In this document: positions 1 to 12,489 of the stretch, piece after piece
Numbering within the stretch: the first letter of the stretch is position 1
Layout of the letters: the number at the start of each line of letters is the position of its first letter
Virus record (IMG/VR): IMGVR_UViG_2636415416_000016
From: a virus
Taxonomy: Duplodnaviria > Heunggongvirae > Uroviricota > Caudoviricetes
DNA: 12,489 nucleotides
Reading direction: 5' to 3' (one strand)
The notes under the pieces: model-generated
The model's database searches: none
Seen by the model: only the letters and a program-made list of their open reading frames with translations
Told to the model about the DNA's origin: nothing
Made by a program: the position numbers and the translations under genes

Positions 1-516
1 TTAATTACGTAAGCGTTGATAAAAGAGTCGGATGCAGCCCAGTTTCACCATCGCCAGGTAATTTCTCGCCGTTTTGTCGTAACGCGTGGCGATGCGGCGA
101 TATTCTTTCAGCCGCCCAAAGCACCGTTCAACGACATTACGATTGCAGTACGCATCACGATCAAGCTGTGCACGTCCATCCGATGCCATTTTCTCATTTG
201 ACTTTCGGGGGATTACTGCCTTTATACCGTTATTTTTCAGCTCGTTGCGCAATGCGCGCCCTGAATACGCTTTATCAGCCAGTACCGCATGTCCACGGCG
301 TTTCATGCTGCCGTTCTGACGCTGAACGCCAATCCCGTCCAGAAGTCGTTGCGCGAACTGGCTTTCATGAGCTTGTCCGGGGCTTAGCACGATATTTAAC
401 GGGAGGCCACTTCCGTCTGTTGCCAGATGGATTTTGGTGCCAAAACCGCCGCGAGAGCGACCCAGCCCATTATCTCCGTCGATATCGGGATGTTTTTTTG
501 AGCACCGGCGGCACAT
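1..516 (-). CDS. IS5-family transposase OrfB (DDE catalytic part), probably made as an OrfAB fusion by -1 frameshift
   Basis: 171-codon frame overlapping OrfA by 121 nt in the -1 frame. C-terminal motif NVVERCFGRLKEYRRIATRYDK is typical of IS5-family DDE transposases. Stop TAA at 1-3. Confidence 0.6.
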   Translation of the reverse strand: MCRRCSKKHPDIDGDNGLGRSRGGFGTKIHLATDGSGLPLNIVLSPGQAHESQFAQRLLDGIGVQRQNGSMKRRGHAVLADKAYSGRALRNELKNNGIKAVIPRKSNEKMASDGRAQLDRDAYCNRNVVERCFGRLKEYRRIATRYDKTARNYLAMVKLGCIRLFYQRLRN

Positions 517-764
517 TTCAGCGCCCGGATATTACTGCCATCCAGCGCGGTGGCAGACCAGTCAATAAAGCCGTTTGCATCAAGTAGCGAAAGCAACCTG
601 TTGAAAATAATATTAATCACGCCTGACTTTGACCATCGGTTAAAGCGGTTATAAACAGTTTTCCATGACCCATATCGTTCGGGTAAATCGCGCCATGGTG
701 CACCGGAACATAACACCCAGAACATGCCATTGATGATTTTACGGTGCTCAAGCCCCGGCGACAT
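396..764 (-). CDS. IS5-family transposase OrfA (N-terminal DNA-binding part)
   Basis: ATG at 762-764 with an in-frame TAG directly upstream (768-770). Motif FWVLCSGAPWRDLPERYGSWKTVYNRFNRW is typical of the DUF4096-type N-terminus of IS5-family transposases. The N-terminus looks short compared with family members as I recall them, so the element may be 5'-truncated. Confidence 0.6.
   Translation of the reverse strand: MSPGLEHRKIINGMFWVLCSGAPWRDLPERYGSWKTVYNRFNRWSKSGVINIIFNRLLSLLDANGFIDWSATALDGSNIRALKCAAGAQKNIPISTEIMGWVALAAVLAPKSIWQQTEVASR
492..498 (-). other. candidate -1 programmed ribosomal frameshift heptamer A_AAA_AAC
   Basis: Minus strand reads GGT GCT CAA AAA AAC ATC in the OrfA frame. 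A -1 slip on A AAA AAC gives AAA AAA CAT CCC GAT = KKHPD, which is exactly the OrfB frame. Confidence 0.5.
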
Positions 765-1383
765 TACCTATACCCGGAACAACGGAACCAAGTTGCGCAC
801 CCGCTAAAGCGCCTGATGCCGCCCCACCAATACCACGCGCAAGACTGGATGGCTGCTGCGCCTGACCTGCACGAATGGCGCCAAGCCCCTGCAAGAGTTG
901 CCCGGTATTATTGGCGTAGTTTTGCCCTGCTGTTGCCTGCCCTGATGCCGCATTCATCCCGACATTTAGCAGGTTTCCATAATTTTGCATTTGCCCACTG
1001 AGCCAATTGTTATAAAGCATGGGCGCAATGGAAGATAACTGGTTACTGGTAGCTGTTGAGCCAAGCCCCCCGGTAGCTTCTGCTGAGACAAGGTTCTGAT
1101 AACGGGCCTGATCTGCCTGTGTTTTATATAAACCAGAACCAAAGAAATCATTCGCGGCTTTATTCTGCCCTTCCAGAGTCATCAGTCCTTGCAGTTGTTG
1201 TAAAGCAGGCAATCCGACTTCTGCATACGGCTTGAGATTATTCATCACCGTATTCCACTGCTCGCGCTGCAAATCAATTGCCTGCTGCTGGGCCTTCGCC
1301 TGAGCTTTAGAGGCACCACCATCACCGCCTTTTTCGTATACGGCACGATTGAGATGTTTATGAGCTATATGGGTAATTAACAT
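748..1383 (-). CDS. Gly/Gln/Ala/Asn-rich low-complexity protein with coiled-coil-like N-terminal segment; function unknown; 3' end lies inside the IS fragment (disrupted or chimeric C-terminus)
   Basis: ATG at 1381-1383 overlaps the upstream stop (ATGTTAA, 1377-1383), with AAGGAA about 9 nt upstream. Codon usage is coding-like throughout. The frame runs into IS sequence and ends at TGA 748-750, overlapping the transposase OrfA start. Confidence 0.5.
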   Translation of the reverse strand: MLITHIAHKHLNRAVYEKGGDGGASKAQAKAQQQAIDLQREQWNTVMNNLKPYAEVGLPALQQLQGLMTLEGQNKAANDFFGSGLYKTQADQARYQNLVSAEATGGLGSTATSNQLSSIAPMLYNNWLSGQMQNYGNLLNVGMNAASGQATAGQNYANNTGQLLQGLGAIRAGQAQQPSSLARGIGGAASGALAGAQLGSVVPGIGNVAGA

Positions 1384-1838
1384 TCGCTGAATTCCTTATA
1401 TTGTTGCCGAGTTAACTGATAAAGCGTTACGCCGACGGGTTTACCACATCTGATATAAGCATCATCAAGGTGACCAACACGGGTAGCGCCAAGCAAACGG
1501 ATAATTGCCCGTCCATATTTCGTGGTGTCAGGAACCATAGTGATGCTGTTAAGGAATGGTGAGTTTTCGAGAAGCCATTTGCAGAATAATCGATGCCCTT
1601 GCAGTGCATATTCACCACGGAATCCGGGGTCGTACACCGCATGGCATTCAACAACGCTATGCCAGAAGTTACGCACTTCATGAACGCCAGCCAGCACTAA
1701 TCCTTCGTAGATGCCGAGATATACCGCATCAGGCTTGATGTAGTACGAGTGCCCCGGCTCAACAATATTTTCGGTATTGCCTGGCTCGTTAAGAAAGGCC
1801 TGTAATCGCACAGGGTTATCAATAAATTTTAGTTCCAT
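1377..1838 (-). CDS. hypothetical protein, 153 aa
   Basis: ATG at 1836-1838, 16 nt after the stop of the 53-codon ORF. Stop TAA at 1377-1379 overlaps the next start. No family recognised by eye. Confidence 0.6.
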   Translation of the reverse strand: MELKFIDNPVRLQAFLNEPGNTENIVEPGHSYYIKPDAVYLGIYEGLVLAGVHEVRNFWHSVVECHAVYDPGFRGEYALQGHRLFCKWLLENSPFLNSITMVPDTTKYGRAIIRLLGATRVGHLDDAYIRCGKPVGVTLYQLTRQQYKEFSEC

Positions 1839-1854
1839 GCGATGCCATCCATTT

Positions 1855-2016
1855 TCACATACAGCCTGCCAGCGCCTTATCTATTAACCCTCGTGCAATT
1901 TCATGCAGAGTTGGCGCTACTCCAATTCCTGATTTTTTACGCTGCTCTTCCTGAATTTTCTTTATCGCTTCCATTTGCTTCTCACTTATCAATACCGGCT
2001 TTACTGAAATAGCCAT
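1855..2016 (-). CDS. small hypothetical protein, 53 aa (MAISVKPVLISEKQMEAIKKIQEEQRKKSGIGVAPTLHEIARGLIDKALAGCM); possible small DNA-binding regulator
   Basis: Below the length cutoff of the supplied ORF track. ATG at 2014-2016 is preceded by AAGGGGG (2021-2027) at 4-nt spacing; stop TGA at 1855-1857. AT-rich codons lower confidence. The strand-helix-helix pattern is only weakly ribbon-helix-helix-like. Confidence 0.35.
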   Translation of the reverse strand: MAISVKPVLISEKQMEAIKKIQEEQRKKSGIGVAPTLHEIARGLIDKALAGCM

Positions 2017-2111
2017 AACGCCCCCTTATAACTGTATAAAACAACAGTTATTATAGTTTCACAAATCGCAATATTCATCATCGTAATTGCAGAATATGAA
2101 ACAAATAGCAC

Positions 2112-2142
2112 AAAAAAATGCCACCGCTCAGTAGCTGGTGGC
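2112..2142 (-). terminator. rho-independent terminator for the minus-strand replication operon
   Basis: Minus strand reads GCCACC-A-GCT ACTG AGC-GGTGGC followed by A and TTTTTTT (2112-2118): a GC-rich 9-bp stem with one bulge, a 4-nt loop and a U7 tract. On the plus strand the A-run precedes the hairpin, so it is unidirectional. Confidence 0.5.
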
Positions 2143-2337
2143 GTCGTTCTGTGTGTCAGGTTTTGACAGGTTTTTTATGGACTCTAAAAACTATATTTAT
2201 GGTGTCGCATTACTCTTCACGGCAGGCGCTTTTCAGTTCTGCCCTTGCTTCTGGCTCCATTGGTAATTTGATTCGCGATCAGCTATGCGGATGGTTTGCT
2301 GAACAGGCATAACAACTTCTCAGAGGCTGTTTTTTGA

Positions 2338-2356
2338 ACTACGAAAATTTCGTAGT
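2338..2356. repeat. perfect palindrome ACTACGAAA-A-TTTCGTAGT (operator-like, core TACGA-N5-TCGTA)
   Basis: 9-bp arms around a single central base, read directly from the sequence. Confidence 0.55.
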
Positions 2357-2393
2357 GCTCACTTTCAAAAACGTCACGCCCTTGTACACAGGA

Positions 2394-2414
2394 TTTTACG
2401 AAAGTCTCGTAAAA
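2394..2414. repeat. inverted repeat TTTTACGA-AAGTC-TCGTAAAA (second TACGA-N5-TCGTA site)
   Basis: 8-bp arms with a 5-bp spacer. Shares the TACGA-N5-TCGTA core with the 2338-2356 site, centre to centre about 57 bp apart. Confidence 0.55.
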
Positions 2415-2462
2415 CACTCTCTGATGCCAGCCAGGTGTTGTGCGCATCAATTCAGTCACATT

Positions 2463-2600
2463 GTGTTGGTTCAAAATACCGTGTTGTTGGTTCAGTGTTG
2501 GTTCAAAATACCGTGTTGTTGGTTCAGTGTTGGTTCAATAAAAAGAATAAAATCCTTATAAAACAATACCATTTACAAATTGAACCAACTGAACCAACAC
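2463..2600. repeat. iteron array, candidate replication origin: five direct copies of GTGTTGGTTCA, AT-rich spacer, two inverted copies
   Basis: Direct copies at 2463-2473, 2481-2494, 2495-2505, 2513-2526 and 2527-2537 form a 32-bp unit repeated twice plus a partial copy. A 43-bp spacer of about 80 percent A+T (2538-2580) follows. Inverted copies TGAACCAAC and TGAACCAACAC lie at 2581-2589 and 2590-2600. The array starts 24 bp after the primase stop. Confidence 0.6.
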
Positions 2601-2623
2601 CTTTTCTACGCACATGAAGAAGC

Positions 2624-5383
2624 TCATTCTTCAGATGAGTTATAATCTCCTGGCTGGTAATTGAGTACATAAACGTTTATTTGTCGTCCCTGAATACGTG
2701 GTGATTTTCTTTGGTATCCACGACCGCTGTTTGGTGGGGTTAGCATCCCGGCTTTTTTCAACACTTCAGCAAACTGTTTTGCGTTGAAACCACATGCGAT
2801 CTCCTTTTCAAATGTGGCCGGGAATGTGTAGAAAATCATTGGGCTTTCGTCATGTTCTCCACGCTGACGGTATCCGGCTAAATCTTTGATGGGCAAATCT
2901 GCCGGGCTGTATGGAAATGGTGCAAAACGGCTAAGCCCATAGGCATTAAGAAATGCCTCCGTTTGTTCAATAATCTGCTGATGTTCTTTGTTACCTGTGC
3001 CGAACTCGCGCAACCATGCGTTATAGCTGTGCTGTATCGCATCACGGCATGTCTGAGCATCCCAGCCTGTTACAACCTCGCCTAACAGCAATGCGGCCTC
3101 CAGAATGGCAAATCGCGCGGCTACACGGTGAACCTGCTCACCATAATCGGATGGGATCAGGTTTCTCCATCTGCTTTCGCAATCACGAACGGTTTTAATA
3201 GCCTGTTGCTGGTGGTCTGCCAGCCATTTAATCCACTCACGCCCGGCTGCGCCGTGGTGATGCTGGTAAGCGTCTTTCAGTGCGTCTGCGTGCTGTTTTC
3301 CGTTCTGGTAATCGTGAAAGCGTACTGCTTTACTCAACGGAATATTCAGCAGTCGCACCAGTTGCCCGGCTTTGGTTTTTCGCCCGGAAGTAGCGATAAA
3401 TGTTTCTAAATCCATTTCTCCGGTGCTGATTGCCACTGTACGCCAGCGTTTTAGATCCCGGTTTCCACCATCTTTAGCGCCTTGCAGTTTCCCTACACCG
3501 TTAAATAACGCATAGGCAGACTGTGAAACGCTGACAGGATCAGCGCCCTGACCAACTTCATCAAGCGGCATTAGTCCGTCATTGTGGGCGGCGGCCTCAT
3601 TTGCCAGCCCCAGCGCGGTTCCGTACCACGTCAGCCGCAGTAAATCAGGGTTGCCGTATAAGCTGCTCGCCACGTTTGCCGTGGTGGTCTTACCTGCGCT
3701 CGACTGCTCATAGAAATGAATGCCGAACCCGTCAGCGCCCACCAGCCCAATCAATGGCGCTGCCAGTGCTGCGCCGATCCCGGTCATCATTGAATAGTTA
3801 CCAAAGGCCAGACGCGCCACGTTATCACGCCAGCTTTTCGCGCTCCCTGAGACGGTATATCCGGCTGCGGCTGAGCTTCTCCCGCTGAACAGCACAGGAT
3901 TTTCAGGTGTTCCGATGATTTCCCCATCAGGCATGATGTACGCTCCGCATTGCCAGACAGTGGCATGAGCAACACGCCACAATTCACGAGAGCCACTGCG
4001 TTGTAGCCAGTCTGCCAGTATTGCTCTGAGGCTGCTTTTGGTCGTGACATTTACCCCACCAGCTTTAAGTGTGCGCCATCCTTCACGTTCACCAATATCA
4101 GCCAGTGGAATGGCAGCGGTTGTCGGCGTTTCAGAACCAAACGACAGCCAGCGAAGAATGAGATACTGGTCTTTATCGTCTCTGCCAGTACCGATAACGC
4201 TTAACGGAGAACATAACCAGCTTTCGTTATTGATGATTTCTCCACTCTGGCTGTCAGCTCTCGGAGATACCCAATAAATACCATCCTCGCGGCTTTCTAT
4301 TCTTGGTTTCAGTGGGTCGGTATCCATAACCTTAAAATCGCTTCCCTCAATGGTCTGTGGCTCCTGTTTCACGCCATTACCCTGTGGTTGGTACATTGAC
4401 TTATTGAACGCTTCTGTGGCGCATTTAATGCCGTGTTTTTGGTGGTAATCATTCCAGTCTGCTTTGTGATCTGTCGGGGGTAATGCCACCCATCCAGAAA
4501 CAGATAAAGCTGCTTTTTCTGCTGCTATTCTCCCCGTGTTTTGTCTTCCTTCGCTGTGGTCGTTATCCGCAGCAATGATGATTTGTGCTGAAGGAAATTT
4601 ATCCCGCAGTACCTGGGCGACATATAACAGGTTCCCGGCATCAATCGCCGCCACTGTCAGCGCCTCTGGACGAATTAAATGGGCAGATAATGCCGTTGCC
4701 AGCCCTTCTGCGATTAAGATGCTCTGTGTTGTTTCTGGCGCGTTTATGGCGTGATATGCCCCCCGCTTTGCTGAACCTGTCAGGAGTCTTTTTTCACCAT
4801 GTGATGTAATAGTCTGTGCTGCTGTGACTGCGCCGGATTTATCCACCAGCGCCAGCAACAGAGATCCATCGGGCAACACGGGGAATGTAAAATCACCTAC
4901 CCCTTTCGCAACCAGATAATCAGATTTGCCGTTTACAGCCTTTCTGCGCATGTCATCAAACTGACGGGAAAACGTATCCCGTCTTTGTTGTTCGTCCTTC
5001 TCTGCCCTTTTCAGGCGCTCCTGTTCGCGTCGCTGGCGCTCGGTTTCCAGTTGTTCCCGTTTCTGGCTGGTGGCTTCTGGTGTTTCCGTTGTCCGGTAAT
5101 CAATACCCAGAACATCAGCGGCAAGAAGCGCCGCCTCTGTTGTGTCGCAGTTATTTACGCGTTTAATTAAATCCAGCCCATCACCAGCGCCGCACTGATT
5201 ACAGATGAAGCTACCGCGCCCGTTGTCATCGAACCGGAATCGATCTTTGCCCCCACATGCAGGGCAGGGAGCATGACGGCGCGGAGAGTCAGGGACATTT
5301 ATGTTCAGGCAGCCCAGCACATGAGGCCAGTTGTTTTCAGACGCACTGATAACCTGACGGATAAGATCAATGTTTCGCATCAC
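2624..5383 (-). CDS. replication primase-helicase: N-terminal primase zinc ribbon, TOPRIM domain, C-terminal P-loop NTPase (DUF927-like)
   Basis: 919-codon ORF. N-terminus has CPACGGKDRFRFDDNGRGSFICNQCGAGDG (primase zinc-ribbon signature); central IIIAADNDH is a TOPRIM acidic motif; C-terminal half has Walker A SSAGKTT and Walker B LMPLDEV. Start is GTG 5381-5383 or ATG 5378-5380, overlapping the upstream gene stop. Stop TGA at 2624-2626. Confidence 0.85.
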   Translation of the reverse strand: MMRNIDLIRQVISASENNWPHVLGCLNINVPDSPRRHAPCPACGGKDRFRFDDNGRGSFICNQCGAGDGLDLIKRVNNCDTTEAALLAADVLGIDYRTTETPEATSQKREQLETERQRREQERLKRAEKDEQQRRDTFSRQFDDMRRKAVNGKSDYLVAKGVGDFTFPVLPDGSLLLALVDKSGAVTAAQTITSHGEKRLLTGSAKRGAYHAINAPETTQSILIAEGLATALSAHLIRPEALTVAAIDAGNLLYVAQVLRDKFPSAQIIIAADNDHSEGRQNTGRIAAEKAALSVSGWVALPPTDHKADWNDYHQKHGIKCATEAFNKSMYQPQGNGVKQEPQTIEGSDFKVMDTDPLKPRIESREDGIYWVSPRADSQSGEIINNESWLCSPLSVIGTGRDDKDQYLILRWLSFGSETPTTAAIPLADIGEREGWRTLKAGGVNVTTKSSLRAILADWLQRSGSRELWRVAHATVWQCGAYIMPDGEIIGTPENPVLFSGRSSAAAGYTVSGSAKSWRDNVARLAFGNYSMMTGIGAALAAPLIGLVGADGFGIHFYEQSSAGKTTTANVASSLYGNPDLLRLTWYGTALGLANEAAAHNDGLMPLDEVGQGADPVSVSQSAYALFNGVGKLQGAKDGGNRDLKRWRTVAISTGEMDLETFIATSGRKTKAGQLVRLLNIPLSKAVRFHDYQNGKQHADALKDAYQHHHGAAGREWIKWLADHQQQAIKTVRDCESRWRNLIPSDYGEQVHRVAARFAILEAALLLGEVVTGWDAQTCRDAIQHSYNAWLREFGTGNKEHQQIIEQTEAFLNAYGLSRFAPFPYSPADLPIKDLAGYRQRGEHDESPMIFYTFPATFEKEIACGFNAKQFAEVLKKAGMLTPPNSGRGYQRKSPRIQGRQINVYVLNYQPGDYNSSEE

Positions 5384-5738
5384 CGTACCCCACGTGGTCT
5401 ATAGCGTTTGCGATATGGCTAACCAGCATCTGCCACTTGGTTATTCCGTAATCAGTCAGCATGCCATCATTGTTTAGCCACATATCAAATTCAGCGGTTG
5501 TCGCAAGTTTCCACTTATCGCCGTGGACAGTCCTCATTGCTGGGTACATGAATGCGCAAATCAGATCACAAACATCTGACGGCTTCAGAGATGTAGTAAT
5601 GGTGCGTCCCTCTGGCGTCTGAATTGCCATTTTCTCTTCACCAGTAGAATGAAGGTTATGAATCCACACAGCACCAGCAATCTTTGCCACCTGCTCTCCG
5701 ATTGCGGAGCTAAGCGCCATTTCTGCATTTTCACGCAT
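5367..5738 (-). CDS. hypothetical protein, 123 aa
   Basis: ATG at 5736-5738 preceded by GGGAGGT; 8-nt stop-start overlap ATGCGTGA with the upstream gene. The 3' end overlaps the primase start by 14-17 nt. Confidence 0.6.
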   Translation of the reverse strand: MRENAEMALSSAIGEQVAKIAGAVWIHNLHSTGEEKMAIQTPEGRTITTSLKPSDVCDLICAFMYPAMRTVHGDKWKLATTAEFDMWLNNDGMLTDYGITKWQMLVSHIANAIDHVGYGDAKH

Positions 5739-6072
5739 GAGAACCTCCCGCTACAGTTGCGCCCATGTCATTAACCATGCTTTGCCATATCTCACGCCCG
5801 ACGTCAGTCAATCCGTCCTTAGTGACGCAACGCTCAAGAAGCTCGATCCCCACGGTTTCCCACTGCGGGTAGAACACTTTCATGGCTGCCAGTGTGTAGC
5901 TATCGATCAGGCTGCGAACGCCTTTTACTCCATTAACGATTTCCACACGTACGGCCTCGCCGTCCGCATCAACCATGAAATAGTCCCCGCCGCTGGTGGA
6001 GGTAATGTGGTTATACAGTGCCGACGCATACTTATTTGCCAGCGCATTCAGTCGGAAATTTTTAGTAATCAT
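5731..6072 (-). CDS. hypothetical protein, 113 aa
   Basis: ATG at 6070-6072 with GGAG-containing Shine-Dalgarno sequence; 10-nt gap after the upstream stop. Coding-like composition. Confidence 0.6.
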   Translation of the reverse strand: MITKNFRLNALANKYASALYNHITSTSGGDYFMVDADGEAVRVEIVNGVKGVRSLIDSYTLAAMKVFYPQWETVGIELLERCVTKDGLTDVGREIWQSMVNDMGATVAGGSHA

Positions 6073-6082
6073 GGCTCCATCC

Positions 6083-6685
6083 TCAGTGCGTCACTGGTTC
6101 CGCTGGCATGCCGTTTTCATTCAGTTCAGCTATAAAGCTGTTGTGAAGTTCAGCAAGCGTTTCACGACCAAATGGAGTCAGTGCTCCTTGTTCCACATCC
6201 ATCATGGCTCTGTAGAAAATGATGGCGCGTTCTGTGCCAGACTCGATGCCAAAACGTTCTATCATCGCTCCCTCAATGTTGTTTGCCATAGCGAGGCGCT
6301 CTGCTACTGGATACAGCGGCATGGCGACGATGCCGTTGGAATAAACAGCCACTTCGGAAGGATTGCCAGTATCATCAATGATGCTGACAGTGCCGTTTTC
6401 CTCTCTCATTTCCAGCATGAATACTGTTGCGATCAGCCATCTCCACATAATGACGTTATGCTGTGATGTGTAATCGAAATATCCCTGGTTGCCGCCATCG
6501 GCAATAGCGAGATGTATTGACATACCTTCATCTGGTTTATCGTCATAATCCCCGGCATCCAGACGATTTACGGCATCAATATATGAGACGGCCTCAACGC
6601 GTTCTGTCATGCCATCGTTGCTGCGGTACATGATGTTTACGCCGTCAGGCGTTGCTTCTGTATGGAAAGTTAAGAAATTATTCAT
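6083..6685 (-). CDS. hypothetical protein, 200 aa
   Basis: ATG at 6683-6685 is preferred over the TTG at 6790 used by the ORF track. It overlaps the upstream stop as ATGAATAA and has GAGG about 9 nt upstream. The longer N-terminal extension would overlap the well-formed upstream gene. Confidence 0.55.
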   Translation of the reverse strand: MNNFLTFHTEATPDGVNIMYRSNDGMTERVEAVSYIDAVNRLDAGDYDDKPDEGMSIHLAIADGGNQGYFDYTSQHNVIMWRWLIATVFMLEMREENGTVSIIDDTGNPSEVAVYSNGIVAMPLYPVAERLAMANNIEGAMIERFGIESGTERAIIFYRAMMDVEQGALTPFGRETLAELHNSFIAELNENGMPAEPVTH

Positions 6686-6899
6686 GTTTCGCCTCGCCTG
6701 AATGATTCTGTAACTCATATTTGCCCAACAATTCGTCCGCTTCCTGAATAGCTTCTGGTACGCCATTGAGCAGTGACATAACCGCGCCAATCATTAACTT
6801 GTCTCTGTTGCTGGGGCTGGCCCCTTCAAGCCAGAACCCTAAAACAGTCTGAACCTGTTCGATGCGACATTGCGCTTCAATGAGCTGGATGTTGGTCAT
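6678..6899 (-). CDS. hypothetical small protein, 73 aa
   Basis: ATG at 6897-6899 in an ATGA stop-start overlap with the upstream gene; stop TAA at 6678-6680. Confidence 0.55.
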   Translation of the reverse strand: MTNIQLIEAQCRIEQVQTVLGFWLEGASPSNRDKLMIGAVMSLLNGVPEAIQEADELLGKYELQNHSGEAKHE

Positions 6900-7159
6900 T
6901 TCGCACTCTCCACATCGATTAAACTGATATCTATCAGGGAGGTAACTTTTTGTAGCCAGCTATTGATTACTGTCGCCTGTTCCCCGCCCACCGAGGGAAC
7001 AATCTCATTCATCACATGAACCAGACCTGTGCGCGCTCTGGTAAGCCGTTCAGTCGCGCAATCTGCGGGAGTGAATGTGTCTGGATATGGCTCTTCACGC
7101 CCCAGCAATGATTCAATTTCCAGCTCACACGGATGACGATAAATTAAGTTGATATTCAT
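6896..7159 (-). CDS. hypothetical small protein, 87 aa
   Basis: ATG at 7157-7159 preceded by GGGGGTG; ATGA overlap with the upstream stop. Confidence 0.55.
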   Translation of the reverse strand: MNINLIYRHPCELEIESLLGREEPYPDTFTPADCATERLTRARTGLVHVMNEIVPSVGGEQATVINSWLQKVTSLIDISLIDVESAK

Positions 7160-7350
7160 TTTTCACCCCCAAGAATTACCAGCTCGGCACGGGCATCGTT
7201 AACCAAAGATGAGCACGCTTTAATCGCATCCACGACATCAGTAGCGTCCATTTCTTCAGCCGAAAGACTGACAGCAACCAGGACAGCCGCTGCTTGCTCG
7301 ATTAATTGAAGTGCGGACGTAAGGCGAGGGGTATTAATTGAGTTATTCAT
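7156..7350 (-). CDS. hypothetical small protein, 64 aa
   Basis: ATG at 7348-7350 is preferred over the GTG at 7407 used by the ORF track. ATGAATAA overlap with the upstream stop at 7343-7345; G-rich Shine-Dalgarno-like stretch upstream. Confidence 0.5.
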   Translation of the reverse strand: MNNSINTPRLTSALQLIEQAAAVLVAVSLSAEEMDATDVVDAIKACSSLVNDARAELVILGGEK

Positions 7351-7561
7351 TGGTTGCCCCCGTTTTTCCTGGCATTTCGCCACCTTCCAGCAGGAAATGA
7401 ACGTCACGAACGGCGAGATCCAATATCGCGAGTAACGCCTTCAGTCTTTCGTCTCGTGAGGGAGAGTTGCTCACCAGAATGTCGTTAATCACTTCTGTCA
7501 GTGTGATGATCTGGCTTGTGCGTTCGAGGGGATCCATATGCACATCGTAGGTTTTAATCAT
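7343..7561 (-). CDS. hypothetical small protein, 72 aa ([17 protein letters not shown]...); in frame with, and possibly the C-terminal part of, the long 7343-8410 open frame
   Basis: ATG at 7559-7561 preceded by GGAGGTG at about 5 nt; overlaps the stop of the 7554-7748 gene as ATGATTAA. Coding-like codon usage. Confidence 0.4.
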   Translation of the reverse strand: MIKTYDVHMDPLERTSQIITLTEVINDILVSNSPSRDERLKALLAILDLAVRDVHFLLEGGEMPGKTGATNE

Positions 7562-8410
7562 GTGCCACCTCCATGCGGATACGACCAGCAAAAAAGCAGA
7601 TGTGATCGCGCACCAGAGAACGGCGAGCATCGCGTTCAGACTCGGCAGCAATATGATGAATTTTGGCGGTAATTGTCGGGCAATCGCGGCGAACTGCGGC
7701 GATAATCCAGATAAATTGCGGTTTTTGGGTAGTGGTAGTAGCCAGCATGTGGCAGCCTCCTTGTACTGGGAGTTCTTCCCACCACCGGAGCTGCGAAACT
7801 CGCTGGTGGTGGACTGAACAGAGTTCGCAGTACCGGCGTACAAGGAAACCGGCCAGCCTTTCGGCTGCCCTGTCCAGCCCACCATAATTTTGCAAGCGAC
7901 GCGGATTATAACCGCATCACTGAAAAAAGTGTGAGTCTGGCTAACGGCACAAAAAAAGACGCTCGGCGCGTCATGTGTCGCCTCGTACATTTCCGGGCTG
8001 CGAAACCCGGCACCCGTTTTATGAGGTGCCTTATAACCATAAACCGTGTTGCCGCATAACGGCAAGCTCTTTTTTATGGACTCCGAAAACTCACTATTGG
8101 AAGCACCAGATGCACAATACATCGCGCTCATTTCGTTAACGTCGCGCGTGTGGACGAAGGTTTTTGTGGAGTCACTACGCGAGCAGAGAAAGCCATCTAC
8201 GACCAGAAATTCTCTGGCGCAGCCGCCGACCTTCTCAACGCTAACACCATCGACCGTAATTTCTGACATAGTTAAGGCATTCGCTCCCACCACCAGAAAA
8301 TGATAAACTTTGCTTGTATCTGCTGTATTAATGCCAGACTTTGCTGTCATATTGCTGGATTTTGGCGACATACCAGCCAGTGAAAATATCTTCTTCTGGA
8401 CGGTTAGCAT
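7343..8410 (-). CDS. long open frame (355 codons); only the first 220 or so codons (8410 to about 7750) look coding; possibly Ash-family-like (memory only); no in-frame stop before 7343
   Basis: ATG at 8408-8410 preceded by GGAGGT at 6 nt; overlaps the upstream stop (ATGCTAA). Codon usage is good from 8410 to about 7750, poor from 7748 to 7561 where the 64-aa gene occupies another frame, then good again from 7561. The true 3' end is ambiguous. Confidence 0.45.
7554..7748 (-). CDS. small protein, 64 aa ([43 protein letters not shown]...); resembles, from memory only, Icd-like host cell division inhibitor proteins of P4-like elements
   Basis: ATG at 7746-7748 preceded by AAGGAGG (7756-7762) at 7-nt spacing. 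Codon usage in this frame is strongly E. coli-like (all Arg as CGC/CGT, Leu as CTG), whereas the overlapping long frame uses CTA/TTA/CGA/AGG/ATA here. The TTG start at 7895 used by the ORF track is rejected. Confidence 0.5.
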   Translation of the reverse strand: MLATTTTQKPQFIWIIAAVRRDCPTITAKIHHIAAESERDARRSLVRDHICFFAGRIRMEVAHD

Positions 8411-8586
8411 TTGTTAACCTCCGCGAACTCCTTCATGAAGCGCGCCAGCGGTTGTACGCATGGCGATTGATACCCGTCGCGATAAAACGTCACTCGGTTG
8501 TGAGACACGCTTTCGACAGTAACGAGTGCTCCGTGGGCATCCTTGTAGCGTTTTTGAGGTTGTGGTGTTCCTGTCGGCTTAAACAT
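8404..8586 (-). CDS. hypothetical small protein, 60 aa ([60 protein letters not shown])
   Basis: ATG at 8584-8586 preceded by GGAGGTGG; overlaps the antirepressor-like gene stop as ATGTTTAA. The longer N-terminal extension in the ORF track is rejected because it overlaps the upstream gene. Confidence 0.55.
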   Translation of the reverse strand: MFKPTGTPQPQKRYKDAHGALVTVESVSHNRVTFYRDGYQSPCVQPLARFMKEFAEVNKC

Positions 8587-9412
8587 GGACCACCTCCAGA
8601 CGCTTAGCGAGCCAGCGTTGCGACAGGCGGGTGAGTTCTCCTTTGCGCTGCTCATATTCCATGCCCATATCAATTAACGTGATATTGGTGCTTTCGAGAT
8701 ATGAGAGGTGCTCAAGTTGTTCTGCGTTCATATGGTCGCGAGGTTCGCCAGAATAGCCATTTATCCGCGCCCACTGCTTAGCAGTTAGCCCACCAAGAAC
8801 GATACGAGAAATCATATTGCTCTCGTTTGTGTAGTGGTGTTGCTGCGTCGTTTTCCCCTGCTCGGCACGGGCCATATTCAGCGCATCGCACATTGGCTTA
8901 AAGTTGTTTGCGGCACTGATACGGGCTTTTAGCTGGCGACGATAGCGGGCGGCGATTTCAGGAACGCTACGCTGTAATTCTTCCTCGCACTGGATGAAAT
9001 AACGGCGGATAGCGCGACCCTGATCATTGCGTTCGATCATTGCCAGTTCTTTCGCCATTCCGACACTTAACAGATAGTCTTTGCCGGGTCTGCCAGACTG
9101 CTTAATCTTTCTGTAAGCCGCGCCATTCGGGCTTTTCCCCAAATTTGGGGAAATAGTTTTATGGACTGAGTAATCGTGCCCAATGGTGAAGTCATATTCA
9201 GAGATGCGATCAGTGATCCATGTAGAGAAGTCTTTTCCCACGCCCAACGCTTTGTGTAACGCTTTTGCGCTAACAATATTGGTTTCACGCCCACCGATAT
9301 GACCAGGAATAACCGGGACAATTGCGGCAAATTCATTACCGTTAATTGTGCTCAGAGAGGCGTTCAGATGAGGGGCGGCCTCAGAAATTAATCTGCTTTT
9401 TTCGATGTTCAT
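8579..9412 (-). CDS. phage antirepressor-like protein (AntA/AntB-type N-terminal domain), 277 aa
   Basis: ATG at 9410-9412 with GGAG about 8 nt upstream. N-terminal region (KDFSTWITDRISEY ... GRPGKDYLLSVGMAKELAMIERNDQGRAIRRYFIQCEEEL) matches the AntA/AntB antirepressor pattern as I recall it. The C-terminal domain is unassigned. Confidence 0.55.
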   Translation of the reverse strand: MNIEKSRLISEAAPHLNASLSTINGNEFAAIVPVIPGHIGGRETNIVSAKALHKALGVGKDFSTWITDRISEYDFTIGHDYSVHKTISPNLGKSPNGAAYRKIKQSGRPGKDYLLSVGMAKELAMIERNDQGRAIRRYFIQCEEELQRSVPEIAARYRRQLKARISAANNFKPMCDALNMARAEQGKTTQQHHYTNESNMISRIVLGGLTAKQWARINGYSGEPRDHMNAEQLEHLSYLESTNITLIDMGMEYEQRKGELTRLSQRWLAKRLEVVHV

Positions 9413-9424
9413 TTTCAGTCTCCG

Positions 9425-9856
9425 TTAAGCGGCGTTAAACGCGTCCGGGTAGAGTTTCAGAATGTCGGCAATTTCCTGCTGAGAAAGTCCGTTGTGATCA
9501 TTTATGTTCGCAAGATGGTTAATATGAGTGATCACTTTCAGAACATCACCACGGCAGGAGAAACGGTAGCGAAGGTGTGTTCCGATACCATCAGGATTCT
9601 TTTCGTCGATACGCTCCAGAGTGATTCCAAGCTGGCGTTCTAACTCTGTTGCATAGTTACGACCAGAAGACAGACGGCAGTAGCGAAGAATGTCATTTTC
9701 TGTCCATCCCTCTATACCAGTACGCAGCATATAGACTCTGGCACGATGCTTTTTCGGTGTGCGCTTTGGTGCTTGAAGGGATTTTGTAAGGGGCGTAACA
9801 TCAGATACGCGAATATCTGAATTAGCCGCCTGTAATGGGCGGTTTTTCTTATTCAT
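9425..9856 (-). CDS. hypothetical protein, 143 aa, basic N-terminus; possible DNA-binding protein
   Basis: ATG at 9854-9856 overlaps the alpA stop as TAATG. No family recognised by eye. Confidence 0.55.
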   Translation of the reverse strand: MNKKNRPLQAANSDIRVSDVTPLTKSLQAPKRTPKKHRARVYMLRTGIEGWTENDILRYCRLSSGRNYATELERQLGITLERIDEKNPDGIGTHLRYRFSCRGDVLKVITHINHLANINDHNGLSQQEIADILKLYPDAFNAA

Positions 9857-10053
9857 TACGCTACCTCGCCACGCGACTCAGCGATGCGCTGATTAATCCA
9901 TTCTTCAATTTCACTTTCAATAAACGCAATTGATCGGCTTCCAATCTTTACAGATTGAGGGAATCGCTGTTCTTTGATGAGCCGATAAATCCACGCTTTG
10001 CTGTAACCAGTACGGCGTTGAACCTCAGAAAGACGAATAAATGATTGAGACAT
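9856..10053 (-). CDS. alpA: AlpA-family phage transcriptional regulator (Vis/AlpA-like helix-turn-helix), 65 aa
   Basis: MSQSFIRLSEVQRRTGYSKAWIYRLIKEQRFPQSVKIGSRSIAFIESEIEEWINQRI fits the AlpA pattern (RL..V...TG.S...IY.L.....FP...K.G.RS..W...EI.EW). ATG at 10051-10053 preceded by AGGAG at 5 nt. It is the first gene of the long operon. Confidence 0.8.
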   Translation of the reverse strand: MSQSFIRLSEVQRRTGYSKAWIYRLIKEQRFPQSVKIGSRSIAFIESEIEEWINQRIAESRGEVA

Positions 10054-10171
10054 GTTTACTCCTATATTCTGTCATCTTCTTTAATGGACATCAGTAGACA
10101 GAAAGGAGATTAAACAAACCGGTGAATGGGTGATAGCGGATAAAAATAAAATATTTTTTTGAGAAGATTAT

Positions 10172-10206
10172 CCGCTTTGAAATACACAGTAGCGTATTCA
10201 AAGCGG
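10172..10206. repeat. inverted repeat CCGCTTTGAA-N15-TTCAAAGCGG between the acidic cargo gene and alpA; possible terminator or operator
   Basis: 10-bp perfect arms at 10172-10181 and 10197-10206, flanked by A/T runs. On the minus strand no U-tract follows immediately, so it is not a canonical terminator. Confidence 0.4.
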
Positions 10207-10250
10207 AAATCGCGAAATTTACTTAAAACGTTTACGTAGGATTTTGCTTG

Positions 10251-11132
10251 CTATAAATCTCTACTCATTAAATCAGATATTTTTATCAAGCTCATTTCTC
10301 TGTCTTTGTTTACATAAAGCTGAAGCAAGCGGGTGTATCTCTCGCTTATAGATTCAAGTGCAAAAGGCTTTATTGATTCCTTAATAGCCTGCGTATCTTT
10401 CGGATCATCACTAAAAACCAAGGCAGAAATCATCGGATTGCTCACTTCCTTACCTGACTTCTCACCCCAAATCAGCAGATCAACAATAGGTATCACTCTA
10501 TTAGATATCAACTTCTGAAGGGTCTTTAATCCAATCCTTTTCTGAGCGACATGCTCTCTCTCTGGTACTTTTAACTCTTTTCGCCATAGAGGTAGAAGGT
10601 GAGTCAGGCTGGTAATAATTTCGTCATCAGTGGCGTCATCTAAATCTATAGAAACGAGTATGATGTTAGGGGAACAATTACTTAGGTTTCCAGTAACACT
10701 CGCAAGCATAGCGTTTGCCTTGAGGTAGCAATCCTCTTCGTCTCTTTTAAAAAAGCCTTGATCTATCGATGAGAAAGAGTACATGGCCAGCTCTGAAAAT
10801 GTTACTGGACTAACCCCCATAGCTGAAGATAATGAGGGAAGATCATCGTACTCATTTCTTAATGATGGGGCTTCATCATTTACTTTGCGAATAAATTCTT
10901 CGACCTCTTCCTCTTCTTCATTGAGAATGGTTAGGTTAGGATCGCCCGAAAAAATCCTTTCATATTTTATATCGTACTCTTCTTTGAATATAGCAGTGTC
11001 ATCTTTTGCATGACGCAATAAAAAATCGCGCCACTCTAATTCTTGAATCAAGTCCGGCAAGGTTAAATCATTTAAAAATTCATAATTACTAATATCAAAC
11101 CATGCTAAATCTTGTTTTTTGGCTCTCACCAT
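10251..11132 (-). CDS. highly acidic hypothetical protein, 293 aa, encoded by a low-GC gene; cargo between integrase and alpA
   Basis: ATG at 11130-11132, stop TAG at 10251-10253. Sampled stretches are about 37-43 percent G+C against more than 50 percent in neighbouring genes. Asp/Glu greatly outnumber Lys/Arg, with an EEEEEVEE run. No P-loop, nuclease or transmembrane motifs seen by eye. Confidence 0.65.
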   Translation of the reverse strand: MVRAKKQDLAWFDISNYEFLNDLTLPDLIQELEWRDFLLRHAKDDTAIFKEEYDIKYERIFSGDPNLTILNEEEEEVEEFIRKVNDEAPSLRNEYDDLPSLSSAMGVSPVTFSELAMYSFSSIDQGFFKRDEEDCYLKANAMLASVTGNLSNCSPNIILVSIDLDDATDDEIITSLTHLLPLWRKELKVPEREHVAQKRIGLKTLQKLISNRVIPIVDLLIWGEKSGKEVSNPMISALVFSDDPKDTQAIKESIKPFALESISERYTRLLQLYVNKDREMSLIKISDLMSRDL

Positions 11133-11274
11133 ACGCCACCCCGCGCCCCTAATTCTGACGGCTATGCCAGCCCGTAGGGGTGTACGGGTTTTCGGGGATC
11201 AGCCTAGACATAGCCTATTCTTTGTTCGTCTACATAAGTCTACTACCATTGCTTAACACGGTCTATTCATACAG

Positions 11275-12489
11275 TTAAGCTCGTTTCCCAAACGAACCAT
11301 GAACAACGTTCTCCTCCTTCTCCAGCGCATCCATATAGTCGGCATACCATTGAAGCATCTCCCGCCTTCCATCCAGATATTGCGCATGGTTGTATGTGCC
11401 ACGAATTGAGTTCTTATCAACGTGAGCGAGCTGCGTTTCTATCCACGCGGTGTTATAGCCCTGCTCATGCAAAATCGTGCTCATAGTGTGCCGGAACCCA
11501 TGACCAGTTACACGTCCAGCGTAGCCAATGCGCTTAAACACTTGGTTTATGCTGGCCTCACTCATTGTTTTCCTTGGATCATTGCGCCCGGGAAACATAA
11601 GAGGGTAATTGCCTGTTATTTCTCTAATCTTCCCAATAAGCGAAAGAGCCTGATCAGACAATGGCACAATATGAGGCCGCCGCATTTTCATACGTGAAGC
11701 GGGTATCTCCCAGATAGCCTTGTTGAAATCAATTTCATCCCATAATGCGCCACGTAGTTCGCCAGTCCGCAAGCCGGTGATAATCAGTAGACGAGCCGCC
11801 ATAACAACCAATGCGCTTCTTGAGTAACTGGACAATGCCTTGAAAAAATCAGGTAATTCTTTAGCTGTAAGGAAAGGGTAATGATTAGATTCATGGCCTT
11901 GCATCGCGCTAGTAAGGTCTGGTGCAGGGTTATACTCTGCGCGACCAGTGACTATTGCATAGCGGAAAACTTCCCCGCACCGCTGCCTCACTTTTTTGGC
12001 TTTTTCTGTAGCACCGCGCCCCTCGATGCGCCGCAGCACATTCAGAAGTTCAAGTGGTTTGATTTCGGCGATTGGTTTTTTGCCAATGTAAGGGAACACA
12101 TCTTTGTTGAAGGCTTCGAGGATGTCTGAAGCATAACCAGCAGACCATTTTTTTAATTTGCTGCTGTGCCACTCAAGGGCAATATCTTTGAAGGTGTTGT
12201 TTAACTGCGTTTCCCGGGCAATCTTTTCCTCTCGTTTCGCTTCCATCGGATCGATACCACCAGCGATACCTCTTTTCGCATCTTCACGTTTTGCCCGAGC
12301 ATCGGCTAGAGTAACCTCAGGATACACACCTAGTGCCAATAGCTTCTCTTTACCAGCTACACGATATTTAAGTCGCCAGTATTTACCTCCATTAGGTTTT
12401 ACCAAGAGATACAAACCGCCACCATCGGCCAGCTTGTAAGCCTTCTCTTTTGGCTTGGCTGTGTCTATTTGACGGGCATTGAGTTTCAC
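11275..12489 (-). CDS. int: P4-type tyrosine integrase (site-specific recombinase)
   Basis: N-terminus KLNARQIDTAKPKEKAYKLADGGGLYLLVKPNGGKYWRLKYR is the classic P4-integrase arm-binding signature. C-terminal catalytic region has HGFRH and the RGTYNHAQY tyrosine motif. Stop TAA at 11275-11277. The frame starts at the window edge (GTG 12487-12489), so the true start may lie just beyond the window. Confidence 0.9.
   Translation of the reverse strand: MKLNARQIDTAKPKEKAYKLADGGGLYLLVKPNGGKYWRLKYRVAGKEKLLALGVYPEVTLADARAKREDAKRGIAGGIDPMEAKREEKIARETQLNNTFKDIALEWHSSKLKKWSAGYASDILEAFNKDVFPYIGKKPIAEIKPLELLNVLRRIEGRGATEKAKKVRQRCGEVFRYAIVTGRAEYNPAPDLTSAMQGHESNHYPFLTAKELPDFFKALSSYSRSALVVMAARLLIITGLRTGELRGALWDEIDFNKAIWEIPASRMKMRRPHIVPLSDQALSLIGKIREITGNYPLMFPGRNDPRKTMSEASINQVFKRIGYAGRVTGHGFRHTMSTILHEQGYNTAWIETQLAHVDKNSIRGTYNHAQYLDGRREMLQWYADYMDALEKEENVVHGSFGKRA

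Follow-up and report, generated by a model that had tools for sequence, protein, structure and literature searches.

A one-ended ISSfl7-like remnant joined to a truncated P22 gp7-like gene marks a deletion scar in a Shigella lineage

Large deletions in Shigella commonly arise through recombination between insertion sequences (IS), and both this process and the adjacent deletions made by a transposase leave a complete IS end at the joint. In IS1 (insA/insB') and in the IS3 family (orfA/orfB), a DNA-binding ORF is followed by a catalytic ORF in the -1 frame, with an A-rich slippery heptamer to join the two, and IS1 uses A_AAA_AAC as a ribosomal frameshift motif. The IS5 family is also listed among the IS families that use a frameshift event (PMC5009743), and an insertion of ISSfl7 is on record in fimD of S. 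boydii CIP52-54 (PMC4374849). The locus described here resembles the IS-associated genome reduction of Shigella in that a large block of E. coli backbone is missing at an IS-marked site; however, the joint does not lie at the IS terminus.

The window, by which we mean the whole stretch of 12,489 nucleotides that was analysed, corresponds to AMJQ01000555.1, which it matches at every one of 11,383 bases. When aligned with two intact copies, positions 1-750 (minus strand) proved to be bases 156-905 of a 916-bp ISSfl7-like element of the IS5 family. The two intact copies lie in unrelated contexts, one splitting yfaL and the other within a prophage region. Window base 750 is IS base 156 and window base 1 is IS base 905, the final base of the orfB stop codon; the window agrees with the intact copies up to base 750 and diverges beyond. 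Over this remnant, identity to intact IS5-family copies on E. coli chromosomes and plasmids was 99.7%, and identity to copies annotated 'IS5-like element ISSfl7 family transposase', a name given by RefSeq, was 99.5-99.7% over 750 bp.

Intact ISSfl7-like copies measure 916 bp, end in perfect 16-bp inverted repeats (GGCTGTGTCCCTTAAT) and are flanked on each side by TA. Within them, orfA starts at base 61, the slippery heptamer occupies bases 408-414 and the orfB stop codon extends to base 905. The window copy shares with ISSfl7, whose transposase is of the NCBIfam type NF033580 ('transpos_IS5_3'), the orfA/orfB layout, the heptamer and an identical right inverted repeat (IRR), whose last 11 bases lie past the edge of the window but are preserved in the source contig, the repeat being present in L004/L006. 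It differs from ISSfl7 by the absence of the left 155 bp, which comprise the left inverted repeat (IRL), the leader and the first 32 orfA codons, so that the window copy does not have two terminal inverted repeats. It also differs from the intact E. coli copies by a single base at window position 147 (minus strand), which changes Arg to Cys in the DAY(R/C)NRNVVER stretch of OrfB. This change is common to other Shigella copies: the exact 171-aa Cys variant of OrfB is encoded by many copies in Shigella boydii ATCC 9905 and S. dysenteriae 1012. Because the remnant is one-ended and leader-less, it cannot move and is an immobile fossil of a known IS; the IS promoter would normally lie in the lost leader.

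The DNA to the other side of the joint belongs to a phage-type gene. The ORF at 748-1383 (minus strand), previously described only as Gly-rich, encodes a P22 gp7-like DNA-ejection protein (Pfam P22_gp7, PF25688, 1.3e-69; 235 bits against a cut-off of 28), with a match that ends at position 212 of 230. The 'DNA ejection' profile phrog_598 matches the intact 225-aa homologue of L003. Upstream in the same operon, profile matches identified a DUF2824 gene (phrog_651, 'head morphogenesis') at 1377-1838 (minus strand). Window positions 751-1400 are 99.8% identical to a gp7-like/DUF2824 locus that 255 of 5,426 complete E. coli genomes carry as a single chromosomal copy. The earlier note suspected that the Gly-rich protein had lost part of its C-terminus, and comparison with an intact homologue confirmed it: codons 1-211 encode an identical protein sequence, the 14 C-terminal residues (IGGGLIGLVGGLGF) have been lost and the ORF, with 211 of 225 codons, terminates before its natural stop codon.

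A three-way alignment of the window with the intact gp7-like gene and the intact IS placed the joint between position 750, the last IS-derived base, and position 751, the first gp7-like base. The gp7-like gene thus retains 211 native codons (751-1383), and the TGA that closes its reading frame (750-748, minus strand) is made of the first three IS-derived bases. The earlier note correctly described a Gly-rich ORF overlapping the transposase frame at 748-764 but took this region for the start of the transposase; only the TGA comes from the IS. Positions 751-764 (minus strand) are gp7-like DNA read in another frame (ATG TCG CCG GGG CT-), and since this DNA is not part of the IS, the chimeric 'OrfA' owes its ATG (762-764) and its residues MSPG(L) to accident: MSPGL is a chance chimeric start and not a transposase start. 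No microhomology in register was found at the joint; the two parental sequences share AGCCC, offset by one base.

We could establish where the IS had originally inserted from contigs that share this joint and extend past the window. On the far side of the IS, these contigs carry an intact IRR, TA and the first 42 codons of yaiO, with the breakpoint in yaiO placed by blastn. Beyond yaiO lie a hexapeptide acetyltransferase gene (yaiX-like), yaiP, tauABCD and hemB. The TA thus adjoins the right end of the IS copy in yaiO, and the opposite flank no longer exists. This intact IRR-TA-yaiO joint identifies the real insertion site as a TA in yaiO and not as the gp7-like gene. The earlier note had proposed that the IS transposed into the Gly-rich gene and was then truncated in place, as the contiguity and common orientation of IS and gene might suggest. 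What survives of this proposal is that IS and gene are both truncated. Insertion into the gp7-like gene itself now appears extremely improbable: the joint falls at IS base 156 and at neither inverted repeat, the gene lacks its final 45 bp along with everything downstream, and the sole intact IS end is found at the TA in yaiO. Nor is this a simple intact insertion, given that comparison with the intact copies set the joint at 750|751 and found IRL to be absent.

The extent of the missing DNA can be appreciated in E. coli CFSAN061761, where the yaiO and gp7-like breakpoints are 111,763 bp apart. In this strain, the interval contains the 3' part of yaiO, frmRAB, yaiL, mhp, lacIZYA, cyn, codBA, prp and yah, a strain-specific mer/IS1 segment, rcl, ykg, ecp and pao, as well as the distal part of the island that carries the gp7-like gene, including its gp20-like and gp16-like genes. 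The retained flanks have the same order and orientation as in CFSAN061761. This collinearity is as expected of a simple deletion and not of an inversion; the missing genes may be located elsewhere in the genome.

In the scenario that we consider probable, ISSfl7 inserted in yaiO and a single deletion later cut into the IS as well as into the island. An ISSfl7-like element would first have inserted at the TA after codon 42 of chromosomal yaiO. A later deletion would then have had one endpoint between IS bases 155 and 156 and the other after codon 211 of the gp7-like gene, in the P4-type island at thrW. Such a deletion would have covered IRL, the leader, the first 32 orfA codons and the 3' part of yaiO, together with all chromosomal DNA between yaiO and the island and the distal island with its gp20-like and gp16-like genes. 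The ends were presumably joined by illegitimate recombination, possibly aided by the offset AGCCC match. This scenario builds on the directly observed anatomy of the remnant, the two parental sequences, the exact joint, the collinearity of the flanks and the occurrence of the scar in several assemblies. A precursor, that is the IS joined to yaiO, was searched for in 5,426 complete E. coli genomes and none was found; likewise, all contexts of the DUF2824 protein variant of the window contained no intermediate. Because neither was found, that the loss took place as a single event is something that we infer.

The earlier note had alternatively ascribed the loss of the island boundary to a deletion mediated by the IS. 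The distal island is gone, as it had supposed, but IRL and the whole left 155 bp were themselves deleted, and the joint, at IS base 156, is not an IS terminus that keeps a complete inverted repeat. With the joint 155 bp inside the IS, neither a transposase-made deletion nor IS-IS recombination explains the scar alone. The IS itself suffered the deletion, or at most stood by and was trimmed afterwards; an IS found at the edge of a deletion need not be its cause.

IS-IS recombination might still have contributed to a history in two steps. An island-distal ISSfl7 copy in the same orientation could have recombined with the yaiO copy, with a loss of about 100 kb that left one complete IS, after which a small deletion would have taken away the left IS end together with island DNA as far as codon 211 of the gp7-like gene. 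Suitable partners can be numerous, as the intact IS occupies up to 36 places in one genome, and a second ISSfl7 copy does lie about 9 kb away, beside hemB, in L004/L005; this history would also follow the common route to large Shigella deletions. It nevertheless requires an extra event, and no ISSfl7 was present downstream of the gp7-like gene among the island contexts recovered. We thus regard the two-step history as decidedly unlikely and favour the yaiO insertion followed by one deletion.

The scar is common to a Shigella lineage and was present in several independent assemblies. The same joint was found in the 452-kb contig AFFZ01000095.1 and in AAMJ02000008.1, which belongs to the assembly of S. 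dysenteriae 1012 (PMC2974192). The exact truncated gp7-like protein was found on 42 contigs, named as Shigella dysenteriae, and GenBank already holds it as 'DNA transfer protein, partial'. All contexts found for the DUF2824 protein variant of the window showed the 211-codon truncation, and the same IS was present in each of these contigs that extends past the truncated gene. The 40-base junction had no match in species-representative genomes. The scar marks a Shigella lineage without about 112 kb of E. coli backbone (as measured in one reference strain), including lacIZYA, mhp, prp, cyn, ecp and pao, and with an island that has no natural left boundary in this genome. Both the IS and this kind of scar are already known, and finding them together is unsurprising for Shigella. 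For annotation purposes, the ORFs at 396-764 and 748-1383 are pseudogene fragments.

Although it has lost its left end, the remnant preserves the coding arrangement of the transposase. The OrfA frame is open from 396 to 764 (minus strand, 122 aa) and the OrfB frame from 1 to 516 (minus strand, 171 aa), with an overlap at 396-516. The IS-derived part of orfA (396-750, minus strand), delimited from the ORFs and a DUF4096 match, contains codons 33-149 and the stop codon at 396-398. The orfB frame, which is -1 relative to orfA, encodes the C-terminal DDE part of the transposase (Pfam DDE_Tnp_1, 2e-21). A loss of about 25 N-terminal residues had been anticipated for OrfA; the truncation is real and, by comparison with the intact copies, amounts to 32 residues (MARYDLPDEAWTIIKPLLPPEPATPRAGRPWA). 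Accordingly, the N-terminus of DUF4096 is incomplete, with a Pfam match at profile positions 27-75 of 76.

As described in the earlier note, orfA and orfB are split at an A_AAA_AAC heptamer (492-498, minus strand), which was read directly from the sequence and lies within the 396-516 overlap and within an A7 run (493-499). The minus strand reads GCT CAA AAA AAC ATC CCG, in which A_AAA_AAC (498 to 492) has the X_XXY_YYZ phase of the OrfA frame. A -1 slip at this site would give ...AQKN-HPDIDGD..., and the heptamer is unchanged in the intact copies. The OrfAB fusion that the earlier note predicted is colinear with NF033580: it gave a single unbroken match, at positions 2-257, which spans the shift point (286.7 bits for the window fusion and 320.4 bits for the intact fusion, against a cut-off of 110), and in the window product the match begins at position 29 of 258. 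Moreover, RefSeq labels the intact copies 'programmed frameshift'. We rejected the heptamer as a rare motif, with 5 copies in the window against 3.35 expected. The heptamer is credible because of its phase and position, and because the NF033580 match runs unbroken across the shift point.

The predicted fusions ...AQKN-HPD... and ...AQKK-HPD... had no exact match in the protein collection. In the RefSeq model, the shift is set two codons upstream and the annotated fusions read ...AAGGSKKHPD...; because of this convention, an exact look-up is uninformative on the real slip site. Folding of the downstream RNA predicted a hairpin right after the heptamer, no better than those of shuffled sequences (z = -0.95). 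The ISSfl7-like element resembles the IS1 and IS3-family cassettes in the order of its two ORFs, in the -1 frame of the second and in the A-rich slippery heptamer that joins them; in contrast to these cassettes, no convincing downstream stimulator was seen, and the frameshift is here predicted from sequence. The first catalytic Asp appears, from family motifs, to lie within the orfA part (ALDGS), so that only the fusion could be active. The frameshift cassette presumably works in the intact copies.

In these intact copies, RNA polymerase might alternatively slip on the A7 run and add one A to the mRNA, in place of ribosomes slipping on A_AAA_AAC. The homopolymeric nature of the run and the non-significant downstream structure would agree with such a mechanism. 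We nevertheless find it rather unlikely, as the run lies in perfect X_XXY_YYZ phase, as A7 is a short run for efficient slippage by E. coli RNA polymerase, and as its heptamer is the one that serves ribosomal frameshifting in IS1. From the published record, a substantial number of IS elements use transcriptional slippage in place of ribosomal frameshifting, and A_AAA_AAC is less shift-prone than A_AAA_AAG in E. coli (PMC5009743).

Translation of the chimeric ORF from the island operon is conceivable but speculative. If this ORF were expressed and mattered, transposase products short of 32 N-terminal residues might act in trans to modulate the many full ISSfl7 copies: with read-through of the DUF2824/gp7-like operon and coupling at the ATG (762-764) and the TGA (748-750), products that damp transposition could be made. 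Such a modulator would resemble the Tn5 inhibitor protein in being an N-terminally shortened transposase product. The two ORFs are co-oriented and overlapping, the ATG is preceded, at 5-7 bases, by a weak AGG, and the downstream frames and the frameshift site are intact, one base change away from active-looking copies. On the other hand, the ATG is an accident of the junction sequence, and the chimeric 122-aa ORF was not found in the protein collection, where no gene caller had called it. Moreover, the upstream gp7-like gene of one member of the group (L013) is called as two ORFs, of 138 and 90 aa, and its gene coordinates make it 1 bp shorter, as would be expected if a dead gene were decaying further. 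A role of the chimeric ORF in trans may therefore be considered very improbable.

The island in which the gp7-like gene resides is of the P4 type and is integrated at thrW; in E. coli CFSAN061761, which has it intact, it adjoins tRNA-Thr and proA. A search of this intact island for an attR repeat of the thrW 3' end (exact over at least 13 bases, or at least 19 of 24) found none, so that even intact relatives appear to be without a recognisable distal att site. In intact islands, the 225-aa gp7-like gene is followed by a 473-aa gp20-like gene and then by a 701-aa gp16-like gene; in the window, the ejection-protein module of the island is broken.

The relationship of this module to P22 is evident from the strong profile match of its gp7-like protein and from gene order: the DUF2824 gene precedes the gp7-like gene, at the position of gene 14 in P22, and the gp20-like and gp16-like genes come after it in intact islands, as in P22. 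It differs from P22 in being carried by a P4-type island at thrW and not by a P22-like phage, and the window version of the protein is also 14 residues shorter. Phage copies share with the island gene only about 68-75% DNA identity, over a third of the gp7-like gene, and for the gp20-like protein next to it, no phage protein among those searched exceeded 53% identity. That the thrW P4-type island carries a conserved P22-type module of 14-, 7-, 20- and 16-like genes is, in our view, more curious than the scar.

Relative to the E. coli CFSAN061761 reference, the genomes that carry the scar, the joint between the IS5-family remnant and the truncated gene for the P22 gp7-like DNA-ejection protein, lack 111,763 bp, from codon 42 of yaiO to codon 211 of the gp7-like gene (NZ_CP042903.1, 3,823,592-3,935,354). 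On the chromosomal side, the flank to the left of window base 1 corresponds to L004:11395-20636, in a longer Shigella contig with the same scar. Genes in the missing block include lacIZYA, mhp, prp, cyn, codBA, ecp and pao, and its loss at this locus may explain why this Shigella lineage is Lac-negative. In a further genome with the scar (GCA_900618165.1; L013:6456-7090), gene calling splits the truncated gp7-like gene into two ORFs, of 138 and 90 aa, and by its coordinates the gene is 1 bp shorter, which is consistent with further decay.

The island at thrW, which is also used by P22, is of the P4 type, with genes for an integrase, AlpA and a Zn-ribbon/Toprim/DUF927 primase. Downstream of the primase gene sits a P22-type block, of which the part remaining in the window spans 748-1838 on the minus strand; the intact version (L003:2430-7088) encodes DUF2824 (in the gene-14 position), gp7-like, gp20-like and gp16-like proteins. 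This intact block is found, about 99.8% conserved, in 255 of the 5,426 E. coli genomes. Among the phage proteins searched, none is more than 53% identical to the gp20-like protein, the best matches being from APSE phages. The block may be cargo of a satellite that exploits P22-like helpers, or else an old prophage remnant; our literature search found no paper combining "phage satellite" with "ejection protein". A search of the distal side of the intact island in CFSAN061761 (L007:15000-41500) for a repeated thrW 3' end gave neither an exact match of at least 13 bases nor one at 19 or more of 24 positions, and a recognisable attR is therefore absent even from intact relatives.

Rfam models placed three RNAs on the minus strand of the window: a C4 antisense RNA (7802-7889, 81 bits), isrK (7952-8029, 69 bits) and int-alpA (11147-11214, 46.7 bits). 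Because the first two fall within a 355-aa ORF (7343-8410), labelled "Ash family protein" in assemblies, part of this ORF may represent RNA genes instead of protein-coding DNA. Window 2016-2624 is non-coding, and the ejection-protein block may have its promoter there. An intergenic indel near window ~2599, between the primase gene and a 53-aa ORF, separates the window and another contig (L006) from the two longer Shigella contigs (L004 and L005), with an offset of 9 bp in gene coordinates.

A relative of the IS, 91% identical, occupies a single conserved position in the chromosomes of many E. coli (matches H14-H30). The copy that we examined, adjoining ompC in E. coli R32_14_1F (L009:775-965), carries an internal stop and a pseudogene annotation, and its slippery site reads CAAAAAAAATT (eight A, with the C lost) as against CAAAAAAAC. 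In the Shigella contigs, the same IS5-family transposase recurs some 9 kb away from the scar, past hemB (L004:20308-20636; L005:20309-20636).

Follow-up and report, generated by a model that had tools for sequence, protein, structure and literature searches.

Three genes lie one behind the other on the minus strand at positions 748-2111 of the 12,489-nucleotide stretch of viral DNA analysed here (the window; IMG/VR record IMGVR_UViG_2636415416_000016). A leader gene of 53 codons (1855-2016) is followed after a gap of 16 nt by a gene for a 153-aa protein (1377-1838), which in turn overlaps a gene of 211 codons (748-1383) in the sequence ATGTTAA. The leader gene is preceded on the same strand by the ribosome-binding site AAGGGGG (2021-2027), 4 nt upstream of its ATG at 2016, and by the -10 hexamer TATAAT (2050-2055). 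A terminator-like hairpin of the minus strand (about 2112-2143; GCCACC-N11-GGTGGC followed by TTTTTTT) parts this module from the primase and origin region that lies upstream of it in the window. A terminator scan placed the hairpin and its T-run at 2135-2120, and the GGTGGC-T-run is kept in the aligned islands. Between the terminator and a minus-strand gene for a satellite primase/helicase with Zn-ribbon, Toprim and DUF927 domains in Pfam (2624-5383) lie origin-type iterons, 2.4 copies of a 32-bp unit (2463-2538). The initial annotation, made from the letters alone, had read the three ORFs with their coordinates, spacing and overlap correctly, along with AAGGGGG, TATAAT and the terminator, and its view that they are an operon of their own, placed after the origin iterons and a terminator inside a phage satellite, is supported.

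By sequence criteria, the three ORFs are real genes rather than chance reading frames: two of the products match Pfam families with E-values of 1e-61 and 1e-69, and dN/dS between island copies of different genera is low, 0.03-0.09 for all three genes and 0.03-0.05 for the 53-aa gene. The module as a whole is under purifying selection, with a dN/dS of about 0.07 (0.07-0.09). Plus-strand ORFs at 744-1001, 1522-1683, 1556-1738 and 1842-2012 were rejected, as each lies opposite a gene whose product has a strong family match, and Rfam returned no RNA family within 748-2111.

The element that carries the module is already known. EcCIMP1, a phage-inducible chromosomal island (PICI) from E. coli MP1 that the P22-like phage vB_EcoP_Kapi1 mobilises (Pick, Stadel & Raivio, ISME J 2025, PMC11773190), is 98.2% identical to the window in nucleotides over 751-10044 and belongs to the same element family; for the island of strain Combat13F7 the identity is 99.5%. 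The PICI family criteria are an integrase, AlpA, a primase-replicase plus origin, a size of about 20 kb and a tRNA attachment site. Features of Gram-negative PICIs and of the EcCIMP1 family in the window include the integrase, AlpA, AntA, ASH, Toprim/DUF927 (Pfam) and iterons; relatives are integrated at tRNA-Thr beside proA, and the attachment sites of the window's own element fall outside the window. Gene order (int, AlpA, AntA, ash, primase, 53-aa gene, DUF2824, gp7) is that of EcCIMP1. The window differs from EcCIMP1 by a DUF6387 gene after int, as in strain Combat13F7, and by the loss of the end of gp7 and of the contiguous gp20 and gp16 genes via a deletion fused to ISSfl7. The three genes stand closest to the promoter in the operon that follows the origin of an EcCIMP1-type island. 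The initial annotation had expected something undescribed here, but the published authors had already noted these genes, likening EcCIMP1_017-019 to 'DNA transfer' and DUF2824 proteins and to helper genes, and calling them candidate packaging genes while reporting no phage structural genes; their paper contains neither an identification as the P22 ejection set nor a LexA-type box (PMC11773190). The sequenced excision boundaries of EcCIMP1 enclose the module and Kapi1 transduces the island, helper-dependent excision and transfer being properties of EcCIMP1 itself with Kapi1 (PMC11773190).

The -10 hexamer is kept in most of the related islands checked (Escherichia, Leclercia, Serratia, Citrobacter and one Klebsiella island), reads TAAAAT in another Klebsiella island and has no exact counterpart in Buttiauxella. 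A consensus promoter scan of the window found no good -35 hexamer and, because the -35 is poor, called no sigma-70 promoter at TATAAT; conserved blocks do lie upstream of the -10 in the island alignment (TTTCAT..TGCAAT..ATGAT.ATTGCG..TGAAAC). Directly downstream of the hexamer is a LexA-type SOS box, CTGT-N8-ACAG (2032-2047), the single match to this pattern in the window, where 0.14 would be expected. A CTG-N10-CAG palindrome stands at the same offset in Escherichia, Leclercia, Buttiauxella, Serratia (17/20 to the consensus) and Citrobacter (16/20), so that the box is kept in five of the seven genera; it is degenerate in the Klebsiella and Pectobacterium islands. From this pattern match, the module promoter is apparently a LexA-repressed (SOS) promoter. 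Overall control of the module may be more complex, given that the alpA promoter of EcCIMP1 responds to the helper and not to DNA damage alone (PMC11773190).

The initial annotation could name a family for none of the three proteins; for two of them this is wrong, and profile searches give a clear placement. The 153-aa protein is a homologue of the product of phage P22 gene 14 (DUF2824), matching PF11039 with an E-value of 1.4e-61 (207 bits against a cut-off of 25) and PHROG 651, 'head morphogenesis', with 1e-66. It is 84% identical to gp14 of the helper Kapi1 and 23% identical to P22 gp14. Gene 14 lies directly upstream of gene 7 and overlaps the gp7 start codon, an arrangement common to P22 and Kapi1. 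P22 gp14 is an assembly factor that is not part of the virion. The AF2 model of the island protein (pLDDT 91.6) is predicted to adopt a GNAT acetyltransferase-like fold, with Foldseek matches in the PDB to SpeG and other GNATs (E-value 3e-9, TM 0.74-0.78). In the loop after the fourth strand (FRGEYA), G75, Y77 and A78 are invariant and the canonical spacing of the acetyl-CoA-binding motif, R/Q-x-x-G-x-G/A, is not kept. Sequence searches of the PDB with gp14 and gp7 gave nothing useful.

The 211-aa protein matches PF25688 (P22_gp7) with an E-value of 1.3e-69 and 235 bits against a cut-off of 28, as well as PHROG 598, 'DNA ejection'; it is 57% identical to gp7 of Kapi1 and 56% to that of P22. 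Its composition (14% Gly, 11% Gln, 8.5% Asn) agrees with the earlier description as rich in these residues. A protein of this family would be expected to be packaged in the virion and released on infection. The initial annotation had given the length as at least 211 aa, and the native protein is indeed longer, at 225 aa, but the reason is an unexpected one. Over all 211 residues the protein is 100% identical to the intact 225-aa protein of a relative (locus L001), and then at residue 211 the frame runs into a 5'-truncated ISSfl7, which supplies the TGA stop at 748-750. The gene therefore holds 211 of 225 codons, and the last 14 residues, C-terminal IGGGLIGLVGGVGF, are missing together with profile positions 213-230 of PF25688; the full-length protein of about 215-230 aa, with its Gly-rich hydrophobic C-terminus, is not reached here and is intact in relatives.

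The ISSfl7-like element, of the IS5 family, occupies positions 1-755 on the minus strand and is itself incomplete. It begins about 91 nt inside its own transposase coding sequence, without the first ~30 codons and the inverted repeat, is 99.7% identical to ISSfl7 copies and matches DUF4096 (positions 27-75 of 76 only) and DDE_Tnp_1 in Pfam. A simple IS insertion is ruled out by this 5' truncation. Gp7 codon 211 is joined to the interior of the transposase gene at a deletion junction with 5 nt of microhomology (GGGCT, 751-755), where homology to the island stops at 751 and homology to the IS begins at 755; the junction was found in no complete E. coli genome. The deletion has taken away at least the contiguous gp20 and gp16 genes. 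The ejection module 14-7-20-16 is thus incomplete in the window, which retains gene 14 and a truncated gene 7, and this copy is most likely a non-functional remnant.

The 53-aa protein resists such placement. It has no Pfam or PHROG family, even when all 11 homologues are used at E-values up to 10, no tblastn match in 50,697 phage records and no match in a PDB profile search, and an hhalign comparison with P22 Arc was negative. Homologues occur in several Enterobacterales genera, always in first place in the operon and preceded by the same promoter regardless of the cargo, and in these searches the gene is island-specific and without a phage homologue. Its AF2 model (pLDDT 78) shows an extended N-terminus and two helices, a topology compatible with ribbon-helix-helix; Foldseek gave no significant fold match for it, the best being plant TCP domains with an E-value of about 3. 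The leader protein is possibly a small DNA-binding regulator; the initial annotation had suggested a possible regulator.

Intact relatives show what the window has lost. After gp7 they carry gp20 (Inj_translocase) and gp16 (PHROG 770, SLT), the genes for the periplasmic and the inner-membrane part, respectively, of the DNA channel; both are present in loci L001-L003, L005, L007, L009 and L024, and in L023 several ORFs share the gp16 slot. Island gp14, gp7, gp20 and gp16 are directly similar to their P22 counterparts, and the gene order is that of P22 and Kapi1. Islands of Escherichia, Leclercia, Buttiauxella and Pectobacterium share the arrangement primase, leader gene, gp14, gp7, gp20, gp16; the Citrobacter operon, complete from leader gene to gp16, lies in an island with no primase called. 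Serratia islands have only the leader gene, gp20 and gp16, the minimal module there being exactly the gp20 and gp16 pair. Among 5426 complete E. coli genomes, 253 (about 5%) carry the junction of island and module together with gp14 and gp7. In P22 and other Lederbergvirus phages the block 14, 7, 20, 16 (then sieA) has the same families, order and tight coupling, but there it follows the tail-needle gene inside the late operon, whereas in the islands it follows the primase, origin, terminator, an own promoter and the island-specific 53-aa gene. Gp20 and gp16 are mosaic among the islands, as they are among phages.

Clear homology to structural proteins of a degraded prophage was a finding that the initial annotation had named as counting against its reading, and homology to phage virion-associated proteins is indeed clear. 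The genes could be functionless remains of a P22-like prophage, formerly integrated at the same tRNA-Thr site, that were joined to the island. In a P22-type prophage the genes 14-7-20-16(-sieA) form an unbroken block close to the right end, the copy in the window is truncated, and the integration site is shared, P22 too integrating at thrW. Nevertheless, none of the islands has gp26, gp10 or portal genes upstream of the block, and tblastn with the Kapi1 portal, gp10 and needle gave matches in prophage loci only and none in island loci. The junction to the island-specific leader gene and promoter is kept in six genera, although the primases beside it diverge to as far as 49%; in the tree, gp7 of the islands has a clade to itself, apart from phage gp7, and the module is under purifying selection inside an excising element. 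A degraded prophage is thereby largely refuted for the family, and we regard prophage debris as scarcely credible. Equally, the idea that the three genes might fail to recur together falls away because they co-occur in islands of several genera. The module is part of a functional satellite and not a stray piece of prophage, even though its proteins are of virion-associated families.

Food for comparison comes from sister islands with the same leader gene, in which the cargo is instead a transglycosylase/tape-measure-like or baseplate-hub-like protein from a different phage group, namely Yersinia and Klebsiella temperate phages, in which the virus names carry the myovirus 'M' code. In a Klebsiella michiganensis sister island, Terminase_2 and DUF2280 are encoded further down the same operon. 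This last arrangement bears on the tentative suggestion of the EcCIMP1 authors, drawn from the position downstream of the primase, that the genes are a packaging or capsid-redirection module. The position does match the packaging modules of other PICIs, and ejection proteins and DNA compete for capsid volume (PMC8402733). Against this, each of the four proteins has its homologue in the ejection set, and that set takes no part in recognising DNA or fixing capsid size; the E. coli islands contain no terminase-small-subunit-like, Rpp-like or scaffold-like protein; we consider a packaging function very unlikely.

We infer instead that helper capsids are loaded with DNA-delivery channel proteins encoded by the satellite itself. 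DNA damage would lead to LexA cleavage and to induction of a P22-like helper prophage such as Kapi1, and the same cleavage would de-repress the module operon via the SOS box that overlaps its promoter. The satellite ejection proteins would then be made during assembly of the helper procapsids and be loaded into them, and island-transducing particles would therefore open the recipient envelope with a satellite-specified channel. In EcCIMP1, gp7 is 57% identical to that of Kapi1, gp20 about 26% and gp16 about 24%, and the ejection proteins are accordingly of a different type from the helper's. Foreign 7/20/16 sets assemble into P22 virions and work there, gp16 and gp20 have to be a matched pair, escape from exclusion by SieA has been mapped to these two proteins, and transduced DNA is also blocked by SieA (PMC10883804). 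The likely benefit, and the most speculative step, would be entry into cells that block the ejection-protein type of the helper, for instance by SieA-like exclusion. Taken as a whole, with P22-type ejection genes in an SOS-induced operon of EcCIMP1-type islands, products loaded into helper capsids and a remnant copy in the window, this explanation is the one we lean towards, with slightly better than even confidence.

Against capsid loading, ejection proteins enter procapsids before the DNA does and so could not be targeted to the particles that are filled with satellite DNA. It is conceivable instead that satellite and helper gp20 and gp16 co-assemble into mismatched, non-infectious helper virions and so reduce the spread of the helper, in line with the interference function that had been proposed for the module. 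P22 with only the gp16 or only the gp20 of Sf6 is non-infectious despite their incorporation (PMC10883804), and gp20 and gp16 of the islands are of types very unlike those of Kapi1. However, particles containing the satellite would be poisoned equally, and induced lysogens yield equal titres of Kapi1 whether or not EcCIMP1 is present (PMC11773190). As helper titres are not reduced by EcCIMP1, interference is not the preferred reading, and we hold it to be improbable. Also against capsid loading, transduction of EcCIMP1 by Kapi1 is low, at about 5e3 per ml, the Kapi1 titre being unchanged by the island, and a Kapi1-like prophage was present in only 2 of 21 strains carrying EcCIMP1 (PMC11773190).

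Alternatively, the module or its neighbours may serve the resident cell by blocking DNA entry of superinfecting P22-like phages, for example through island proteins that disturb the incoming channel, with virion remodelling secondary or absent. In some islands (L001 type) a SieA-like gene stands directly after gp16 on the opposite strand, as in P22, and EcCIMP1 has a lipoprotein-like ORF at that position. Yet such SieA-like or lipoprotein genes would be a simpler source of immunity than ejection proteins, for which no path from the cytoplasm, where they are made, to the envelope is known. In healthy cells the genes would be kept off by a LexA-repressed promoter, and a full co-adapted 14-7-20-16 set under purifying selection exceeds the needs of a decoy. 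Resident-cell defence thus seems to us unlikely, if somewhat less so than helper interference.

Returning to capsid loading, the different cargoes behind one leader gene allow a broader, more tentative proposal, 'ejectosome swapping', in which EcCIMP1-type satellites would keep a replaceable, helper-type-specific delivery cassette behind an SOS-controlled leader and have it built into hijacked virions. P22-like podovirus helpers would correspond to the gp14, gp7, gp20, gp16 cassette, and the Yersinia/Klebsiella phage group to the transglycosylase/tape-measure-like or baseplate-hub-like one. Satellite DNA might then enter cells that exclude the delivery proteins of the helper (SieA-type exclusion), and islands bearing a SieA-like gene might combine exclusion of P22-like phages with a supply of delivery proteins of another type. 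We consider this possible but doubtful, clearly less probable than the loading of ejection proteins in EcCIMP1-type islands.

Known satellite strategies concern helper induction, packaging specificity, capsid size or tail capture. An ejection channel brought by the satellite, if true, would extend hijacking to DNA entry and be a new class of satellite-helper interaction, one that could account for satellite entry into cells shielded by superinfection exclusion; the existing EcCIMP1/Kapi1 system makes the idea directly testable. The window itself teaches something smaller: families can be given for two of the three 'unknown' proteins, the element has already been published, and the copy present here is truncated. 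Our literature searches found no described satellite with a self-supplied DNA-delivery channel. The nearest likeness in operon design is SaPI operon I (Ubeda et al. 2007, cited in PMC6092414), likewise a satellite operon after the replication module with helper-exploitation genes, apparently under LexA control; for the island module, LexA control is predicted from sequence. Instead of ejection proteins, SaPI operon I encodes the small subunit of terminase together with proteins for capsid size and interference. With Sid and Psu of P4, and with cf-PICIs that have their own capsids, the islands would share a satellite protein that joins or reshapes its carrier particle, but those proteins act on capsid size or build capsids, whereas the island proteins would form a DNA-delivery channel. 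In function, P22 gp7, gp20 and gp16 have analogues in gp14, gp15 and gp16 of the T7 ejectosome, which form an outer-membrane pore, a periplasmic tunnel and an inner-membrane part (PMC8954989). The T7 proteins have no meaningful sequence similarity to those of the islands and are encoded by phage genes, not satellite genes; the SLT transglycosylase domain of T7 gp16 is also found in some of the proteins in the island gp16 slot.

The mobile island occupies the minus strand of the window and, besides several small ORFs, carries genes for an integrase (11275-12489; ORF call and Pfam), AlpA (9856-10053; ORF call and Pfam), an AntA-type antirepressor (Pfam) and a primase with Zn-ribbon, Toprim and DUF927 domains (2624-5383; Pfam). 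Iterons of 32 bp were found by repeat analysis at 2463-2538, and a terminator-like hairpin with T7 was read from the sequence at ~2112-2143 on the minus strand. The module downstream of this terminator consists of ORFs of 53 aa (the leader gene, 1855-2016), 153 aa (1377-1838) and 211 aa (748-1383). The initial annotation had proposed it as an uncharacterised accessory or interference system; the module is real and its limits were rightly drawn, and checking the sequence confirmed its layout, namely its place after the terminator, AAGGGGG before the leader-gene ATG, TATAAT at 2050-2055, 16 nt between the leader gene and the 153-aa ORF, and the ATGTTAA overlap of the 153-aa and 211-aa ORFs. The element as a whole is already known. 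Over window 751-12489 it shares 99.5% identity with an island of E. coli Combat13F7, and over window 751-10044 it shares 98.2% with that of E. coli MP1, published as EcCIMP1 by Pick, Stadel and Raivio (ISME J 2025; PMC11773190). EcCIMP1 is a phage-inducible chromosomal island of 19,963 bp at tRNA-Thr between proA and yagU; its excision requires the P22-like phage Kapi1, which transduces it at low frequency, and it increases the superinfection immunity of Kapi1 lysogens (PMC11773190). The module (15481-20827 on L003, a comparison locus) lies inside the sequenced excision boundaries of EcCIMP1 (L003 10709-30671) and hence within a mobilisable satellite. Such a module might poison its helper, but this is contradicted by Kapi1 titres, which EcCIMP1 does not alter (PMC11773190).

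Two of the three proteins can be named, contrary to the earlier statement that none matches a nameable family. The 153-aa protein is a member of DUF2824 (PF11039, E 1.4e-61), to which phage P22 gene 14 also belongs, and of PHROG 651 'head morphogenesis'; the 211-aa protein matches PF25688 'Bacteriophage P22 DNA ejection protein gp7' (E 1.3e-69) and PHROG 598. Compared directly with P22, gp7 is 56% and gp14 23% identical (E 1e-7), and among phages the P22-like Lederbergvirus Kapi1 and its relatives have the nearest gp14 (82-85%). In Foldseek the AlphaFold model of gp14 (pLDDT 91.6) resembles SpeG and other GNAT acetyltransferases (E 3e-9, TM 0.74-0.78), and we confidently predict a GNAT fold for DUF2824/P22 gp14, a family annotated just as 'head morphogenesis'. 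The canonical acetyl-CoA loop is kept only in part; given a GNAT-like gp14, acylation during ejection-protein assembly is a possibility. The 53-aa protein, for which the earlier statement holds, had no match in Pfam, PHROG or PDB, nor among 50,697 phage records. Its model, an extended N-terminus followed by two helices, gave no significant fold match, and the topology would fit a ribbon-helix-helix protein. The likeness of EcCIMP1_017-019 to 'DNA transfer' and DUF2824 proteins and to Kapi1 genes was noted by the authors of EcCIMP1, who stated that they had found no phage structural genes and suggested a packaging role (PMC11773190); redirection of packaging by the module is, however, without homology support.

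In intact relatives the operon continues. A 225-aa gp7 is followed by a gp20-like protein (Inj_translocase, 439-473 aa) and then by the occupant of the gp16 slot, which has 670, 701 or 906 aa; each of the three forms matches PHROG 770, and the longest has an N-terminal SLT transglycosylase domain; P22 and Kapi1 have the identical gene order. From island to island gp14 and gp7 are nearly identical, whereas the C-terminal half of gp20 and the entire gp16 are mosaic, a type of mosaicism also seen in P22-like phages (PMC10883804). The EcCIMP1 proteins differ strongly from those of the helper Kapi1 (gp7 57%, gp20 ~26% and gp16 ~24% identical). In an island of Citrobacter freundii (L023 9132-13143) the gp20/gp16 region is broken into ORFs of 373, 69, 219, 472 and 233 aa; the copy may be decaying or rearranged, or the SLT domain may form a separate protein in this variant.

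The copy in the window is truncated, and gp20 and gp16 no longer belong to its operon. Island homology stops at 751 and ISSfl7 homology starts at 755, with the 5-nt GGGCT common to both sequences at the joint. The IS copy is itself 5'-truncated, beginning ~91 nt within its own transposase gene, which rules out a simple IS insertion; the joint is a deletion junction. The deletion takes the 14 C-terminal residues of gp7 (IGGGLIGLVGGVGF) and anything that lay beyond them, and the IS supplies the TGA stop. This gp7-ISSfl7 junction occurs in no complete E. coli genome. The window begins inside the ISSfl7-like element (1-755, minus strand), which at its truncated 5' end has lost its inverted repeat and ~30 codons; an IS ORF called at 396-764 was discarded as a fusion artefact whose ATG belongs to gp7 sequence. 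Copies of ISSfl7 at 99.7% identity are mostly on pINV-type plasmids and chromosomes of EIEC-like strains, which hints at an origin of the window in Shigella or an EIEC-like strain.

Is the module then debris of a degraded prophage, as the initial annotation had allowed? Comparison loci were obtained via the gp14 and 53-aa proteins from metagenome contigs and from genomes, with each species represented by a single genome. The order primase-leader-gp14-gp7-gp20-gp16 recurs in islands of Escherichia, Leclercia (primase 68% identical), Buttiauxella (primase 49%) and Pectobacterium, so that the predicted co-occurrence in other islands was borne out; Citrobacter has the same leader-to-gp16 operon in an island without a called primase, and Serratia islands have the leader gene, gp20 and gp16 only. 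In true P22-like prophages (Escherichia, Erwinia, Kluyvera, Proteus, Yersinia, Serratia) the same genes come after portal, gp10 and needle genes, which are in none of the island loci compared. Comparing islands across genera gave dN/dS values of 0.07-0.09 in gp14, 0.08 in gp7 and 0.03-0.05 in the leader gene (with saturated dS), indicating purifying selection. In a neighbour-joining tree of gp7, built without bootstrap, the Escherichia, Leclercia, Citrobacter and Pectobacterium islands form one clade far from every phage gp7, with Buttiauxella as an outlier. In 253 of 5426 complete E. coli genomes, gp14 and gp7 occur along with the upstream region specific to the island. Island context, selection, gp7 phylogeny and prevalence therefore refute prophage debris for the family, and the module is a maintained satellite feature at that level.

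The leader gene and ~110 nt upstream are conserved, also in islands with different cargo. The upstream consensus reads TTTCAT..TGCAAT..ATGAT.ATTGCG..TGAAAC-TATAAT-..CTGT-N8-ACAG, and the palindrome right after the -10 hexamer matches the LexA box consensus; CTGT-N8-ACAG occurs once in the window. The offset of this LexA-type box is unchanged in Escherichia, Leclercia, Buttiauxella, Serratia (17/20 to consensus) and Citrobacter (16/20), with differing spacer sequences, and the box is degenerate in Klebsiella and Pectobacterium. The module's box closely resembles that of uvrB. The promoter scan found no canonical -35 hexamer at the module promoter, so an activator may be needed as well. From this architecture we infer that the promoter is probably under SOS control, by analogy with SaPI operon I (Ubeda 2007, as cited by PMC6092414).

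Islands of Klebsiella michiganensis have the same leader gene and promoter followed by other virion proteins. In one (L017 10248-12065) a 605-aa protein shares 67% identity with a 'lytic transglycosylase / virion / tape measure' protein of Yersinia vB_YenM phages and has further matches in Klebsiella RothC and Chronis and Pantoea PdC23; in another (L020 10198-11202) a 334-aa protein (PHROG 'baseplate hub') shares 60% identity with a protein encoded ~1 kb downstream in these phages. Together with the ejection genes, these cargoes indicate that the operon tends to carry envelope-penetration or DNA-delivery homologues of one given phage type. Both K. michiganensis cargoes trace to one temperate-phage group (Yersinia vB_YenM_06.16-1, Klebsiella RothC and Chronis, Pantoea PdC23), and Terminase_2 and DUF2280 genes lie further along the L020 operon.

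We propose that SOS induction would lead to production of the satellite's own ejection proteins, with gp14 as a helper factor, and that these would enter helper procapsids. The resulting particles would deliver DNA via a satellite-specified channel, which may avoid entry exclusion in recipients. Gene 7/20/16 sets from Sf6, L, CUS-3 and HK620 build into P22 virions and function, gp16 and gp20 need a common source, mutations escaping SieA are located in gp16 and gp20, HK620 proteins escape partly, and SieA also stops transduced DNA (PMC10883804). The proposal agrees with the Serratia islands, which retain precisely the co-dependent gp20 and gp16 pair, and with island proteins of another type than the helper's. 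Against it stand the low transfer frequency, the presence of a Kapi1-like prophage in few carriers, and the fact that loading does not distinguish satellite-filled from phage-filled particles.

Alternatively, the module could serve exclusion by the resident cell, but neighbouring SieA-like or lipoprotein genes explain this better. In the E. coli AREA_486 island (L001) a SieA-like ORF (19133-19747, minus strand, outside the window) lies directly after gp16 on the opposite strand, the position of sieA in P22, with 30% identity over 108 aa to P22 SieA (PHROG SieA-like, E 2e-4). Leavitt et al. 2024 reported sieA in P22-like prophages only; a sieA-like gene on a satellite may thus be new. The same slot holds a lipoprotein-like 232-aa ORF in EcCIMP1 and a membrane-like 129-aa ORF in another relative (L002), either of which could account for the reported superinfection immunity.

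Elsewhere in the window, a 355-aa Ash-family ORF (7343-8410, minus strand) matches the Ash domain at residues 124-232 only and contains C4 antisense RNA (7802-7889, minus strand; Rfam, 81 bits) and isrK RNA (7952-8029, minus strand; Rfam, 69 bits). These RNAs suggest a P1/P4-type RNA immunity region, and the long ORF appears to be over-called; in EcCIMP1 and L001 its counterpart carries the annotation of a partial pseudogene, with an Icd-like gene next to it downstream. Between int and alpA lies a DUF6387 gene (10251-11132, minus strand), present in the window, Combat13F7 and Serratia islands and absent from EcCIMP1. What this slot holds thus varies among islands, and it may be a hotspot for defence or accessory genes. 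An int-alpA RNA (11147-11214, minus strand; Rfam, 46.7 bits) is found just 3' of the integrase gene and overlaps the first codons of the DUF6387 ORF.

Follow-up and report, generated by a model that had tools for sequence, protein, structure and literature searches.

A broken EcCIMP1-type phage-inducible chromosomal island carrying P22-type ejection genes, a C4-type RNA region and a putative pac site

The stretch of DNA analysed here (the window, 12,489 nucleotides) very probably carries, at positions 751-12489, 11.7 kb from the integrase end of a phage-inducible chromosomal island (PICI) of the EcCIMP1 type, a satellite of P22-like podoviruses inserted in the 3' end of thrW. The nucleotide alignment with the EcCIMP1 locus of E. 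coli MP1 showed 98.2% identity over 751-10047 and 98.3% over 11299-12489, and as judged from this alignment the satellite is an already known, ordinary island, namely a broken copy of EcCIMP1. EcCIMP1 was described as a 19,963-bp PICI at tRNA-Thr (thrW) between proA and yagU of E. coli MP1, with a published content of int, AlpA, antirepressor, Ash, primase, 'DNA transfer' genes and PerC and the core TCCTATTATC (Pick, Stadel and Raivio, ISME J 2025, PMC11773190; GenBank OR778291). It is induced and transferred by the P22-like phage Kapi1; induction of the Kapi1 prophage turns alpA on, AlpA and Int are both needed if the island is to excise, circularise and be transferred in helper particles, and the transfer is very rare, about 4.8e3 particles/ml (PMC11773190). 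The helper dependence of the window element is borrowed from this 98%-identical island, the window itself being known from sequence alone. The initial annotation had proposed a 'PICI / P4-like' satellite and a comparison with catalogued satellites; the match to EcCIMP1, an experimentally validated PICI, at ~98% identity bears out the satellite and the PICI parts, and the strict P4-like part falls with the absence of Sid, Psu and Delta. The features of the window are the following.

1..755, minus strand: 5'-truncated ISSfl7-like IS5-family element (99.7% identity to IS5-family copies)
748..1383, minus strand: gene for a P22 gp7-like DNA-ejection protein, its 3' end cut off by the IS (Pfam P22_gp7, E=1.3e-69; phrog_598 'DNA ejection')
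1377..1838, minus strand: P22 gp14-like gene (DUF2824; head morphogenesis / ejection-protein assembly; Pfam DUF2824, E=1.4e-61; phrog_651)
1855..2016, minus strand: 53-aa ORF, first in the module that follows the origin (PGAP WP_001018524.1)
2120..2135, minus strand: intrinsic terminator at the end of the transcription unit from alpA to primase (stem-loop, then T-run)
2463..2600, no strand: iteron array, putative replication origin (TGAACCAAC, five direct and two inverted copies, 32-bp tandem units)
2624..5383, minus strand: primase-helicase, Pri-Rep (Pfam Zn_Ribbon_Prim, Toprim_3, DUF927; phrog_1139 DNA primase, E=4e-176)
5367..7350, minus strand: six small conserved ORFs (5367-5738, 5731-6072, 6083-6685, 6678-6899, 6896-7159, 7156-7350; ORF calls, matched only by function-unknown PHROGs)
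7554..7748, minus strand: Icd-like ORF ('host cell division inhibitor Icd-like protein' is the PGAP name for the corresponding site of MP1 and of two further genomes)
7802..7889, minus strand: C4-type antisense RNA, P1 c4 / P4 CI class (Rfam RF01695, full length, 81.1 bits with a gathering threshold of 45, E=5e-15)
7952..8029, minus strand: isrK-like sRNA (Rfam RF01394, 69 bits with a gathering threshold of 50, E=2e-13)
8156..8262, plus strand: P22-type small-terminase (terS, gene 3) fragment, putative satellite pac site (87% identity to P22 gene 3)
8404..8586, minus strand: DUF4222 protein gene (Pfam DUF4222, E=2e-24)
8579..9412, minus strand: AntA/AntB-type antirepressor gene (Pfam AntA, E=1e-21; phrog_5817 anti-repressor Ant)
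9425..9856, minus strand: conserved 143-aa hypothetical gene (ORF, adjoining alpA across the family)
9856..10053, minus strand: AlpA regulator (Pfam Phage_AlpA, E=9e-20; the EcCIMP1 counterpart is the master regulator)
10251..11132, minus strand: accessory DUF6387 gene occupying the cargo slot between int and alpA (Pfam DUF6387, E=4e-38; low GC, 0.37-0.40)
11147..11214, minus strand: int-alpA RNA motif (Rfam RF02996, 46.7 bits with a gathering threshold of 35.8)
11275..12489, minus strand: P4-type tyrosine integrase (Pfam Arm-DNA-bind_3, Phage_int_M, Phage_integrase; 98% identity to EcCIMP1 int)

EcCIMP1 and the window share the integrase and, in the same order, int, alpA, the hypothetical gene, antA, DUF4222, the Ash/Icd region, the six small ORFs, primase, the 53-aa ORF and the gp14-like and gp7-like genes, and the thrW site and att core of EcCIMP1 are those of the window's intact relatives. 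Of the two, only the window has the IS truncation inside gp7 and the DUF6387 gene, which is missing from EcCIMP1 (alignment gap at 10048-11298) and had no match in PADLOC. The P4-type integrase named in the initial annotation was recovered with P4-type domain architecture, and the primase-helicase with adjacent iterons was likewise found at the places listed above. The alpA gene heads a co-oriented series of abutting or overlapping ORFs ending at the primase, so that AlpA was rightly placed at the head; the operon described as single also encloses a terminator and two genes for RNAs. Counterparts of the six small ORFs were annotated in all relatives. The direct copies of TGAACCAAC lie at 2463-2538 and the inverted ones at 2579-2600, just past the primase stop; TRF gave a period of 32, 2.4 copies and 100% match, and the window has one 32-bp unit more than the relative L005 (strain Combat13F7). 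After induction, the primase-helicase would replicate the element from this origin directly downstream of its gene, and the antirepressor may act on the repressor of the helper, by analogy with P4 epsilon.

The IS lies outside the satellite and marks a deletion junction, and the start of the element, previously set at 765, is corrected to ~751-756. OrfB occupies 1-516 and an orfA remnant reaches to about 755; Pfam found DDE_Tnp_1 and DUF4096, the latter beginning at profile position 27. The transposase measures 754 nt, compared with 845 nt in the full-length copy of L106, and thus ~91 nt of its 5' end are missing together with the adjoining inverted repeat. In the junction alignment everything distal to gp7 codon 211 is gone and the deletion ends in this truncated element; the gp7-like product has 211 aa here and 225 aa in intact elements, whose 678-nt gene is complete in L001, L003 and L005. 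As compared to EcCIMP1, the distal ~8 kb was lost, i.e., the gp7 end, gp20, gp16, PerC, a second AlpA (alpA_1), pRiA4b-ORF3 and the distal att. The initial annotation had read the left end as interrupted by an IS fragment and the element as possibly truncated with compromised mobility, and both views hold. The window copy can probably no longer excise precisely and is immobile, and the missing distal part could sit elsewhere in the source genome.

The initial annotation had proposed to look beyond the window for a tRNA or tmRNA 3' end and its direct repeat. In the relatives, thrW lies ~166 bp past the window end, and tRNA-Thr adjoins the integrase in L003-L006 and L008; in L005 the distal ATGGTGATAATAGGA matches ATGGTGCCGATAATAGGA of thrW, and the two enclose 19.7 kb. 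The intact relatives extend ~8 kb past the IS junction with att repeats at thrW and without capsid or terminase genes, hence the satellite reading stands against its being part of a complete prophage.

Neither Pfam nor PHROGs detected capsid, terminase, tail or lysis genes in the window, as had been stated earlier for all but the tail genes, yet the P22 gp14 and gp7 homologues, virion genes situated downstream of the origin, and the terS fragment had been overlooked. The gp14-like protein shows 84% aa identity to Kapi1_055. The 53-aa ORF had no Pfam or PHROG match, but in many Enterobacterales relatives a homologue of it follows the primase. From the gene arrangement we assign gp14 and gp7 to the satellite itself, because they lie inside the att repeats of the intact relatives and because the same backbone and ejection module recur at the yicC site with a different integrase. 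The satellite would bring its own gp14/gp7/gp20/gp16 ejection-protein set.

The reading of an "Ash" ORF was replaced, since by Rfam and PGAP the region holds two RNAs, one isrK-like and one of the C4 antisense class, together with an Icd-like gene. By these matches it is a predicted RNA switch of the P1 immI / P4 CI type. The isrK-like sRNA has its own terminator (7958-7972). The C4 loop TCCTTGTAC is complementary over 9 nt to GTACAAGGA at the icd Shine-Dalgarno (7758-7766), a complementarity which alone is statistically weak, with ~0.3 chance matches expected in the region searched. In the quiescent state, the C4 RNA of the operon leader would pair with the ribosome-binding site of the Icd-like ORF, and C4 RNA and the isrK-like terminator would silence the downstream replication genes, as in P1 immI and P4 CI. 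The immI region of P1/P7 (c4-icd-ant) also has C4 RNA upstream of an Icd-like ORF, a loop complementary to its ribosome-binding site and an antirepressor gene within the same operon. In the window, however, the antirepressor lies upstream of C4, an isrK-like RNA precedes C4, and replication genes follow icd, which is the logic of P4.

The terS fragment (107 bp) opens at the pac recognition 22-mer GAAGGTTTTTGTGGAGTCACTA (8156-8177), and its similarity to P22 gene 3 starts where the pac site is annotated. Phage contigs with full-length P22-type terS (L094, L099 and L101) match it at 101/107 positions and the 22-mer at 22/22, and L094 also has downstream ORFs of terminase-large and portal size; other phage alleles match the 22-mer at 16-17/22. 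Among satellites the 22-mer is constant but for one G/T position, despite nearby divergence of up to 15%, and past it the fragment shows allele-like mosaicism with other phage terS genes. Of 5,426 complete E. coli genomes, about 484 have the fragment, and in some of them PGAP labels it a 'DNA-packaging protein' pseudogene. A P22-type helper terminase would recognise concatemers at this fragment, and these would then be headful-packaged into full-size heads, about two unit lengths each; the P22 headful is ~43.5 kb.

The fragment may instead be a recombination scar in an EcCIMP1-type PICI that is packaged through genes downstream of the primase or by non-specific headful initiation, which we consider possible, though less likely than not. 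Kapi1, whose TerS is an unrelated protein of 142 aa and in which no sequence resembling the fragment was found, still transfers EcCIMP1, so transfer is possible, if only very rarely, when pac and TerS are not a cognate pair; the exactly matching phage allele is rare (in a prophage in 1/5,426 complete E. coli genomes); at the same locus of relatives from other genera no terS fragment was found; and the neighbouring RNA genes constrain the region and could account for part of the conservation. On the other hand, the fragment edge falls within a few bases of the 22-mer, which agrees fully with one natural allele and is near-invariant beside a mosaic downstream part. The extreme inefficiency of Kapi1 transfer fits a non-cognate terminase, and the unrelated TerS may explain the very low published transfer. 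Taking along the packaging site of the helper is an established PICI strategy, and the helper cos sites copied by EcCICFT073 were shown to be functional (PMC6092414). EcCICFT073 and other Gram-negative PICIs (Fillol-Salom et al. 2018, PMC6092414) resemble the window in the int-alpA-pri/rep-ori layout and the lack of their own terS, and also in what is predicted for the window, namely a carried packaging site and multimers in full-size heads, but they have lambdoid cos helpers, whereas the phage-derived sequences of the window, pac and ejection genes, are P22-type. A large phylogenetic distance separates EcCIMP1 from this type (PMC11773190), and no Rpp-like packaging-redirection protein was identified in the window element.

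It is very unlikely that the element is a strict P4-like satellite, which would use P2-like helpers and redirect capsid size through Sid, Psu and Delta. P4 and the window do share the P4-type integrase, an AlpA-family regulator, a primase-helicase that has iterons close by, an immunity region in which the operon leader yields a small RNA (a P4 hallmark, of the C4/CI class and with an 'Ash' ORF overlapping the RNA, as in P4 cI) and an antirepressor possibly analogous to epsilon. But no window ORF matched Sid, Psu or Delta/Ogr in Pfam or PHROGs, and none of Sid, Psu and Delta is annotated in the distal part of the intact relatives; nothing points to capsid-size redirection. The phage-derived sequences are all P22-type and none P2-type, the proven helper is a P22-like podovirus whereas that of P4 is P2-like, and the genome of P4 is roughly 11.6 kb, compared with about 20 kb for this type of satellite.

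Least probable of all, and already largely refuted, is a decayed Lederbergvirus prophage remnant at thrW: its P22-type genes (gp14, gp7 and the terS fragment here, gp20 and gp16 in intact relatives), the use of thrW as a P22-type att site with a 46-nt thrW core on both sides of the element in EC26, the 49% identity of the satellite Int to that of Kapi1 and the first label of the MP1 authors, incomplete prophage, would fit, but the int-alpA-antA-C4-primase-iterons backbone is unlike a lambdoid/P22 early region, capsid, portal, scaffold, large terminase, tail and lysis genes are absent from every intact copy, these copies have their own short att repeat and a uniform size of ~20 kb, the same layout is found with a different integrase at one more site of the chromosome, and excision and transfer of EcCIMP1 were shown to be helper-dependent.

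The EcCIMP1-type PICI is thus the reading we retain. The terS/pac fragment was unreported before and may explain how the satellite gets packaged. Together with the overlooked gp14/gp7 genes and the C4 and isrK RNAs, it points to P22-like podovirus helpers and to the likely regulatory and packaging logic of the island.

The segment from 751 to 12489 is, by the criteria that can be tested on sequence, an EcCIMP1-like phage-inducible chromosomal island (PICI), and the finding, correct in itself, concerns a satellite that has already been published. EcCIMP1, the PICI of E. coli MP1, measures 19,963 bp and is located in a tRNA-Thr gene between proA and yagU (Pick et al. 2025, PMC11773190). Direct comparison with EcCIMP1 showed 98.2% identity over window positions 751-10047 and 98.3% over 11299-12489 with synteny kept, and the sole internal difference was the gap between int and alpA, which holds a DUF6387 gene in the window and is empty in EcCIMP1. 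Among complete E. coli genomes, the 751-12489 block was found at 98-99.8% identity in 160 genomes (at least 80% of the window covered), and parts of it are present in ~1,900 genomes. Nearly all real genes lie on the minus strand, and the features of the window are listed below from right to left.

Features of the window, right to left
11275-12489, minus strand: tyrosine integrase (Arm-DNA-bind_3, Phage_int_M, Phage_integrase)
11147-11214: int-alpA RNA motif (Rfam RF02996)
10251-11132: DUF6387 gene of low GC content
9856-10053, minus strand: AlpA, followed by a 143-aa ORF
8579-9412: AntA/AntB antirepressor, followed by a DUF4222 gene
7343-8410, minus strand: 355-aa 'Ash family' ORF
Between the 'Ash' ORF and the primase-helicase: six small ORFs
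2624-5383: primase-helicase of 919 aa (Zn ribbon, Toprim, DUF927)
2463-2600: iteron array directly downstream of the primase-helicase, TGAACCAAC five times direct and twice inverted, in perfect 32-bp tandem units
2120-2135: good intrinsic terminator
1855-2016, minus strand: 53-aa ORF
1377-1838: P22 gp14 homologue (DUF2824)
748-1383: homologue of the P22 gp7 ejection protein

The layout is that of a Gram-negative PICI (Fillol-Salom 2018), in which int stands at one end and is followed by alpA, which heads the main operon and is co-oriented with the downstream genes; the replication module, a primase-helicase with iterons directly downstream of it, is also present. The integrase, the AlpA regulator and the primase-helicase with iterons named in the initial annotation were all recovered, roughly where it had placed them. 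Its statement that capsid, terminase and lysis genes are missing was borne out, since no window ORF matched a capsid, portal, terminase, tail or lysis gene in Pfam or PHROGs. Its view that phage morphogenesis material is missing was overstated, because the element has a terS fragment and two genes for P22-type virion functions, one gp14-like and one gp7-like; the rest of the description stood. Gram-negative PICIs are known to carry some late genes. As for a P4-like satellite, defined by the core set of Moura de Sousa and Rocha (2022), the integrase, AlpA and an alpha-type primase are all there, with a Zn-ribbon/Toprim primase and DUF927 as the helicase half. This class was rejected because Sid, Psu and Delta are absent: no window ORF matched their Pfam or PHROG families, and annotations of the distal part in intact relatives include none of the three. 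A P22-like prophage (Lederbergvirus) was rejected on the absence of the contiguous operon of terS, terL, portal, scaffold, coat and tail genes, the P22 morphogenetic material being limited to a 107-bp terS fragment and gp14/gp7, plus gp20/gp16 in intact copies.

The backbone of int, alpA, the 143-aa ORF, AntA, DUF4222, Icd and the primase is widespread among 66 primase relatives from other Enterobacterales. The replication module is exchangeable within the EcCIMP1-type family, and in some otherwise syntenic elements, such as that of E. coli MDR_56 (L009 1-290), a DUF5906 (D5/P4-alpha-like) protein replaces the DUF927 primase-helicase. Iteron copy number (2463-2538) also varies between near-identical elements, the window having one 32-bp unit more than strain Combat13F7 (L005). 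The int-alpA gap (10054-11274) is a cargo slot, occupied in the window by the low-GC DUF6387 gene, which is preceded by the int-alpA RNA motif, and in relatives at the yicC site (L088, L089) by a different 316-aa gene. PADLOC gave no meaningful match to a defence system for DUF6387 or the small ORFs, in agreement with the PADLOC and DefenseFinder result published for EcCIMP1 (Pick et al. 2025).

The window copy does not have the complete ~20-kb EcCIMP1 form; it stops inside gp7 at an IS fragment and is a truncated member of the family. An ISSfl7-like element of the IS5 family matches positions 1-755 at 99.7% identity. In a full IS copy the frameshifted transposase gene spans 845 nt, of which just 754 nt are matched here, in line with the initial annotation, which described the left end as cut by an IS fragment. 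The IS meets the gp7-like gene within the coding sequence of the transposase, and a few bases of microhomology mark the join. Because the IS is incomplete and joined within its coding region, it is read from the sequence as a genuine fragment, and the junction as a deletion end-point and no simple insertion. This junction was absent from all complete E. coli genomes in the collection, and the window may therefore derive from a genome of Shigella or EIEC type. A few Shigella-like E. coli genomes have as many as 36 copies of the ISSfl7-like element, which is also found on virulence plasmids, beside virK. Lost at the junction are the last 14 codons of gp7 and the genes gp20, gp16, alpA_1, PerC and pRiA4b-ORF3.

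The distal att site of the window copy has probably been deleted as well. In relatives where the locus is simple, the integrase lies ~166 bp from the tRNA-Thr gene thrW, beside proA, and the element spans ~19.7 kb from thrW to a truncated LysR gene beside paoD/yagU. A direct repeat marks the ends of intact relatives, ATGGTGCCGATAATAGGA in thrW and ATGGTGATAATAGGA distally. The published EcCIMP1 core TCCTATTATC is the reverse complement of GATAATAGGA detected in relatives, and the thrW repeats of intact relatives match it. Both att copies fall outside the window; a tRNA/tmRNA scan of the window found none, and thrW lies ~166 bp past its right end in relatives. thrW collects tandem arrays of elements whose att cores differ (10-17 nt for the satellite, 46 nt for the neighbour in EC26). 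In UPEC132 and MP1 the satellite stands in tandem with an older vat island, which opens with a degraded integrase of the same kind, and in EC26 (L001 20717-20930) only a 46-nt 3' piece of thrW lies beside the satellite integrase, followed by another island and the end of a lambdoid prophage. The int and alpA genes, the RNA switch, the origin and the terS fragment of the window copy look intact as read from the DNA. Precise excision of this copy should be impossible, and in-situ replication and in-situ headful initiation towards thrW-proAB are conceivable.

The 355-aa 'Ash family protein' ORF (7343-8410, minus strand), which PGAP annotates in relatives, is probably not a protein. Two Rfam models matched over their full length, one for an isrK-like RNA at 7952-8029 (69 bits, gathering threshold 50) and one for a C4 antisense RNA at 7802-7889 (81 bits, threshold 45), and the Pfam Phage_ASH match (ORF residues 124-232, nt 7715-8041) coincides with these two RNA genes. 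The PGAP call differs between near-identical elements, some of which have the 355-aa ORF and others short or partial pseudogenes, and in MP1 the stretch equivalent to 7554-7748 is annotated instead as an Icd-like protein. In the second C4 hairpin, the unpaired loop (7838-7846, minus strand) holds TCCTTGTAC, the perfect complement of GTACAAGGA at 7758-7766 (minus strand), which is the Shine-Dalgarno region of icd, 10 nt ahead of its ATG at 7748. We infer that the C4 loop would pair with this region, the 9-nt match alone being statistically weak. In the immI region of P1/P7, c4 blocks translation of icd and, by polarity, the genes behind it, and the CI RNA of P4 has the same arrangement. The C4-icd arrangement of the window is alike, and its downstream genes are replication genes.

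The P22-type ejection genes are cargo of the satellite. In intact copies the 53-aa ORF, gp14, gp7, gp20 and gp16 lie behind the origin and within the att repeats. Close relatives of the element beside yicC, which have a different integrase, keep the same backbone and also carry ejection genes, all four in E597 and without gp14 and gp7 in SFE8. The idea that these genes are debris of a P22-like prophage once sharing thrW was ruled out because they lie inside the att repeats and travel with the backbone to the yicC site, on elements with a different integrase. Among the 66 primase relatives from other Enterobacterales, P22-type ejection genes were confined to the E. coli type and one Leclercia element, which makes them an acquisition specific to a lineage. 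Many Enterobacterales relatives (loci L011-L072) have homologues of the 53-aa ORF downstream of the primase, where they head a variable accessory module; in E. coli this module is the P22-type ejection gene set.

The terS fragment at 8156-8262 (plus strand) shows 87% identity to P22 gene 3 (terS), and the 22-bp pac site, as annotated in P22-pbi, is exactly where the homology begins. A search of the window for the canonical P22 22-mer with up to 3 mismatches gave no match, because the satellite 22-mer agrees with it at only 16 of 22 positions and differs at six. P22-type terS genes have several 22-mer alleles, among them a P22/APC_JM3.2 type and a Dewey type, and the satellite matches a natural allele other than the canonical one. 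An exact-pattern scan of IMG/VR found the satellite 22-mer GAAGGTTTTTGTGGAGTCACTA in three contigs (L094, L099 and L101), inside full-length terS genes of 162-164 aa; in L094, the only contig checked, terS is followed by ORFs of TerL and portal size. The fragment and the phage allele with GAAGGTTTTTGTGGAGTCACTA are identical at 101 of 107 positions, and their homology starts no more than a few bases from the 22-mer. Among satellites that diverge by up to 15% nearby, just one position of the 22-mer varies. Downstream of it (8178-8262), the satellite copies have patches identical to various phage terS alleles (compared with loci L003, L088, L089 and phage Dewey); GAGCGGAAGACATCATC in UPEC132-type satellites is the sequence of phage Dewey (L108). 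This patchwork suggests recurrent exchange or gene conversion between satellites and the terS genes of P22-type helpers.

Copies of the fragment occur in ~484 complete E. coli genomes, in some of which PGAP labels it a 90-bp 'DNA-packaging protein' pseudogene. A tblastn search of 66 Enterobacterales loci found a terS fragment at the equivalent place in none except the E. coli-type L010, and in two other relatives' loci, L039 and L014, only the RNA-immunity region matches phages. The 107-bp fragment may, although we judge this somewhat less likely than not, serve the EcCIMP1 family as a working pac site that is specific for a single rare P22-type TerS allele. Carriage of a packaging site has precedents: EcCICFT073 carries the packaging site of its helper instead of a terminase gene, and its cos sites are functional (Fillol-Salom 2018, PMC6092414), and the same was proposed for a helper-embedded PICI, which has 258 bp at cos in common with its helper. 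EcCICFT073 differs in that its site is a functional cos, whereas the EcCIMP1 family has a candidate pac mimic. Our literature search found no paper linking P22 pac to a satellite, and none on EcCIMP1 packaging beyond the 2025 paper.

Excision and circularisation of EcCIMP1 require the P22-like prophage Kapi1 and increase on induction of that prophage, and mobilisation of the element needs alpA and int; Kapi1 transfers it at very low frequency (the authors' estimate is ~4.8e3 transducing particles per ml), and a Kapi1-like prophage occurs in only 2 of 21 EcCIMP1 strains (PMC11773190). The same authors could not determine the packaging mechanism and did not mention the terS fragment (PMC11773190). 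Kapi1 is the one helper that has been tested; its TerS, 142 aa long, is unrelated, and no likeness to the terS fragment was found in Kapi1, even at word size 7 and across the whole of EcCIMP1. Kapi1 was therefore rejected as the carrier of the cognate terS/pac. The satellite integrase has 49% protein identity to that of Kapi1 (L007 38126-39274). We infer that efficient helpers would be phages with a P22-type TerS. A P22-type terS-terL pair occurs in ~251 of 5,426 complete E. coli genomes, and the exactly matching 22-mer allele in one of the 5,426; a prophage of E. coli ST131 MB1159 has this allele. Its rarity is the main weakness of the pac and helper claim.

In the proposed working model, induction of a helper would turn on alpA, and AlpA and Int would be needed for excision and transfer, as shown for EcCIMP1. 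C4 and isrK may hold the segment from icd to the primase off until the operon is strongly transcribed, and the primase-helicase would then fire the iteron origin. AntA may antagonise the helper repressor, comparable to the action of P4 epsilon on P2. On concatemers, the pac mimic would be recognised by the TerS/TerL of the helper, which would then fill a head of full size. With a P22 headful of ~43.5 kb, such a head would hold ~2.2 unit lengths of a 19.7-20 kb element. Redirection of capsid size would not be required, and none is encoded.

The island itself is of little weight, as one more broken copy of a family whose description and experimental validation date from 2025. For annotation, the 'Ash family protein' label of PGAP and Pfam probably conceals two RNA genes forming an antisense switch of P1/P4 type, and the genes for P22-type ejection proteins are genuine cargo of the satellite, as opposed to remains of a neighbouring prophage. 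If true, the set of gp14, gp7, gp20 and gp16 would make this the first satellite to provide DNA-ejection machinery of its own. The EcCIMP1-type family is present in hundreds of E. coli genomes, and the candidate pac site would fill the packaging gap left open by the EcCIMP1 authors. If the fragment does act as a pac site, truncated copies that keep it and lack the distal att could start headful packaging in situ, and the thrW-proAB side of the chromosome would then be carried, a satellite-driven form of lateral transduction. The pac reading also predicts which phages are efficient helpers: if true, the natural high-frequency helpers would be Lederbergviruses with the matching TerS allele, not Kapi1, and the near-background published transfer of EcCIMP1 would be explained.

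Follow-up and report, generated by a model that had tools for sequence, protein, structure and literature searches.

Replication origins placed immediately behind the initiator gene are already known for the SaPIs and for the phage-inducible chromosomal islands (PICIs) of Gram-negative bacteria. The SaPI origin was defined as 6-12 iterons immediately 3' of rep, with an AT-rich centre and at least two opposed iterons per side (PMC9371898). These iterons are recognised by a winged-helix domain within the C-terminal domain of Rep, probably in the form of two hexamers (PMC9371898). The Rep protein of SaPIbov1 is related to DUF927, the family that comprises the Cch and SaPIbov1 Rep helicases (PMC7581432), and its C-terminal domain reads the iterons located directly downstream of the gene (PMC7581432; PMC9371898).

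Among the Gram-negative PICIs, EcCICFT073 of E. coli is the reference for replication. Plasmid maintenance was shown there to depend on both rep and ori, and Rep-dependent maintenance was reduced upon deletion of the segment equivalent to the one analysed in this work (PMC6092414). Binding of Rep to ori and rep-dependent replication were assayed for EcCICFT073 and for SaPIs (PMC9371898; PMC6092414). When read in the CFT073 sequence, the EcCICFT073 origin comprises repeats, an AT-rich gap and inverted repeats directly 3' of the rep stop (Fig. 2b of PMC6092414). Since the principle has been established for both SaPIs and Gram-negative PICIs, one more origin of this type comes as no surprise to the specialist. 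What is new here is the probable origin of the EcCIMP1-like family, a catalogue of pairs of iterons and C-terminal domains, and a case of cassette exchange; the repeat sequence alone is lineage-specific.

Two further types of replicon were used for comparison. In the enterobacterial satellite P4 the helicase of the alpha protein is D5-like and not of the DUF927 type, the repeat is TGTTCACC, and two separated clusters of repeats, ori and crr, are needed. In the iteron plasmids (pSC101, R6K, RK2, P1) the initiator sites lie beside an AT-rich unwinding element, and their copy number and sequence set specificity and incompatibility. Plasmid iterons are 17-22 bp long and mostly arranged in one orientation, and the Rep proteins that bind them, of the WH-WH type, are not helicases and recruit the host DnaA and DnaB; DnaA boxes accompany the iterons in these origins.

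The family to which the present locus belongs has been described experimentally only once, for EcCIMP1 of E. coli MP1, an island of ~20 kb for which excision, circularisation and transduction by the P22-like phage Kapi1 were shown; neither replication nor the origin nor iterons are addressed in that work (PMC11773190). The window, i.e. the whole stretch of 12,489 bp analysed here, represents an E. coli PICI of the EcCIMP1-like kind and spans ~12.5 kb of such an island. Genes encoding a P4-type tyrosine integrase, a DUF6387 protein, an AlpA-like regulator, AntA and Ash, followed by several small ORFs, lead up to pri-rep on one strand, so that int, alpA and pri-rep are found in one direction, the gene order of Gram-negative PICIs. 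The defining features of that class also include a specific att site, the lack of a full set of phage structural and lysis genes, and helper-dependent induction. Beyond the repeat array and still on the same strand there are a 53-aa ORF, a DUF2824 gene (P22 gp14-like) and a gene for a P22 gp7-like ejection protein, the last of them interrupted by an insertion sequence.

The corresponding island in E. coli SCU-172 adjoins tRNA-Thr and proA. EcCIMP1 shares with the window the gene set, the iteron and, in relatives, the thrW/proA location, and the MP1 sequence is 96% identical to the window over positions 2017-3100, which include the ori region. This region was present in 468 of 5,426 complete E. 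coli genomes, so the probable origin located here belongs to a satellite family that is widespread in E. coli. The demonstration of helper induction and transfer comes from the 96%-identical EcCIMP1 (PMC11773190).

The features of the region between the end of pri-rep and the downstream genes are collected in Table 1.

Table 1. Coordinates of pri-rep and of the elements of the adjacent repeat array in the window
Feature	Position	Strand	Description
pri-rep	2624..5383	-	Zn-ribbon + Toprim (DnaG-type) primase fused to DUF927 helicase-initiator; TGA stop 2624-2626
Candidate iteron-recognition domain, last 105 aa of Pri-Rep	2627..2941	-	putatively winged-helix-like; includes GRGYQRKSPRIQGRQINVYVL
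Linker from rep stop to first iteron	2601..2623	-	CACATG-centred box 2611-2616, position conserved in most homologous loci
Proximal iteron set	2581..2598	-	2 abutting GTTGGTTCA copies on gene strand, 9-bp phasing
AT-rich spacer	2538..2580	.	43 bp, 36/43 A+T; presumed melting and helicase-loading site
Distal iteron set	2465..2537	+	5x GTTGGTTCA, opposed to proximal set; gene strand reads TGAACCAAC
CCTGGCTGG motif	2427..2435	- (gene strand)	distal edge of the rep-ori cassette

Seven copies of the 9-bp core GTTGGTTCA are present in the whole window (12,489 bp), none of them outside positions 2465-2598. By chance 0.13 copies would be expected on average, and none of 200 dinucleotide-preserving shuffles gave seven. 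The copies on the + strand start at 2465, 2486, 2497, 2518 and 2529 (spacings of 21, 11, 21 and 11), and those on the - strand (2581-2589 and 2590-2598) are contiguous, 9 bp apart. An initial sequence-only reading of the locus had listed five direct and two inverted copies of an 11-mer, GTGTTGGTTCA. This count holds for the 9-bp core and not for the 11-mer, which is exact in four copies only (direct at 2463, 2495 and 2527, inverted at 2590-2600); two direct copies differ from it by one mismatch (TTGTTGGTTCA) and one inverted copy by two (CAGTTGGTTCA), the mismatches in these three being confined to the first two positions. The 43-bp AT-rich stretch reported between the two sets was recovered (2538-2580, 84% A+T), and the distance of the array from the primase stop, given as 24 bp, had to be corrected to 23 nt (2601-2623). 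Because the primase ORF is encoded on the minus strand, the array lies 3' of the gene.

The spacer contains TTATAAGGATTTTATT on the gene strand, which according to the alignment is kept in several lineages with differing iterons. The conservation of the CACATG box in the linker was read from an alignment of 30 downstream regions, and a weak inverted repeat (2608-2621 / 2627-2640) spans the linker and the end of rep. The array forms a single module and is asymmetric, with two proximal and five distal iterons. The distal iterons constitute a perfect 32-bp unit present 2.4 times (2463-2538), and this set arose by duplication of the 32-bp unit. Near-identical elements have different numbers of distal and proximal copies: 3+2 in SCU-172, 3+3 in MOD1-EC7003, and 3+3 with 21/21 spacing in MP1 (EcCIMP1), compared with 5+2 in the window, which indicates that slippage is active. 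A literature search with the iteron sequence matched only unrelated papers.

Such variation of copy number among near-identical elements would also be compatible with an array that is a functionless product of replication slippage, and, at the RNA level, the array might act as a terminator or a structured 3' end of pri-rep, as the minus-strand RNA can pair both sets in a long imperfect hairpin (MFE -48 kcal/mol, z -2.5). However, the terminator scan was negative for the array, and the loop of such a hairpin would be 43 nt long, AU-rich and without an adjacent U-tract. An Rfam scan of 1800-2900 returned only chance matches to plant-miRNA hairpins (E 0.6-0.95). Neutral slippage does not explain a geometry maintained across genera while every copy changes its sequence in concert, as described below. 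An explanation by RNA structure or by slippage alone is therefore regarded as extremely improbable.

The pri-rep ORF has 919 codons counted from GTG, the annotated start being one codon later. Pfam profiles identified Zn_Ribbon_Prim (2.8e-15), Toprim_3 (6.1e-15) and DUF927 (5.4e-45) in the product, PHROG 1139 'DNA primase' matched it at 3.6e-176, and in RefSeq it is named 'TOPRIM and DUF927 domain-containing protein'. Residues 404-814 of Pri-Rep (411 residues) match PDB 8tch, a solved structure of a staphylococcal 'Pathogenicity island protein' (E 4.4e-11), and this similarity ends ahead of the C-terminal domain. Pri-Rep is a primase fused to a helicase-initiator which, by its family, would be self-loading.

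The C-terminal domain itself is more diverged. HTH_56, the Pfam helix-turn-helix domain of Cch, scored under the cut-off with the Pri-Rep of the window (E 0.068) and was matched by 18 of 67 Pri-Rep homologues, at best with E 1.6e-5. On the strength of these family matches the C-terminal domain of Pri-Rep appears to resemble a DNA-binding domain. Two AlphaFold predictions of the C-terminal part, one of 188 aa (30 sequences) and one of 105 aa (92 sequences), stayed at pLDDT below 50 in the last ~100 residues, and a PDB profile search with the domain yielded one chance match (E 1.6). The segment GRGYQRKSPRIQGRQINVYVL near the C-terminus covaries with the iteron sequence.

In its position 3' of pri-rep, its seven iterons (5 + 2), its AT-rich centre and its opposed sets the array of the window shows the features by which SaPI and PICI origins are recognised. 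The likeness to SaPIs extends to the short length of the iterons and to the initiator, a DUF927-type helicase as are SaPIbov1 Rep and Cch, with a candidate C-terminal DNA-binding domain. Differences from the SaPIs are the Gram-negative host, iterons of 9 bp instead of 5-6 bp and the asymmetry of the sets (2+5). The primases differ as well: that of the window is a DnaG-type Zn-ribbon/Toprim module fused to Rep, whereas those of SaPIbov1 and SaPI5 are of the AEP type (PMC7581432). EcCICFT073 belongs to the same class of elements, resides in the same species and has its origin in the same position and with the same layout. Its Rep, in contrast, is an unrelated D5_N/DUF5906/Pox_D5 helicase without Toprim or DUF927, its iteron is CTGTCTACC-like, and its att site and packaging module are different. 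EcCIRM13514, a PICI at the yicC-dinD site listed by Fillol-Salom et al., was considered as a carrier of the rep type of the window and rejected, as it has a D5-type primase instead. The window differs from the iteron plasmids in having 9-bp iterons in opposed sets and an initiator that is itself a helicase with a primase. The shortness and opposed arrangement of its repeats and the helicase nature of its initiator do not fit the model of a plasmid iteron origin.

The sequence-only reading had named the absence of the repeats from homologous islands as one outcome that would speak against an origin. To collect homologous loci, the C-terminal half of Pri-Rep was searched against one genome from each species. 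The scan gave 80 loci from many genera of Enterobacterales, together with one Tolumonas MAG and one contig labelled Chryseobacterium. Repeats were searched for within 450 nt past the rep stop, and those loci were counted whose ORF was intact and whose sequence was complete over this length (76 loci). The opposite outcome was seen: in 68 of the 76 an 8-mer was present 4-12 times within this distance, while a count of at least four copies was reached in only 15 of 967 background segments of 450 nt taken from these loci.

The arrays also share their geometry. In 63 of the 68 at least two proximal copies are followed by an AT-rich spacer and at least two opposed distal copies. In these 63 loci the first copy lies at a median of 25 nt past the stop, and the proximal copies usually have 9-bp phasing. 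The spacers of the homologues are 42-57 nt long (median 45 nt, median A+T 0.80), and the distal sets have 11- and 21-bp spacing in the opposite orientation. The eight loci with fewer than four copies comprise two with three copies (L026, L086), one with weak GAAACCGT repeats (L084), three without repeats (L057, L068, L085) and two with broken genes (L083, L087). In many relatives a second, adjacent iteron module is found at +170 to +285 nt from the stop; the window is without it.

The second modules bear on the most serious residual alternative, namely that the repeats bind Rep as an auxiliary or control site, by analogy with P4 crr or with the copy-control iterons of plasmids, which act through handcuffing or in autoregulation of rep, and that the origin lies elsewhere in the island. 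P4 has separated alpha-binding clusters, ori and crr, and the presence of a further module 170-285 nt past the stop in many relatives could be taken as a parallel. As to P4, PMC6092414 names only the cognate site. The window, moreover, covers ~12.5 kb of what is in MP1 an island of ~20 kb (PMC11773190). Against a control site, there is no GTTGGTTCA elsewhere in the window, and the second module of the relatives adjoins the first one and is not distant from it. The array also has the AT-rich centre and the opposed sets that mark the SaPI initiation site (PMC9371898), and in EcCICFT073 deletion of the equivalent segment lowered Rep-dependent plasmid maintenance (PMC6092414). We consider a control or enhancer site with the origin located elsewhere unlikely.

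P4 does resemble the island in being an enterobacterial satellite with a fused primase-helicase, short repeats (bound in P4 by the C-terminal domain of the protein) and a P4-type integrase beside a tRNA gene. According to PMC6092414, the homology between Pri-Rep of PICIs and P4 alpha is no more than distant, and in genome structure and gene content P4 is fundamentally different from the E. coli PICIs. In the locus studied a single cluster was found within the ~12.5-kb window and the helicase is of the DUF927 and not of the D5_N/DUF5906 type, and for these two reasons the P4 model does not fit. The likeness to satellite origins that had been proposed from the letters of the locus stands, with the SaPIbov1/PICI type as the closest one, and P4, which had been cited alongside the SaPI and PICI origins, is not the closest analogue.

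In the alignment, the iteron copies within one locus change their sequence jointly and the geometry remains constant across loci. All 40 loci with TGAACCAAC iterons carry (R/Q)KSPR(I/V)xxRQ near the C-terminus of Rep, and all six loci with TGAGACAAC iterons carry GRVRExGRQIR. In other lineages the iterons are TGAACCGAC, TAACCCGT, TGGGACAAC, TGACCCGAC and more, each accompanied by its own C-terminal motif. Distances between iterons and between the C-terminal 59 aa were correlated in the Mantel test (r 0.77), and the partial correlation given the helicase core was 0.74, a value reached in none of 2000 permutations (p ≤ 0.0005), with phylogenetic non-independence not fully removed. Conversely, the helicase core added no signal once the C-terminal domain was given (partial r -0.30).

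A clear pair is formed by the window and E. coli C51, whose origin is of the TGAGACAAC type. Their proteins share 84% identity over the last 458 residues, with the differences concentrated in QRKSPRIQ...N versus QGRV-REG...R, and two adjacent positions distinguish their iterons. The rule has its limits: locus L054 combines a motif (QKSPRINGRQVNVYV) close to that of the window with a different iteron, TGAACCACG, so the wing segment alone does not account for the specificity. The proposal that a distinct repeat reflects a distinct initiator specificity gains support from this covariation of the iteron sequence with the C-terminal domain of Rep.

The same covariation bears on the possibility that the array is a packaging signal, of the pac or cos-like type, for a helper phage or for a satellite terminase. 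In favour of it, the P22-like Kapi1 packages EcCIMP1 by a determinant that PMC11773190 does not identify, and the array adjoins virion-related genes. A packaging site should, however, match the helper, whereas the repeat varies in step with the C-terminus of Rep. The same repeat is present in cfPICIs that have HK97-type capsid genes of their own, and the sole match in 50,697 phage records was a cfPICI-like segment in one 106-kb Klebsiella record. A role in packaging is consequently judged to be hardly credible.

A natural replacement was found in E. coli MDR_56. This strain carries the same island, and the proteins immediately flanking the region have accessions identical to those in SCU-172 on both sides. 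Its primase-helicase is 86% identical to that of the window over aa 1-351, being nearly identical over the first ~215, and the helicase part is an unrelated DUF5906. The GTTGGTTCA array is missing, and TGGTA(C/T)AGGT repeats occur instead, directly 3' of the gene and 1.1 kb further. Homology to the window restarts at ~2421, just beyond the CCTGGCTGG motif, and the downstream genes with 400 bp of DNA upstream of them are kept at 95% identity. As the helicase and the repeats were replaced together, the iterons are strictly linked to the helicase part with its C-terminal domain, and not to the primase domain or to the neighbouring genes. The primase domain recurs unchanged in a relative whose helicase and repeats are different, and the sequence comparison accordingly assigns the specificity determinant to the C-terminal domain of the helicase part and not to the primase domain.

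The replacement in MDR_56 also weighs against the array being an operator or promoter for the downstream P22-like virion operon (the 53-aa ORF, DUF2824 and the gp7-like gene). The array is indeed situated in a 600-bp intergenic region upstream of this operon, on the same strand, and separate regulation of packaging modules is common in PICIs. But MDR_56 retains the downstream genes and the 400 bp preceding them and nevertheless has the array swapped along with the helicase. The same iterons follow homologous rep genes that precede SSB/PerC or capsid genes, the repeat sequence covaries with Rep, and no sigma-70-like promoter was found in a scan of 1800-2900, which also counts against an operator. 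The probability of a function in expression of the virion operon is rated as very low, though not quite as low as that of a packaging signal.

Taken with the weighing of these alternatives, the comparisons make it very probable that vegetative replication of the EcCIMP1-like phage-inducible chromosomal island originates at this array (2465-2598). Each prediction of the origin reading that could be tested at the level of sequence was borne out, and the candidate origin first proposed for this locus is thereby supported. By analogy with the SaPI Reps and the EcCICFT073 origin, induction by the helper phage would lead to excision of the island and expression of Pri-Rep, whose putatively winged-helix-like C-terminal domains would recognise the 9-bp iterons. 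The opposed iteron sets would place two Rep hexamers head-to-head over the 43-bp AT-rich spacer, the spacer would melt, and the DUF927 (MCM-like) helicases would load themselves without a separate loader. The fused Toprim domain would then prime, and the host polymerase would copy the island for packaging by the P22-like helper. The binding of Pri-Rep, the loading of a double hexamer, the melting of the spacer, the priming and the dependence on induction are all transferred here from those two systems. A minimal replicon for satellite delivery vectors might then be as small as ~3 kb, consisting of pri-rep and ~180 bp.

Iterons of this type are carried by other satellites as well. In a cfPICI (L005) the same iteron lies 3' of a homologous rep whose product is without Toprim, and capsid, protease and portal genes follow downstream. 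In a PICI carrying PerC/SSB genes (L002) a variant iteron follows a homologous rep. It is possible, although we hold it to be doubtful, that helicase, C-terminal domain and iterons form an exchangeable cassette on a constant Zn-ribbon/Toprim primase, moving between types of satellites (EcCIMP1-like, classical and capsid-forming PICIs) and defining replication-specificity (incompatibility) groups among co-resident satellites. If so, the ~15 naturally occurring combinations of an iteron with a C-terminal motif would be readable as a recognition code of DUF927 initiators, and origins orphaned of Rep, such as that in E. coli EC18, could replicate in trans by means of a co-resident cognate Rep. The natural swaps, i.e. 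the iteron/motif pairs and the joint exchange of helicase and iterons, could help to find out in what way DNA is read by DUF927 initiators and whether satellites with a common iteron compete or cross-activate.

The distal edge of the putative cassette is marked by a motif of its own. In gene orientation CTGGCTGG was found in 38 of 80 loci, mostly 148-190 nt past the stop, and it is also present behind the unrelated iterons of L003. The octamer is frequent inside the genes of the window, so codon usage may explain part of this enrichment. Were the region an exchangeable cassette, CTGGCTGG at its border could be a priming site or a recombination joint. It was only weakly associated with the Toprim domain, being present for 33 of 63 long and 5 of 17 short proteins, and it is common to two unrelated helicase types bearing the same primase domain.

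Comparison of positions 4900-8588 of the rep locus L003 from E. coli MDR_56 (NZ_CP019903.1) with window positions 2421-4350 showed that domains have been exchanged in frame. L003 retains the primase part with Zn-ribbon and Toprim (86% identity to the window protein over aa 1-351). Where the window has the DUF927 helicase with its C-terminal domain and the iterons, L003 has a DUF5906 helicase, two small ORFs and repeats of TGGTA(C/T)AGGT, the latter arranged in two clusters with 1.1 kb between them.

In 38 of the 80 rep loci, distal iteron three is followed by the motif CTGGCTGG(C) in gene orientation, mostly 148-190 nt after the rep stop codon (L008-L087). The motif is also present in L003, 3' of the iterons that belong to the DUF5906-type replicon and are unrelated to those of the window, the primase domain being common to both replicon types. 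Its position coincides with the distal border of the helicase-ori cassette that has been exchanged. CTGGCTGG(C) might serve for priming or mark a recombination joint. The CTGGCTGG octamer was additionally found inside genes, five times in the window versus 0.4 expected, and this high intragenic frequency is possibly due to codon usage.

Sequence features around the candidate origin and at the distal cassette border
Feature	Position	Location or orientation
CACATG/CACGTG-centred box	window 2606-2621 (CACATG 2611-2616)	between the rep stop codon and the first iteron
CTGGCTGG(C) motif	window 2427-2435; L003 6006-6014 and 6077-6085	gene orientation
Palindrome ACTACGAAAATTTCGTAGT and related TACGAAAGTCTCGTA	window 2338-2356 and 2397-2411	intergenic
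Terminator-like hairpin with subsequent T-run, GCTACTGAGCGGTGGC ATTTTTTT	window 2120-2135	minus strand

In the alignment, the position of the CACATG/CACGTG-centred box is kept in most homologous loci, across iteron types. In the island with the swapped cassette, the intergenic segment that carries ACTACGAAAATTTCGTAGT and TACGAAAGTCTCGTA, on the other side of the array, has stayed beside the downstream module of virion genes, and these two sequences may act as an operator for the virion-gene operon. The terminator-like hairpin is situated approximately 490 nt 3' of pri-rep, directly ahead of a 53-aa ORF and its AAGGGGG ribosome-binding site; the pri-rep transcript probably ends here.

Downstream of the candidate origin (window 748-1838 and 1-764), the satellite has genes of the P22 virion type, namely a DUF2824/gp14-like gene and a gene for a gp7-like ejection protein. 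The latter is truncated in the window by a transposase that resembles the IS5 family and is encoded in two overlapping ORFs. Relatives additionally encode gp20-like and injection proteins.

Iteron layout was compared between the window (2463-2598) and its relatives L001, L008 and L089, whose rep genes show 96-100% identity. Both the number and the spacing of iterons vary, the arrays being of the 5+2, 3+2, 3+3 and, with 21/21 spacing, 3+3 type. The 5+2 version of the window was present in none of the complete E. coli genomes of the collection. An orphan origin with no rep gene nearby was observed in E. coli EC18 (NZ_CP060914.1, 4500-4625), where an AT-rich spacer separates three direct and three inverted copies of GTTGGTTCA. 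It adjoins a perC gene as well as dinD, the surroundings resembling a PICI in decay, and a cognate Rep acting in trans might still be able to use it.

A cfPICI-like segment was also noted at positions 96792-104907 of Klebsiella phage P12620-1 (PQ569648.1), a phage deposition of 106 kb. It contains a DUF927 rep and a related iteron array followed by three ORFs annotated only as hypothetical proteins, whose lengths and order are those of the genes for capsid, protease and portal in the cfPICI of L005. The segment may represent a satellite co-assembled or co-packaged with a phage.

Follow-up and report, generated by a model that had tools for sequence, protein, structure and literature searches.

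In phage P1, expression of the immI region (c4 RNA, icd, ant) is controlled by an antisense RNA that masks the icd ribosome-binding site, and the downstream genes need icd translation. The left operon of P4 contains the seqA/CI RNA, an Icd-like ORF, epsilon, orf151, cnr and alpha. Cnr is the P4 copy-number regulator; its gene is located directly upstream of that of the alpha primase, and the protein acts through alpha, namely through its C-terminal DNA-binding region. For EcCIMP1, an island of E. coli MP1, mobilisation by the P22-like phage Kapi1 has been demonstrated experimentally (Pick, Stadel & Raivio 2025, PMC11773190), and the island left Kapi1 titres and CI expression unchanged (PMC11773190). 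In the EcCIMP1 paper, the six small genes considered here are treated as hypothetical proteins, and the C4/isrK switch, the g0 gene and the Cnr relationship described below receive no mention (PMC11773190).

The window (i.e., the whole stretch of 12,489 nucleotides that was analysed) is 98.2% identical to EcCIMP1 over 9.3 kb, and its six-gene block is found with 100% identity in E. coli chromosomes at thrW/proA. The element is an EcCIMP1-type phage-inducible chromosomal island (PICI), a satellite of P22-like phages. A sequence-only reading had compared the block with P4; in its late region, the element is not P4-like but of the EcCIMP1 type, with P22-type ejection-protein genes.

An eight-gene chain runs into the primase gene

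The following features make up the chain and the region downstream of it:

7554..7748, minus strand: Icd-like gene, 64 aa, first ORF downstream of the C4 RNA (NCBIfam NF033153)
7343..7561, minus strand: g0, 72-aa acidic protein without annotation (sequence)
7156..7350, minus strand: g1, 64-aa acidic protein (ORF; Serratia orthologue)
6896..7159, minus strand: g2, 87-aa acidic protein (ORF; Kosakonia/Enterobacter orthologues)
6678..6899, minus strand: g3, 73-aa acidic protein (PHROG 20558, E 2.9e-9)
6083..6685, minus strand: g4, 200-aa very acidic protein (PHROG 1515, E 5.5e-47)
5731..6072, minus strand: g5, 113 aa, paralogue of the g4 C-terminal domain (PHROG 37628, E 1.2e-49)
5367..5738, minus strand: g6, 123 aa, g5 paralogue; last codons overlap the primase start (blastp to g5)
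2624..5383, minus strand: primase-helicase (Zn ribbon, Toprim, DUF927), last operon gene (Pfam)
2463..2600, no strand assigned: probable origin, GTTGGTTCA iterons in five direct and two inverted copies (iteron search)
2120..2135, minus strand: terminator-like hairpin and U-run, putative operon end (consensus match only)

All six genes that had been placed at 5367-7350 are present there on the minus strand, as ORFs of 64, 87, 73, 200, 113 and 123 codons, and RefSeq/PGAP annotates the identical six CDS in E. coli genomes. The extent of the block needs correction, as the Icd-like ORF and g0 precede g1 with similar coupling. The coupled chain consists of eight genes and runs into the primase-helicase gene, and g1-g6 are its promoter-distal part. 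The proposed stop-start linkage applies to four junctions within the block, at which the genes overlap by 4 or 8 nt (a shared ATGA at g1/g2 and g2/g3, ATGAATAA over 8 nt at g3/g4, and ATGCGTGA over 8 nt at g5/g6), but not to g4/g5, where there is a 10-nt gap. Upstream, the Icd-like gene and g0 overlap by 8 nt across the icd stop (ATGATTAA), an overlap that is kept in Serratia, and g0 and g1 share an ATGA; downstream, g6 and the start of the primase gene have 14-17 nt in common, and the block lies immediately upstream of the primase, as had been described. The claim that each gene has its own ribosome-binding site also agrees with our results: anti-Shine-Dalgarno duplex energies 5' of the g1-g6 starts range from -6.8 to -11.0 kcal/mol, against a window mean of -2.5 kcal/mol and with -6 reached by 11% of random positions. 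The corresponding values for g0 and the Icd-like gene are -10.6 and -11.4 kcal/mol.

Compared with orthologues from other genera, each of g1-g6 has a pN well below its pS, and dN/dS of the orthologue pairs is 0.14-0.36 in dS-unsaturated comparisons; by these measures, all six small genes are under purifying selection. The Icd-like gene (dN/dS 0.15-0.22) scores 68.5 bits with NF033153 phage_ICD_like, for which the cut-off is 25, and is annotated by PGAP in E. coli MP1. The Serratia orthologue of g0 also has 72 aa and aligns without gaps (37.5% identity; pN 0.40, pS 0.81), and that of g1 is 41% identical (dN/dS 0.33). For g2, orthologues in Kosakonia and Enterobacter show 52-53% identity, with a pN of 0.30 versus a pS of 0.90, and g3 orthologues show 44-45% identity (dN/dS 0.22-0.36). 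g1 has no family match in searches including Pfam, PHROGs, NCBIfam and PADLOC, and g2 has none in searches including Pfam and PHROGs; the PHROG matched by g3 is of unknown function. In a Cedecea locus (L005) and four other loci, g3 occurs as a tandem pair. The g1-g3 proteins are small, acidic and, upon sequence inspection, helical, and come from unrelated families. The unrelated small proteins encoded in the g0-g3 slots, which are exchanged freely between islands, most likely bind host or helper proteins stoichiometrically, as we infer.

A proposed RNA gate upstream of the chain

Three RNA features precede the Icd-like gene:

7952..8029, minus strand: isrK-type leader RNA with stem-loop/U-run terminator (Rfam RF01394, 69 bits versus a gathering score of 50)
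7802..7889, minus strand: C4/CI-type antisense immunity RNA (Rfam RF01695, 81 bits versus a gathering score of 45)
7758..7786, minus strand: predicted C4 RNA targets GGUGGUGG and GUACAAGGA (exact complementarity)

Thus, an isrK leader-terminator (terminator-like site at 7972-7958) and a C4/CI-type antisense RNA lie directly upstream of the chain. isrK is found at the equivalent position in four other loci (L003, L004, L104, L106) and in P4, and a C4/CI-type RNA is also present in related islands and P4. GGUGGUGG (7786-7779) is the exact complement of C4 nt 78-85, and GUACAAGGA (7766-7758), which overlaps the Icd-like gene's Shine-Dalgarno site, AAGGAGG, is the exact complement of nt 44-52. As judged from sequence comparison, the 9-nt C4 loop UCCUUGUAC, complementary to the icd Shine-Dalgarno region, and its target co-vary across six elements (the window, L104, L106, L004, L003 and P4). 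By analogy with the P1 immI and P4 models, C4 would block icd translation in the resting island and transcription would stop, so that the whole chain and the primase would be silent; upon entry or induction, the chain would be expressed together with the primase.

These RNAs and the primase, which shares 33% identity with P4 alpha over its N-terminal 360 aa, bear out the P4-like layout that had been proposed, and the analogy with P4 was broadly right. However, no gene among the six is an epsilon or kil homologue: in profile and BLAST comparisons, none is related to P4 epsilon (PF25738) or orf151, and the kil-type gene that had been expected has a counterpart in the Icd-like cell-division-inhibitor gene, just before the block and outside the six. 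The C-terminal part of the primase gives no BLAST alignment to P4 alpha; the region used by Cnr thus lacks a BLAST-detectable counterpart here, which counts against a Cnr-like action on this primase. The iterons lie downstream of the primase gene, which matches the ori position described downstream of pri in Gram-negative PICIs (PMC10111431).

g4, g5 and g6 as distant relatives of Cnr

The statement that none of the six has an assignable motif holds for Pfam, NCBIfam and PADLOC, but at the profile-profile level g4 matches Cnr. The g4 family aligns with P4 Cnr in hhalign with a probability of 90.5, an E-value of 1.4e-6 and a score of 39.8 (200 shuffles, 11.2 +/- 1.9, maximum 16.5), and with a four-member Cnr family with a probability of 88.8 and a score of 39.2 (null 11.3 +/- 2.1); the matches stand about 13-15 z units above the shuffles, and with other P4 proteins the scores are 9-24. 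A His at the very C-terminus is conserved in both families. DUF5375 is the sole Pfam family matched by more than one g4-family member, and g4 itself falls below its threshold in the Pfam search. The g4 family is large (550 homologues in 123 clusters at 50% identity), and the protein has a beta/alpha domain at its N-terminus and a Cnr-like domain (aa ~74-191) at its C-terminus. Its net charge of -21, versus the neutral Cnr, was counted against a Cnr-like function. We regard g4 as a remote homologue of P4 Cnr with an extra N-terminal domain.

g5 (130 homologues) and g6 (only 21) are related to each other by blastp (E 7.7e-4) and by hhalign between families (probability 50, score 30.0; null 12.8 +/- 2.8), and a joint alignment of the two is collinear, A18, L55, W71, G92 and W96 being invariant. 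The g4 family aligns with g5 and g6 combined with a score of 29.3 (column-shuffle null 11.9 +/- 2.2), and the z-values for g4/g5/g6 paralogy against column shuffles are 6-8. In independent, high-confidence AF2 models of g4 (pLDDT 95.2) and g5 (pLDDT 92.4), helices and hairpins follow one another in the same way, and g5 has the order of secondary-structure elements seen in g4 74-191. Searches protein by protein yielded the g4-Cnr link by profile (hhalign) but no fold match by structure: neither model matches a solved structure, and g4 has no fold match in PDB or BFVD. Profile-profile comparison of g5 and g6 with Cnr gave no direct similarity. Taken together, the alignments place g4, g5 and g6 in one superfamily of three distant Cnr relatives, with g5 and g6 connected to Cnr via g4.

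Distribution in islands and phages

Among 77 loci gathered with the primase as bait, the block shows 23 architectures, and just 2 of the 107 adjacent pairs depart from the slot order. The Icd-like gene occurs in 70 of these loci, g1 in 8, g2 in 26, g3 in 28, g4 in 48, g5 in 30 and g6 in 7. In 54 of the 77, g4, g5 or g6 adjoins the primase. Another 22 loci have no g4, g5 or g6 gene immediately upstream of the primase and 18 contain no recognised block family (g1-g6, g69); primases of this type can therefore do without Cnr-like genes. The block as a whole is a mosaic with ordered slots in which Cnr-like genes are frequent yet not obligatory, and the primase-proximal slots are filled by one to three members of the g4/g5/g6 superfamily. 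At 30% identity, one g4 homologue is still followed, after 10 nt, by a DUF927 primase.

Genes of the g4 family are also found in 36 phage records. In complete temperate phages, g4/g5 homologues are located in the early-left operon between the repressor and xis/int, away from replication genes; in phi467 and phiP27, the two contexts that were inspected, g4-family genes are far from the replication module, and phi467, which is g4/g5-positive, also encodes a Zn-ribbon/Toprim primase. A Yersinia prophage carries a g5-like and a short g4-like gene alongside DnaB/DnaC-type replication.

Possible roles of the block

The explanation we favour, to which we give about an even chance, is that an RNA-gated, eight-gene mosaic chain, ordered by slots rather than built as one machine, leads into the EcCIMP1-type primase and that the products of g4-g6, by binding to the primase-helicase/initiator, modulate its activity at the iteron origin, which lies just downstream of the primase gene. 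This role is the most likely one for g4-g6, though unproven, and remote homology is its basis. Given the remote homology of g4 to P4 Cnr, the replication-accessory idea of the sequence-only reading suits g4-g6; g1-g3 are without assignment. A rather less probable reading, although one to be taken seriously, is that g4-g6 serve a function common to temperate phages and unrelated to the primase, e.g., on a host protein, and that their position merely follows from a compact operon. The phage occurrences listed above, the roughly 30% of related primases without g4-g6 genes and the lack of conservation of the alpha C-terminal region all point that way. On the other hand, the primase-proximal slot is fixed across 52-100% primase identity and even at 30% g4 identity, it parallels cnr-alpha in P4-like elements, and phi467 itself has a Zn-ribbon/Toprim primase.

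We consider it unlikely that the six genes are instead epsilon/kil-type effectors of helper-prophage derepression or host takeover with no role in replication. They are early, immunity-controlled genes at the P4 epsilon/orf151 position, all small and acidic like many protein-binding inhibitors; g2-, g4- and g5-like genes occur in PL-type operons of temperate phages, the usual site of host-takeover genes, and the chain opens with an Icd-like division-inhibitor gene. However, they resemble neither epsilon, orf151 nor any antirepressor family, g4 is specifically related to a replication regulator, and EcCIMP1 did not affect the titres or CI expression of Kapi1. Helper-phage derepression, as had been envisaged, is not supported, and an AntA antirepressor-family gene already present upstream in the island is the more obvious candidate for it. 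Less probable still is an array of anti-defence cassettes, comprising all or part of the block, expressed first on cell entry and inhibiting restriction or other immune systems: the high turnover of small acidic early genes in fixed slots, the presence of the families in temperate-phage early operons and the charge of g4, reminiscent of DNA-mimic inhibitors, would suit it, but no similarity to known anti-restriction or anti-defence families was found in Pfam or PHROGs. That chance ORFs are among the six is barely conceivable, short and without family assignment as they are, given the low pN relative to pS of every gene, the conserved Shine-Dalgarno sites and start-stop overlaps, the pLDDT above 92 for g4 and g5, and the spread of homologues over Enterobacterales.

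Comparison with known systems

The window and EcCIMP1 share the integration site at the tRNA-Thr gene adjoining proA, gene order, the six CDS and 98% nucleotide identity over window positions 751-10047 and over int. They differ in a DUF6387 gene that the window has between int and alpA and MP1 lacks, and in an IS element that interrupts the gp7-like gene. The pairing of C4 with the icd ribosome-binding region, seen here by complementarity and co-variation, resembles P1 immI; however, a small-gene chain and a primase follow icd here, whereas an antirepressor does so in P1, and the AntA-family gene of the window (Pfam) lies upstream of the RNA. Icd-like, g2-like, g4-like and g5-like genes are shared with the early-left (PL-type) operons of phi467, phiP27 and the Yersinia prophage, in which the relative gene order is kept with other small ORFs interspersed; in contrast to the window, the genes lie apart from the replication module there, in operons that run up to xis/int.

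With P4, the window has in common, in the same order, isrK/C4 RNAs, an RNA-paired Icd-like ORF, small genes, a Cnr-type gene (g4, homologous to Cnr) and a Zn-ribbon/Toprim primase-helicase, and the order alpA, icd, ~74-aa gene, cnr, primase of P4-like elements parallels it. Unlike P4, the window lacks epsilon and orf151 homologues as well as sid, delta and psu, its helicase part is DUF927 rather than of the alpha type, and its helper is P22-like rather than P2-like. Instead of the single Cnr of P4, it encodes three Cnr-like paralogues, and g4 differs by an extra N-terminal domain of ~75 aa and a beta-hairpin insertion.

Coding status of the genes preceding the primase

Every gene of the window is carried on the minus strand, and the six small open reading frames (ORFs) that precede the primase, here g1 to g6, are genes:

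7156-7350, minus strand, g1, 64 aa
6896-7159, minus strand, g2, 87 aa
6678-6899, minus strand, g3, 73 aa
6083-6685, minus strand, g4, 200 aa
5731-6072, minus strand, g5, 113 aa
5367-5738, minus strand, g6, 123 aa

As read from the sequence, an ATGA is shared at the g1/g2 and g2/g3 junctions, g3/g4 and g5/g6 overlap by 8 nt, g4 and g5 are separated by 10 nt, and g6 overlaps the primase gene by 14-17 nt. A Shine-Dalgarno-like sequence stands before each start, with an anti-SD duplex of -6.8 to -11.0 kcal/mol, against a window mean of -2.5 kcal/mol; just 11% of randomly chosen positions attain -6. The same six CDS are called by RefSeq, and orthologues from Kosakonia, Enterobacter, Cedecea, Serratia and Yersinia differ from them by far fewer non-synonymous than synonymous changes (dN/dS 0.14-0.36 for comparisons with unsaturated dS). 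The sequence-only reading had described six coupled genes at exactly these limits, each with its own ribosome-binding site, and is confirmed in this. The six were correctly counted as such, but the chain was undercounted, as two further genes precede them in the same coupled series.

A proposed RNA switch ahead of the chain

The region upstream of g1 contains two RNAs, a long annotated ORF and the two additional genes:

7952-8029, minus strand, isrK RNA, a leader RNA (Rfam, 69 bits) with a hairpin and U7 terminator at its end
7802-7889, minus strand, C4 antisense RNA (Rfam RF01695, full length, 81 bits)
7343-8410, minus strand, 'ash family protein' ORF called by PGAP, 355 codons
7554-7748, minus strand, Icd-like ORF, 64 codons in a different frame, directly after C4 and with a perfect AAGGAGG site
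7343-7561, minus strand, g0, 72 codons, its start overlapped by the Icd-like stop (ATGATTAA)

Both RNAs lie inside the 'ash' ORF, and the Pfam Phage_ASH match in this ORF (aa 124-232, nt 7715-8041) spans exactly isrK and C4; the ORF crosses the icd-like gene out of frame and enters g0 in frame. The obsolete 137-aa 'cI' ORF of P4 likewise matches Phage_ASH across its CI RNA, and the family probably represents a translated RNA region. The Icd-like ORF scores 68.5 bits against the NCBIfam Icd-like model NF033153 and is annotated by PGAP in E. coli MP1. An ATGA overlap joins the g0 stop to the g1 start, and the Serratia orthologue of g0 aligns without gaps, keeps the same overlap and shows a pN of 0.40 versus a pS of 0.81. 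Given the overlaps at icd-like/g0 and g0/g1, the coupled chain therefore consists of icd-like, g0, g1 to g6 and the primase gene.

The loop of C4 (nt 44-52 of the RNA, UCCUUGUAC) is an exact 9-nt complement of GUACAAGGA, which overlaps the Shine-Dalgarno site of icd-like; in a second pairing, 20 nt upstream of the first, CCACCACC is matched with GGUGGUGG. Between elements, the loop and the sequence preceding icd vary with complementarity kept (window 7838-7846/7758-7766; related elements L003, L004, L104, L106 and L022).

Table. C4 loops and the sites before icd in related elements and P4
Element; C4 loop; site before icd
Serratia L104; UCCGAUAAC; GUUAUCGGA
L106; UCCUGUAAC; GUUACAGGA
Enterobacter L004; UCUGUGGAA; UUCCACAGA
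Kosakonia L003; CCAUUCGA; UCGAAUGG
P4; UCCUGUGA; UCACAGGA

As loop and target differ complementarily in five other elements, the pairing is conserved by covariation, and the element-specific loops seem to represent separate immunity specificities. The RNA mechanism of P1 immI and of P4 immunity serves as the model for icd repression; by analogy, C4 pairing would repress translation of icd-like and of everything downstream. In one related locus (L105, 4913-5107), neither C4 nor isrK is detectable, and a divergently oriented 64-aa gene stands before icd-like instead. Judged by eye, its product looks like a ribbon-helix-helix protein, and in this element a repressor protein may stand in for the RNA switch.

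The small acidic proteins g0 to g3

No relative of g0, g1, g2 or g3 was found in Pfam, NCBIfam, PADLOC or the PDB, a PDB match of g2 to a designed repeat protein being without any passing stretch and not credible. The PHROGs matches obtained among g1 to g6 are only to families of unknown function, one of which is the sole match of g3. All proteins from g0 to g6 are acidic (pI 4.2-5.6, with 4.2-4.8 for g0 to g3 and a net charge of -21 for g4), in contrast to the basic Icd-like protein (pI 9.5). By inspection, g0 to g3 look like helix-loop-helix proteins. Paralogy of the 'ash' C-terminus (g0), g1, g2 and g3 as helical hairpins was considered and rejected at profile comparison probabilities below 7%, obtained with small family alignments; the approximately 74-aa gene of P4-like elements was likewise unrelated.

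Relationship of g4, g5 and g6 to the P4 copy-number regulator

P4 ORF106, that is, the copy-number regulator Cnr, is the founding member of Pfam DUF5375 (PF17345), and the cnr gene controls P4 copy number (PMC8628076). The sequence-only reading could assign no motif to any of the six proteins, which holds for Pfam, NCBIfam and PADLOC and fails for g4, which matches Cnr by profile comparison. The 550 homologues of g4 at E <= 1e-3 (123 cluster representatives at 50% identity) include none that is named. When a family alignment of 59 sequences was compared with Cnr alone using hhalign, a probability of 90.5%, an E of 1.4e-6 and a score of 39.8 were obtained over Cnr residues 9-101; 200 shuffled Cnr sequences scored 11.2 +/- 1.9 (maximum 16.5), and the remaining P4 proteins scored 9-24. 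Four diverged Cnr proteins, drawn from P4-like elements of E. coli genomes, gave a probability of 88.8% and a score of 39.2 (column-shuffle null 11.3 +/- 2.1), Cnr relatives from viral contigs being near-identical copies only. Taking both comparisons, the alignment extends over Cnr residues 7-102, practically its full length. In a direct search, g4 stays below the gathering score of DUF5375 (PF17345), with no match at E <= 10, and two of the 59 family members match weakly (best E 0.16). A C-terminal histidine is conserved at the end of the g4, g6 and Cnr families. Cnr is a single domain of approximately 106 aa, whereas g4, at 200 aa, has two additions that Cnr lacks, a domain at the N-terminus (aa 1-73) and a beta hairpin (aa 98-123). 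Its conserved residues D48, R82, W83, R130, E138 and Y158 are candidates for a binding surface. Taken together, homology between g4 and Cnr is very likely.

Fewer homologues are available for g5 (130) and g6 (21). The two proteins match each other (blastp E 7.7e-4; hhalign score 30.0 versus a null of 12.8 +/- 2.8), and their joint alignment is collinear with five invariant residues. Combined, they match the C-terminal two-thirds of g4 (hhalign score 29.3 versus 11.9 +/- 2.2). AlphaFold2 single-chain models are confident for g4 (pLDDT 95.2) and g5 (92.4), and g4 74-191 and g5 6-107 share one succession of elements, which opens with a long helix and a beta hairpin, continues with two helices and a mini-hairpin bearing a G-x-LT-x-x-G motif, and closes with a final helix. 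Neither g5 nor g6 resembles Cnr directly in profile comparison, so their link to Cnr runs only via g4. The conclusion drawn is that a single superfamily, to which Cnr also belongs, is represented here by three tandem genes, g4, g5 and g6; the membership of g5 and g6 is likely, at a somewhat lower level of confidence than the g4-Cnr homology. PDB sequence and profile searches with the g4 family and with the combined g5 and g6 family returned nothing credible.

Comparison with P4 early genes

By analogy with P4, where epsilon and kil-type genes hold the equivalent position, the six genes had been regarded as candidates for helper-phage derepression, host takeover or accessory roles in replication. 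The analogy is broadly right, but the epsilon and kil candidates are not among the six. P4-like satellites have been scored for 'epsilon' with PF10554 (PMC8628076); real P4 epsilon matches PF25738 (Pfam, E 9e-51). No PF25738 match is present in g1 to g6 in Pfam, and their comparison with epsilon stays at noise level (BLAST with all six; hhalign with the g4, g5 and g6 families). More broadly, g1 to g6 showed no similarity to P4 epsilon, orf151, orf88 or alpha. None of the six matches the Icd-like model NF033153 either; that match belongs to the upstream ORF at 7554-7748. In P4-like elements of E. coli (L190-L192), the order is alpA, Icd-like, the gene of approximately 74 aa, DUF5375 (Cnr) and primase. 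With an annotated length of approximately 183 aa, the Icd-like CDS of these elements presumably extends across the CI RNA, like the 'ash' ORF of the window.

A slot-ordered mosaic of early genes

Using the primase as bait, 77 loci with 52-100% primase identity were collected from viral contigs, and their upstream ORFs were classed by family profiles. The icd family is present in 70 of the 77 loci, followed by g4 (48), g5 (30), g3 (28), g2 (26), a further family of approximately 65 aa termed g69 (16), g0 (12), g1 (8) and g6 (7). The loci display 23 architectures, 18 loci having none of g1 to g6 or g69, and among co-occurring families the order g1, g2, g3, g69, g4, g5, g6 is violated in 2 of 107 adjacent pairs.

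The neighbour of the primase gene is g4, g5 or g6 in 54/77 loci, and elsewhere another small gene that is not Cnr-like. In 24/77 loci, g4 directly adjoins the primase gene, with a junction of -4 to +11 nt; in the window, g5 and g6 stand between them. A g4 homologue at 30% identity lies 10 nt before a DUF927 primase gene, behind four genes of approximately 65 aa. The possibility that a Cnr-like gene is an obligatory primase partner was rejected, as 22/77 loci have another small gene, or none, beside the primase; Cnr-like genes are frequent, not obligatory, companions of this primase.

Complete temperate phages, among them phi467, phiP27, Stx phages and Klebsiella prophages, have homologues of g4 and g5 too. 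The genomic context was inspected for phi467 and phiP27; in both, the homologues lie between the repressor and xis/int, in the early-left operon and apart from the replication genes. Genes resembling icd, g2, a short g4 and g5 are also carried by a Yersinia prophage, which replicates by DnaB/DnaC-type proteins. Judged from the variable architectures and from these temperate-phage homologues, the block is a mosaic whose early genes are exchangeable. Two tandem g3-like genes occur in some relatives (L005 9126-9586; L141, L149 and L150 upstream of the primase), so cassettes duplicate as well as swap.

Identity of the element

The six-gene block (1,984 nt) has matches in 561 of 5,426 complete E. 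coli genomes, several at 100% identity. In E. coli Combat13F7, a 100% identical block is part of an island adjoining tRNA-Thr and proA, in the order int, DUF6387, AlpA, a 143-aa gene, AntA, DUF4222, the 'ash family' ORF, g1 to g6, the Toprim/DUF927 primase, P22-type DUF2824, genes for gp7-, gp20- and gp16-like ejection proteins, and PerC. Phage-inducible chromosomal islands (PICIs) of the Gram-negative type were recognized by co-oriented int, alpA and pri in an island of approximately 15-20 kb at a tRNA site, and in the window the minus strand carries int, AlpA and the Toprim/DUF927 primase alike. The window shares 98.2% identity over 9,310 nt (98.3% over int) and the same CDS series, including g1 to g6, with EcCIMP1, the PICI of E. 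coli MP1, and the Combat13F7 island is organized like EcCIMP1. Excision, replication and transfer of EcCIMP1 are induced by its P22-like helper phage Kapi1, and in experiments EcCIMP1 was transduced only with Kapi1; its counterparts of g1 to g6 were left as hypothetical proteins (PMC11773190).

An IS4/IS5-family insertion sequence with two overlapping ORFs (DDE_Tnp_1 and DUF4096) occupies positions 1-764 of the window. It abuts and shortens the P22 gp7-like late gene (211 aa, compared with 225 aa in Combat13F7); the distal part of the island has therefore been lost from the window copy. The late module consists of the element's own homologues of P22 ejection/injection proteins (DUF2824, gp7-, gp20- and gp16-like), sited at 748-1838 in the window, L001 3828-8486 and L107 12598-17766. 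Such genes, in place of capsid-remodelling or terminase genes, make an unusual PICI late module. The int-alpA segment (10048-11298), with a DUF6387 gene, a GC content of 37-40% and an int-alpA RNA at 11147-11214, does not align to EcCIMP1 of MP1. It is a variable hotspot at the same position as the P4 defence hotspot; the DUF6387 gene had no PADLOC match.

Putative origin and proposed functions of the encoded proteins

Directly downstream of the primase stop codon lies an iteron array with a GC content of 41%:

2463-2600, iterons GTTGGTTCA, seven copies, five direct with alternating 21/11-nt spacing and two inverted

This stretch is probably the origin of replication. In the mechanism proposed here, the chain and the primase gene would remain silent until the C4 block is relieved, g0 to g3 would bind host or helper proteins, and the primase-proximal Cnr-like proteins would modulate the initiator at the iteron origin. 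Cnr reportedly acts through the alpha primase-initiator (Terzano et al. 1994, Ziegelin et al. 1997). Taken by itself, a function of g4 to g6 as initiator modulators can be put forward only tentatively, because the alpha region of Cnr action is not conserved in the window primase (919 aa), relatives can do without the genes, members of the family also occur away from replication genes, and g4 is far more acidic than Cnr.

On a wider reading, the stretch from immunity RNA to primase may be a hypervariable, slot-ordered 'early effector' locus that trades cassettes with temperate phages. The small acidic proteins g0 to g3 may be helper- or host-specific inhibitors, serving either in counter-defence or as determinants of helper range; g4, g5, g6 and Cnr may share a fold without a solved relative and may form a general family of adaptors by which SF3-type primase-helicases are loaded or restrained at iteron origins. 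With several paralogues, a single satellite would then be able to control its own replication as well as that of its helper. That all of these parts hold jointly, with effector cassettes and adaptors combined in Enterobacterales satellites, is improbable.

EcCIMP1-like islands are common in E. coli, and the region from antirepressor to primase has previously been treated as hypothetical genes plus an 'ash family' ORF. What is new is the recognition of a putative P4/P1-type RNA switch over the region with element-specific pairing, of an 'ash' ORF that largely overlies RNA genes and hides the real icd-like gene and g0, of primase-proximal genes assigned to the Cnr superfamily as three paralogues, and of a fast-evolving, slot-ordered cassette array in the remainder. 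These results open the way to studying the timing of replication in a P22-type satellite and the limits that the satellite sets on it. Moreover, approximately five protein families are candidates for new host- or helper-directed activities; their folds are predicted with confidence but have no match, or they lack any assignment.

Comparison with known systems

This is not a new kind of system; small genes of unknown function are the rule in the early operons of phages and satellites. Like switches of the P1 immI/P4 type, the window has a C4/CI-family RNA and a covarying pairing between its loop and the icd ribosome-binding site. The element itself has already been described as EcCIMP1, and its early operon is of the P4 type in a PICI with a P22-like helper.

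Follow-up and report, generated by a model that had tools for sequence, protein, structure and literature searches.

A long open frame that probably serves as a ribosome track across the RNA switch of a P4-related satellite island

The region described here is probably an RNA-based switch with which a P4-related satellite island controls immunity and anti-termination, and the 355-codon open frame that runs across it would then be kept open for the transit of ribosomes and not for a folded product. The RNAs, the complementarity of their targets with its covariation, the three genes and the conservation of the open frame come from our analysis of the window (the whole stretch of 12,489 nt) and its relatives; the promoter, the dependence on Rho and anti-termination through translation are taken by analogy from P4. 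The 355-aa frame is labeled "ash family protein" by RefSeq in most E. coli copies, a call that conceals both an Icd-like gene and a 72-aa gene. The Pfam family behind that call consists largely of translated regulatory RNA and DNA.

Results

A 355-codon frame spans several regulatory elements and two small genes

The window carries genes for an integrase (int), AlpA, AntA, a Zn-ribbon/Toprim/DUF927 primase, DUF2824 and P22 gp7-like proteins. An ORF listing and translation confirmed the long frame of the sequence-only reading, which starts with ATG and occupies positions 7343–8410 of the minus strand. The features in and around it are as follows.

8404–8586, minus strand: upstream DUF4222 gene; its stop overlaps the long-frame ATG (ATGCTAA, 8410–8404)
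7343–8410, minus strand: long eta/Ash-type open frame, 355 codons; RefSeq label "ash family protein"
8156–8262, plus strand: remnant of a small-terminase gene of the P22 gp3 type, beneath the N-terminal portion of the long frame
8036–8065, minus strand: promoter-like site within the long frame (TTGCCG, 18 nt, TATGGT; by-eye match)
7952–8029, minus strand: isrK/seqA-type leader RNA (Rfam RF01394, 69 bits against a gathering score of 50)
7802–7889, minus strand: C4/CI-type antisense RNA (Rfam RF01695, 81.1 bits against a gathering score of 45)
7756–7766, minus strand: seqC-like target GTACAAGGAGG, covering the icd Shine-Dalgarno sequence
7554–7748, minus strand: icd/kil-like gene of 64 aa, to which the long frame is +1
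7343–7561, minus strand: 72-aa gene, read in the frame of the long ORF, with a start that overlaps the icd stop (ATGATTAA)
7156–7350, minus strand: next small gene; its ATG overlaps the long-frame stop (ATGAATAA, 7350–7343)

The ATGCTAA overlap suggests, from its arrangement, that the DUF4222 gene and the long frame are translationally coupled. Consistent with this, in 121 of 140 modules a stop in another frame falls between −12 and +7 nt relative to the first long-frame ATG. Residues 124–232 of the long frame match Pfam PF10554 (Phage_ASH) with 99.2 bits, against a gathering threshold of 26. In phrog_6928 the long frame matches profile positions 31–149 and Icd matches positions 138–194. The related region is present in about one fifth of complete E. 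coli genomes. A literature search on "ash family", PF10554 and Icd-like returned nothing relevant.

Two RNAs and a promoter-like site lie under the long frame

The stretch 8065–7750 had been called coding-like on sequence alone. It is not ordinary coding sequence: an isrK-type RNA and a C4 antisense RNA lie inside it, and both had been missed, as had the promoter-like site. The latter was not flagged by a consensus scan; it ends 7 nt before the start of the isrK model and is proposed here, by analogy, as a candidate counterpart of P4 PLE. The nearly invariant "residues" K113, K114, L116, V123, Y124 and G125 of the long frame (alignment A1) coincide with this site.

The leader RNA ends in a terminator consisting of a hairpin at 7972–7958 followed by a U-tract at 7957–7951 (a T7 tract; terminator scan). 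Two homopolymer runs had been reported in this part as indel-prone; they are present, but their coordinates were one base off (on the plus strand A6 lies at 7923–7928 and A7 at 7951–7957), and they are not sequencing hazards, the A7 run being the U-tract of the isrK terminator. Upstream of the hairpin, at 7988–7981, the leader carries a seqA-like target, GTACGAGG, which is complementary to the C4 loop apart from one G-U pair. The C4 RNA itself has a predicted fold of −45.8 kcal/mol and bears UCCUUGUAC in the loop of its second hairpin (7850–7835), to which GTACAAGGA at the icd site is a perfect nine-base complement.

This pairing recurs among the relatives. More than 20 C4 loop types were found, each with a matching complement of 8–10 nt at the icd Shine-Dalgarno sequence and, in most of them, a leader complement too, so that loop and both targets co-vary. 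The pairing was judged by direct complementarity, as duplex prediction on whole RNAs gave uninformative global pairings. Both C4 and isrK scored above the Rfam thresholds in 27 of the 34 related loci scanned (26 of 33 GTDB loci, plus locus L041).

The 64-aa and 72-aa frames are separate genes

As had been read from the sequence, the embedded ORF runs from ATG 7748–7746 to a stop at 7556–7554, encodes 64 aa and has AAGGAGG upstream. Its product matches NCBIfam NF033153 (phage_ICD_like) with 70.4 bits against a cut-off of 25 (9.8e-20) and is an Icd/Kil-like protein, predicted from the family match to inhibit cell division. It retains 60–95% identity across Enterobacterales, with the substitutions in its gene concentrated at third codon positions. 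The first two thirds of icd are C-rich and G-poor, with a C/G ratio of 1.7–2.0 over 7770–7621.

The second internal start, ATG 7561–7559 with GGAGG upstream, was likewise found where it had been placed, overlapping the icd stop. The 72-aa gene that it opens shows 8 synonymous and 8 non-synonymous events, compared with 2:14 and 4:12 in the other frames, and stands alone in five loci where the long frame stops at the icd stop. The Icd family match, the third-position bias, the 8:8 events and the five stand-alone loci bear out the proposal that these two frames are genes in their own right. It had also been held that orthologues with one uniform long protein would speak against such separate genes: orthologues do keep a single long frame, yet it is the 64-aa frame that is conserved at the protein level.

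We considered a programmed frameshift from the long frame into icd and rejected it. The sole A-rich site, CCC AAA AAC, does not fit the X XXY YYZ heptamer pattern, and both of the frame classes described below have it because the T-Q-K/N-P of Icd is encoded there.

The long frame crosses icd in one of two frames and avoids stops accordingly

Among 142 unique modules, the frame upstream of icd runs into the gene in frame in 73 and in the +1 frame in 68, and one module, a low-coverage contig, was aberrant, which leaves 141 classified. The long frame reaches the icd stop in all 73 in-frame modules and in 67 of the 68 +1 modules. Many independent assemblies have GAGGCTGCC followed by 2 nt and ATG at the junction, with 20 variants of the spacer; as the spacer after GAGGCTGCC has 2 nt and not 3, the long frame crosses icd in +1 and joins the frame of the next gene. 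The 355-codon frame that reads through the embedded gene out of frame, one of the two arrangements first envisaged, agrees with the comparative data. Downstream of icd the long frame differs by lineage and sometimes ends 4–10 nt past the gene.

The other arrangement, three genes with the stop of the first recently lost (TGA to TGC at 7747–7745), or with a sequencing frameshift, now appears highly improbable. ATGA-type overlaps do occur elsewhere in the operon, as this arrangement would have it. However, a lost stop near 7745 is refuted by the modules, none of which (0/141) ends the upstream frame at the icd ATG. The alternative state among them is not a stop but an in-frame fusion, seen in half of the modules, P4 included. 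In addition, the frame is intact in all eight of the aligned E. coli-type copies (89–99.8% identity), one of which has an in-frame deletion of 39 nt.

The two classes differ in how they treat the +1 frame of icd, which is free of stops in 67 of 68 +1 modules compared with 16 of 73 in-frame modules. Counted by clusters at 95% identity, the figures are 26/26 and 11/34 (Fisher, 1.2e-8, a test that overstates independence because the modules are related by descent and recombination). Pairs such as CTT ATC (locus L026) and CTG ATC (L032), or ATG CCG (L005) and ATG ACG (L016), illustrate the avoidance. Over the 300 nt upstream of icd, one frame lacks stops in 140 of 141 modules, compared with an average of 3–5 stops in each of the other five. 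In the icd tree, +1 modules are scattered among in-frame ones. Many immunity types, each a C4 loop with its two targets, are common to both classes, which indicates modular exchange.

These counts also bear on whether the long frame is translated as a unit at all. It might be open as a mere by-product of conserved RNA and a conserved Icd, with the "ash family" an annotation artefact. The RNA and promoter elements would account for the conservation of the "domain", no fold is predicted for the product (see below), and PGAP labels the copy in strain 83972 a pseudogene plus Icd, although the long frame is intact there. Nevertheless, we regard this explanation as improbable. The RNA region is the most variable part and contains indels, yet it stays in frame and stop-free, and the +1 frame of icd is consistently without stops only where the upstream frame uses it. 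Moreover, the start codon of the long frame overlaps the stop of the preceding gene, and translation of the P4 counterpart, eta, is reported to matter in the account of P4 given in PMC10111431.

The 355-codon product does not look like an ordinary protein

A different explanation is that the 355-aa product is a working protein, with true dual coding over icd and with the 72-aa domain made both alone and as the C terminus of a fusion. The frame is indeed conserved and widespread, and it belongs to an annotated family with a strong Pfam score. The Pfam domain, however, exactly overlies the promoter and isrK together with C4 and the ribosome-binding site of icd. Its strongest motif, DAPSVFF, corresponds to the terminator hairpin with its U-tract. 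AlphaFold2 gave the 355-aa model a mean pLDDT of 31, from a shallow alignment of 22 sequences, with values below 50 at residues 1–303; the 72-aa region is the sole part above 50.

Substitution patterns were less one-sided. In the long frame, the RNA region of the close E. coli group has 10 synonymous and 10 non-synonymous events, compared with 3:17 and 6:14 in the other frames, and the N-terminal part has a weaker 23:47; these ratios hint at some protein-level constraint. Against this, the variable sites of the RNA region are shared about equally among the three codon positions (36/32/34). Event counts within the group were used in place of variable-site counts over all 27 E. coli-type copies, the latter being useless as a coding test because whole modules have been swapped (the AntA control gave 135/141/136). 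Over icd, three Icd amino-acid changes seen in the closest E. coli group leave the long-frame peptide unchanged, and within the +1 class the +1-frame peptide is 2–4 points more conserved than that of the +2 frame. Its identity is slightly higher in the +1 class, but at equal nucleotide identity it is that of the in-frame class, and no amino-acid constraint could be detected on the +1 frame over icd.

The two ends of the product also argue against a working protein, which we consider unlikely, if less so than the by-product explanation. The part after icd varies by lineage, as described above. From genus to genus the N-terminal part differs strongly in both sequence and length; it is without a family match and is antisense to a gp3 relic. 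This relic shares 85% identity across 107 nt with a DNA-packaging gene from a prophage of E. coli NRG857C, and that gene is a member of Pfam GP3_package; the match (tblastn, 8e-14) is on the plus strand and is followed by stop codons. The plus-strand ORF at 8046–8303 was rejected as a real gene, having no family match and not being in the gp3 frame.

Discussion

We favor the reading of the long frame as a ribosome track over an RNA switch, which would work as follows. In the quiescent state, a constitutive promoter within the long frame (~8065–8036), assumed on the P4 model, would make the leader, which would either stop at the isrK-type terminator or continue and be processed to the C4/CI-type RNA. 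The C4 loop would then pair with the leader site and the icd ribosome-binding site, icd would go untranslated with its C-rich 5′ part exposed to Rho, and the downstream replication genes would be kept off. Upon induction, the upstream operon (alpA, antA and the DUF4222 gene) would be transcribed, and ribosomes would enter the 355-codon frame via the ATGCTAA coupling and cross the promoter, the terminator hairpin, C4, the icd ribosome-binding site and the whole of icd. As in P4, translation of the long frame would prevent RNA pairing and termination. By the same analogy, we infer that it relieves Rho-dependent termination; the pointers are the C-rich stretch 7770–7621 and the class-specific avoidance of stops.

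More tentatively, the long frame may be selected solely for its translatability, in whichever frame, with one spacer base toggling between two natural states, the +1 state separating anti-termination from the toxic Icd. We think this stricter version possible, although we would not put it at even chances. If it were true, read-through from the upstream promoter would end as an Icd/Kil-containing fusion in the first, P4-like state. In the second, that of this window, it would bypass Icd in +1 and end fused to the next gene, and the +1 frame of icd would be purged of stops in this state only. On the ribosome-track reading in general, the long frame appears to be a natural case of a frame kept for the act of translation and not for its product; it traverses a promoter, a terminator and an antisense RNA as well as an entire gene that is read in a different frame. 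The existence of two frame classes amounts to a ready-made comparative experiment, in which one class tolerates +1 stops in icd and the other has been purged of them.

Comparison with known systems

The closest counterpart is P4, whose eta (orf199, the old "ash" or "cI" ORF) runs through the same elements and ends as Kil. The parts follow in the same order in P4 and in the window: a coupled gene, the long frame, an internal promoter, the isrK/seqA leader, the C4/CI RNA, the ribosome-binding-site target and the Icd/Kil-like gene. Rfam C4 and isrK matches lie at the same relative positions (C4 scoring 74.9 bits in P4), and C4 begins 142 nt before the ATG in P4 and 141 nt before it in the window. 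P4 Kil is homologous to the window Icd (38% identity, with AAVRR and ER.ARR.L motifs in common), and P4 was the only match found when the window Icd was searched by tblastn in a phage collection. As summarized from Forti et al. 1999 in the P4 passages of PMC10111431, the internal promoter, seqA and CI all lie within eta, as does the nested kil; eta is coupled to an upstream alpA homologue, and its translation prevents termination.

There are also clear differences. In P4 kil is in frame with eta, whereas in the window icd is out of frame and is crossed in +1 (a spacer of 2 nt, not 3). The window's long frame continues through a further gene, giving 355 codons compared with about 199–214 in P4, and has ~115 codons upstream of the promoter compared with ~25. 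The rest of the island is unlike P4, with its DUF927 primase and P22-type late genes. Among the proteins scanned, which were part of the window ORFs of an element that may extend beyond the window, none matched sid, psu or delta.

In the immI region of P1/P7, the loop of the c4 RNA masks the icd ribosome-binding site, and copies of the target lie upstream. There, icd encodes a small cell-division inhibitor and is translationally coupled to the next gene (ant). The window resembles this system in setting the loop of a C4-family RNA against the icd ribosome-binding site, with an upstream target, but a 72-aa protein and not Ant is encoded downstream of icd. P1 is not known to have a long frame that runs through c4.

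IsrK is a structural homologue of P4 SeqA, and a processed RNA downstream of it may act like CI (PMC4825925). In Gifsy-1, IsrK is made from one promoter as a short sRNA and a long mRNA isoform; the window leader (7952–8029) matches the isrK model. The short Gifsy-1 RNA activates orf45-anrP translation in trans, a role that is not implied for the window leader.

The passages of PMC10111431 on the "Bro network" genes of Gram-negative PICIs and HE-PICIs describe CI and seqA homologues within them. As presented there, these islands are laid out like the window (int, alpA, an AntA/Bro zone, primase and late genes) and likewise have C4/isrK matches within a long protein-coding call. The same passages make no mention of two frame classes or of icd being kept free of stops in +1. 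The P4-type module is already known; its out-of-frame (+1) crossing of icd would, judging from the sequence comparisons, be a new variant of it.

The long frame contains two RNA genes and a separately initiated icd

The long minus-strand ORF, an eta/Ash-type frame, runs from ATG 8410-8408 to TAA 7345-7343 (355 codons) and contains, in another frame, a 64-codon ORF (icd) that starts at ATG 7748-7746 after AAGGAGG and ends at 7554. The 64-aa product matches the NCBIfam model "host cell division inhibitor Icd-like" (9.8e-20). A further start, ATG 7561-7559, follows GGAGG in the same frame as the long ORF and overlaps the 3' end of icd as ATGATTAA; it opens a 72-aa gene (7561-7343). These ORF coordinates and starts confirm the sequence-only reading that a long frame runs through a separately initiated gene in another frame, and Icd and the 72-aa gene are separate genes. 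Coupling-type overlaps lie at the ends of the long frame (ATGCTAA at one, ATGAATAA at the other). An Rfam scan identified two RNA genes, both on the strand of the long ORF.

Features within or opposite the long frame
8156-8262, plus strand: relic of a P22 gp3-type small-terminase gene, antisense to the N-terminal part of the long frame (tblastn extends to 8081-8251)
8065-8036, minus strand: promoter-like site (TTGCCG, 18 nt, TATGGT), matched by eye
8029-7952, minus strand: isrK-type RNA (Rfam 69 bits, gathering score 50)
7889-7802, minus strand: C4 antisense RNA (Rfam 81.1 bits, gathering score 45)

The isrK match closes with a GC hairpin (7972-7958) and a run of seven U, and the A7 run previously noted as indel-prone is the U-tract of this terminator. 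Both homopolymer runs exist, but each lies one base from where it had been placed (plus strand, A6 at 7923-7928 and A7 at 7951-7957). On the coding strand, T6 (7923-7928) lies within the isrK-C4 spacer (…CACACTTTTTTCAG…), with no hairpin preceding it. The promoter-like site ends 7 nt upstream of the isrK start and was not among the sites listed by a consensus promoter scan. The C4 model starts 16 nt downstream of a perfect TATAAT (7905-7910, minus strand), which supplies the conserved 'II' of the Ash motif and may mark a second promoter, one driving C4; no -35 partner was identified.

The second hairpin loop of C4 (7850-7835) carries UCCUUGUAC, the perfect complement of GTACAAGGA (7766-7758), which overlaps the icd Shine-Dalgarno; the loop also pairs with GTACGAGG in the isrK leader (7988-7981), with one G-U pair. 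Both RNAs are present, and this three-way complementarity covaries.

In loci L004-L201, between -125 and -50 nt relative to the icd ATG, the C4 loop comes in more than 20 different sequences. For nearly all of these types, an 8-10 nt stretch complementary to the loop is present at the icd Shine-Dalgarno, and most have an additional complement within the isrK leader. The loop types look like immunity types; several are common to both frame classes described below.

Over 107 nt, the gp3 relic is 85% identical to the DNA-packaging gene in a prophage of E. coli NRG857C, and the tblastn match (8e-14, plus strand) is followed by stop codons. Because the relic lies antisense under the long frame, satellite operon transcripts would be antisense to helper terS mRNA. 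The island also has P22 gp7-like and DUF2824 genes, and an int-alpA RNA (RF02996, 46.7 bits, gathering score 35.8) between int and the next gene (11147-11214, minus strand) that is also present in two other loci (L032 and L041).

The Ash match is largely a translation of the promoter and RNA region

The Pfam family Phage_ASH aligns with aa 124-232 of the long ORF (nt 8041-7715). This interval coincides precisely with the -10 element, isrK, C4, and the icd ribosome-binding site, and the family motif DAPSVFF is the translated terminator hairpin GACGCGCCGAGCGTC plus T-run. Because the long ORF and the Icd ORF both match phrog_6928 (202 positions; profile positions 31-149 and 138-194, respectively), the window holds a version of an Eta-type protein that is split between frames. 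Neither Pfam nor PHROG has a family matching the N-terminal 123 residues, which vary strongly from genus to genus, and what precedes the promoter in the long frame appears to be simply the local upstream gene. In some homologues (P0002, P0013, P0097), the Ash stretch is fused to an AntA domain (PF08346) or to PF03354.

The Icd-like domain is arranged differently in Rosenbergiella, Tatumella, Pantoea, Erwinia, and an uncultured Paenochrobactrum MAG (L025, L027, L028, L029, L031, L034, L036), where it is the C terminus of a long ORF that is open for 680-1110 nt upstream. In these loci neither C4 nor isrK reaches the Rfam thresholds, and the start of the domain lacks both an ATG and a Shine-Dalgarno.

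Related modules fall into two frame classes

Related loci were fetched with an Icd-like protein alignment (A2), so that sampling was blind to the long frame. The set comprised 33 loci from one genome per species, 80 from viral contigs, and 80 from metagenomes; once loci without an ATG or with less than 450 nt upstream had been dropped, 142 distinct modules remained. The upstream frame is continuous with icd in 73 of these, as in phage P4, and crosses icd in +1 in 68, including the window; one is an aberrant low-coverage contig. Among the other 141 there is no credible +2 class. The usual difference is one base, GAGGCTGCC + 3 nt + ATG in the in-frame class versus GAGGCTGCC + 2 nt + ATG in the +1 class, and the +1 class contains 20 junction variants. 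Because C4-to-ATG distances shift by one nt between classes (142, 139, or 145 nt in-frame; 141, 138, or 144 nt in +1), the long frame is fixed relative to C4. On the icd tree, the two classes are interleaved.

The long frame reaches the icd stop in 73/73 in-frame and 67/68 +1 modules, the sole exception (L146) carrying a single ACA to ATA change. Upstream of icd (300 nt), one frame lacks stops in 140/141 modules, whereas the other five average 3-5 stops; this stretch stays open although it is the most variable part of the region, with indels. The sequence-only reading had offered, as one option, that the first of three genes lost its stop. That explanation is refuted: the upstream frame stops at the icd ATG in none of the classified modules, and the long frame is intact in 8/8 aligned E. 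coli-type copies. A programmed frameshift was also considered and rejected.

Stop avoidance within icd was class-specific. The +1 frame of icd is stop-free in 67/68 modules of the +1 class versus 16/73 of the in-frame class, or 26/26 versus 11/34 when clustered at 95% identity (Fisher test on clusters, 1.2e-8), and the +2 frame is almost never open (5/141). For example, the W-L-I codons read CTG ATC or TTA ATC (stop in +1) in in-frame loci and CTT ATC in a +1 locus (L026); likewise, ATG ACG in L016 compares with ATG CCG in L005. This class specificity, together with maintenance of the frame despite indels, disfavors the explanation that the long frame is a never-translated by-product.

The long-frame peptide is at most weakly constrained

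Differences per pair in icd by codon position, at ∼83% identity, were 6.2/5.0/20.3 and 7.5/5.6/19.1 in the two classes; substitutions are concentrated at third positions in both and, therefore, Icd is under purifying selection. The sequence-only reading had also allowed for a 355-aa protein read through icd out of frame. As a working dual-coding product, such a protein is disfavored. The +1-frame peptide over icd does stand 2-4 points above +2, but when nucleotide identity is matched, its conservation in the +1 class does not exceed that in the in-frame class.

Synonymous:non-synonymous event counts within the close E. coli group were 19:19 for the AntA control in its own frame (other frames, 8:30 and 7:31), 23:47 for the N-terminal part of the long frame (19:51 and 13:57), 10:10 for the RNA region in the long frame (3:17 and 6:14), and 8:8 for the 72-aa gene (2:14 and 4:12); the icd overlap, with 6 events in all, is too small to inform. 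The counts therefore hint at weak constraint in the long frame, nothing like that on an ordinary protein. Further against dual coding, AlphaFold2 (22-sequence alignment) gave a mean pLDDT of 31; residues 1-303 stayed under 50, and the 72-aa part alone reached 50-61. In addition, the N-terminal part is variable, without family match, and antisense to the gp3 relic.

Consequences for annotation

The RefSeq call "ash family protein" hides icd and the 72-aa gene in most copies. Annotation of the intact 355-codon frame is inconsistent among E. coli RefSeq copies (L001, L002, L037-L040); in strain 83972, the same frame is annotated as an ash pseudogene plus an Icd-like protein. Separately, the 87-aa island protein (L040 2903-3166, L041 3480-3743; homologues of window 6896-7159) is called 'nicotinic acetylcholine receptor subunit beta' in RefSeq, almost certainly a spurious name transfer.

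Proposed mechanism and comparison with phage P4

P4 has the same arrangement as the window. Its ORF 8812-8168 reads through isrK (8692-8615) and C4 (= CI RNA, 8507-8420) and ends in "…SQEAAIMATTLTPSH…"; the last 65 residues are Kil, which aligns with the window Icd. In an old P4 entry, a portion of the ORF bears the label "put. ash gene," hence the Pfam name. As summarized from Forti et al. (1999) in PMC10111431, eta carries seqA, CI, and an internal promoter that is constitutive; internal-promoter transcripts terminate via CI pairing; Kil is a truncated Eta; and full-length Eta, whose translation prevents termination, comes only from the upstream late promoter and is coupled to an alpA homologue. 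According to PMC4825925, P4 SeqA has a structural homologue in IsrK, and both seqA and seqC are pairing partners of CI.

By analogy with P4, internal-promoter transcripts would yield the leader and C4, C4 would mask the icd ribosome-binding site, and icd left untranslated, rich in C and poor in G across its first two thirds (C/G ratio 1.7-2.0 over 7770-7621), would let transcription terminate ahead of the primase operon. On mRNA from the alpA operon upstream, ribosomes would travel the whole stretch in the long frame, and their transit would block hairpin formation, C4 pairing, and Rho loading. Extension of the long frame past icd looks like a by-product because the next gene, overlapping the icd stop, always starts in +1, different lineages have different downstream genes, and the long frame ends 4 or 10 nt past icd in two modules.

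We found no description of the out-of-frame class (about half of natural modules), the one-base toggle, or the purge of stops from the icd +1 frame only in the +1 class. The P4 eta/kil/CI arrangement is already known, and C4 and isrK matches inside long "Bro network" genes of satellites were noted before in PMC10111431. The window differs from P4 in that ribosomes on the long frame would cross icd out of frame, not in frame, and end their run in the reading frame that the next gene uses.

Follow-up and report, generated by a model that had tools for sequence, protein, structure and literature searches.

A DUF6387 gene preceded by the int-alpA RNA motif occupies a variable slot between integrase and alpA in an EcCIMP1-like island

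Introduction

The window analysed here, that is, the whole 12,489-nt stretch of IMG/VR record IMGVR_UViG_2636415416_000016, carries a gene for a 293-aa protein (10251..11132, minus strand, ATG to stop) between an integrase gene and alpA. What a gene placed between these two functions contributes, and whether it is free cargo or belongs to its neighbours, is the question that the locus raises. A sequence-only reading correctly located the ORF and both neighbours and took the gene for separately acquired defence or counter-defence cargo, possibly a DNA mimic. The role of AlpA in EcCIMP1 and EcCICFT073 has been described (PMC11773190, PMC6092414), and in SaPIs the interval from int to the master regulator is a recognised position of accessory genes (PMC6092414).

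Results

The upstream neighbour (11275..12489, minus strand; the ORF reaches the window edge) encodes a P4-family tyrosine integrase of 404 aa with the domains Arm-DNA-bind_3, Phage_int_M and Phage_integrase (RefSeq WP_000772642.1), and the downstream neighbour (9856..10053, minus strand) encodes the 65-aa AlpA (Pfam Phage_AlpA PF05930, E = 8.9e-20), a master activator and RDF-family regulator. A TOPRIM+DUF927 primase is also present, and the island is attached at the tRNA-Thr gene adjoining proA. With int, alpA and primase-replicase in order, a specific attachment site and no phage structural or lysis module, which are the features that define a PICI, the element is, judged by its sequence, an EcCIMP1-like Gram-negative PICI and not a P4-like satellite. 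The capsid-hijacking genes psu, delta and sid were found neither in the window nor in the full island of strain 6409. Some features are P4-like: the primase is alpha-like, an ORF belongs to the Ash family, and C4/isrK RNAs are present. The island is frequently found in O111 STEC.

With EcCIMP1 (E. coli MP1; helper, the P22-like phage Kapi1) the island shares its attachment site, the tRNA-Thr gene between proA and yagU, as well as int, alpA, AntA, primase, DUF2824 and ejection-protein-like genes. Unlike the window island, in which an RNA leader and the DUF6387 gene described below lie between int and alpA, EcCIMP1 has just the small ORF EcCIMP1_002 at this place. Despite having no DUF6387, EcCIMP1 undergoes excision, induction and transduction (PMC11773190).

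The interval between int and alpA was found to be variable. In blastn comparisons of the window with the islands L016 and L017, homology ended at 10044 and resumed at 11299 (L016) or 11320 (L017), which delimits a variable segment at 10045..11298; cassette boundaries are reliable for these comparisons only, non-coding DNA being unalignable by blastn between divergent lineages. In E. coli sister islands at the same tRNA-Thr site, in which int is 98.5% and the downstream genes are about 93% identical, this 1254-bp segment is swapped for 466 bp of DNA that is unrelated and has no ORF. In other islands the slot holds a small ORF on the opposite strand, an unrelated 239-aa ORF or an unrelated 265-aa ORF, and at least five slot states were counted at the tRNA-Thr attachment site. 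The DUF6387 gene is therefore optional for the island, since sister islands lack it or carry unrelated ORFs and EcCIMP1 is functional without it. The sequence-only reading would have yielded to the same gene recurring in every related island; the sister islands without DUF6387 show otherwise.

The 239-aa and 265-aa slot proteins showed no profile likeness to DUF6387 (single sequence against profile, so that very remote kinship is possible). The 265-aa protein is still found in an int-X-alpA slot at 38% identity, and slot-dedicated protein families appear to form a class. YfjH of the K-12 element CP4-57, which also lies between intA and alpA, was considered as a DUF6387 relative and discarded (hhalign probability 0.4%, opposite strand). 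The P4 and P2 defence hotspots reported by Rousset et al. (2022) offer a parallel: an integrase-proximal satellite locus with alternative unrelated cargo and conserved flanks. The window element differs from them in lacking psu, delta and sid, in having its slot between int and alpA and not between int and psu, in that 0/3 slot occupants match a known defence model, and in that the occupants appear dedicated to the slot and not common to other defence islands. Of the cargo hotspot of a P4-like satellite that had been claimed, the variable occupancy was thus borne out by the several slot states, and the P4-like nature was not, psu, delta and sid being absent and int and alpA forming the flanks.

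The accessory genes between int and stl of SaPIs are likewise variable, satellite-specific and placed between an integrase gene and a master regulator (PMC6092414), but the SaPI arrangement is divergent and DUF6387 is co-directional. In contrast to the master repressor Stl, DUF6387 showed no HTH in Pfam and is not needed for a silent alpA in EcCIMP1-type islands, and AlpA is an activator and not a repressor target of the Stl kind.

Contrary to the view that no family could be assigned, the 293-aa protein matched Pfam DUF6387 (PF19924) over residues 5-269, corresponding to model positions 6-256 of 258 (E = 3.7e-38, 132 bits against a gathering threshold of 28.9), and it is identical to RefSeq WP_000251023.1, which already carries the DUF6387 name and recurs in the annotation of many E. 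coli genomes. The family comprises about 498 homologous clusters at 50% identity and keeps to a length of 250-330 aa. Among the alleles compared, dN was 0.22-0.29 and dS was saturated, so that no dN/dS ratio is given. Because of the full-length Pfam match, the about 498 clusters and these dN and dS values, the ORF is a real gene, which is under selection yet fast-evolving; its product is down to 34% identity where AlpA remains 74% identical.

DUF6387 was the sole Pfam match in 99/99 relatives tested, and no enzymatic, membrane, signal peptide, regulator, toxin or HTH domain was found by Pfam in the protein or in these relatives, in agreement with the earlier remark that enzymatic motifs are lacking. 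NCBIfam gave no match to the protein, and PHROGs gave only phrog_23422, of unknown function. A PADLOC search for a known defence family, which the sequence-only reading had suggested, was negative: the defence HMMs of PADLOC-DB v2 did not match the protein at E<=0.1, the 99 relatives gave just scattered single weak matches, and the alternative slot ORFs gave none. The literature names DUF6387 in two gene tables only; searches for PF19924 and WP_000251023 returned no matches, and no functional test was found. The family is essentially absent from plasmid leading regions and from phages (1/50,697 records, that record being a bacterial contig).

A homologue is common in Salmonella, and the family spans many genera and habitats. 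A host-directed accessory gene for physiology or virulence, comparable to the PerC-like gene of EcCIMP1, was therefore weighed: such genes are known in PICIs (PMC6092414, PMC11773190), and the frequency of the island in O111 STEC and of the homologue in Salmonella would suit one. Such a role is nevertheless quite unlikely in view of the breadth of the family, its position next to alpA at all loci sampled, and the lack of a signal peptide or of a regulator or toxin domain.

The protein is acidic (pI 4.62; 55 D+E against 35 K+R; net -20, or -0.068 per residue), but not extremely so as had been held, its charge density being about one quarter of that of Ocr (about -0.24 per residue). The charge is unevenly divided: residues 1-180 have a net charge of -24, and residues 181-293, which are more conserved and slightly basic, of +4. 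This split is kept in the family: 94% of the members have a net negative N-terminal part, and 73% have a net positive C-terminal part; the median pI of the family is 5.46, and 18% of the members are basic. An AF2 model (md7134be4b4fc) built on the family alignment (pLDDT 93.1, pTM 0.87) had no structural match in PDB or among viral structures. The mostly helical protein falls into two parts, of which the N-terminal one (about 180 aa) is acidic and the C-terminal one (about 110 aa) is mildly basic and better conserved. When PDB sequences were searched with profiles, alignment A1 gave a single match, at E = 0.41, and alignment A2 none at E<=10, and no convincing sequence or fold likeness to Ocr, ArdA or a solved DNA mimic was found.

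These results bear on the proposal of an acidic DNA mimic like Ocr or ArdA, or of another counter-defence (anti-restriction) protein, that would be made with Int on entry into a new host and shield the incoming DNA. Like Ocr (T7 gp0.3) and ArdA, DUF6387 has a net acidic N-terminal part and is non-enzymatic; the gene is optional, variable and fast-evolving, and the co-expression with int that its position suggests would fit an establishment function. However, DNA mimics are characterised by a pI of about 4 or below and a surface-wide net charge of about -0.15 to -0.25 per residue, and the pI and charge density of DUF6387 fall outside these ranges. Unlike Ocr and ArdA it has a roughly fourfold lower charge density, occurs in another genomic niche than phage early regions or plasmid leading regions, resembles neither of them in sequence or fold, and belongs to a family in which acidity is not universal and the best conserved part is the non-acidic C-terminus. 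The DNA-mimic proposal is thus considered very unlikely.

Directly before the gene lies a copy of the int-alpA RNA motif (Rfam RF02996; 11147..11214, minus strand), a three-way junction whose 3' end is 14 nt before the DUF6387 ATG (cmscan 46.7 bits against a gathering threshold of 35.8, E = 4.4e-8). The sequence-only reading overlooked this RNA. In helices P1 and P3, 4-5 compensatory pairs were found, and 99.3% of cells were paired as against 29-50% with slid partners (nine related sequences, moderate support); RNAalifold recovered the same two helices. The window copy is thus a bona fide member, above threshold and with covariation, of the motif of Weinberg et al. 2017 (PMC5737381). In alignment A3 the conserved leader extends over 11127..11245 (minus strand) and is made up of the direct repeat GTAGAC-N6-GTAGAC, the RNA motif, a Shine-Dalgarno region conserved as GAGGGCGCGAGGTGG, and the ATG. 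The RNA motif hardly differs in sequence between E. coli, Shimwellia, Klebsiella, Yersinia and Providencia. Sequestration of the Shine-Dalgarno region by the leader was considered and set aside, as no consistent pairing or covariation was seen by eye and RNAalifold leaves the region unpaired.

A covariance model of our own, R1, scored 104 bits in the window and 91-97 bits before the two unrelated slot ORFs (239 and 265 aa), with no match in ORF-less slots. In front of DUF6387 and of each of the two unrelated ORFs, RF02996 or R1 ends 13-21 nt short of the start codon; slots with no co-directional ORF do not have it. This fixed distance before three unrelated ORF families points to a cis-acting 5' leader, in contrast to the Rfam entry, in which the motif is an sRNA; no earlier description of RF02996 as the leader of exchangeable ORFs was found in the literature. 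The leader is conserved far better than the ORF, as would be expected if the RNA were the sole functional element of the slot and the ORF a chance or decaying frame. That reading is scarcely credible against a full-length Pfam match, 498 clusters, a confident AF2 fold from the family alignment, dN far below the saturated dS, and the conserved protein length.

Past the DUF6387 stop codon, at a distance of 44 nt, is an inverted repeat with perfect 11-nt arms and a stem of about 20 bp (10171..10207, minus strand), which we interpret as an insulator of terminator-like type in front of alpA. It was not called by a simple terminator scan, having no adjacent T-run; a hairpin is present at the equivalent position in most lineages, and a T-run follows in L007 and L008. 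The hairpin lies in the spacer between DUF6387 and alpA (10054..10250, minus strand; 197 bp, GC 0.34), which is part of the variable segment and in which the alpA promoter presumably lies. A promoter scan found nothing sigma-70-like for the DUF6387 gene.

The gene is indeed more AT-rich than its surroundings (GC 0.380, GC3 0.361, against a GC of 0.475 for int and 0.480 for the window). This had been taken as the sign of a separate acquisition. However, the GC of DUF6387 is about 0.11 below that of the adjacent int in 12/12 PICI-type lineages measured, including one in a 59%-GC host, and low GC is therefore a property of the family and no mark of recent arrival.

DUF6387 was found directly upstream of alpA and on the same strand in 24/24 informative loci, which represent 16 lineages down to about 27% identity; this is a small sample of the roughly 500 clusters, and the genome scan with close homologues gave 5 loci. 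The elements concerned are PICIs, a cf-PICI-like element, EARL/ROD21 islands, ICEKp258.2 and an island with an AAA_25 replicon. The same order, DUF6387 then alpA, is seen in ICEKp258.2 (gene 28) and in a Serratia island, and SEN1999 of ROD21 would, from its position, be a member of the family; no functional discussion of SEN1999 was found in the literature. Islands of the EARL/ROD21 type are reported to move by conjugation. In three lineages DUF6387 overlaps int by 4 bp. The divergence of DUF6387 correlated with that of Int (Mantel r = 0.58) and of AlpA (r = 0.64; p about 0.004). These results count against ordinary free-moving cargo, because the gene is seen only directly upstream of alpA and its divergence tracks those of Int and AlpA.

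Discussion

Between int and alpA, AlpA-controlled integrative elements have a dedicated expression slot, most often occupied by DUF6387. The slot consists of a conserved structured leader that includes a Shine-Dalgarno sequence, then an exchangeable ORF, then a hairpin parting the ORF from alpA. A shared expression platform is proposed because RF02996 or R1 precedes DUF6387 and both unrelated ORFs and is missing without a co-directional ORF, and the 4-bp overlap in three lineages and the hairpin past the stop codon suggest that the gene is linked to int and insulated from alpA. Judging from gene layout alone, DUF6387 would belong to the integrase side of the switch, being produced in a resident or newly arrived island and outside the AlpA-induced programme.

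Our preferred reading, held tentatively and with somewhat less than even confidence, is that DUF6387 is an accessory binding protein without enzymatic activity, produced together with Int and acting in conflicts of the island with phages or rival elements. In such conflicts it would most likely bind a partner protein and so serve interference, immunity or exclusion, and it would be dispensable for the island's own cycle. This reading is put forward because the gene is optional and exchangeable, given the sister islands without it, the unrelated ORFs in its place and the working of EcCIMP1 without DUF6387. It is also favoured by the SaPI parallel, the shared leader, the link to int, the rapid evolution under selection, the conserved charge split, the lack of enzymatic or membrane features, and the 265-aa alternative that keeps to its slot. 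It is weakened by the absence of PADLOC matches for the DUF6387 protein or the alternative ORFs, by the correlated divergence with Int and AlpA, and by the exclusive placement upstream of alpA (24/24), in EARL/ROD21-type islands as well, which points to a function tied to Int and AlpA.

It is possible, though doubtful, that DUF6387 instead modulates the island's own Int/AlpA switch as a stabiliser, anti-activator or sensor, a non-essential factor that tunes excision or induction. Conceivable modes are a contact of the acidic part with the basic AlpA/RDF or with Int, or an action of the C-terminal part at the promoter region of alpA. The co-directional adjacency to alpA across 16 lineages and element types that have little in common apart from Int and AlpA favours this explanation, as do the co-varying divergence, the translational coupling to int in three lineages and the inclusion of the alpA upstream region in the swapped segment. 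It is also favoured by the slight effects on excision that the AlpA-like RDF of ROD21 had alone (PMC8844411), and by the fact that the existence of a repressor or sensor in Gram-negative PICIs is an open question (PMC6092414). On the other hand, EcCIMP1 and many sister islands do without DUF6387, and there alpA remains silent until the helper phage induces it; unrelated ORFs can moreover fill the same slot.

A further, unlikely proposal is that the RNA leader and the ORF that follows it, be it DUF6387 or a non-homologous alternative, form an unrecognised module of AlpA-controlled islands. The RNA would be a cis-acting sensor or regulator, and the slot protein either the missing factor that couples AlpA/Int to particular helpers or hosts, or uncouples them, or a new non-enzymatic immunity protein with an unseen fold.

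The DUF6387 family (Pfam, RefSeq) and RF02996 (Rfam) are already known. New here are the DUF6387-alpA synteny (24/24), the optional slot state, the occurrence of RF02996 before three ORF families, and the hairpin after the gene. If DUF6387 were a dispensable passenger without phenotype, the finding would be an ordinary one. As a family of about 500 clusters with a confident predicted fold unlike anything solved, next to alpA alone in the loci sampled, it is therefore among the few genes positioned to bear on two unsettled matters in Gram-negative PICIs (PMC6092414), namely how helper phages switch them on and whether a repressor or sensor exists, or else it would be a new satellite-borne immunity protein. 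The orphan int-alpA motif of Rfam gains a concrete context, as an apparent 5' leader at a fixed distance before an exchangeable ORF. Islands of this kind, the ICEKp258.2 and ROD21 families among them, are frequent in O111 STEC, Salmonella and Klebsiella, and control of their stability would be of epidemiological relevance.

The DUF6387 gene and its family

An ATG-to-stop open reading frame (ORF) lies on the minus strand of the window at exactly 10251..11132 and encodes a protein of 293 aa. It is located between the gene for a 404-aa tyrosine integrase upstream (11275-12489, minus strand; Arm-DNA-bind_3, Phage_int_M and Phage_integrase domains) and that for a 65-aa AlpA protein downstream (9856-10053, minus strand; PF05930, E=8.9e-20). 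The GC content was 0.380 in the ORF (GC3, 0.361), 0.475 in int and 0.480 over the whole window, and the position, neighbours and AT-richness described in the sequence-only reading were thus confirmed. The AT-richness had been taken there as a mark of separate acquisition; however, DUF6387 GC was about 0.11 below that of the adjacent int in all 12 of the 12 PICI-type lineages measured, and in a host of ~59% GC the values were 0.495 and 0.588, respectively. Low GC is therefore a lasting property of the family and gives no sign of separate or recent acquisition.

Although no family had been considered assignable, the protein aligned with Pfam DUF6387 (PF19924) along its whole length, scoring 132 bits (cut-off, 28.9; E=3.7e-38), and is identical to RefSeq WP_000251023.1 ('DUF6387 family protein'), which is carried by many E. 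coli genomes. Searches with the window protein gave no match in NCBIfam or PADLOC, and the sole match in PHROGs was a family of unknown function. When 1.84 billion cluster representatives were searched with a profile, 498 clusters were obtained (E<=1e-3), nearly all of 250-330 aa and none with an extra fused domain; 99 of 99 diverse members matched only DUF6387 in Pfam, and no consistent PADLOC model match was obtained among them. DUF6387 alleles showed dN of 0.22-0.29 with saturated dS, which indicates that the protein is under purifying selection.

Host element

The window matches E. coli chromosomes beside tRNA-Thr/proA. The island carries, in order, int, DUF6387, alpA, a 143-aa ORF, AntA, DUF4222, an Ash-family ORF and several small ORFs, followed by a TOPRIM/DUF927 primase and then by DUF2824 and P22-type ejection-protein genes. 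Its insertion site and layout are the same as those of EcCIMP1, a PICI of E. coli MP1 for which induction and transduction by Kapi1, a P22-like phage, have been demonstrated experimentally (PMC11773190). Because the psu/delta/sid operon is absent, the element does not, strictly speaking, qualify as a P4-like satellite, but P4-like traits are present, namely the Ash-family ORF, an alpha-like primase, and RNAs of the C4 and isrK types. The C4 antisense RNA (7802-7889, minus strand; 81 bits) and isrK RNA (7952-8029, minus strand; 69 bits) are situated inside the 355-aa 'ash family protein' ORF (7343-8410) and overlap its Phage_ASH-matching stretch, an arrangement resembling a P4-type immunity region; either this ORF is over-called at its 5′ end, or the RNA and protein annotations overlap.

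Homologues of P22-type virion genes (window 748-1838; 2721-7088 in the comparison locus L002) comprised DUF2824 (phrog_651, head morphogenesis), a DNA ejection protein and an injection protein. Their presence fits a helper phage of the P22 type, for instance Kapi1, as has been remarked of EcCIMP1. An IS5-family transposase fragment (1-750, with an ORF at 1-516; NF033580, 176 bits) stands where the island of strain 6409, elsewhere 99.8% identical, has other sequence; the two begin to match at 751, within the ORF 748-1383, which matches phrog_598 ('DNA ejection'). The copy of this island in strain E2855 is cut off by IS1203 directly past antA.

Variability of the slot between int and alpA

Compared with the sister island of strain MB165, homology extended up to 10044 (~93% identity) and again from 11299 (98.5% identity), and the intervening 1254 bp of the window were replaced by 466 bp without an ORF. 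Other E. coli islands at the same site contained in the slot a small opposite-strand ORF (as in EcCIMP1), an unrelated 239-aa ORF, an unrelated 265-aa ORF or a second DUF6387 allele; no profile similarity to DUF6387 was seen for the alternative ORFs, which were compared as single sequences. The full segment was found in 84 of the 726 complete E. coli genomes matching any part of the int-alpA region. The gene is thus not shared by every related island, as a backbone gene would be, and since EcCIMP1, which is without it, excises, has its alpA induced upon helper induction and is transduced (PMC11773190), it is optional for the satellite cycle. The DUF6387 gene is real and conserved, and its slot is optional and exchangeable.

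The 239-aa family (L030:3784-4503, minus strand; pI 5.2) and the 265-aa family (L031:3674-4471, minus strand; pI 4.7, with a coiled-coil region) are uncharacterised, with no above-threshold Pfam match and no PADLOC match; the latter also occurs between int and alpA in Salmonella at 38% identity (L034:4001-4792). The ORF-less spacers of two sister islands (L016:9261-9687 and L017:9261-9911) contain three to six direct copies of a ~25-nt motif (…GCGCAATTGYTCTTTAA…), each preceded by a GC-rich hairpin, which could be protein-binding sites or REP-like repeats; no such array was seen by eye in the slot of the window.

Linkage to alpA

DUF6387 genes were collected in 27 loci from genome, metagenome, plasmid and 'phage' collections, three of which end within ~170 bp of the DUF6387 stop codon and were left out of the AlpA count. 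A same-strand AlpA gene was located 52-212 bp downstream in 24 of the 24 loci with enough downstream DNA, which represent 16 lineages (<90% identity; down to ~27% identity to the window protein) in a family of about 500 clusters. A P4-type integrase gene was usually directly upstream, and in three distant lineages without the RNA leader (L021, L024 and L029) the int stop and DUF6387 start overlap by 4 bp, which implies translational coupling of the two proteins. The EARL/ROD21-type islands (ICEKp258.2; L023 and L025) have no adjacent same-strand integrase, that of L025 being just upstream on the opposite strand, and retain the DUF6387-then-alpA pair beside the island end; the pair is likewise present in a Serratia island. 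The gene is therefore cargo in being optional and exchangeable, but it is not free-moving. In L024, a small circular 17-kb K. pneumoniae 'plasmid' record (CP018459.1), terminase, capsid and tape-measure genes accompany int, DUF6387 and an alpA-like gene; the record has the appearance not of a plasmid but of a phage-like element or an excised capsid-forming PICI.

Across lineages, DUF6387 identity tracked the identities of Int and AlpA (Mantel test, r = 0.58 and 0.64, respectively; p ~0.004), and DUF6387 diverged faster than AlpA (e.g. 34% versus 74% identity). This co-divergence, and the fact that the family was always seen beside alpA, including in islands for which conjugative transfer has been reported, would be better explained if DUF6387 modulated the island's own Int/AlpA switch, a strong rival explanation that is somewhat less likely than the role preferred below.

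RNA leader and trailing hairpin

The 142-nt spacer between int and DUF6387 was conserved far above the flanking genes; its sequence is near-identical across E. coli, Shimwellia, Klebsiella aerogenes, Yersinia and Providencia, and two helices show compensatory changes. It contains the int-alpA RNA (Rfam RF02996; 11147-11214, minus strand; 46.7 bits against a gathering score of 35.8), a motif described by Weinberg et al. 2017 (PMC5737381), for which no function is given in the Rfam description or in the literature found. Among nine sequences pairing was maintained in 99.3% of cells, against 29-50% with slid partners, and four pairs were changed on both sides; RNAalifold independently yielded P1 and P3.

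The RNA ends 13-21 nt before the start codon, with a conserved GAGGTGG Shine-Dalgarno region between. This layout was found upstream of DUF6387 in eight lineages, and also before the unrelated 265-aa ORF (Rfam matches in L031 and L032) and the unrelated 239-aa ORF (91 bits with R1, our covariance model of the extended leader); the loci with the RNA before a co-directional slot ORF were the window (11127-11245, minus strand) and L004, L005, L006, L008, L011, L015, L020, L030, L031, L032 and L033. The motif was not found in slots without a co-directional ORF (L016 and L017) or in the lineages with DUF6387-int overlap, and the leader was much more conserved than the slot ORFs. From the fixed spacing before DUF6387 or unrelated ORFs, the slot looks like an expression platform in which a conserved, structured leader precedes an ORF that can be exchanged. 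Rfam lists RF02996 as an sRNA, whereas the layout here suggests a cis-acting 5′ leader rather than a free sRNA.

Immediately preceding the RNA motif is a direct repeat, GTAGAC-N6-GTAGAC (~11222-11245, minus strand), that is conserved across genera. It might bind a regulator or serve as an arm-type site, or it might belong to an unusual promoter; a promoter scan gave nothing resembling a sigma-70 promoter for the slot gene. Downstream, 44 nt past the DUF6387 stop codon, there is a 37-nt inverted repeat (10171-10207) with perfect 11-nt arms and a stem extending to ~20 bp. A hairpin was present at the same position in most lineages, followed in L007 and L008 by a T-run, as in an intrinsic terminator. 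Since the window hairpin was not called a terminator by a simple scan, we infer rather than observe that it would insulate alpA from slot-gene transcription.

Charge, structure and conserved residues

The window protein has a pI of 4.62 and 55 D+E against 35 K+R (net -20, or -0.068 per residue), with residues 1-180 at net -24 and residues 181-293 at net +4. The charge of Ocr is about -0.24 per residue, so that 'highly acidic' was too strong a description, and the acidity is confined to residues 1-180. Across the family, 94% of members had an N-terminal part of net negative charge (median -10) and 73% a C-terminal part of net positive charge; the whole-protein pI had a median of 5.46, and 18% of members were basic.

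Structure prediction by AF2 gave a poor model with 22 close homologues (pLDDT 67) and, with 99 diverse members, a model of mainly helices and few short strands (pLDDT 93.1, pTM 0.87). The best Foldseek E value against viral models was not under 0.46, and profile searches of PDB sequences with two DUF6387 alignments gave one match (A1, E=0.41) and none at E<=10 (A2), from which the fold is without a solved relative detectable here. The best conserved residues were aromatic or hydrophobic, together with R35, D169, R184, K207 and D218, mainly in the C-terminal part, and no recognisable catalytic motif was seen among them.

A DNA-mimic or anti-restriction protein, as first proposed, would be in keeping with the conserved acidic N-terminal part and, plausibly, with its being expressed together with int when the island enters a new host; the low charge density, the basic members of the family, the fold searches, in which none of the listed matches was described as Ocr or ArdA, and the genomic niche are all contrary, and such a mechanism is unsupported and unlikely.

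Proposed role

The gene combines a conserved RNA leader and trailing hairpin with strict alpA synteny, no known fold and no defence-model match. The protein would be made on the integrase side of the switch, in a resident or establishing island, and would probably act by binding a partner. We tentatively favour a role for DUF6387 in conflict with phages or with rival elements, as a non-enzymatic accessory protein that acts by binding, since this fits an optional, exchangeable and fast-evolving gene and the precedent of SaPIs, in which accessory genes lie between int and the master regulator (PMC6092414). DUF6387 is a catalogued but uncharacterised family, the position it occupies is of a type known for accessory genes of satellites, and the link of its slot to the int-alpA RNA leader is newly noted; this link, the strict alpA linkage and the orphan fold make it a worthwhile experimental target.
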